The notes beneath the pieces were generated by a model. It saw only the letters and a program-made list of their open reading frames with translations. It did no database searches and had not been told where the DNA came from. A stretch of DNA of 63,829 bases, the filler included, from Octopus bimaculoides (taxonomy: Eukaryota): NCBI RefSeq assembly GCF_001194135.2. It is 6 parts of 6 records of this genome, joined end to end, with 100 filler letters (N's around TTAATTAATTAA, not from the genome) between each part and the next. Parts side by side here need not be neighbours in the genome. Positions count along the whole stretch, not along the records: positions 50,733 to 62,726 come from NC_068981.1; positions 62,827 to 63,829 come from NW_026431732.1; 4 more parts are not named here. The stretch is one strand, 5' to 3'. Below, in pieces: positions 1-63,829 of this stretch. Each line of letters opens with the position of its first letter. The stretch's first letter is position 1. The translations under genes were made by a program, and so were the position numbers.

Positions 1-201
1 TCTGTGTGATCTCAAATTTTAAAACAAACACATTATTTTCTTATGGTTTCTTAAACATTCACTAGAACAAAACTGTACAAATCCAAATGTATGGTACCCT
101 AGGCATAACACCTACATGAACTTCTAACTTGTTGTCTCCTGAGGTCTCTGGGTGAGACTTGGATCCAACTTGTACAAACGCAAAACAAAAGTCAAACATA
201 A

Positions 202-245
<44 letters not shown>
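1..245 (+). mobile_element. Probable 3' end of a Dong/R4-type LINE terminating in (AAT)n
   Basis: Non-coding stretch ending in caaaacaaaagtcaaacataaatt followed by an (AAT)n run; family assignment is from recall only. Confidence 0.4.
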
Positions 246-247
<2 letters not shown>

Positions 248-1032
248 GACTTTCCCATCGAAGACAACGTATGAACGTTCTGCTTTTTGCCGAACGACTT
301 GCACAAATGAATTGTTTATAGTGATCAAATGTTCGTGCAGCACGTATCGATGGCAAATTGAAAGTTAAGTGCGTGGTGAAACACACAATGAATGATTGTG
401 TACACAGTTCAAGATTCAGCAATTCATACTGTATTGTGCTTAAATAACTGTATTTGACATTTAAGTCATGAATACAATAACTGTTATTTTATCATGTATC
501 TGAAGCCTCTTAAGAAAGTGCATTTGTCAATTCCTTCAAATTCGTATTTATTTATCTCTAGCTACAATCCAAAAGCATATTTGGGAAATTCTATTTGGTG
601 TGGGCTGTAGCTTTGCAGGGGCATCGCTTTCATGGTTTTAGTCGAACAAATCGAACCCAGTACTTACATTTTTAAAGTCTAGAACTTCTTTCATGAATCT
701 CTTTTGCCGAATCGTTACGTAAACAAACGAACACCAGCTGTCAAGCAATGGTGGGAGACAAATATGACACAAATACAAAGGCACACACACACACACAAAC
801 AAACAAACATACACTGACAGGCTTCTTTCAGTTTCTGTCTATCAAATCCACTCACAAGAGTGCCGAGTGCCGCAGTACCACGCATTGCGACTGAACTTAA
901 GACCGTATGATGGGGAAGCAAGCTTGTTACCCACACAACCACACGAGTCTTTAGTAAAAATTATATTCAGTAAACGATGTAGTAAAAAAACTAATAATGT
1001 ACCAAACATTTTCAGTGTTCAAAGAATTTTAC

Positions 1033-1148
1033 CTTATAACCTGTAACAGGACTTTCGGCAATACCAAATCCTATTCCACGGAATTTTACTGCAACACTTG
1101 AACTGTCTTTTGAATAAATGGTGACTTCAGTAGGGAAATTTAAGGGCG
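1033..1148 (-). CDS. CNTN: Contactin-like protein, internal exon (last FN3 repeat, first half); gene continues left of the window
   Basis: catgcag acceptor and gtaaaa donor; 116 nt, phase 1/0; (A)PLNFPTEVTIYSKDSSSVAVKFRGIGFGIAESPVTGYK. Confidence 0.88.
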
Positions 1149-1432
1149 CTGCATGTTAATAAAAATGAAAAGAAAAATATGAAAAACAAAAATTAAAATG
1201 AATTTTCAGTTGCATATATGACTAAAATTTTTCTTTCCAAAATTCAAGAAAACCAACCGTTATACTTCTACCTGTTGTTCAGCATCGCTAATCACTTTTT
1301 AAATCTGGAGATCCAGTTAGCATATGAAGAAGTAATGTGGAAAAAGAAAGAACAAAATATATCTGAATAATTCGATATTTATCATTTTTCTCTGAAAGTT
1401 GAAGAAAATAATAGCAAGATTTTCAAATTTAC

Positions 1433-1619
1433 CATCCATTCCTGTTGAACCAAGATATTTTTCACTGAGAGGACCAAGACCAGCAGTGTTAAACACCTGA
1501 ACTGTTACCCAATAGTATCCATTTGGAAAGAGCCCAATTATGATTGCTTCACTGATTTCACCATAGAATGATTGCGAGTAACGTATAGGATCTTCAACAT
1601 CATTGTTTTCCCAATTTAT
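1433..1619 (-). CDS. CNTN: Contactin-like protein, internal exon (FN3 repeat, second half)
   Basis: caaacag acceptor and gtaaat donor; 187 nt, phase 0/1; INWENNDVEDPIRYSQSFYGEISEAIIIGLFPNGYYWVTVQVFNTAGLGPLSEKYLGSTGMD. Confidence 0.9.
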
Positions 1620-2408
1620 CTGTTTGAAAACAATTCACAAGACATAGATACAGTAAAAGATAAATTTTAGGGTTTCCTTTCGGGAATTATGTATACGTTT
1701 TAAAAATGCGGCATCATGTGGTTATAATCTAATTTAAAGTATATTCTTTATTCTATTAAAATGTTAACTATATTTCTAGTGAAAGTATATTGATTTCAAA
1801 TCATGGAGCACAGCCAACGATTTGGGGGAAGAGGTGAGTCGATTACATCGACCTAGTATTCATGTAGTACTTATATTATCGACCCCGAAAAGACGAAAGT
1901 CAACCTCAGCGGAATTTGAACTTAAAATGTGAAGACGGACAAAATTCTATTAAACCTTTTTTTGCCCGGCGCGCTAACGATTCTGCCTGCTCACCGACTT
2001 TTTATTAAAAATATATTATCAGTAAGAATACTAAATGTTTAAAAATGTTGTCAGCTATTTACTTCTTAACCAATATATTTATTACAATTATACTAAAAGT
2101 ATGTAGAATTTCATAGCCTTTATTGAAAATTGATTACTCTTTTATATCAGAGAAATTGTATAGAGCATTTTTGTCTTTTAAAATTAAGGAAAGATAATCG
2201 TTTCTAATATGGATACAAGGTCACATTTTGGAGGATTGTATAGCTACTTCATTGGTACATATTTTATCAATCCTTGAAAAAAAAAAAATGAAATCTAAAG
2301 TCGTTCCTTATAGTATTGCTAAGGTTAACAATGGTGTATGCTTGAGACTGCTTTCTGAAAGAAATACTAAAAACTTCAAAATACGGATAATATTCCTCAA
2401 TTAGTTAC

Positions 2409-2530
2409 CTGATATCCTAATATTTTCCCTCTCATAGTTGGGCGATCATTTACAGGTGGTGTCCATGTGACTATGATAGCTGTTGCGTTATAAGTGTCAG
2501 CAAAAACATCGATGGGAACAGCGCGAGGCA
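2409..2530 (-). CDS. CNTN: Contactin-like protein, internal exon (next FN3 repeat, first half)
   Basis: ctttcag acceptor and gtaac donor; 122 nt, phase 1/0; (L)PRAVPIDVFADTYNATAIIVTWTPPVNDRPTMRGKILGYQ. Confidence 0.9.
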
Positions 2531-2665
2531 CTGAAAGATAATATATTCATGTAATTAATTAATGTTACATGACTAGCAGTAGCTTAAAAACAATTTAGTC
2601 TCAACAACATTATGATTATCTAGCGGGCATAGGAAAGAATATTGTATAAATGTTTTGAAACTTAC

Positions 2666-2810
2666 AGTCTTCGGCTGAGTAAATACTCGATATAGTGGAA
2701 TTAGGACCCAAGCCTTCGTTATTAAACGCTTGCACTTTGACTTCGTAGAGTGTGTAATAATTAAGCCCAGACAAAGCGTAATATTCACTTGCTTGTCCTG
2801 TCATTACATG
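2666..2810 (-). CDS. CNTN: Contactin-like protein, internal exon (FN3 repeat end)
   Basis: tatttcag acceptor and gtaag donor; 145 nt, phase 0/1; HVMTGQASEYYALSGLNYYTLYEVKVQAFNNEGLGPNSTISSIYSAED contains the YEVKVQAxN..GxGP..IxSAED signature of invertebrate contactins. Confidence 0.9.
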
Positions 2811-3774
2811 CTGAAATAGAAATGTTGATGTTTTGGTTAAGAATATCTTGCAATATCATAATTTTCATTCAACATATATTATGCAGAAATAACTCTCCTC
2901 TTGGGTCGGCATTTCTATATCTTTTAACTTTTACTCGTTACAGTCATTAGACAGCGGTCATACTGGAGCATCGCATTGAAGAATTTTAGTCGAACGAATC
3001 GACCCCAGTACTTAATTTTTTAAAGATTGGTACTTATTCTACCTGTCTCTTTTTCGGAACGCTTAGTTACGGAGACGCAAACACACCAACACCGGTAGTC
3101 AAGCAGTGGTGGGAACATAGACACAAAGACGCACACACACATACACACACACACCATGCACAAATACACACAGATAGATAGATAAATATACGACGGGCTT
3201 CTTTCAGTTTTCATCTATCAAATCTACTCGCAAGGCTTTGGTTGGTCCGAGGTTATAGTAGAAGACACTTGCCTAAGGTGCCACACTGTGGGACTGAACA
3301 CACGCACAGTCACAGATATCCTCATACATTCTCTCATTGGGTAGCTGTTTCAGTTCGGACATGCTCTCGCAAACTAGTGTGTTGATATCTTTTTACAAAT
3401 GAAAATTGGCTGCTAATTTTATGTTGATCATCGATGTGAAAGGACTGTACGTAAAAAGCCATGATGTGCATCATACCATACAGTGAAAATGATTCTAGTA
3501 ATTCAGTTGGATCTTGAATATTTTTTAAGTAAAAGTTATTCGTTGTTAGTTAATCACTATATAAAAAGTTCTGCTTTGATATAAATTTTGAAAAATTAGT
3601 GAAGTGTTATTGCTGTATAGTAAGGAAATGTACATGAGTAAGCAAGCACGCGCATGCGCGCACAGACTCACACGTATATATGTGAAATTTAGGGGAAGAA
3701 ATGACAACACACGAATTTTTTAATTTTACGAAATTAAAAAAAAATTCTCCATAATTCTATTGAAACTGTAATAT

Positions 3775-4625
3775 CAATATAATCTCGATGATATTGTGTA
3801 AGGACAATTGACCAAACTATAAGATGTCCTTACACATCGCTGATAACAATGTGCTTCATATTGTGTCCGTCTTTTGCATTTGTGACTGAATGTTTTGATT
3901 ATGTAATTTTTAAATTTCATCACCTTGGAGGTCTTCTGAGTGGTTCTTCCCATCTCTTGGATACCAATTAACAACTGCACGGTTCCACTTCTTATTTGTT
4001 CTTGCGTCTTGTCCATTCGGTATCCCATGATTACATCATTCACTCTGTTCTCGAATTATTTCATTTCGAATTTGAAACGATGTTCCAAGCATGTATTTTT
4101 TCTTGGCCCTTTGTGTGGTGGTCGATCGATTTTTTTTCTTTCGTAGTAGTCCATGTCTCACTTCTATAGAAGCGCAGGTAGGACGGTGCCATTAAAGATG
4201 TTGGTGCACAATGGTTTGAGCACATCTTTAGTCGAGGAAAATACCTCCTGCCCTGCTTTTATGCGGCGCGAGATTTTAGCGTATATTTACTGCCCATCCC
4301 GAGTAAATGTACTCCCTCGCCTCCCCAGTTTCATCCCTTTTCACCACTATTCAGCCTTATGCTATCTTTTCGGACTGCATATATTCTGTTTTCATTTGAT
4401 TTATTTTGACACCTTTTGCAGGGTATTTAGCTAGTCAGCTTGATTAACAACATGTCTGAGGTTTTTGCGATGTTGTCTGCGAATCAGAAATGTATTAGTA
4501 AGTCGCCGTTGATGTTAATACTAATAAACCTCCGATTCGCCGGTCAATGTCTCTGATGACCATTTGAAGTAGTTTGGTATTGAGTTTTGGAGAGGTGGAA
4601 TTTCCTTACCTGACGCACTTTCCAG
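3775..4625 (-). mobile_element. RTE-clade LINE, decayed RT and C-terminal part
   Basis: Frameshifted motifs VRQG..SPKL, INING..L.H..FADN, IFNGTVLPALL.(G)SETW, WNRAVVNWYPRDGK. Confidence 0.8.
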
Positions 4626-4627
4626 AG

Positions 4628-5140
4628 ATGTGACAGTTAAGATCAAATGTAACGAGATAGGACTCATCAAGAAATGTGATAGGGAAGGACCAAATGCAAA
4701 ATATATAGACGGAAGTGTTATGAGACTGGGAAAGGTAGAGGCTGCCAGAGCAAGAGGTAGCGTAAGTTTCATCGTAAGCAAAGAATGGGCGTGGAAATTC
4801 GTATCTTGCAATTTTTCTTCATCATGCGTCGAGGTGATAAATGTTCGCTTCTCAGGATCATCCCCACTTATGCTATCTCTATAACAGCAAGGATGATAAA
4901 GTGGAAGAGTTCTATCAAGATCTAAAAAAAGTGCTAGTTCACAAATCTATTTGTACCGTCGTGATGGACGATTTCAACGTAATGTTTGGCAACGTATGAC
5001 GGAGAGAAACGCGGTGGGTATTTTCGATTGGAAAAGAGAAATTAAAGAAGCAAGAAAACTTTACTTCCAGGAACAGCCTATTCCGGAAAAAAATCCAGAG
5101 AAGGACCTGGAGAGGCTGCAAAGTGTGTTTAAGTTCACCC
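4628..5140 (+). mobile_element. RTE-clade LINE, decayed AP-endonuclease part, inverted relative to the adjacent RT piece
   Basis: IKCNEIGL...DGSVMRLG...RGSVSFIVSKEW and DDKVEEFYQDL...VVMDDFN. Confidence 0.78.
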
Positions 5141-5989
5141 TGGATATTTTGAAGCTAATGGTGAGTATTTATTTCTTAAATGCAACGAATTAATTGTAAA
5201 TGTTAAGCATGAATAAAAATTAACGTTTAATAAAAGTGATTAGCATTTCATTAGAGATACTTCTTTCCTCCCATTTCCTTCTACGTCTTTCCCTGGTCTC
5301 TCAACTAAAATACTGTCTTCTATGTTTTTTTTCTTCTCTTATCCTATCAACTACTAACATCCGAAATTACGTCCATACTCGACTAATATGTAATTACCTA
5401 TCTTATATTTTTCTGGAATACCTACTTCATAGTAAAACAATGTCTTGTATTGGCATATAAACTCTATTATTTACCAAACTGAAACATCGACATGACTACT
5501 TCACATATTACTCAAAAACTGCCGAATACTGTATTCTCGATACCTCCACTAATGTTCATTATATCTTTGTAAACCCTGTGGCTAATATCCCTGGTATAGT
5601 CCTACTTACATGATCATCTTCTAACTGTTATTTTTGTATGGTCCTACTTACATGATCACTTTCTACTGTTATTTTTGGACTTATACATTCAGTCATTGCC
5701 CAATGAATCCAATCTATAACTTTGAATAGAAGATTATATGTAATACTTTAGACCTCTTCTCACTTTAATTTTCAATTTTTGAAATTTTATTATGACTTAT
5801 TTGATTTTATTGGCTTATTTACTTTCATGTTCAGTATAATATCAATATAGAATTCCTTGTTGTTTTCTCTTCTTTTCTCTCTGCTCCCTCTGCCTGTAGT
5901 ATTCAACCAAATACAAACAAATGCGTGTGTAAGACTATGTCTATTTATAAATATTTGTATCTAGGTTGATACTGCACTATGATTAACAA

Positions 5990-7480
5990 TCTGGAATTCT
6001 TACATGGGCTAGTACACCAGAAATTAGATATCAATATGGCCAAATTCTTTGACTAGTGATATTGGTATTAGGTATTTTCTCTACGTATTCGTTTACGCCT
6101 TTTGATATCATTCTAAGTGTTCCAATAATAGTAGGAAATGTTGCTTTGAGATGTCACATACATCAGATTTCTATCTCGAAGTCATTATATTTGCTTAGCT
6201 TTTTAAACGTATTCAGAGATGTGCTTTTTGTCTGCTGGGGAGGCAATACCTATTAAAAGATACGTCTTTTCAACATGATTTTTTACATTTTCTGGTCGGT
6301 TGGCTGAGTTTCCCGATCGGTTTGTACATTGAAATTCTATAAGCATTCTGGGCACAACTTGTGATTGTATATGTTCCCACCATTCTCTTTGTAAGGAAGG
6401 TCGTATGTCCAGCATGTTGACTTGTGTGTGTACTGAACGGCTCCATTAAGTATTTGCAAATACTCTGTTGACACCAGTCGGATGCATCCAGAGATTATAT
6501 GGTCAATTGTCTTGGATGTTCTTCGTATTTGTCGTACAATGGGCTGCTTTCATGTTTCAGAATATTACACTGGTAATCTATAGTTGGAAGGCATTTATCC
6601 TGAGCAAAAACAGTATACCCTTATTATCTGTCATGAGACCAGAACATTCCAGCCACTGATGAGTAAGAATTTGGTCTATATCAGGGCTTCTATTCCTAAT
6701 CGGGTATTTGCTAGGCAGTAATTTTTGCTTCTATTTCTCCTTAGTGTATCGGAAGATGGTTTGTTTGGCTATAATCTTTATTTTTGGTTTGCCTTTTCAA
6801 ATGGAGTCAGATTTGGTTCGGGTACTGGTTCATCTAGCTGCATTTCCTGGAGTTATATTATCGCATTTTCGTCACTGGGTGCAGCGTTTTAGTATCTTTA
6901 TATTTCCGAACCAGATTTAACTACCAGCCGCTTGCTTGTTGCAAATAGGCAGTAAGTCCCATGGTTGTAATTTTCAATGAAAGTTGCGATTGTATTAATA
7001 TTGATATTAACATTATTATTGTCAATGACATTAATAGTATCATTAATACTTTGTCTTTTGGAATTAATTGATATTAGAACTCTCACGACTTATTCTCTTG
7101 TACATCCAAATCGTAAATGAGTTTATTTCCAGGTTAATTTATTATTCGACAAGTTAATAGAAAAAAATTGACTTAATACGGATAATTTTTCAAATCTAAC
7201 TTGTTACAGCCAAATGAGAAAAGGAAGGTAGTTCTTCAAAATTTTCTCAGCAAGGAATCATATTTCATATCTTGCTTTAGTATGGATTGTTTTTCTTTGG
7301 AAGTTTAATTCAATTTATTGTCATTTTCTTTTTCTTTATGGTTAAAGTTTATTTATTGCCTGAGTGTTTAGCTGGCCATACATTTATTTACTTTTATATT
7401 GATCTTTTTATTGATCTTCCTCTTCATTTGATATTTGTTCCACTGTAGTTTCGCATATCTTTTTATCTTTCTCGCTTTCT
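5990..7480 (-). mobile_element. Dong/R4-clade non-LTR retrotransposon, decayed 3' portion (zinc knuckle and restriction-like endonuclease)
   Basis: TIDHIISGCIRLVSTEYL (about 6450-6510), ANRPENVKNHVEKTYLLIGIASPAD (RPD-like motif), TLRMISKGVNEYVEKIP, MYGQL near 7380. Confidence 0.75.
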
Positions 7481-8469
7481 TTCGATGGTATTTTTTCTAC
7501 GGTTTTATATAATTTTTTAAAAATCCTGTCTTTTATATATATATTCAGGAGAATAGAACCAAGTTGTTACGTAACCACTTGAAGCGCATGTATTAAATGT
7601 ATTCGAAATATCAGGAATACTTATTGCGAGGTATTCTATCAGACTTACTACGTTTTCAGTTTGAATTTAGGTGTGAGGGAATATACTTCAGGTATATTTT
7701 CTGAATTGAAGAAAAGTAAGTCACAAGAAAAAGTAATCGAAAAACTTCACTAAATGACAAATGTAGTGTTTTTGTTTCATAGATTTATACTTTAAGTAAA
7801 ATAGGATGGTTTTACATATGTCGATACTTGTGTATAAGGTGTGCTTCCATAACGTACAAATCTTCTAAGTGGAGGCAGCCGCCAGTCTTGCAGAGAATGG
7901 AGAGCGTCTATGGTAGAGGAGAATTAAAGAAAAGATGCCGAATATTAGTTTCAAATTTTGGCAGAAAGCCGGCAACTTCGGGCAAAGGGTTAAGTCGATT
8001 ACATCGACCCCAGTACTCAACTAGTACATATTTTATCGACCCCTAAAGGATGAAAGGAAAAGTCGATCTCGACGGCATTTGAACTCAGAACGGAATGACG
8101 GGTGACTTGCTGCTAAGCATTTTGCCCAGCGTGCTAAAGATTTTGCCAGCTCACCGCTTTAAAGGTGCCAAATATTAGAATTTATTTGCGTAAATGCTGC
8201 ATGTCACTTTCTACGAGAAGACAACTTTCTTTTGATAGATTTTGTTCTCTACTTTTTAAATCCCGTGATTCATGCTGTTTTCATAGCGTCATATTGTCAA
8301 AGTCTTTTCCACATGGCGGAGATGATGTTGGCAGCTTTCATGTAACACTTTTGTACATAATTGTATCGTAGGCACGGACGATCTTTGCTCCTCGATCCAC
8401 ATACCAGTTACTCATATACATACTGGAAGCTAAACACATCACTCCTGGCGTGCAAAGCCTACAGTAACC

Positions 8470-11225
8470 GGATTAGAGTATTAGTGAAAAGGGCGTTAAC
8501 AGGAGGCATTATCAATAACAACTGGTAGTATGCCCTAAAAATAGCCATCAAATTTGAGTCATGTAGATACAGCAAATTTTTAGCATTAGAAAAAGATAGA
8601 ATGGAAAGGGACTTAGTTAGCACACTAGAAGAGGCACTAAAATCCGGAAATGCTTCTAACGTACTGTCCGCGTGATTGGCCCTAGACCAACACCTCAATG
8701 CCAATCTCGAAGGTTGCCTTGTCAGAGCTAAGTTATGTGCTATGAGACAAGAGGGAATCAATGCTGCGAGATGGGCCCGCGTAGTAGAGACCCAACGTGG
8801 CAATAAAGCCGCCATACGGTCTTTGGTCGACCAAAATGGATGCACGGTTTACGAACCCAACAAAATGTGTAAGGTCATTCACCAGCACTTCGCTCAGCTG
8901 TTCGGGACGAGCGGTGGGATTGCGAGATGGACTTCTCGGATGGAATTCTCGTCTGCTGCGACTTTCAGACGAGAGGAGGTGGAGTATTGTGAAGGGCCGA
9001 TTACAGCTTTGGAGGTGGAAGAGGCCCTATCGGGCTGCGTTGGGGGCAAGTCGTTGGGTCTAGATGGTCTTCCCTTCAAGTTCTATTATAATATCCCAGA
9101 CTTATTCGGGAACCTACTGGCAAATATCTACGCCAACTGGCAACAGAATAGGAGCATTCCTAGCTCTGTGAGCCGGAGGACCGTGGTGCTGCTAAGAAAA
9201 AACCCAAACGAAGATGACGTTATAGATAACTTTAGGCCCATCACTCTGATTATTGCAGAGCTGAAGATTTTGGCCAAGGTGCTAGGCAAGAGGTTGGCGC
9301 TTGTCGTCGACAAACTGGTTGGGAAGGCGCAAACATGCGCCATTCCATACAGAACAATCCACGACAACCTCCACCTCACACGCTACACTGTAGACAGGGT
9401 GGTTAATACTCCTAGCATAGGAGGGACACTGATACATTTAGATCAGTCTAAATCATTCGACAAAGTTGACCATGGCTATCTGGCGGCAGTCTTCGAAGCG
9501 GCCGGGTTTGGCCCGGACTTCCGGGGTTGGATCACCGCCTTATGCGGAAACATTAAATCGGTAGTTCGGATGAACGGTCATCTTTCAAAGCCGTTAAGCA
9601 TCGTACGTTCGGTCTAACAAGGATGTCCCCTATCCTCCCTTCTGTAAGTTCTGGCCCTTAAGCCATTACTGCAGAAATTAGAGGCCTTGAGGGGTGTCCC
9701 GCGTCATCCAGGGTGCGAGAGAACAGTAACAGGGTGTGCGGACGACATCACCATCATTGTATCCTCTGACTGACACCTGCATCTAGTAGGTGATGCCATT
9801 GGGTAGTACGAAGAAGTACCAGAGGCAAAAATAAACCGTGATAAGTTGGTCGGCCTGCAGCTCGGCACTTGGAGTGGCAAGTCGGTGCCACCCAACAACA
9901 TCGTAGGACGTTGGACAGATGGCCCGGTGAAATTGCTTGGAGTCTGGTTCGGTTCAGATCTCCAAATAGAGACAAACTGGGGTGAGGTTACAAGCAGGAT
10001 GGCCAGTCTCACCCAGAAATAGGCCGAGAGGAAGCTGGCCCTGAAAGGAAGGGTGGAGGTAGCGAATGTATTCATCACATCCGTCGTGCCTTGCCCAGAT
10101 TCGTGTCTCGTCAAGCTAGAGCGCCTGCTTTTACGCTTTTTGTGGAGAGATAGAGGTCCACTGCTCAGACATGCTATTTGCTGTCAACTATCGCTAGGCA
10201 TGCCTTGGCTGAAAATGTGCAGACATGCACTAAGGCTAAGACATCTCCAGCTCTACCTAGACGGTGAACAGGTGTGGTCGCCCTTCGTGAAACTCGTCTT
10301 CCCACAGTTCAACTCATTTAATGAACTGAACGTGTGGATCAAACGTAGACCTAGGCTGGGTGCTTGGCAAGCTGAGTGCTGTCTGGCTCTCTCGTTTCTC
10401 TGCCGAACGGGCAATGTGAGCGGTGGGGGCTCCACCTCGTCCTTTTACAGAGGGTTGGTGGCTGGTAAGTGCGACGATGTCCTGGGGGAGACTCTGGGTT
10501 TCGATGACGATCAATTCACCAGTCTGTTCCGGAGGACTTTGGGCGTGGGCTCATGGATAACTACCAGATTTCCTGGCCTAGCAGTGCTACCGAGGAGCTC
10601 TGCCTGTTCGCGATAAACTCTTCAGACACAGATGTGCAGACACACGAACATGTCCGAGATACGAACAGACCAACGAAACTGTTCTGCACGCTATCATACA
10701 GTGTCTGTTGATTTCGGATATATGGGCTTACGTTGCGTCTGGGAGGAGTACAGTTGTCCCACCTCCTTCCCTTAGCAGGGAAAGGCAGGCAACTTTTCTC
10801 TGCTTGGTGGCTATAGCGAAAGAGGTCGTGTGGTTGACGAGAATGAAAGGAATTAAGACGGCCAAGGTTTATTAAATCATTTTTCTTACCATCTCAAGAG
10901 AAAAATAAAGTTAGAGATGTTACCGCCGCGTGTGTTCAGGACTAGATGGATGCAAGTGGCGCTATCGTTGAGCATGAATGTGGCCAACTTGAGCGTACTA
11001 CCGTAGTCTCCTGTGCGGGAGCAGTGCTGGGTCGTGGCTTGTGGGGTCTCCATACCCAACATTTCATCTTGTTGTCTCATTATTATGCCATTTCTAATTT
11101 TTGTTTTGTTATTTCTTTTCATATTGTTCTTCCATCCGTCCATTCCACTCTGTTGTAGACCCATAATTGTTCTTGTCTGTCCGGTTTTGGACCTCTATGT
11201 CGGCCGTAGTGGCTAATAAAGAATT
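8470..11225 (+). mobile_element. Tx1/L1-clade LINE, 5'-truncated and inactivated ORF2
   Basis: ORF 8676-9617 with GKSLGLDG, FRPITL and DQSKSFDKV; continues past stops as QGCPLSSLL, CADDITI and CPRYEQTNETVLHAIIQC (zinc knuckle); AATAAA-containing tail near 11215. Confidence 0.9.
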
Positions 11226-12149
11226 AAATTTCTTACCGAACATCCACACACATGATTTGTTTATAGTGATCAAATGTTTGTGTAGACATAAGCTCACTCC
11301 CTCCATCAGATTGACATTACCTGTACAGGTGCAACTGGGTGCCACATGTCAGATGTCGAAATGATCGCAGAGCAACGGGAAATGTCAGGTGTCTCCTCTT
11401 GTTCTGTTTTGTGCATTCTATATATTCTATATATTTATAACTAGCGGGTCTTTTAGAATATGTCCATCAGCCATGCGATACTGTCAGTTACTAAGTGGCC
11501 TTAACTATTTTATACTTAACTATTATTTAGGATATTGAGGTTAAATGCAATGTTTTTCCTGTGACTTTTCTTTGCTAAGATTGCGACATTTTTCGGTGAC
11601 ATTTTTTTGCTTACCATTTTTTCTCTGTCAACAACAGATGAAAAACTGGAAACATTTGATATAAATTATTAATTGTAAATAGTTGTAGCATAATTGGAAA
11701 TAGACAACTGCAGGGCGAAATGACTTGCGATGGGATTGTGACACAATATTCACAGACAGTGAAGAGAGAAAAGAAAGAGCAAAGATGGTAACCCACCTTT
11801 CAAAAGATGCACAAAAGTTTGTTGCGTTAGTTTAATATCTGCTGCTTAAAAACTATCGCAGATCGTATTACAAGGCATTCTTACCATGTTGGTGAAAACT
11901 GAAACCGCTGTTGACTGTTTCAGAATCGTTGAGAGTCCTGTCTGTTAAAGTAAAGAGCCAGTAAATTGAATCTCAATCTCAACTAGAATACGAACACAAA
12001 TCACGGAGAAAACTCAAGTGATAAATAATATTAATAGAGCATATATCATATGCCTTTTACTCTTTGCACACAGGCTTAAATATGGATATATGTATCTATA
12101 TTTTTCATGAATATATGAGTATTTATGCATGTATATATATATATTTGTG

Positions 12150-12372
12150 TGGAGGCGCGTGGCTTGGTGGTTAGGGTGTCAGTATCACGATCATAAGATT
12201 GTGGTTTCGATTCCTGGACCGGGCGACTTCATTTCACGTTGCTCCAGACTACTCAGCTGGCAAAAATGAGTAACGCTGCGATGGACTGGCGTCCCGTCCA
12301 GATGGGGAACACATACGCCATTGAAACCGGAAAACCGGGTCCATGAACCTTGCTAGGCTTTAAAAGGGCGCA
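12150..12372 (+). mobile_element. tRNA-derived SINE
   Basis: ggaggcgcgtggcttggtggttagg (A box) and ggtttcgattcc (B box), then a gatggactggcgtcccgtccag core; a related copy lies on the minus strand at about 36940-37190. Confidence 0.8.
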
Positions 12373-12993
12373 TGTATTTATATTATTATTATATATATCT
12401 TTGTATGCATTTTATGCTCACAGATATATGTGCTTATATATATATATATAGGTCAAAGGAAGATAGTTACTGAACTGTAAGAAATTATATATATATATAT
12501 ATATATATGTGTATATATAACATAGCGGTTCGGCCAAAGAGACCGATAGAATAAGTACTCGGCTTATAAATAATAAGTCCTAGGTTCGATTTGTTCAACT
12601 AAAGGCAGTGCTCCAGCATGGCCGCTGACAAATGACTGAAACAAGAAAAAGAGAATATATATATATATATCAAGATTGATCAAAGGACATACTAAGTATG
12701 TCTACCTACTGGAAATAACAGTCAAAACTCTTATCAAAATCACCAAAGTACATTGATCTGATAATAACTACAGAAATCAACTACCCGAAGTCAAACGGGC
12801 CAAGACAAACTCTCAGCATACATTCAAATATATGGACTAACGTGGACCGGTTTCTGGACTGGCGTAATAGCCTAACCTTCTTCAGCGGCGTTACCATGAT
12901 AGAGAGCCCCAACCCATCGTGTTGAAGTCTGCGCTGCAACTGATTCGTTTTGTGCAGAAATCATGGCAGCCACCAGTGTGAAAATAATTTCAA

Positions 12994-13523
12994 TACGGAG
13001 CAAATGATTCCCGAGAAAAATCATTCACGAAAAAATAATTTGTGAAGATATCATTGACACTGTTATTATCTAGTGTAACAATCTAAAAATGATAATAAAA
13101 GAATCAATAATATAGGCGATTGCAGGCCCCAAAAGAACATTAAATAGCTGAAGGAATAAAATTTATCACAGGACATACGAAGTATGTCTACCTGCTGGAA
13201 ATAACAATCAAAACTCTTATTTAAGTCGCCTAAAAACACTGATGATAACTACAGAAACCAACCTCGGACGGTTGATTTCTGTAGCTATTATCAGTGTATT
13301 ATGGCGATTTAAATAAAAGTTTTGACTGTTATTTCCAGTAGGTAGACATACTTAGTATGCCCTTTGATTAATTTAAATCCTTCAGCTATTTAATGCTTTT
13401 TTGGACCTGATTCTGTTATTTTCACTTTTAAATTGTTACACTAGATAATAACAGAGTCAAGGATATCTTAGCAAATATTATTTTTTCGTGAATTGATTTT
13501 TTCCGTGAATTATTTACTCCATA
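12994..13523. mobile_element. About 530-bp foldback (MITE-like) element
   Basis: 12994-13262 is the diverged reverse complement of 13270-13523 (centre accaacc-tcggac-ggttgat); TA-rich flanks; a third partial arm at about 12670-12790. Confidence 0.75.
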
Positions 13524-13539
13524 TATATATATACTATTT

Positions 13540-13745
13540 TATTTGTTTCAGTCATTTGACTGCGGCCATGTCGAAAAAATTTAGTCATTAGTCGAACAAA
13601 TTGACCCCAGGACTTATTCTTTCTAAGCCTAGTACTTACTCTATCGTCACTTTTGTCGAACCGCTAAGTTACGGGGACGTAAACACACCAGCATCGGTTG
13701 TCAAGCGATGTTGAGGGAAGAAACACAGACACACAAACATACACA

Positions 13746-13783
<38 letters not shown>

Positions 13784-13925
13784 CAACGGGATTCTTTCAG
13801 TTTCCGTCTACCAAATCCATTCACAAGGCTTTGGTCAGCCCGAGGCTATAGTAGAAGACACTTGCCCAAGGTGCTACGCATTGGGACCATGTGGTTGGTA
13901 AGCATGCAACTTACCACACAGCCAC
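13540..13925 (-). mobile_element. Abundant tRNA-derived SINE (representative copy)
   Basis: Reverse complement of the tgtggtaag..ggttc..cccact head, an internal (CA/TA)n, and the tail ggcggtgctccagcatggccgcagtcaaatgactgaaacaagtaaaa. Further copies or fragments at about 610-950, 2925-3300, 23440-23840, 24920-25280, 38650-39180, 40830-41250, 41650-42000, 45920-46080, 46520-46740, 47470-47620 and 50040-50260. Confidence 0.85.
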
Positions 13926-14294
13926 TCCTGCGTCTATATATACATATGAACACAAATGGGTTGCGGTTCACTACAGCTGTTTCAGGTGAATAAAGATAAC
14001 TGAGAAGTTCTAATTGTTAGATTTTTATCTTTATTTACCTGAAGAAGCGTTATTTTTCATGAGGTAACAGTTTTGTTCATTAACAGAGAATACGTCTGGA
14101 ACAGTTGAAACTCCTATTAAGAAAAAAACTTTACCTATTATTAATTCAGAGTTGACATCAGTTCTCAAACAAAGTTAGAAATCATTGATTCCTTATTCTG
14201 CGCTGGAGTGTATTCGGTTATTAAAATAATAACCGATAAATATTAATAGTAATAATAAACACTAGGATTTAAATACAAATTGAGTTTAATATAC

Positions 14295-14384
14295 CTTTGA
14301 CCATTTACTATTTGGATTTCCTTTAACACGCCAATAAACCACATAGCCAATACCATTAGCACATTGCTCTTCGGGGGGTAATGG
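14295..14384 (-). CDS. CNTN: Contactin-like cell adhesion protein, internal exon (FN3 repeat)
   Basis: ttttttgcag acceptor and gtatat donor; 90 nt, phase 0/0; PLPPEEQCANGIGYVVYWRVKGNPNSKWSK matches the contactin FN3 pattern PLxxxEQxxxGxxYxVxWR; joins in frame to the 2810 exon. Confidence 0.85.
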
Positions 14385-14760
14385 CTGCAAAAAAGAAAAA
14401 AGAAAAAAGGAGAAATAACGAATGTCAAAAAGAACAAATACTTCCTTGAAGAGCTAACATAAATATGAGGTTGCTAAGCAAACCAATGATATTCATGAAA
14501 CAATAGGCATATTAATGCATAATAACATTAATAACCTTCATTCACAGACGCACATACATAGCTGTGGTGTGGATAAATAATTTATATGCATATACATACT
14601 ATATAGGCGCAAGCATGGTTAAATAATTAAGGAGTTGGCTTCACAACCTCTTGGTTATAGGCTCGATTCTAAAGCGTTCTACCTTGAGCAAGTATCTTCA
14701 GGTATCACCTTTAGATTGACGAATACTTCTTGAGTGGAACTTCAGAAATAGTAACAGTAA

Positions 14761-14797
<37 letters not shown>

Positions 14798-15558
14798 NNN
14801 NNNNNNNNNNNNNNNNNNNNNNNNNNNNNNNNNNNNNNNNNNNNNNNNNNNNNNNNNNNNNNNNNNNNNNNNNNNNNNNNNNNNNNNNNNNNNNNNNNNN
14901 NNNNNNNNNNNNNNNNNNNNNNNNNNNNNNNNNNNNNNNNNNNNNNNNNNNNNNNNNNNNNNNNNNNNNNNNNNNNNNNNNNNNNNNNNNNNNNNNNNNN
15001 NNNNNNNNNNNNNNNNNNNNNNNNNNNNNNNNNNNNNNNNNNNNNNNNNNNNNNNNNNNNNNNNNNNNNNNNNNNNNNNNNNNNNNNNNNNNNNNNNNNN
15101 NNNNNNNNNNNNNNNNNNNNNNNNNNNNNNNNNNNNNNNNNNNNNNNNNNNNNNNNNNNNNNNNNNNNNNNNNNNNNNNNNNNNNNNNNNNNNNNNNNNN
15201 NNNNNNNNNNNNNNNNNNNNNNNNNNNNNNNNNNNNNNNNNNNNNNNNNNNNNNNNNNNNNNNNNNNNNNNNNNNNNNNNNNNNNNNNNNNNNNNNNNNN
15301 NNNNNNNNNNNNNNNNNNNNNNNNNNNNNNNNNNNNNNNNNNNNNNNNNNNNNNNNNNNNNNNNNNNNNNNNNNNNNNNNNNNNNNNNNNNNNNNNNNNN
15401 NNNNNNNNNNNNNNNNNNCCGAATGACCCATCCTTGTTTTTTCTTGTCCCTTTTTTGTATCATCTAATTGTCTGGAGGTTTTGCGTTCTTGTCCCATTTT
15501 TTAAAATTCCTTTTTATATACATATGGCGGCGTGCGTACACTTTGGTTTCTTATATGT

Positions 15559-15623
<65 letters not shown>

Positions 15624-17051
15624 CACACACTTATGTATTTGTGTTTTTGTGTCTGTGTTTTTCATCCACTACCGATTGACAGCTGGTAGTGGTGTGTTTA
15701 CGTCTCCATAACTTAGCAGTTCTGCAAAAGAAACCGACAGAAAAAGCATCAGGCTTTAAAGAATAAGTTCTGGTGTCAATTTGTTTGACTAAAACCCTTC
15801 AAAGCGATGCCCCAGCATGGCCGCAGTCATATCACTGAAACAAGTAAGAGATGAAAGATACATATACAGGGTGCGTAAGGTAAATGCATATCATTTTGGG
15901 GTAATTGCTGCATTTTTGCTAACTCTTTATAATCTTTATTTCAGAAAATAACATGTATATTAAAACTCACACATACACACTTACACGCATGTACGCACAT
16001 ACACAAGCACACACACTGCACACACACATACACACATACATACATATACACGCATGCATATACGTACATTCATATTCATATATATATATATACATTACTA
16101 GAAATAAGAGTCAAAGGCCCTTATAGCCACAGACATATACAGCAAACGAGGGTACTATATTGGCATGTCAATTTCGCTTGAAATTAAAGCTTATTAGTTG
16201 CACTACTCCATCGCTTGTAGATAATCCTCCTGTCAGAATATCGATATAACCATAAGAATCAATGGAAAATTCAGTAAAATGGTAACGTGAAAATTATAGA
16301 ATGATAAAGATACCACAATGCACCTTCAGTCACTATTGTCTTCCTTTTTGGTTTTATATTGCGTCTAGTCATATTCCACATTACTTTTTATTCCAAGAAA
16401 TGCCGATCCGCTATACAGCATTTGAAATGCTTCATACTTTTCCTCAGTTATATATTCTTCGTTTTTTCTCCACAGGTCATAACTGGGAAAATTAAGCTTT
16501 GATTAACCTTTTCTTCTTTTCGCTTAAAATAGTTCGCTTCTTTTAATCAAGTTAGTTTTAGTCAATACTGATTTAGCCATTTTCCGTTTGATTTCTTTTA
16601 TGCAGCTATCGACCTTAATAAGCTCTAAGACAATTAAATGATTTTACTATTTCCATTATTTCATTCTGTATGATAATATTGTTGGGATTTTTTCATTGGC
16701 CGTTGATCGACAAAAAGAATTGCTTTGAAGCTAGTATTAGCTCACAATAAAAAAGTCAGGTGACGTTCTTCTTCTGCAATTAACGTGTCGCCATAGACAT
16801 GTTTAAAGTTCTGAATTTCTCTTCTGCCAATATCTATACCAATTTAATTTCATTCAGTTTTGCTTTTCTTACAAATATTTCCCTAATATGTAGAGATTCA
16901 GTATACACACTGGTCAGACACTTTTCTTGATCTAAAAAAATTGCATTTTCATATCATTCTTGCTGTATATTGTTTAATACCAGAAGCTGCACATATGTTT
17001 AAAATGGTGTAACTATAAGAAAAGACAGACACGCGCGCGCACACACCACAA

Positions 17052-17135
<84 letters not shown>

Positions 17136-18623
17136 ACATACTGCAATACAGAAATATAAATATATATCTGAATGTATATTTAACATCAAAATATGCACCC
17201 TGAATAGATTTGTAACTATTTTACTCTTTTATCTACAGTAAATATATTTGCTACATTAACACAAAGAAATATTTTTACTTGTAAATACATATATAAATTT
17301 TGGCATATTCTCGAAACGCTTGAGTTCTAGTGGAATTTCGATTACAAGTAGAGAAGTGCCAGTATCCAGCTGTTCTTCGCGTGTTATATGATAACATACC
17401 ATTCCTACGCTTGCAAAGAAGTAATATGATATAGAAAATGCTTAGTTAGCTCTCCATCCATATCTCATTACAGATACAAGCGACCTAGATTCATAGAAAA
17501 ATCTCGAAGATATAAGAAATGTCTTTTGTGTTTTCTATGTGTTTTTTTTTACCTGTTTATTTGTAGTGATTTTAATTGTTGTCTGATGACAGAAATTTCA
17601 ACGATATGGAGGCAAAAAGTAGTATAGAAAAAGGAAAAGTATGCGAAGTTTACAGATCAAGTTTTGTCTCAGAATCAGGGGAGATACAAATATCACTGCG
17701 AATACGAAACCCTGCATTTACAACATAATTAATATACGTTAGAATTATTTTTAGAGGATTCATATAAACGTAGAATTACTTTTAGTTGTTCATAAAAGTC
17801 ACTGAAAATTCTTTCACAATAACTTTGAAATTACTTTTAAAAGTAAGGTATACACACACCTACACACCTATGTATGTATGTATGTATGTATGTATGTATG
17901 TATGTATGTATGTATGTATGCATGTGTATGTGTGTATGCATGTATGAATGTATGTATGTAAGTATGTATGTATGTATGTATGTATTGTTATATACCGGGA
18001 TGGCCATTCTTCTTTTTTTGTTGCCAAATAAACACACGCCCTGTATAATCTTCAGTCGTTTATTACTGTTCTTATTTTATTTTATGTTCATCGTCCGGAA
18101 ATCTTGCGTTACATCTGTGACTTCTTCAGTGACCCTTTCTGTCCATGTGTATCCTCCTGCTCCGCTTAATCCATAATATGTGTGTGTATGTATGTATATA
18201 TATATATATATATATNNNNNNNNNNNNNNNNNNNNNNNNNNNNNNNNNNNNNNNNNNNNNNNNNNNNNNNNNNNNNNNNNNNNNNNNNNNNNNNNNNNNN
18301 NNNNNNNNNNNNNNNNNNNNNNNNNNNNNNNNNNNNNNNNNNNNNNNNNNNNNNNNNNNNNNNNNNNNNNNNNNNNNNNNNNNNNNNNNNNNNNNNNNNN
18401 NNNNNNNNNNNNNNNNNNNNNNNNNNNNNNNNNNNNNNNNNNNNNNNNNNNNNNNNNNNNNNNNNNNNNNNNNNNNNNNNNNNNNNNNNNNNNNNNNNNN
18501 NNNNNNNNNNNNNNNNNNNNNNNNNNNNNNNNNNNNNNNNNNNNNNNNNNNNNNNNNNNNNNNNNNNNNNNNNNNNNNNNNNNNNNNNNNNNNNNNNNNN
18601 NNNNNNNNNNNNNNNNNNNNNNN

Positions 18624-18658
<35 letters not shown>

Positions 18659-19079
18659 TATACATACATATATATACATATATACATATACATATATATG
18701 CACGCACATACACACACACACACGCACATATATATATATATATGTATGCACACATATATATGTAATACAAATAATAAATGAGTATATGCATATATACGTA
18801 CATGTATGTACATACCTACATCTACATGTGTATATAGATGCATGTCTGGATACAGGACGTTGCAAACAAAACGTGGACAAAATGATAAACAGAATACAGA
18901 AAATACACAGGCCACATAGAGAACATTTCCTTCATCAGCTGCCACAATTCTAAAACTAAGCGTAAGATTTTATCAAGTAGCCAGCGTGCAAAACCAATTG
19001 AGGAAAAAAATTAATACAAAGTATTTAGAATCCCCTACAGCGTGTGGCATTACTTATAATAATAACCCATCATATAATA

Positions 19080-19120
<41 letters not shown>

Positions 19121-20645
19121 CATAGAAAAGCTGAGAAATTTCACATGCTTAAATATGTACTTAAAACAAAAAGGAGAAAGAAAATTGTTTTTCATGAAAA
19201 ACTGGGGAAAATATTTTTCTTTTCATCAAAAGATGTTACGAGTTTCAAATGTCTAGACGATATGGTGATGTAGAAAGAAAAATGGGAAGTGAATGAAATT
19301 AAATGACTATTTCACGATAACTGTTTTGCAAGTTTACATGATTTTATTATAAAATTTACATGGTAACGTCGTTGGTCTCCTACTTATATCTATAAGTAAT
19401 ATAATATAATAGCAATAGTATTAGCAGCACCAGTAGCAGTTGTAATAGTCTATTGTGCCTTATCGGCAGTTTTGATATTAAAGTGTGGTTCAAAGCGACA
19501 AGCTGGTAGAATCATTAACATGCCGGGCAACATACCTAGCGTCATTTCGTCTGTCTCCACGTTCTGAGTTCAAATTTCGTAGTAGTAGTAGTAGTAGTAG
19601 TAATCCTTTCCCTCCCATAGTTGTTCATAAGTAATCAATATTTTGCCATTAAATAAGGCAGCGAGCTGGCAGAGTCGGGCAAAAAACTTTACGTTCTGAG
19701 TTCAAATGCCACTGAAGTCGTCTTTACTTTTCATCTCTTTCGGAGTCAATAAAATAAACATCAATTCATCACTGGGATCGATGTTATCGACTTACCCTCT
19801 CCCACAAACTTGCTGACCTTGTGCCAAAATTTGAAACCGATATGTGATTTCTTTATTAATGCATTGCTCTTGCAATGTGTCATCCGCAAATTGATATAAG
19901 ATCGTAAAATTGAGTTGTTTCTTACCACTACACGTATCTATGTGTGTACTGAGCCCTATTTGGCTGTACTCCGGCGTTCGAATTTGTGATCTATTCAGGT
20001 ATACTGTTTTCTTCACCTCATGAACATTTTTATTGCATAAATTAAGTTTACGGATTTCCAAGTACTCTTTTTAATTATTATCTTGAAGGATTGGCCTTAT
20101 ATATAAGGATCACTTTTTCCTGTTGAGAGATTTATGCATATATCACCGTTAGATCGTCTGCAATTTTTTTCTTTTCTTTTTTGCTGTTGCTTCAGTTGAT
20201 ATTAGTTAAGAGTTAAGCATTTGATGATATCTCTTTGTTTGTTTAGATATCAATTTTCTTTGTTCGTGGTATTTCATTATTTGGTAATGATGGTAGATAA
20301 AGTCTGTGAAGGCGTCTATTCTCAAACTCTTAAAGTCGGATGTCACGGATGTTTCCATTGGTTACAATTGCGCATATTTTTTGGCAAGATTATTACGAAC
20401 GTTTACATCGGTGTACCACGGATGCTATGAATTTTCATGATAAACTCGTCAAAGTATTTTCTCTTTTGTCTAACACAAACACATACACACACATACATGC
20501 ACATATACGAAGGGCTTCTCTTAGTTTCACTTTACAAAATTCACTCACAAGGATTTTGTCGGTCCGGTGATATAATAGAAGATACTTGCAGTGGGACTTC
20601 ACACGGAAGCAAACTTCTTACCACCTAGCGACGCCTATATATATG

Positions 20646-20693
<48 letters not shown>

Positions 20694-22318
20694 TGTGTGT
20701 GTGTGTAGATAGATAGATAGATATATAGGTTATGAGAGGTAATGGTGTCAAGAAGACCCAGAGGTGTCAGGTAATGCTGTGTAAGTGCTATGGACAGACT
20801 ATAGTTAAGCTCCAGGTTCGGTGATTATGCGAATGAGGAGTCCAACGTAGGTCATATATCAGCATGCGTATGTATAAAAAAANNNNNNNNNNNNNNNNNN
20901 NNNNNNNNNNNNNNNNNNNNNNNNNNNNNNNNNNNNNNNNNNNNNNNNNNNNNNNNNNNNNNNNNNNNNNNNNNNNNNNNNNNNNNNNNNNNNNNNNNNN
21001 NNNNNNNNNNNNNNNNNNNNNNNNNNNNNNNNNNNNNNNNNNNNNNNNNNNNNNNNNNNNNNNNNNNNNNNNNNNNNNNNNNNNNNNNNNNNNNNNNNNN
21101 NNNNNNNNNNNNNNNNNNNNNNNNNNNNNNNNNNNNNNNNNNNNNNNNNNNNNNNNNNNNNNNNNNNNNNNNNNNNNNNNNNNNNNNNNNNNNNNNNNNN
21201 NNNNNNNNNNNNNNNNNNNNNNNNNNNNNNNNNNNNNNNNNNNNNNNNNNNNNNNNNNNNNNNNNNNNNNNNNNNNNNNNNNNNNNNNNNNNNNNNNNNN
21301 NNNNNNNNNNNNNNNNNNNNNNNNNNNNNNNNNNNNNNNNNNNNNNNNNNNNNNNNNNNNNNNNNNNNNNNNNNNNNNNNNNNNNNNNNNNNNNNNNNNN
21401 NNNNNNNNNNNNNNNNNNNNNNNNNNNNNNNTATATATATCTGTAAAAATATGTGACAATTATTCAGTAGCCATGATAAAACTCCGAGTTTCGGATGCCG
21501 GGGCGGAAACCCACGCCACCATCTCTTCAGTTATCTGGCCGTTGAAAATTGCAATGAAAATTACCGCTAAGTAAGGGGAGGGAGTAAAGGTAAGGGAGTA
21601 GAAATGTTCATAGTAATCGCGTAAGCGCACCAGTCCCTACATACACATGCGCACTCGCATACCCACACATTCGCCAAAATATATATGACGTTACTGAGTT
21701 TTTCACATTCATCTTTTAATTTGTTCTTTTATATTAAACTTTGTTCGCACATTAATTCATATTTTGCCACCTTTTTCATTGCTTCTTTACTCTCTCTGTT
21801 TCCTATTCTCACTTTTTTCATTTCTTTTCGTCTCCTCTCTCACTTTGAACCATAACTTCCATATATTACGTCTAGAAGTTTTTCAAGCATTAAAGGGAAA
21901 CAACTTCTATTTCAATTGTTAGGATTTGCGCCTGAATTATTTCCACGCCAGCATGTACTGTCCACCAAAACTCTAGTTTTTCTCGTATTCTAGGTTAGTC
22001 CGCCACATTATTTTCCTGACAATTGCTTAGTTAATTAGTTAATAAGTATTTCATTAGGTGCGAAACACGAGAAAAACAATGTACTTGACAATTGCTTACT
22101 TAAGTATTTTATATGGTACGAAACTCAAGAAATACACTATATTTTTTTTATTGAGTACTTACTGTATAACAATTTATATGCTTCGTACTATGTATTGGCT
22201 ATACTATGTTTCTTTCGAATTATTCTCTAATATAGTCTTTATCTTATTGCCTTATTTGCTTCAGTTTATAGACTGCGGTCATGTTGCAGCAGCTTGGAAA
22301 GTTTAGTCAGTGAAAATT

Positions 22319-22558
22319 GGCGATCTTTCGTTTTGATTACATTTTACGTCATTTCCCACGTGCGTTTGTTTATGTTTCTGAACAAGATCGTCACGTTCCG
22401 TAAAAGGGTTAGGGTTAGGGAATTCCGTCCCTAACCCCAACCGTAACCCTAACCATAACCCTAACCGTAACCGTAACCCTAAAACCCTTTTACGGAAACA
22501 TAAACAAACGCACGTGGATTAGAAATGACGTAAAATGTAATCAAAACGAAAGATAGCC
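22319..22558. mobile_element. 240-bp palindromic MITE with internal inverted telomere-like repeats
   Basis: Arms ggcgatctttcgttttgattacattttacgtcatt... / ...aatgacgtaaaatgtaatcaaaacgaaagatagcc; inner gggttagggttaggg facing degenerate (ccctaa)n. Confidence 0.85.
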
Positions 22559-22648
22559 CTTGTCTAGCACGGAAAGACAACAGGAAAACGCCCATCCACT
22601 AACAAATACACAAACACAGACACGGGCATAGACAGACAGATACACACA

Positions 22649-22692
<44 letters not shown>

Positions 22693-22984
22693 TGTGTGTG
22701 TGTGTGTGTCTTGCATGATATTTGATGTGAATTCGTGTGTTGAAAAATATATTGTTGTATTTGGGGATGGTCATGTTGCCAGTTTAGCCAATGAACACAC
22801 ACACACATACACTATATATTTGGTGTTCATTTACTTCAGCTTTATTTTATATTAATTGCATTTCGGCCAGAGTTTTATTGTCACACTTCTGTGACCTCGT
22901 CAGTGGTCCTTTGCTTTCTTCTTTCTTTTTTGTGTAGATGTAGATTTAGCCCACAAACACACTGTAAAGCTAGGAATGTAGTTT

Positions 22985-23290
22985 ATAGTATAAGATGTAT
23001 AGAGGGGAGTCAGCACGGAGCATAGGAGAGCGGGTAAATGTACATTGGAGGGAACTTAAGGAAGAGAAGAGCTCATCCGATCTGTACCAGCACGCCAAGC
23101 AGGAACACGGGTCTCACTCAATAACATAGAAGTTAAAATCTTGTCCACACATAGAAGAGACGCAACGCTTAGACACATTACGGAAGCTGCACACATAATT
23201 GAAGATAAACTTAGCTTGAATAGGAAACTAGAATGGAACACTAGCACACACTCCCAACACACCACAACCTATGACAGAATAAGATCCCCA
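22985..23290 (+). mobile_element. Penelope-like element, GIY-YIG endonuclease fragment
   Basis: MYRGESARSIGERVNVHWREL...LYQHAKQEH, then after a frameshift VKILSTHRRDATLRHITEAAHII. Confidence 0.65.
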
Positions 23291-23371
23291 CAAACTGATA
23301 ATAATATGAATATAATACAATGCACAGATAAATAAATGGAATTAAATAAGCAAATAAATTAAATTTGATCC

Positions 23372-23418
<47 letters not shown>

Positions 23419-23843
23419 TATAAACATACATTCGTTTATTCTTTTCCTCGTTTCACTCATCTGACTGCGGCCATGCTGGAGCACCGAATTTAGTCGGACA
23501 AATCGATCCCAGGATTTGTTCTTTGTATGCCTAGTACTTATTCTATCGATCTCTTTGCCGAACCGCTAGGTTACAGGGACGTAAACACACTAACATCAGT
23601 TGTCAAGCGATGGTGGGAGGGACAAACACAGTCACTGGCGTGGGTTCCCACCCCGGCATCCGAAACTCGGAGTTCTATCATGGCTACCGAATAAGTGTCA
23701 CATATTTTTACACTTATATATATATCTATCTATATATATATGTATACACGACTGGCTTCTTTCAGTTTCCGTCTACAAAATCCACTAACAAGACCTTGGT
23801 CGGTCAGAGGCTAAGTGGAAAACACTTGCCCAAGATGCCATGT

Positions 23844-23886
<43 letters not shown>

Positions 23887-24299
23887 NNNNNNNNNNNNNN
23901 NNNNNNNNNNNNNNNNNNNNNNNNNNNNNNNNNNNNNNNNNNNNNNNNNNNNNNNNNNNNNNNNNNNNNNNNNNNNNNNNNNNNNNNNNNNNNNNNNNNN
24001 NNNNNNNNNNNNNNNNNNNNNNNNNNNNNNNNNNNNNNNNNNNNNNNNNNNNNNNNNNNNNNNNNNNNNNNNNNNNNNNNNNNNNNNNNNNNNNNNNNNN
24101 NNNNNNNNNNNNNNNNNNNNNNNNNNNNNNNNNNNNNNNNNNNNNNNNNNNNNNNNNNNNNNNNNNNNNNNNNNNNNNNNNNNNNNNNNNNNNNNNNATA
24201 TATATATATATATATATATATACAATCTTTTTAAGTAATTTTATTTTCATTCATGTTGGACCCCTCTTATTTGTCCACGACAGCTCTTTTCCAATTCGG

Positions 24300-24490
24300 C
24301 AGCAATCATTTTTTTTACCTCCATCTCCAAGAGGGAGCAATCGTTTAGCTGAGCTTAAAGAACACATTCAGTTAGCAGTGCAGGAACGAACTCCTGAAAT
24401 GCTTCAAAGTGTTTTTCACAACGCTAAAGAGAGATTTGAAGTATGCAGGGATAAAGACATGCTGAAAATTCTCAATAAAAGTTTGACGTA
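24300..24490 (+). mobile_element. Tc1/mariner-superfamily transposase C-terminal fragment
   Basis: LAELKEHIQLAVQERTPEMLQSVFHNAKERFEVC resembles Tc1-like C-termini. Confidence 0.5.
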
Positions 24491-25282
24491 AGATTTATAA
24501 GTCTATTTGTTTTTTAAATACAATTACTAATAATTTTTAAGTATAAAAATACAATAGAATTTTTTTAAATATCGAATGGCTATTGGGGTTCAGTAGAATT
24601 ACGTAGGAATCAAAAGAGTACATAAGCAAAAAATGGTTGAGAACCACTGGTGCACATGTTAGACTATTTCGTCAGTAGGTTTTCTAAAAGTTCAATCAAA
24701 ATAGCTCCACACACACTGGATTGCAGTGTGAATAGGTGAGTGTTATTAAAATACTTGGTGAAAACCTTAGGGCAAACTCAGCTTTACATTATATGACAAC
24801 ACTGCACCCTCTAGACATGTATAATCCATCTGAAATGCTTCTGGTCAATGCTCATTGACCCAGTGTCTACCCAGTGGAGGAGAAGATAGAAGATACTCAC
24901 CCAATATGGGCTTTATTATCTTTTACTTATTGCAGTCATTGGATTGCGGTGATACTGATGCATCGCCTCGAAGGCTGTTAGTCGAATGAATCGACCCCAA
25001 TACTTATTTTTTAAAAGCCCGGTACTTATTCTATCGGTCTCTTCTGTCGATCTACTAAGTTACGCGGACATAAACAAACCCACACGGGTTGTCAATCGAG
25101 TTTGGGGAGCACATATACAAACACACACATACATATATACATACATACACACACACACACACACGGGATTCTTGCAATTTCCGTCTAACAATAACACCCA
25201 CAAAGCGTTGGTTGTAGAAGAAAACACTTGCTCAAGGTGCCAAGAACCATGTGACCGGGAAGTAAGCTTTTTACCACACACA

Positions 25283-25330
<48 letters not shown>

Positions 25331-25555
25331 GATCGATCGATCGATCGATCTGTCTGTCTGTCTACAGGCTCACACCCACGAAGTTTTTCGTATGATGCAA
25401 ATAGAGCTCTAAAGATTTCATAAAATACTAGGTAAAAACCACCTTAGACAGGAAAAAGTGAATCGAGTCATCTATGGATATGAAGCCACACGTTAGCAGA
25501 AGACCGGGCGGCCATGATGCTGCTACACGAGAGAGGCTTGTTGATTTTTAATAGC

Positions 25556-25655
25556 NNNNNNNNNNNNNNNNNNNNNNNNNNNNNNNNNNNNNNNNNNNNT
25601 TAATTAATTAANNNNNNNNNNNNNNNNNNNNNNNNNNNNNNNNNNNNNNNNNNNN
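25556..25655. other. Artificial 100-nt spacer; identical spacers at 32221-32320, 35745-35844, 50633-50732 and 62727-62826
   Basis: Exactly 44 N + TTAATTAATTAA + 44 N in all five cases; the 12-mer places stop codons in all six frames. Confidence 0.95.
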
Positions 25656-26614
25656 TATATATATATCCTTGAAATTTGTTGCCTCTTTGAAACTTTTAAT
25701 TTTACAGCACAAGCACATAAGCTAACCATCATATCTGCCCGTTAACAGTTTCTTGACACTCATTCATGGTGATTGGAAGCATACATTTGTGAAAATCTTG
25801 TTTGATGATTTCATTTCCCGTTTTAAATTACAGAAAATTACGGTTGTATTCTTGTCTTGCATAAATATTTTGTTCATTCATTCATATTTTCCTTGCTTTT
25901 CAGGTTCTTTTTTTTTTTCTGATTTTTGTTTTCTGCTTCAGTCTTCCGTTTCAAATATCTGAAAATTACAATTCTATTTCTTTCTATCATTTCTGTAATT
26001 CAGTTTTCTTTCTTTTTTCTTGTCACTTCCTCCGTTTTCATGTTTACAAATATCGAAATATTGCCAGTAATGTTAAATCTTATATTTCAGGTCCGTTTTC
26101 AATATTCGTCGCCCTTTGAAGTTACATTTTCACTTCATTATCTTTTCAAACGAATGATCTCATTACATATGTTGTCCTACACTGAACAATTTGCACTCCT
26201 GATAAATATACTTTCTATATTCTCTGTTCTGTATTCTGGATTTAAGAATTACCACGTCTATACAAGAATCCTGTCACTTCACATTCTGTTTCCATGCAAT
26301 CAATTCCGTAAATATTTTCCAACATTTAATTAATTCAGTTTCCCTTGCCATAATGGTCATTCAACATGCTAGAAACAACAGCTTTATCCCTGTCAGATCA
26401 AAGCACTTCACAGGTCTTTTTATGAATGTATCACACTAACAGATGACTAAGTAGTTATTATATAAGATCCACATAATACAAAAATTTACACTTAGGGTTT
26501 TCAGAAATAAGCTTTCTATAACTTAATTAACATTCAGTTTTCTCAGACATCTTGCTCCTTTCACATTATATTGGCTTGCCAGTACCAACACATTTCTCCG
26601 AATTCTTTGAATAT

Positions 26615-26776
26615 ACATTATTTACATTTGACAGATATTTGTCCTCATCTTGTTTGTTGTTAACACAACGTTTCGGCTGATATACTCTCCAGCCTTCATC
26701 AGGTGTCTTAGGGAAATTTCGAACCTAGGTTCTCATTTCTAAGGTTTTTTCGACATGATTATTATTATTATTATTA

Positions 26777-26824
<48 letters not shown>

Positions 26825-27006
26825 TCACTGCCTGGAATTGAACTCGGAATCTTGGGTTTAGTAGCCTGCGTGCTTAACCACTACGTCATATACCCGATGA
26901 AAGCTGGAGGGTATATTAGCTGATACGTTGTGTTAATAACAAGCAAGATGAGGACAAATATCCGTCAAATGTAAATAGTTCCTCATCTCTTAAATATAGA
27001 ACTGTA
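26615..27006 (-). mobile_element. Non-autonomous Penelope pLTR derivative: tRNA-like head, (AAT)n, hammerhead and tail, plus an inverted partial pLTR, flanked by a TSD
   Basis: Minus-strand unit 26895 to 26615; inverted plus-strand copy 26893-27006; direct repeat ATTCTTTGAATAT at 26602-26614 and 27006-27018. Confidence 0.85.
26662..26707 (-). ncRNA. Minimal type I hammerhead ribozyme motif (family 1)
   Basis: GACAC-CUGAUGA-A-GGCUG(gagaguauau)CAGCC-GAAA-CG-UU-GUGUU: core intact, stem I GACAC/GUGUU, stem II GGCUG/CAGCC, palindromic AACGUU in place of stem III. Confidence 0.8.
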
Positions 27007-28809
27007 TTCTTTGAATATGTTTTCTATTTGTAAGCGGGAATCTTTCCTGAAATTTTATAGGATCATTAAACTACCTATGTAAGGTAATATAGTATCTTTT
27101 CTTTTCGTTTTCATTTAATGACATCGCTTTACTTGTTTCGTTAACTTTTCACCTGCATCACTCAAAAACTTTTTTCAAACATTTGTATCATTTACAAACG
27201 CTGCAATCCTTCAAGCAAATAACAACAATCTTCTAAACGTTCTTTGTAAATATTTCTGCTCACAAAATCAAATTAACGTAAAACATTCCGTTTCCCTTGG
27301 TCATGGTTATAACAACAATAATTCATTCATTTGTCAAAGCATTTTCCTTATGAAATACACTTGTCATCATTCTTTTAAATTCGGTTACTCCGTCAAGCAT
27401 GTAAATTACAAATCCACATCATACTACTAACAGCCTGTATAATCAACACGTGACAGCATTGCTGTCTTCACACGGCATCATATAATTCATTTCTTCGGTA
27501 AGAGTACACATACATAACTCCATCTCTTATGTTGATAAATTATATACATTATGTCAGAAAACTTTTGATATTTCTCTCCAATATTGAAATACATAACAGC
27601 AAACTTTATAGTCAAAAGCTTCTTCGTGTTCGTATGTTTAACACAAGCCACAGCCTGCGCATGTGCAGATACATGTATCGTCATTATGTTCACAAACTCA
27701 GGAGGAAGTTATGACAACTAATGAAAATAATCAGAATTGGTAAATGAAACTGGTAAAAGAGAAGATTATCTCGAGGCATTAGTGAAATCATGAAAATTTC
27801 TGAATTCTTTCCAGTGTGTGTCCAATTTGAATCTCTTTGAAATGACAAGTATTGTCAGCGATAATTGGAATTTCATGAACATATTAACTGGTGTTCACAA
27901 CAAATGATTGAAAATGCTTAGAAAAACTGTGAACAAATCTTTTAAAATTATATATATAGGTATACAAACCTCACGTGACCCAAATAACTTGGATGCTTTC
28001 CTGTGGTTTTAATTACACAAAAAGATGCTGGGGATCATTTTATCGTTTTTGGAGGGGATTTTTCGTGAATTAGCCGCACCCTAATTTAGTTATAAATCTT
28101 GGTGCAAATGTTTTTCCATAATAATTTTAGCTTTGCTCCATGTATAAGTCACACCCCAGTTGTTCAGGTAAAATAAAACATAAAACAGTGTGACAAATAC
28201 CCGAGTAAATACAGTAACTCTAATATCAAAACCTACACTCCCAAGGAATATTTTAACCAAAGAGAGACTATATAAAACCAAGATTATCTCCAATATATCT
28301 CAGTCCGATGATGGCTTAAGTGGCCGAACCTTCGAGGTTACTATCAATAATATTGTTGTGTAAGAATAATAAATTTGTACTTCATAAAAGTATAGAGTAA
28401 CTCATCAGATTAATGTAAAATTGTGTATAAGTGAACACAAAAGCAAACATTAACACATTGTATATATGTATGTATATGTAGTTTAGTATGATCATAATTT
28501 TAGAAGGTTCTTAGTCACACTGAATAGCCGTTGGCTGTATAGAATATTAGTTCAGCTGCGTGTGAAGGTGAAAATGATTACGCTAATATTCGGTATAAGT
28601 TTACAAATTTTTTATTACTCAGAACATTAGCATTTACATATGTGCCACTATTATTTAAATAAATCTGCATATAAGAGAAAGTAAATGTGATAGTTACAAG
28701 TCTTTGTTGCATAAAATATTCGAGTAATTTATATGAAAATCGTTCATGATCATTAAAGACTGAATTATTAGAAAACGTAAGAACACATTATCATAAAACT
28801 GAGCAACAG

Positions 28810-29400
28810 AGTTCATCATCATCATCGTTTAACGTCCGCTTTCCGTGCTAGCATGCGTTGGATGATTTGACTGAGGACTGGTAGACCAGGTGGCTACACC
28901 AGGCTCCAATCTGATTTGGCAGAGTTTCTACAGGTGGATGCTCTTCCTAACGCCAACCACTACGAGAGTGTAGTGGGTGCTTTTACGTGCCACCGGCACG
29001 AAGGCCAGTCAGGTGGTACTGGCAACGGCCACGCTCAAAATGGTGTATTCTACATGCCACCTGTACAGGAGCCAGTCCTGCCGCACTGGCAACGATCTCG
29101 CTTGACTGTCTTTTCACGTGCCACTGGTACAAGTGCCAGGAAGGCGATGTTGGCACCGATCATGCTCAAATGGTGCTATTTATGTGCCACCGGCATGGAA
29201 GCCAGACAGCTGCTCTGGCAACGATCATGCTCGGACGGTGCTCTTAGTGCTCCACTGGTACAGGTGCCATCACGATTTCGCTTTCGCTTGCCCCAACAGG
29301 TCTTCGCAAGCCGAGTTTAGTGTTCAATGAAAGAGACGTTGGCATGGGTGCCAGTCTACAAATTTAGTTCGATTTCGATTTCGATTTCATTTCTGTATAG
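28810..29400 (-). mobile_element. Non-autonomous retroposon with a (GAT)n tail and internal short tandem units
   Basis: catcatcatcgtttaacgtccgctttcc...gtgccaccggcac units; further copies at about 40180-40510, 44200-44420, 46100-46200 and 46780-46960. Confidence 0.7.
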
Positions 29401-29439
29401 CATCTGTGGTTGTTCTGATTAGGTGTTTGTTATTCCACG

Positions 29440-31560
29440 TTTTATAACACCCTGTCAAGCTTGTAGAATTTTCAGTTAAACACTTTGGAAGAAAATTTCC
29501 CAAAACTTGTTTTCACGAATACCATTTATTTGGTTGCAATCCAAGTTTAATTTGTGTGCTGCTGTCGCTGGTGGAAGTGCTTGAGATGATAAGGATTGTT
29601 TACGTATAATTTGCCTTTCGGAGTGACATACTTAATGGAGCAACTACCATACTGCCATCTATAGAGTCTTTGGTCGACCAGCCTATGACTTCTGGATGGT
29701 TTTCAAGTAAAGTACTTCTTTATTCCGCTATCCTTTCGTGGAACTTTGTAAATTTCTTCACCCAATCCCCCTGAACTCCATCTTGGTCTGCCGCTTTCCA
29801 GTTGCTTATTTTCCCTATTCATTCACTGAACACCTTTCTTGCTTATCTTAATGCCATTTTGTTGAGGTTTTATACTCATGTCCTTCATAACCACTCTGGG
29901 TTTTTTTTTTCTTTCTCCCACATCTTGTTCCAGAATTTTTGACTCCCTTCTATATATGGGGTGCATGTATCTTTGTCTCTTTCTCCCTTTATTTCCTGAT
30001 AAAACCTTCTAAAATCAATTTTAAAGAGTCTCTTTTGTTAGCCTTGTTTGATTCTCTGATCATATCAAGAGAGTTTTGCTCTTGGCTGGCACACGCTGTT
30101 TTGTTTCCTCGGTTACTAACGGAATCCCTTTGAAATCAATATTTTACCTTTGTACCAACATGTTATACTTGCGTTGATTCTGTAATTCTCCTTCCCTTCT
30201 ATTTAGTACTGACGGATTACTCTTATTCTTTATATGTCTCCAAGGAATCTCCTATTTCATCATGGTTCATTGTTCATCCTTTTGTTTTGGTTTACACCCA
30301 TTGTTTAGTAGACATCTTACTTCAAATCCCGAATTTTCTGCCACCACTATACTTGCTGTCCCTGTTAGACTATTAGTTTCGGAGATATTGCTTGTGTGAA
30401 TATACTTTAAGATTTTGTTTATTTTTCCTGTTTATGGCATCAGTTTCCATTGGTCCACTTTCTTAGAGTCACATATCACTCCAAAATTCTCCAACCTTAC
30501 TAACACTAATACTTGATCTACAATTCTTTTGCTTTCCTTCATCTGTGATGGCTGTGTCTGTTGCCATTGATATCTCAAACAGATTGAGTTGTATTTCTTC
30601 CGCCATTCCAGGGGCTTTATCGGTCTCGGCCAGCACTTCGTTATGAGTAGTGTTACTTTTTTCTGCCTTGCCATCGTCATCGTATACTTCTCTCTGAATA
30701 ATTTTCTGTTCTAAATCTGGTAACCAGCCTTTCTTTCTTATCATCCTGGCCCAGTCGCATAATCGTTGTTCTGTTGCTTCAATTATTCCTCATTGCCGCC
30801 ATTCTCAGTACATCCTTTTTTTCTATAGCCTCTTAAATGCACCTCGTTTTCATTTGGTCTGGTTCCTATAGCAACACTCCATGACGACCGCATTTCTTTG
30901 CTTCACATTTTCTCCATTTCTTGTATGCTACTAGTCACAGGTTGAGAGCTGGGACAATCCTGCTGCTCAATGAAGCACCTTTTGGGCACGGCCCCTTCAT
31001 TACTGGTTCCAATCCCATTTACGCTGTTTACTATCAAACTTTCTTTTCATATGTTTCACCCATAGAATATGTACAAGAGGTGTTTCTTTATTTCTGTGAC
31101 ACCATCCCTGGATGGATTACCAACCTAGCTTCAGAGAGACTCCATCCACCCTCTTTACGAAGCAGTTAAACTGCACCAGGTCTCACACTGGTATTTCTCC
31201 TACTGTACTTGGTTTGTTTTCAAACTTTTCTTTCTTCTAGGTTGCCTGATGTCCAGTGTTCATGAACAAAGCCTACCCGGATATGTATTTCGAGATTTAC
31301 TCCTCTGCAATTGTATTATCTGTATTGTTGAATCACATATTGAGAAGGCATCGTTTTTTTTTTCTTCGACTTATGATTTATGGAAGAACAACCAAATATT
31401 ACCGAAAGGCTTAAGCTACTTGAGTAAAGGTTAATTTCAATGCCTTTTGTACTGGTATTATTAGGGCTATCTGCCCCATGGCTGTGACCTCTAACAAGAA
31501 GATAGTGTGAGATTTCCGGTGTTGCTTAGATATTCTTACTCCAGCCCTCTGCACCTGCTC
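29440..31560 (-). mobile_element. Dong/R4-clade LINE, decayed 5' half
   Basis: TEQRLCDWARMIRKKGWLPDLE (about 30710-30775) and RT-proximal remnants near 29750-29820; abuts an (AAT)n array. Confidence 0.65.
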
Positions 31561-31630
31561 ACAGTTTCTCTGTCTCTTTCTCTTTCCTGTTTTCTATCTT
31601 CTCTCATATTATTATTATTGTTATCATTAC

Positions 31631-31712
<82 letters not shown>

Positions 31713-31759
31713 GTTGTTATTGTTATTATTATTCCATTTACGTTCATCACATTCAAATG

Positions 31760-31945
31760 TTGCAAAAATATTCCTAATATCGGGCTACAACAATTAGCCT
31801 AGATGCCACGAGCCTTCCTAATTATCCTAACTGTCCCTAATAACACTGTTTTCTGGAGCTGCACTAAATTATCTTCTATTCCTACTTTCTCTATCTGTCT
31901 GTTGTCTCTGTACCTCAATAGCTAGGTCCTGGTACTTTGCTATTA
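31760..31945 (-). mobile_element. Dong/R4-type 3' end embedded in (AAT)n
   Basis: AKYQDLAIEV...LVQLQKTVLLGTVRIIRK; flanked on both sides by (TAT)n/(AAT)n. Confidence 0.65.
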
Positions 31946-32039
<94 letters not shown>

Positions 32040-32103
32040 TATTAGTTTATGTAGGACTGAAGTAACTCAACAGAAGTTTTTTTATAGATATAGAGTTCTT
32101 TAC

Positions 32104-32144
<41 letters not shown>

Positions 32145-32929
32145 GTTCAGTAGTTTTATTTTTATAACGTGCTTTCACTTCACTACCGAGCGCAGCTCTG
32201 TGCGCCTTGGGTATGTGCTGNNNNNNNNNNNNNNNNNNNNNNNNNNNNNNNNNNNNNNNNNNNNTTAATTAATTAANNNNNNNNNNNNNNNNNNNNNNNN
32301 NNNNNNNNNNNNNNNNNNNNTAGATAGATAGATAGACAGATAGATATACTAATCTATGAATCCGCACATATGCACAAACTAAGTAGTATATGAAATTACA
32401 AAAACACTAAAATGTTGATGTCATAATAAGTGATAAACATTTACCAACTAGGTGCACATACATGTGAACAGGAACTTTTAAGTGCACAAATTTTAAAATT
32501 GTAAAATTTTATGCGCGTTAAATATCAATTGAGAGTTGTGTATACATGTATAAAAATGTGAATCTTAATTTTACGAAAAGTCGAATCGAAGGGAAATAAT
32601 CATCCTAGAGTTGTTCCCCTGATATCTTCTGTCTTTTTTGCCACCGAACTTCTCGCGTGATTTTCTTGTAACTTTCTGTGACTTATCGTGTTTTAATTCA
32701 AAATGGAGACGGGCTCCGATGCGATAGGTTTGATAATTCTTGAGGTATTCTTTAACATGAAACCAATAGTAGCCTTAGTACACATATAAAGTATATGCAC
32801 ACACTTATATATATGTGTGTAATGGAATGCAAAACTCGCAGTACAATACAGAGAGAACAAAGCACCTCGAACCCGGTATTAACTTAACGCTTACAGAAGG
32901 TCACTTGCTCACAGAAGGTCAAAAGCAGT

Positions 32930-33130
32930 CACGACTGAATGTGCCTCGTAAGCTGAAAGAACAGTTGCAAGTTGATCCGGACCGTTTTCGAAAGTCATCA
33001 CTGATGACAAAAGCTAGTGCTACGGCATTTGCAGATGTGAGAGAGGTGAAGAAAAAACAACAGAGCCGTTAAAAGTAATCACTTCGCAAGAGTTCCAGGG
33101 CTGCTTCGAAACATGATAATTCATATTCGT
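32930..33130 (+). mobile_element. Mariner-like transposase 3' remnant
   Basis: FADVREVKKK...LKVITSQEFQGCFE pattern with frameshifts. Confidence 0.45.
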
Positions 33131-33295
33131 CGCAATATTTCAAAATATAGAGCCATAAAGCCAGCGTGGAATACTTCTAAATGATCATACGATATACTAA
33201 ATTCATCAGCCAAATCTTCCACAAATTTTGCGTTTCCTCCTTAAAAGAAGCAATATCACATGAGATTATAAATTCTGGATACATTATACCTAAAT

Positions 33296-33680
33296 TGTTG
33301 TGGTTGGCACTCCGTCGCTTACGACGTCGAGGGTTCCAGTTGATCCGATCAACGGAACAGCCTGCTCGTGAAATTAACGTGCAAGTGGCTGAGCACTCCA
33401 CAGACACGTGTACCCTTAATGTAGTTCTCGGGGATATTCAGTGTGACACAGTGTGACAAAGCTGACCCTTTGAATTACAGGCATAACAGAAACAGGAAGA
33501 AAGAGTGAGAGAAAGTTGTGGTGAAAGAGTACAGCAGGGTTCGCCACCATCCCCTGCCGGAGCCTCGTGGAGTTTTAGGTGTTTTCGCTCAATAAACACT
33601 CACAACGCCCGGTCTGGGAATCGAAACTGCGGTCCTATGACCGCGAGTTCGCTGCCCTAACCACTGGGCCATTACGCCTC
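33296..33680 (-). mobile_element. Full-length tRNA-derived SINE with a 14-bp target-site duplication
   Basis: Head ggaggcgtaatggcccagtggttagggcagc...gtttcgattcccagacc; TSD cattatacctaaat at 33282-33295 and 33681-33694. Confidence 0.88.
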
Positions 33681-34233
33681 CATTATACCTAAATAATGAC
33701 GAACAGCCTTCTTGAAGATTTGGCAGATTTTTTATTCTGAGTTAAAATTATTTCTCTTCCTTTACGCTATTAATGTATTTAGAAAATGCATTACGATCAT
33801 AGATCATATCGCTTCCACTCAGATTCACGACTGTGATATTCAAATGAACCCTAGTAATGACTTCGGGTACCATATATCAGTTGTTTTTATTCTCTTGTGT
33901 TACAATAACTGGTTGTCTATTACGTTTGTAAATTTGATATAATGGACAAACATATTCCGTATTGTAAATGTTCACCTTCTTCCTAACTGAAAACTTCCAA
34001 AGATTAAGCATTTTTAAAGAGTGGTTAGCGAATCAGATTATATTTGATAATTAATTTATGTAACCCGAAATGTTTAATCAACTAGTAATCTAATAAGATT
34101 GTGTCATAAACGGTAAATCTCTTTTGGATATGAATGAGTTCATTTCATATCACTTCTCCTTTGTCTTTTAGTTCTCTGCTATGAAAAATAAATTCTATGA
34201 AATAGTAAACTCAATTTAATCAAAAGTAATCCC

Positions 34234-34351
34234 CATTACGGCCATATCACTTTGAAATCACCGATTCTCGTCCGATCACCGAAGTTAAGCAACATCGAGC
34301 CTAGTTAGTACTTAGATGGGTGACCGCTTGGGACAGCTAGGTGCCGTAAAC
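34234..34351 (+). pseudogene. 5S rRNA-derived sequence, full length, fused to a SINE/LINE 3' tail (34360-34413)
   Basis: tacggccatatcactttgaaatcaccgattctcgtccgatcaccgaagttaagcaacatcgagcctagttagtacttagatgggtgaccgcttggga...gtgccgtaaac is colinear with molluscan 5S rRNA but carries scattered substitutions. Confidence 0.85.
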
Positions 34352-35145
34352 GTCTTTCCTAAAGGCGGTGCTCCAGCATGGCCACAGTTAAATGAAACAA
34401 GTAAAAGAATAAAATAATTAAAAGTACGTGTTGTCTTGTATCGATATATAAAGTCATTTCTATCAGATAATTTTGTTAGTGCTTTGAAGTAAATGTTAAA
34501 TATTTGACTTGCTGTGATTTTAAAGAAGTTTATATTCAGTTTAGTTTCAGTGCTAATGATCTTCATAGAGCCATAAACTCAACAGAGCCTCGTTTATATA
34601 CAATATAAATTCCGAAATTTTTAGTGTTACGATTTAGAGACACAATAACAGTCAGAAAAAAGACAACCAGCCATTTTTTAATTCGTTATAATTTCATAAT
34701 TTACCATAACTGTTGCTGTATTATCTCTTTAAACGAAACGAATTAAGCATCTATGATTGGATGACGAAATGCATGTCTATATTCAGAAACAACTTCAGTA
34801 AACACATCATCAAGCTAAACTTGAAAATAGATTTCATGGCTAAGCATACGAGTAGAGATAGACAAACAAACACATAAGCAGATAGGTAAAATGTAGCAGA
34901 CATCCGACATGAATCGAGTTATAATTCTTAAACATATGAATCATAAATTGTTATTAAAAACAGTTGTAGTAAAATTTCGGGCATATCATTATGCAATTTA
35001 TTACCAAACATGTCAGAAGCTAATTATATTAATGCTATTTACTTTTTTATAAAAACAATGCTATTTAAATACACGTATATAGATGCGCAAAATCTAAATA
35101 GCGAATTATATATGTAATGCTTAAATCTGTGTACGCATACATACG

Positions 35146-35223
<78 letters not shown>

Positions 35224-35354
35224 CGTGTGTATGTGTGTGTGTGTGGTGTGTGTCTGTGTGGTGTGTGTCTGTGTATATTTATGTATCCATTTGGTATGTG
35301 TGTATGTATGCACGTACAAGTATATACACATATTACATGCACATGCATAGATAG

Positions 35355-35399
<45 letters not shown>

Positions 35400-35844
35400 T
35401 GTATACATTAAGCATGATGGGTGTGATTCTTTCTGGTATAATTTCCACCCCTGTTGCATTTAATTCTATAAGGCAGGGCAATGCAAAAACGTCAGTCGCT
35501 GAAGAATACCAGATGCTTTCATGGAGAAATAAATGTAATGGGGAAGGGAGGGAGAGAGAGAAAGAAGAAAATTGGACAAAAAAGCAAGTAGAGAGAGGGC
35601 TGAACTGAAAGGGACTGCTGAGAGATATGTTGTAACACCACAGGCGTGCGCGCACATTCAGAAGCATACACTTTCTTTGTCTGTTTCCCTTAATGTACGT
35701 ATGTATGTATGTATGTATGTATGCATGTATGTATGCATGTATATNNNNNNNNNNNNNNNNNNNNNNNNNNNNNNNNNNNNNNNNNNNNTTAATTAATTAA
35801 NNNNNNNNNNNNNNNNNNNNNNNNNNNNNNNNNNNNNNNNNNNN

Positions 35845-36240
35845 AAAGGTGCCGTCCACTGCATCTCACATAAGAACAAGATACTGCAGCAGCCTCGGTT
35901 TCAGAGGACCTCAGCTCTTCAATGCCCTGCCAAAACATTTGAGAGACCTGCAAGACACGGATGTGGAGGTCTTCAAGACAAAACTCGACGCTTTCCTCTC
36001 CACAATACCAGACGAACCAATGGCTCGAAATGAGACACAGTTTAGGGCAGCGATGTCAAATTCTCTTATACACCAGATGTGCCATCAAAACTCTTGATTG
36101 GACTATATCAGGAGCAGGAGAAGAGCCATGCAAGGAACGTGAAGAGAGCAAAGCATAAAGACAGAAAATCACGGTGGTGCTCCAGCATGACCACAGCCAC
36201 TTGGCTGAAACCCATAAATAAATTTTAAAAAAATAAAATA
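35845..36240 (+). mobile_element. CR1/L2-group LINE, 3' end of ORF2 plus 3' UTR
   Basis: SLGFRGPQLFNALPKHLRDLQDTDVEVFKTKLDAFLSTIPDEP; tail ggtggtgctccagcatgaccacag...ctgaaac...(taaa). Confidence 0.8.
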
Positions 36241-36689
36241 CATGTATATGTATATAGAGAGATATATAAATAAATACGTCCACACAGAATATAATTGTTC
36301 AAGAGTAAGTTTTCGCCAATTAAGTTAAACACATCGTCTATAGCCATTTTGGGAACACATCACCATAGTTAGATTGCAATTAATGCATATCACGGCAAGA
36401 GCCACTCCTCGTCTGGATGAAAAGTGAGATAAGACACATATAGAAGACCAGGACAATCTTATCATACCACAAGCCTACTTTAATATTTAAAAAAAAAAAG
36501 ATTATTTGTTTTCAGTTTCAATGCTAAAAGGCCGTTGACTATTTCTAATAAAGCTAAATATGTCGGTTTCAAGTCCATGTAAGGCCAAACATATTCATAA
36601 TTGTGAAGTTAGTTATGCAATAGCATGAAATTAGTTACCCGATAGGAAGGATTCAAATAAAGTAACCCCGTAAAGGTTAATACTGTACA

Positions 36690-36942
36690 AATAATGACGG
36701 TATCACATTCACAAGTTACCCTAAGGCTTGACCACAGGGCCATACGCCCTCTACAAAAGTCAGACTTACATAACAATGTTGCAAAAACTGTTTTTACCTC
36801 AACTGTTCCTGCATTATTCAATGTTATGGCAAAAGAAAAAGACCTCATGACATTCAAACGTTTCTTGGATAAATTCCTCGAAGAAAACCTTGACAAACCA
36901 GTGATACTTAGATATATTTCTGCAAGCAATCCCCCTACTTGA
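36690..36942 (+). mobile_element. CR1/L2-group LINE 3' fragment (second family)
   Basis: FTSTVPALFNVMAKEKDLMTFKRFLDKFLEENLDKP. Confidence 0.6.
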
Positions 36943-39248
36943 ATGGGCTGTGTTGTCCTGAAGGTAAAGTTCCTTTCTGAATCATAGACTCCTAGGTCCG
37001 GTTTCCCAGTCTCCGTGGCATATATATTCCCCACCTGGACGGGATGCCAGTCTGTTGCCGGATTACTCATTTGTGCCAATGTAAAATGAAGTGTTTTGCT
37101 CAAGAACACAATGTGTCGCCCGGTCTAGGAATCGAAACCAAAGTCTTATGATTATGAGTCCAACACCCTAACCACTAAGCTACGCGTTTCCACTGGATGT
37201 CCTAAAATATGATTTAAAAGAATAGCCTTCAAATGGAACTAACTTGAAAATAATCAAAGGCGCATTTACGTTTAAGGGGAAGCTACTCTTTCGACAAGTC
37301 TGGTAGTTATCTCTCTTAAATTTCTTTCTATAAGCTGCTACTGTAATTTCGTTTTTTCTTTTGTTTGTCGTTCNNNNNNNNNNNNNNNNNNNNNNNNNNN
37401 NNNNNNNNNNNNNNNNNNNNNNNNNNNNNNNNNNNNNNNNNNNNNNNNNNNNNNNNNNNNNNNNNNNNNNNNNNNNNNNNNNNNNNNNNNNNNNNNNNNN
37501 NNNNNNNNNNNNNNNNNNNNNNNNNNNNNNNNNNNNNNNNNNNNNNNNNNNNNNNNNNNNNNNNNNNNNNNNNNNNNNNNNNNNNNNNNNNNNNNNNNNN
37601 NNNNNNNNNNNNNNNNNNNNNNNNNNNNNNNNNNNNNNNNNNNNNNNNNNNNNNNNNNNNNNNNNNNNNNNNNNNNNNNNNNNNNNNNNNNNNNNNNNNN
37701 NNNNNNNNNNNNNNNNNNNNNNNNNNNNNNNNNNNNNNNNNNNNNNNNNNNNNNNNNNNNNNNNNNNNNNNNNNNNNNNNNNNNNNNNNNNNNNNNNNNN
37801 NNNNNNNNNNNNNNNNNNNNNNNNNNNNNNNNNNNNNNNNNNNNNNNNNNNNNNNNNNNNNNNNNNNNNNNNNNNNNNNNNNNNNNNNNNNNNNNNNNNN
37901 NNNNNNNNNNNNNNNNNNNNNNNNNNNNNNNNNNNNNNNNNNNNNNNNNNNNNNNNNNNNNNNNNNNNNNNNNNNNNNNNNNNNNNNNNNNNNNNNNNNN
38001 NNNNNNNNNNNNNNNNNNNNNNNNNNNNNNNNNNNNNNNNNNNNNNNNNNNNNNNNNNNNNNNNNNNNNNNNNNNNNNNNNNNNNNNNNNNNNNNNNNNN
38101 NNNNNNNNNNNNNNNNNNNNNNNNNNNNNNNNNNNNNNNNNNNNNNNNGGGGGTGGGGGCGGTGAAATTAAAAAAAAGTTTTTTCTTTGCATATTCGTAA
38201 TCTCCGACATCTTTAAACGTACGAATCCGAAAAAATATTTTCAAAAAAAATGCATTTTTCAAGGAGAGGTGCGGAACTGCACTAGCCCGCAATAATTATT
38301 ACTATTCTCTTTGGTTCGAATTCGGTAATTGAATACTCAGTTTAAATTCACTTTGTAATGGTGTAACCATTGATTGAGACGCGTTTTATTTTACTCCCCC
38401 ATTTTTCTGTCTTCATATGTTTTCACTCCTCATTCCATTTTGTAGAAGAGCATAGACTCAAAATGTTTAAGACTTCTTGCATTTTTTCTGAGCATCAAAC
38501 TAATACACCCTGTTTGTTGTTCTTCAACATGTCTCTGTTTTCTTTTGTAAATTTTTGAACAACACACACACAGTTCATAACAACTTTGACTATGTGACTT
38601 AGTTTCATGGGCTTGTACAAAGAACCCATTTCGTCAGATATCCAGGTATGGAGCTTGGGCAAGTGTCTTCTATGGTTTAATGCCAAATGACTGAATCTGG
38701 TAGATGGAAACTGTGTGGAATCCTACTGTGTGTGCATGTATGTATGTGTGTCTTTGTGTTTGTATTGTCCCCTACACCACCTGACAACAAGTGTTAGTTT
38801 GTTTATGTTCCCTGTAACTTAGCTGTTTGGCAAAAGAGATCGTTGGAATGAGTACTAGCGTTAAAAAAAAAAACTCCTGGATTTGATTTGTTTGACTGAA
38901 ACCCTTCAAGGTGGTGCTCCAGTATGGCTGCAATTCAATGAGTGAAATGAAGCCAAAGATGAAAAGTCTAAATTAATTGAATTAATTAAATTTGATTCTT
39001 TTATTCTTTTACTTGTTTCACTTAACCTTCAACACAAAGATACGCACTCAGAAGGCTTTAGTTGACCCAAGACTATAGTTAGAAGACACTTGCTCAAGGT
39101 GCCACACAGTGGGACTGAACCCAGAACCATGCTGTTGGGAAGCAAGCTTCTTACCACATAGCCACACCTGTGCCTAATAATAATAATAATAATGTGTGTG
39201 TACGTGTGCCTTTTTAATTAAAAAAATTTTGTTTTTCAATTAATACAG

Positions 39249-39398
39249 GAAAATGAAATCAACAAAATTGAAGCTGAAATTGCAGCATTGAAGGAGGGAG
39301 AGGTCACTGCAGGTGGAAGCATGGCATTACCACCAGAAGTAGAAGCACTTAAGTCAGAAAATGTCAAACTTCAATACCAACTTGACCATTTGAAAAGT
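39249..39398 (+). CDS. RARS1: Cytoplasmic arginyl-tRNA synthetase, exon encoding the N-terminal coiled-coil extension
   Basis: aatacag acceptor and gtgagt donor; 150 nt, phase 0/0; ENEINKIEAEIAALKEGE...VEALKSENVKLQYQLDHLKS resembles human EEEIKSLTAEIDRLK...LQEENLKLKYRLNILRK. The upstream start-codon exon was not found and may lie in the gap at 37374-38148. Confidence 0.88.
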
Positions 39399-54821: not shown

Positions 54822-56862
54822 TAACACACCCACACATACCCACGCATATACACACACATACATGAAAGGGCGTGAACACATACACACATACATGCACACA
54901 TATGTGAAGTACACCTTCTCTGAAGAGCGGTTAGCAATATTTGAAATGGTTCACCAGGAGACTCGCTTCTCTATTTTCTTCGCCCATCGAAAACATAAAG
55001 GGGATTTTTTAACATTCTTATAATTTCCTGTTGCAGCTAGGCTTTCTAATATTGAAATGTACTTCAGGCCTTCTACGTTGTGTATAAAATGTATATAATC
55101 TAATTAATGAGTAACCGCCTAAAGGGCACAAATATGAAAATTAAGATAGTCATTAGAGTAATAGCTTCATTCTTGACTACTTTATATGGGTGCTAAATAC
55201 TCTTTGCTATTGATTAGGGAAGGAGATCAGATAAGTTTCCTCTGAGGAGTGTCAACAAATTGCAACAAATAGAAAAATGGTCCTCACATAGAGAGTATAG
55301 AAAGAATGTGTTTACATTTTTATAATTTCTTTCAAAGCTAGGTTTCCTAATAATATATTTATTCCACACACAAACAAGCGTGCGCGCACACACACACATA
55401 CACACACATGCACACATATTTAAAGATAGATTCTTTGCAATTGAATAGACAGAAAGTTGATAGAAAGAAAGTAACAGACGTGTCGTCTTTGAACGTAAAG
55501 AAAAAGAAATTCAAGTGAAAAAATAAGACTAAAAAGTCATTGAAAATACAAATATACCATAGAGGAGACAAATAGAGTATTGCAGAAAAGAGAGAAAGAG
55601 GGAGAATATCAGAAAGAGAGGGAGGGAAGATGGAGTGAAAGAGATACTGAGATGTTAAGAAATGAGAGTGTGAGAAGGACAGAGAGAGGAAGAGAGAGAA
55701 AAGGGCTGAGATGATAACGTGTGAGTGAATGAGTCAGGTGAAATGGCGATCAAATATCTTCAGGTAAATAGGGAAGAAATGAGTCTGTATTTGTGTGTGT
55801 ATGTGTATGTGTGTGCATGTTTGTGTGTGTGTGTGTGTATGTGTGTGTGTGTGTGTGTGTGTGTTTATATATACNNNNNNNNNNNNNNNNNNNNNNNNNN
55901 NNNNNNNNNNNNNNNNNNNNNNNNNNNNNNNNNNNNNNNNNNNNNNNNNNNNNNNNNNNNNNNNNNNNNNNNNNNNNNNNNNNNNNNNNNNNNNNNNNNN
56001 NNNNNNNNNNNNNNNNNNNNNNNNNNNNNNNNNNNNNNNNNNNNNNNNNNNNNNNNNNNNNNNNNNNNNNNNNNNNNNNNNNNNNNNNNNNNNNNNNNNN
56101 NNNNNNNNNNNNNNNNNNNNNNNNNNNNNNNNNNNNNNNNNNNNNNNNNNNNNNNNNNNNNNNNNNNNNNNNNNNNNNNNNNNNNNNNNNNNNNNNNNNN
56201 NNNNNNNNNNNNNNNNNNNNNNNNNNNNNNNNNNNNNNNNNNNNNNNNNNNNNNNNNNNNNNNNNNNNNNNNNNNNNNNNNNNNNNNNNNNNNNNNNNNN
56301 NNNNNNNNNNNNNNNNNNNNNNNNNNNNNNNNNNNNNNNNNNNNNNNNNNNNNNNNNNNNNNNNNNNNNNNNNNNNNNNNNNNNNNNNNNNNNNNNNNNN
56401 NNNNNNNNNNNNNNNNNNNNNNNNNNNNNNNNNNNNNNNNNNNNNNNNNNNNNNNNNNNNNNNNNNNNNNNNNNNNNNNNNNNNNNNNNNNNNNNNNNNN
56501 NNNNNNNNNNNNNNNNNNNNNNNNNNNNNNNNNNNNNNNNNNNNNNNNNNNNNNNNNNNNNNNNNNNNNNNNNNNNNNNNNNNNNNNNNNNNNNNNNNNN
56601 NNNNNNNNNNNNNNNNNNNNNNNNNNNNNNNNNNNNNNNNNNNNNNNNNNNNNNNNNNNNNNNNNNNNNNNNNNNNNNNNNNNNNNNNNNNNNNNNNNNN
56701 NNNNNNNNNNNNNNNNNNNNNNNNNNNNNNNNNNNNNNNNNNNNNNNNNNNNNNNNNNNNNNNNNNNNNNNNNNNNNGAGAACATTGTTTTTGTTTTGTT
56801 TTTTTGGGGTGAGGCTTTGGAGACAATGGAAGATGGATAAGCAGAGAGACAGACAGACAGGC

Positions 56863-56921
<59 letters not shown>

Positions 56922-57109
56922 AAGGTGGGTAGGGTAAAAGAGAGAGAGAGAAGGGTTATTCATTTTCCTATCCATCACTTTCATTGTATTGAAATGGTCT
57001 TTTTAAGGATTTTCAAATAAATAAATAAATAAATAAATAAATAAAGGTAAAAACTTGTTTACTACTTACACCATTGTTTTTTAGATGGTTTTCTAAGGAT
57101 GGTAAGAAA

Positions 57110-57630
57110 AGGAGGAAAATCAGAGTTTTCATCTTACGGAATAACAGACGCCAACCAAAAAATCCTAAAGAAAACACCTCACAAGGACAGAATTCAGATC
57201 AGAGACTAAATCAGAATTCGTAGTAAAAGAATGTGGAGATAGGAGATGTGGAACGTGTCACAATACCAACAACTTCAAATACATAGAAAGCGGTTCCCAC
57301 ATAAAGTTCAAGAGCGGATCTATTTTAAAAATAAATGCAGATATGAACTGTAAAACACAAAATCTCATATACTGCATTACCTGCCCAAACTGTAAAGAAA
57401 ATTACATCGGCGAAACGAATAATCCCTCTGCCAACGTGCAAGAATTCACAGGCAACATATTCGGCAAGAAGAACTAAGAATGATTCCATTGAGTAAACAT
57501 CTAGAAATATGCGGAGACGGAAAGTTCAAAATATTTCCCTTTTAGAAATGTACATGGGACGATCCACAATACCGAAAGGCAATGGAACCACACTTCATAA
57601 AAAGATTTTCTCCGAAGTTTAATGTTTGAA
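57110..57630 (+). mobile_element. Penelope-like element, zinc finger and GIY-YIG region
   Basis: CGDRRCGTC...MNCKTQNLIYCITCPNCKENYIGETN...RKAMEPHFIKRFSPKFN. Confidence 0.85.
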
Positions 57631-58172
57631 AGAGAAAAAAGAAAAGCAAAGAGTACGTTTTGTATGTATGTATATGTATATATGTGTGGGTATGACATGA
57701 TATATATATATATATAGTTATTTTTACTAATTGATTTTTCAAATTTACAAATATTATACTAATGTGTTCTCATGCAGAACTACACCTTACCAAAAATAAA
57801 TAAATAAATGTATGACAGGAATATATTCTGAATATGACTCAAAGAATATAAAAAGAAAGGACTAAAACAGAAAAGACAGGAAAACATTTTTTATATTTTA
57901 TTTATATTTTCTATTTCTTATTCTCTATTTTTTCTTCTTTCTTTTTCTTTTCTTTTCTTCCTTTTCTTACCATCCCTAGAAACCATCTCAAAACAATGGT
58001 GCAAGTAGTAAACAAGTTTTTACCTTTATTTATTTATTTTTTGACAACCTTAAAAAGGTCATTTCAATACAATGGATAGGAAAATGAATAGCCTTTTTCT
58101 CTCTCTTTTAGCCTACCCATCTATCTATCTATCTATCTNNNNNNNNNNNNNNNNNNNTCTATTTATCTATCC

Positions 58173-58263
<91 letters not shown>

Positions 58264-58319
58264 CATCTTCCATTGTCTCCAAAGCCTCACCCCAAAAAAG
58301 CAAAACAAAAACAATGTTT

Positions 58320-58890
58320 TTGGCCATATTCTTTTCTGTTGGAGGTTTTACTCCAAAGAGATATTTGCAAAGTGTTGTATTACTCTTGAATACTGTCCTG
58401 ATGTCATCTGGGCCACATATCTTTTGTATATTTTCGGAGAGGCCTTCCACATAGGGTAGACGGACTGTGGACAGTTTATTGGCCTCATCCTCTCCCCTCT
58501 TCATAACTGGAGTGGATAGTATACTTTTGGGATAGTTGTTGCTTAACATATTGTTATTGAGCTTGATCATTTCTTCGTGGTGTGTATCACGATAGCTACT
58601 TATATTCTTTGCACGATGTTTTAGGCACTGAGCAATCCCTCTCTTACACTATATGGATGGTTGGAATTGAAGTTGAGGTATCGTCCAGTAAAGGTCGGCT
58701 TGCGGTATACGGATGCCTGAATCCATACTTGGTGCGTGTTATTAATACGGCCAGCAATGCCAGCTGATTGTCTTTTTCCTTTTCCATTGTGAACTGTATG
58801 GATGACTTTATTGAGTTCACATGATCTAACAGCACTTGGACATCTTCCTGGTGGGGACAGAGTATAAAGGTGTCATCAACATATCGTAGG
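58320..58890 (-). mobile_element. Penelope-like element, RT and linker fragment
   Basis: LRYVDDTFI...LLDHVNSIKSSIQFTMEKEKDN and LPYVEGLSENIQKIC...IRTVFKSN. Confidence 0.88.
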
Positions 58891-59218
58891 AGGGTTTAGC
58901 TATGGGATTGCCATTATCACTGGTAATAGCCAATATATACACGGAATACTTTGAGAATTTGGGTTTAGCACCACTGGAAAATACGAAAACTAAAAGAAAC
59001 AGCACATATGCTAGGACACAACAACCTCCTAAGCAGACGGAGTGCAGATATGAGCAGCAAATGGAAACCGGTATTAAGGAAGGTTAGAAAAATATTAGAT
59101 TTATAAGCCCTAAAATTCACTCCATAATTGCCCACGGGCATATGGTTAAGTGGTTAAGAGCGCGGCTACTAACCCCAAGATTCCGAGTTCGATTCCAAGC
59201 AGCGACCTGTATAATAAT
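58890..59218 (+). mobile_element. Penelope-like fragments: RT motif, ORF C-terminus and start of the pLTR with tRNA-like head
   Basis: GLAMGLPLSLVIANIYTEYFENL; HWKIRKLKETAHMLGHNNLLSRRSADMSSKWKPVLRKVRKILDL* (stop at 59104-59106); tRNA-like head at 59136-59207. Confidence 0.8.
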
Positions 59219-59568
59219 CGGATGCAGTACCAGGCAGTGGATCTCATGGCTTCTGATCTTAATTAATTGGATGTGTTATCATGTACATTGTTTTGTCTTG
59301 GTATAAAACATGGGCTACAGCAAATATTCTGTTTAATACCACAGATTTGCTTGTCAGTTGTTTGACTTTAACCAGTTGAGCATGTCCCTTGGTGGATGAC
59401 GATATGTGAATCTCTGATCATGAGCAGAAGTAGTGGGGGAGCAACATAGCCATGTGTTGAGAGAAATTCTTTGGGGTTTGAATAATTCACCTTTAGAAAC
59501 ATGGATGTTTTGCTCAACTTCCTTATAGTTCTATATATTTCGTAAGAAAGAATAATGATACTATTTTC

Positions 59569-59601
<33 letters not shown>

Positions 59602-59605
59602 TTTA

Positions 59606-60709
59606 TCAGCTCATCCCATAAATAATGCGATTTTTTATACTTCTGTTATTTTTCAAAATCAAGATAAACAAAGTTCTTTCTTAATCTAAAATATGCTCTC
59701 CTTCATTTTCTATAACGCTCTTACATCTCTCTGGCAGACTTGCAAGGCTTCCGTTTCAAAATTTACTTGTCCGTGACGAAGAATATTCTTCCAGTACTGT
59801 TCTGACCTCGCCTACAGAATTCCAAATGATTTTGAAGACTGCGGAATAAATGATAATCAGATAGGACAATGTCCAGCGAATATGGTGCGTGGGACATCGT
59901 TTCTCATTCAAACTGCTCCAGTCTTTGGAATGTCATCCTCGCTGTATGTGGCCGAGTATTATCCTGATGGAACAACACCTTTCGTCTTGAAACTAAAGAC
60001 GATCGTTTTTCTTCTAGCGCTGACTTAAGCCACTCAAGCTGCTCGCAGTAGATTTCCTTTGTTATCGTTTGGTTTGTGTTTAAAATTTCAAAGTGGTCTA
60101 AACCTTTCATATCCCACCAAACAGATAACACCTTACGTAGGTGAAGACCTTCTTTAGCTTGGGGTGCCGGAAAGTTTGTGAGGAACCCATTGATCCAATT
60201 TTCTGACTTTTCCGATGGCACGCAGGTATCGATGAATTATTGAATGACCAAATCCAAGTTTCTCTGCTAGTCTCTCAACAGTTACGATGGGATTTTGTTC
60301 CACCAGGATTTGCAGGACGCCCTCGTCGAGCTCTAGAGATATTTCTGGATGAGGCCCGTCTTCTCGACTGTAATTTCGGCTCGGAATTTCTAGAAGCACC
60401 GTTGACACTGGCTTACGCTTATTGTCCGATCCCCATATACTACATTAATATTCCTCGCACTCTCCGTTACGTTGATGCCTTTATTGAACTCACAAAGCAA
60501 AATATGCCGAATATGCTCCTTCTATTATAGCTTTGAAAAAATAACTGCTAAAATCGTCCTGCACTCTTCAAAACTTGCACTAAGAATAAGGACAAGGTAG
60601 AATTACTACCTGCTTTTATAGCAAGTTGATGCAGATAGTCTATCTCCTCTCCCTTCTACTTTTAGTTCATGCAATTGAAAAAAACCGCATTATTTATGGG
60701 ATGACCCTA
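59606..60709 (-). mobile_element. Mariner transposon with both TIRs, internally decayed
   Basis: TIRs ..tcatcccataaataatgcg.ttttt / aaaaaccgcattatttatgggatgaccc|ta; transposase remnants VLSVWWDMKG, LFHQDNTRPH and PYSPDI..SDYHLF. Confidence 0.9.
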
Positions 60710-62565
60710 TATATATAACATGGTGTTTCTAGGACATTATTACCTCAGTATGTGTGACACATTGATTCCGTAAATCACACCAGGTCGTTTGACGGATTAT
60801 TTATCTGCTCATCTTGAGCTAACCTAGGGTTATACAGCAACAATAACAACAATACTTTCTTCATCTTCACCATCATGACAGAATCGGTAAAGATTCTATC
60901 AAAATCCCTACCACAGCGAGTAGTAGTTTCTACTTGGCTGCTCAACCTACAAGAAATATCAGCCAAATCTTTCTTCAATGACGTTTAAAGTAGGAAGACC
61001 ATGTTAGACAATGCGGTCTTTCTATTTTAAACGTGATTTACAAAAACATCGTTTGTTCCTGGTCGGAAAGTCTTTGATTATGTTTTCTGGAACTGGCCAG
61101 ACCTGGTAGTAAACAACTTCATTTCGCTGTAATCATTCTCCTCCATATCAAAATCATCTTCGTTGTCACCGTTCACCTCTTCATTTCTGTCCTTTTCCAT
61201 CTTTTCCAACTCTTCTTCTTCTTCTTCTTCTTCTTCTTCTTCTTCTTTCTTTCTTTTCTTCGTCTTCTTTCTTTTTTTTTCTTCTTCTTCTTCTTCTTCT
61301 TCTCATTCTACTTTTCCTCCTCCTCCTCCTTCTTCTCCTCCTCCTCCTCCTCCTCCCCTCCTTCTCCTCCTCCTCCTCCTCATCATCATCGTCATCATCA
61401 TCATCATCAACTTGTCTTCATCGTCCTCTTCTTCATCCTTTTCNNNNNNNNNNNNNNNNNNNNNNNNNNNNNNNNNNNNNNNNNNNNNNNNNNNNNNNNN
61501 NNNNNNNNNNNNNNNNNNNNNNNNNNNNNNNNNNNNNNNNNNNNNNNNNNNNNNNNNNNNNNNNNNNNNNNNNNNNNNNNNNNNNNNNNNNNNNNNNNNN
61601 NNNNNNNNNNNNNNNNNNNNNNNNNNNNNNNNNNNNNNNNNNNNNNNNNNNNNNNNNNNNNNNNNNNNNNNNNNNNNNNNNNNNNNNNNNNNNNNNNNNN
61701 NNNNNNNNNNNNNNNNNNNNNNNNNNNNNNNNNNNNNNNNNNNNNNNNNNNNNNNNNNNNNNNNNNNNNNNNNNNNNNNNNNNNNNNNNNNNNNNNNNNN
61801 NNNNNNNNNNNNNNNNNNNNNNNNNNNNNNNNNNNNNNNNNNNNNNNNNNNNNNNNNNNNNNNNNNNNNNNNNNNNNNNNNNNNNNNNNNNNNNNNNNNN
61901 NNNNNNNNNNNNNNNNNNNNNNNNNNNNNNNNNNNNNNNNNNNNNNNNNNNNNNNNNNNNNNNNNNNNNNNNNNNCCCTTCCCTTCTCCTTTTCATTATC
62001 ACTGTTTTATTTTGTCTATTCATTCATTCATTCATTTATTTATTTATTTACATTTCCATATTTCCCAGACACAAAATCTCAAATATTTTAAGGAAGATTA
62101 AAAGAGAAGTGTAATGTTTTTTTGCCATTTCCCATGAGCTTTGGTGACGCAAAGTGCCGTAAAATGGATTCAGACGTGAAAAGAAACTGTGGAGAAGACT
62201 CAGTTCCCAGACGACTTTCTATGGTACTCCACAATAATCCATCGTTATCACAATCGTAATCCATCGGTTTTTAACCTCCTCCTCCTCCGCCTCCTACGCC
62301 TCCTACGCCTACTTCCGCCTCATATCGTCACATCGTTATTGTACGCTAATAACCCTACTCTCACACTCACACTCATACTCACACTCACCCCTCTTCCCCT
62401 CGATGTCTCTTTCTCTCTTCTTCCTTATCAACACATACTCCGCACCGTTGTCATCATCGCTAGCTATCGTTGTTGCCGTTGTCGTCGTCGTCGCCGTCAT
62501 AATCATCATCATCATCATCATCATCATCAACATCATCATCACTCTGCATCTTCTTGTTCTTGTTC

Positions 62566-62597
<32 letters not shown>

Positions 62598-63092
62598 CTT
62601 CTTCTTCTTCTTCTTCTTCTTCTTCTTCTTCTTCTTCTTCTTCTTCTTCTTCTTCTTCTTCCTCCTCATCATCATCTGCACCGTTATAATCATTATCATC
62701 ATCATATCATCGTCATCACCACCATCNNNNNNNNNNNNNNNNNNNNNNNNNNNNNNNNNNNNNNNNNNNNTTAATTAATTAANNNNNNNNNNNNNNNNNN
62801 NNNNNNNNNNNNNNNNNNNNNNNNNNCAACACACACAAACACACGTTACACACGCATACACACATACACACACTCACACGTCAGAGTCACTTGCCACTAT
62901 CCACACATACACGCTTACACACTCACACACACCATTCTCACATACACCCATACGCACGCGCACCTCCTCTTGTTGAGATCACAAGCATTATTATTATCTC
63001 CCTTTCTTTCAATCTCTTTACTTCCAGTCATACTGGAGCGCTAAACTCTACACGTTTTTTTTTTCATTCTCTCCCCGTTTGTCTTCTTATTC

Positions 63093-63128
63093 CTTTCTGC
63101 TGAAGAGCGTAGGCTCGAAACGTAAAAG
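63093..63128 (+). ncRNA. Hammerhead-like motif with variant core CUGCUGA (family 2)
   Basis: CUUU-CUGCUGA-A-GAGC(GUAG)GCUC-GAAA-CG-UA-AAAG; same architecture as family 1. A partial second copy is at 63258-63287 and a degenerate copy at about 38436-38475. Confidence 0.6.
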
Positions 63129-63312
63129 ACTTTTCCATTTTTGCCGAGCGTCAAATATATACACTTGCTTGTTGTTCATAAACCTGTCTTCAGTCGCCAG
63201 GATCAACCGCTAAGTCCGCAAGTATTTTATTCTCTCTCTGTTTATTTCCTCCTGCTCCTTTCTGTTGAAGAGCGTAGACTCGAAACGGGAAATTTCGAAC
63301 CTGGGTTCTCAA

Positions 63313-63646
63313 TATACATATAGAACTGTATTATCTAATCGGTACGGAGCCGACATTAAACTTCAATGGAGACATATAGAAAAACTCCATCAAAACCTAG
63401 TTCGTCTTTCAAACTATCTAACTTTCCTGTGAAGATGTAGAGACTCAAAGCTAATCCCAGCTGGCTTGGCTATATAATGACACCAAGGAATGAGAACCCA
63501 GGTTCGAAATTTTCCCAAGACACCTGATGAAGGCTGGAAGGTATATCAGCCGAAACGTTGTGCTAATAATAAACAAGATGAGGACAAATATCCGTCAACT
63601 GTAAATAATGTAAATAATGTACATAATTCCTCATCTCTTAGATATA
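63313..63646 (+). mobile_element. Penelope-like element: ORF N-terminal fragment and pLTR with hammerhead
   Basis: 63331-63470 reads LSNRYGADIKLQWRHIEKLHQNLVRLSNYLTFL*RCRDSKLIPAGL (FL.RC...LIP.GL, typical of PLE N-termini); the pLTR at 63485-63646 ends in the same atatagaactgta that precedes this fragment. Confidence 0.75.
63519..63564 (+). ncRNA. Minimal type I hammerhead ribozyme motif (family 1)
   Basis: GACAC-CUGAUGA-A-GGCUG(gaagguauau)CAGCC-GAAA-CG-UU-GUGCU; predicted cleavage after 63559. Confidence 0.8.
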
Positions 63647-63829
63647 GAACTGTACTACAAAATATAAATATCCACACTACCACGCTCGAAACGTACCTGT
63701 TATAACTCTTTATCTTGATTTGAATGGACGTGAAGGTATTTAGAAGGCCCAAACTTATTTCTGCAAATGTGCAAAGCACTGATGCTGACTATAGTTTAAT
63801 AAATAAGCATAGGAGCGAAGTAAATGAAG

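Follow-up and report, generated by a model that had tools for sequence, protein, structure and literature searches.

Five pieces of sequence within a 63,829-nucleotide stretch of DNA from Octopus bimaculoides (hereafter the window) represent a single high-copy Penelope/Poseidon-type element of octopuses, and a tRNA-like head is a fixed part of the pseudo-LTR (pLTR) of this element in many copies from two organisms. In order, the unit comprises the ORF stop codon and, after a further 29 nt, a 75-nt head bearing an A and a B box; then come (AAT)n, ATG, a minimal type I hammerhead, a tail and the remaining ORF. On the evidence of sequence, we consider it likely, with a probability of roughly 0.58, that the fixed head is an internal RNA polymerase III (Pol III) promoter from which template RNAs would start at the first base of the head. 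The reconstruction of the element proposed in an initial annotation of this DNA is borne out, since its order is supported by the window pieces together with public contigs from the two organisms; all five pieces lie at or near the positions originally given.

The window pieces match the sequences P0155, P0086 and P0036 in linear order, as one ORF with a Penelope-like element (PLE) type reverse transcriptase (RT) followed by a C-terminal GIY-YIG domain. In copy A, an inverted and frameshifted ORF piece (58307..58889, minus strand) carries RT motif C (RYVDDTF), the thumb and the linker up to the GIY-YIG start, with 43-65% identity to P0036 residues 234-435 (tblastn, E 1e-45) and a match to Pfam RVT_1 (E 2.7e-4). 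Next to it on the plus strand, a piece with RT motif B (GLAMGLPLS; 58890..58967, P0036 residues 198-229) is fused through a deletion to the end of the GIY-YIG domain, a break marked by loose contig ends before 58969 in four of four runs. The GIY-YIG C-terminus and stop codon (58969..59106, plus strand; TAA at 59104-59106) are 54% identical to P0036 residues 498-534 (E 5e-7); the GIY-YIG core is deleted in this copy and its flanks are retained. Piece E (63287..63474, plus strand) consists of a 25-nt inverted pLTR scrap (63287-63311), a tail end (63318-63330) and the ORF N-terminus, which matches P0155 residues 61-98 (E 9e-11) and P0086 residues 31-81. Piece D (63478..63654, plus strand) is an open frame from end to end whose translation aligns with P0155 residues 22-63; its ATG (63490), hammerhead (63519-63564) and tail are present as initially annotated, but the tail ends at 63654 and not at 63646.

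The assignment within the PLEs draws on the region 58645-58307, which aligns with P0036 316-435 and lacks the CX2-5CxxC zinc-finger motif; a linker with this motif between RT and endonuclease separates Neptune/Nematis from Penelope/Poseidon (PMC8557442). Membership in Neptune/Nematis or Naiad was rejected on domain order and linker, and two short motifs compared in the same connection do not occur in the supplement of that paper. Penelope of Drosophila virilis and Poseidon_Ac of Anolis likewise have a single ORF in which RT precedes GIY-YIG and the zinc-finger linker is missing. Relatives were found by an HMMER search with the RT piece, and the thumb/linker piece returned nothing in word-index protein searches. 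Searches with exact DNA patterns for either the hammerhead or the head matched nothing in viral, metagenome or prokaryote-genome contigs, and no related loci of the element were found in the viral contigs.

Insertions without the ORF, with Penelope-type ends and starting at the head, also occur, as the initial annotation had proposed and as copies B and C bear witness. Copy B (42495..42614, plus strand), which is located within an intron of an arginyl-tRNA synthetase gene, extends from head +2 through the head, (AAT)5, the spacer, the ORF ATG and ATGAGAACC, and is truncated at 42614 by a DNA-transposon-like repeat. The long arm of copy C (26615..26895, minus strand) extends from head +1 through the head, ~(AAT)25, the ATG (26736) and the minimal hammerhead (core at 26702), with the final part of the tail missing; its inverted short arm (26892..27005, plus strand) has a hammerhead and the full tail. 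The whole copy C insert (26615-27005) contains no ORF and is bordered on both sides by a duplicated 13-bp target site (26602-26614 and 27006-27018). The pLTR arms are inverted in copy C, with the tail on one arm only, and in partial tandem in D/E.

In the hammerhead of piece D, positions 63519-63523 and 63560-63564 pair as stem I; CUGAUGA (63524-63530) comes next, then an additional A, stem II and GAAA (63552-63555), with a palindromic AACGUU and a predicted cut after 63559. By inspection against PMC4209133 it fits the minimal type I kind, given the long stem II, the extra base after A9 and the palindromic 15.2-16.2 positions. Compared with shuffles, the folding of stems I and II gave z values of -1.7 and -2.2; Rfam did not detect the hammerhead in the window pieces. 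The motif is in frame with the PLE ORF and overlaps its start, and in the Penelope/Poseidon clade, too, a minimal hammerhead in the pLTR overlaps the start of the ORF, the arms may be tandem or inverted, and a tail of 30-40 bp is present at one end. From the predicted cut to the tail end there are 86-95 nt in the octopus element (without or with a 9-nt duplication in D) and ~85-92 nt in that of the anole.

Whether the head belongs to the pLTR can be judged around copy A, in which a 29-nt spacer (59107..59135, plus strand), with a contig depth equal to that of the ORF end in both organisms, leads from the stop codon to the head and the start of (AAT)n (59136..59218, plus strand; head 59136-59209, with the A box at +8 and the B box following after 32-33 nt). 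The (AAT)n is broken off here by the insertion of another repeat family. The contig evidence comes from public contigs of the two organisms in four runs, three of them DNA; the fourth, X17, which is RNA only by guess, covers the stretch as the DNA runs do. Summed word depth, which is not the same as copy number and drops wherever the reference copy differs from the majority, was 0.60-0.77 million at the ORF-end/head junction (59135-59136) in the three DNA runs, as against 0.40-1.45 million at the ORF end and 48-74 in single-copy flank. Among the contig pieces listed, 9 of 32 bridge the junction by at least 31 letters on each side, and the bridging pieces differ from the window copy at 12-31 positions. 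The junction equals the ORF end in depth and is bridged by distinct contigs, on which grounds we reject the idea that the head came in as a separate SINE insertion confined to copy A, one of the refuting conditions set beforehand. Further along the unit, 10 of the 16 contig pieces listed run from within the head to 42611-42614, loose ends behind 42614 (55 and 51 contigs) continue into the sequence preceding the hammerhead, and copy C has head through hammerhead in a single piece.

The same depths bear on the idea that two families are involved, namely an abundant SINE of head plus (AAT)n, with most heads lacking a hammerhead, and Penelope pLTRs that insert repeatedly in its tail. Over the 33 bases after (AAT)n the depth falls to about a tenth of its value in the head, and microsatellite and ATT targets are favoured by Penelope-like elements (PMC8557442, PMC11167929); but 33 bases are too short a stretch for full contig coverage, both evaluable window heads lead into an identical spacer and ATG, and the junction depth equals the ORF-end depth, which recurrent chance insertion cannot give. 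We regard this explanation as very unlikely, though a head-only SINE may exist alongside the element.

The heads of copies A, B and C are 85-91% identical to each other. A textbook Pol III promoter has A and B boxes 30-35 nt apart (motif source PMC8969392), and the family-majority A box, TGGCGTAGTGG, is an exact match to TGGCNNAGTGG, while the family-majority B box, AGTTCGATTCC, lies 33 nt from the A box and agrees at 8 of 9 fixed positions, with a one-base departure at the first position throughout the family. Conservation of the boxes across copies had been set beforehand as a refutation test, and the family majority has both intact. When pairs of boxes 30-35 nt apart were sought with at most 2 mismatches in each box, 10 were found in the window and 0-1 in each of 20 shuffles; the 10 fall in the three element heads and 7 other SINE-like heads and nowhere else. 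The possibility that the element head is simply one of these other SINE heads was rejected, as they share 43-49 of 75 positions with it, compared with 65-66 of 75 within the family. A pLTR that opens with an A/B-box head and microsatellite, 29 nt after the stop codon, sets the octopus element apart from the 39 more distant relatives searched, none of which has such a head.

As a tRNA the head is far less convincing. No element head was called a tRNA by Rfam or by ARAGORN at default settings, and a relaxed ARAGORN score gave only an odd fold; folding was no better than in shuffles (z 0.4, -0.1 and 1.0), and a cloverleaf placed by hand on the three copies, in a register chosen by eye, had 55% of cells paired and no covariation. 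The initially suggested tRNA-Arg(ACG) is one candidate identity among several; in a comparison with 16 viral tRNAs, a set biased by having been picked by a shared motif, Met, Arg(TCT) and Ile ranked above Arg(ACG). Poor cloverleaf pairing combined with intact boxes leads us to favour a promoter role over a tRNA fold. The head of a captured SINE would have intact boxes as well, used or unused. Long RNAs with tRNA-like processing elements exist (MALAT1 type), and if the head folded like a tRNA within a long Pol II transcript and were cut by RNase P at +1, this would account equally well for a defined 5' end; given a poor fold by every one of the above measures despite intact promoter boxes, we find such a processing signal very unlikely.

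The Pol III reading gains from the places where copies begin. Both ORF-less window copies begin at the head (+2 in B, +1 in C), each of the four opposite-strand joints listed has the first aligned head base as one of its ends, and in one contig exactly GGGC separates the two arms. The joints are placed by their aligned ends, irrespective of how much sequence lies between the arms. Loose contig ends accumulate at the head start (193 and 192 contigs), although with low agreement (0.46 and 0.49), and the contigs extending upstream are all clipped at 42498 because the first bases of copy B are unlike the majority. By a rough mixture estimate, which depends on how agreement is assumed to be computed and on contig counts that favour unique junctions, just 10-27% of contigs at the head start extend into the ORF-side spacer. 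The depth maximum in the head is 3-5 times the ORF-end depth, a soft step, given the drop in summed depth wherever reference and majority differ. Two copies at +1/+2 and many apparent contig starts at the same place point to RNAs that would begin at the head, as expected of a Pol III promoter; the start is read from contigs, which do not themselves reveal transcript starts.

The strongest competitor, appreciably less probable than the promoter reading, makes the head a passenger: a short tRNA-derived SINE captured behind the stop codon of an ancestral master element and copied along since, in an element transcribed by Pol II, from another pLTR promoter or by read-through, with the surplus of ends at the head due to reverse transcriptase stalling or contig clipping. 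Drosophila Penelope has a TATA-less, LINE-like internal promoter (PMC2377424), 39 of 39 relatives manage without such a head, and (AAT)n after the head resembles a retroposon tail, a second repeat family, likewise ending in (AAT)n, having inserted at the same place in copy A. The CpG of the B box is mutated in 11-14% of depth and a neighbouring upstream CpG in 12-13%, so that the dispersed copies give no sign of selection on the box. Such a passenger does not readily explain why both window copies without upstream ORF begin at +1/+2 and the four listed joints lie at the head start, why no similar pile of loose 5' ends is seen among the best-supported positions of the ORF end (the deletion break excepted), or why the head is retained with intact boxes in two organisms.

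With the head as the likely Pol III promoter, we propose the following life cycle. An ancestral element would have captured a tRNA-derived sequence, either a short SINE or a tRNA pseudogene with an (AAT)n tail, directly behind its stop codon. Pol III would then initiate at head +1 of a pLTR located ahead of an ORF, the element protein would bind near the ORF start, and it would prime reverse transcription inside the uncleaved RNA at the tail, as in the anole element (PMC11167929). Copying back to the RNA 5' end would yield solo pLTR insertions of 250-300 nt that begin at head +1 and in many cases have a second arm in inverted orientation, SINE-like in look yet the product of Penelope machinery. 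In the anole the insert length is set by the RNA 5' end, and the protein requires ORF bases beyond the tail (PMC11167929); by analogy, a solo copy would lack the bases that the protein requires. Since they end at the tail, solo pLTRs are probably dead ends.

The suggestion that each solo copy might yield a working ribozyme RNA, in the manner of a retrozyme, is weakened by these missing ORF bases, by the absence of arrays and by the hammerhead itself, of which there is one per copy and which belongs to a minimal kind that did not cleave as a monomer (PMC4209133); cutting probably needs a partner copy or a protein. No tandem head-to-tail arrays were found within the window, and the two hammerhead motifs of copy C are on opposite strands. 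Animal non-LTR retrozymes are likewise short hammerhead units related to PLE pLTRs, but they are defined by head-to-tail units, at least two hammerheads and circular RNA, and the accessible portions of their descriptions do not mention a Pol III promoter (bioRxiv 10.64898/2026.07.22.740005, PMC7229834).

A closer parallel is offered by the Schistosoma repeats SM-alpha and Sj-alpha, short units described, in the parts of the reports accessible to us, as having a type I hammerhead behind a promoter of Pol III type (PMC6765202, PMC8490949). Copy C and the contigs appear to share the SM-alpha layout, a single unit with a putative promoter ahead of the hammerhead. SM-alpha does not code for protein, frequently occurs in tandem and has a canonical active hammerhead, with no protein-coding, promoter-bearing parent named in those parts; in the octopus, a coding element contributes the unit as its pLTR, and the hammerhead is minimal and inside a reading frame. 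The initial annotation knew of no description of the arrangement, and none was found for protein-coding Penelope elements in the portions of the literature covered; the promoter and hammerhead layout as such is known from SM-alpha (PMC6765202). The Drosophila Penelope promoter also resides in the pLTR, as the octopus head does, but it is TATA-less and internal with an intron, unlike an A/B-box head (PMC2377424). With tRNA-derived SINEs (SINE2) the solo pLTRs share the A/B-box 5' head, short length and target duplication (copy C); they differ in their PLE pLTR body and insertion geometry, and in place of a LINE-type 3' tail they have PLE tail ends with inverted arms. The octopus SINEs OR1 and OR2 are set apart by their description as CORE-SINEs (PMC4824008, PMC4758252).

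The octopus element bears on PLE transcription and pLTR regeneration. A PLE promoter has been mapped in Drosophila virilis, and the authors of that work name tandem formation as the sole mechanism of pLTR regeneration seen (PMC2377424). A tRNA-type promoter at the pLTR start would supply a defined, mutable transcription start, and with parent and offspring sharing one genome it would outline how SINE-like hammerhead repeats such as SM-alpha and retrozymes can arise from a coding Penelope element. Solo pLTRs of this family may account for many of the octopus repeats that carry a tRNA-SINE or an unclassified SINE label.

A bolder extension, which we hold to be doubtful, is that Pol III transcribes the entire autonomous element, coding region included, as one unit, with the upstream-pLTR head driving RNA through the ORF and the downstream pLTR. 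Full-length copies would then rebuild a promoter-bearing pLTR without chance tandem insertion, the same promoter would also shed SINE-like solo pLTRs, and a coding retrotransposon would be made from uncapped Pol III RNA. The scarcity of sense-strand TTTT agrees weakly with such transcription: there are 0 occurrences in 1260 non-redundant bases, for which 3.3 are expected by composition (P 0.03) and 1.9 by dinucleotides (P 0.10), in a count with hand-set borders that excludes the T-rich flank below 58316 and uses copy C, not D, for the shared pLTR stretch. Among composition-matched relatives, 2 of 31 are likewise free of TTTT, and piece D has one TTTT at a position where other copies read TTT.

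We put a probability of roughly 95% on the reconstructed architecture of this Penelope-like element (PLE), namely ORF stop, tRNA-like head, (AAT)n, hammerhead, tail and ORF, being real and family-wide. The window is made up of small scaffolds with N gaps between them, and the five pieces from which the initial annotation assembled the unit are present in its sequence. In copy A (58307-59218) the ORF frame HHWKIRKLKE...RKILDL stops at TAA 59104-59106, and the 75-nt head with its A and B boxes begins at 59136, 29 nt behind that stop. The heads of copies A, B (42495-42614) and C (26615-27005) are 85-91% identical and end at the same base ahead of (AAT)n. By sequence, the tail end is found at 63642-63654, 63318-63330 and 26994-27006; the end previously placed at 63646 fell 8 nt short of 63654. 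Relaxed A/B-box pairs number 10 in the window, as compared with 0-1 per shuffle in 20 shuffles, and three of them lie in the heads of copies A, B and C. The other seven mark SINE-like heads of at least two other families (12153, 33678, 37189, 39171, 40839, 41846 and 46085), and comparison of the heads ruled out that the PLE head is that of another SINE family in the window. A self-contained insertion lacking the ORF, copy C is flanked by a 13-bp target duplication and consists of two inverted arms with the full tail on one only, thereby matching the signature drawn in Fig. 2 of PMC8557442. The octopus arginyl-tRNA synthetase gene has exons within 39222-42445, and copy B follows one of them at a distance of ~50 bases; the exon at 41341-41508 is 100% identical to the Octopus bimaculoides gene and 98% to that of O. 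vulgaris.

The head is part of the PLE family. The family-scale evidence comes from contigs of public sequencing runs of two organisms (A and B), for which depth is a summed word depth that does not equal copy number. For contigs on 58860-59340 this depth is 0.40-1.45 million across the ORF end (58979-59131) and, in three DNA runs, 0.60-0.77 million at the junction between ORF end and head (59135-59136), as against 48-74 in the single-copy flank. A private insertion of the head into this one copy would leave near single-copy depth at the junction, and the observed depth therefore argues against it. The junction is bridged by at least 31 letters on each side in 9 of the 32 contig pieces listed (about 50,000 others lie beyond these); the nine represent all four runs and show 12-31 differences from the window copy, although two of them are possibly one locus in two runs. 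Loose contig ends behind 59218 read (AAT)n (206, 269 and 204 contigs). On copy B, 10 of the 16 listed pieces span from within the head to 42611-42614, and past 42614 the loose ends of 55 and 51 contigs continue with CAGGTTCGAAATTTCCCCAAGAC, which is the sequence that precedes the hammerhead in copy C and in piece D (63478-63654). The (AAT)n of copy A is interrupted at 59221-59540 by another very high-copy repeat, which in other copies comes after (AAT)n and a fixed end of 7 bases; at 59524-59536 (minus strand) 12 of 13 bases match the PLE tail end, by chance or as a second PLE end.

A HMMER search with the RT piece of the window matched 899 proteins with E of 0.001 or lower, and the ORF pieces of the window fall in order along full-length relatives. 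The translations of piece D and piece E (63287-63474) align to residues 22-63 and 61-98, respectively, of P0155, an intact relative of 861 residues, after which RT motif B, motif C, the thumb and linker and the GIY-YIG C-terminus map onto a second relative, P0036. Pieces D and E share just 13 overlapping bases within the window; by their order on P0155 they make up a single reading frame, which opens ahead of the hammerhead and crosses it, and the putative tail-to-ORF junction rests on this overlap together with the protein alignment. In the anole Poseidon element, too, the reading frame opens ahead of the hammerhead and spans it (PMC11167929). P0010, a protein closely related to the RT piece, ends in a tail that is off-frame and contains TPEEG, resembling another pseudo-LTR (pLTR) with a hammerhead, read in frame. 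A zinc-finger linker is absent from the window element, which by the linker criterion in PMC8557442 groups it with Penelope/Poseidon. The hammerhead motif has a 5-bp stem I, CUGAUGA, one extra base, a long stem II, GAAA and a palindromic AACGUU, features that are listed for PLE minimal hammerhead motifs in PMC4209133; stems I and II of the predicted hammerhead fold computationally, and the Rfam scan did not detect it. Directly before piece E, 63062-63122 and 63225-63290 hold two partial tandem copies of a second, different minimal hammerhead motif (CTGAAGA...GAAAC), to which a stretch at 38426-38534 is related. We take it for the pLTR of another PLE family, either the insertion target of piece E's element or the reverse.

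By majority letters, the A box at +8 of the head is perfect and the B box, 33 nt later, has one departure from the consensus taken from PMC8969392. The head is tRNA-like in length and layout and its cloverleaf is poorly kept. Its isotype has several candidates: among 16 viral tRNAs chosen by a shared variable-loop/T-arm motif, Arg(ACG) scored below Met, Arg(TCT) and Ile. The comparison took in 91 related loci, 31-50% identical to P0036, on metagenome and genome contigs; 39 of them extend to the GIY-YIG end and are followed there by 150 bases or more. None of the 39 has an A/B-box pair within 500 bases, and in eight a hammerhead-like motif follows the match at 162-338 bases. The closest locus, L030, falls outside the 39 because of its tandem layout, and a scan of the whole locus gave no A/B-box pair. 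Applied to 49 of the 91, ARAGORN gave a single tRNA, which lies upstream of a truncated copy. These relatives are distant, partly redundant and often decayed, and none is known to be a cephalopod element, so that the survey shows only that the head is lineage-restricted and not general among PLEs. An A/B-box pair at 3070 of locus L031 and an intact tRNA-Leu gene at 3432-3511 of locus L095 each lie ~490 bases upstream of a 5'-truncated PLE match on the same strand, and are probably flanking sequence.

The evidence leans modestly towards Pol III starting at the head, at least for short templates. Both window copies without an upstream ORF begin at the head start (B at +2, C at +1). In all four opposite-strand joints listed, one end coincides with the head's first aligned base while the opposite ends are scattered, and the arms of one contig are separated by exactly GGGC. 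At the head start, about 190 contigs in each run end loosely, with an agreement of just 0.46-0.49; by a rough, assumption-based estimate, the share that runs on into the ORF-side spacer is 10-27%; the depth peak over the head is 3-5x the ORF-end depth, by a soft measure; and the reference copy B clips all contigs at 42498. The window starts, the joints and the loose ends point to RNAs beginning at head +1, each sign having its weakness. In the anole system of PMC11167929, reverse transcription begins inside the RNA at the tail, on uncleaved RNA, the RNA 5' end sets the insert length, and a template must include ORF bases past the point where reverse transcription starts. With Pol III starting at +1, anole-type priming at the tail would yield solo pLTRs exactly like copy C. 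Solo copies end at the tail and, given this requirement for ORF bases, probably serve poorly as templates; PMC4209133 reports no cleavage in vitro by a single minimal hammerhead. We therefore take the short copies for by-products and not for a SINE or retrozyme that propagates itself. Among dispersed copies the B-box CpG is changed in 11-14% of depth versus 12-13% at the CpG just upstream, so that no selection on it is seen among these copies, as expected of dead copies and uninformative on masters.

It is unlikely that Pol III makes the whole element. Pol III stops at T runs, and TTTT is absent from 1260 non-redundant sense bases, which cover less than half of the ORF and hold 17 AAAA runs, an absence with P 0.03 by base shuffling and P 0.10 by dinucleotide shuffling. 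TTTT is also absent from 1260 coding bases in 2 of 31 composition-matched relatives and over the whole match in 7 of 85 relatives; piece D has one TTTT where copy C, an inverted scrap and the contig majority read TTT. As support for full-length Pol III transcription, the scarcity of TTTT is a hint and not a result, and such transcription would also need to explain the translation of an uncapped RNA with its ATG upstream of the ribozyme cut.

A Penelope/Poseidon PLE with a head-bearing pLTR is apparently undescribed before: full-text literature searches turned up no coding PLE whose pLTR carries a tRNA-derived head, and Repbase, Dfam or SINEBase may already have an entry for the family. In schistosome SM-alpha a hammerhead is described behind a Pol III promoter (PMC6765202), the origin of retrozymes is traced to PLE pLTRs (bioRxiv 10.64898/2026.07.22.740005), and the Drosophila Penelope promoter is placed within the pLTR and called TATA-less and LINE-like (PMC2377424). 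For O. vulgaris, a repeat survey counts 30 Penelope families with recent activity and 893 SINE families that are unclassified (PMC13282606). Other repeats in the window include a PLE fragment at 57169-57630 in which GIY-YIG (Pfam E 0.012) follows a cysteine-rich linker, a Neptune-like motif; by eye the fragment sits between inverted copies of one flank (about 56778-57070 and 58000-58330). At 23060-23335 a frame resembles by eye the GIY-YIG C-terminus of a third PLE family, with no Pfam match. A 5S rRNA copy at 34234-34352 (Rfam 88 bits) is followed by only three T and is either a pseudogene or a 5S-derived SINE head.
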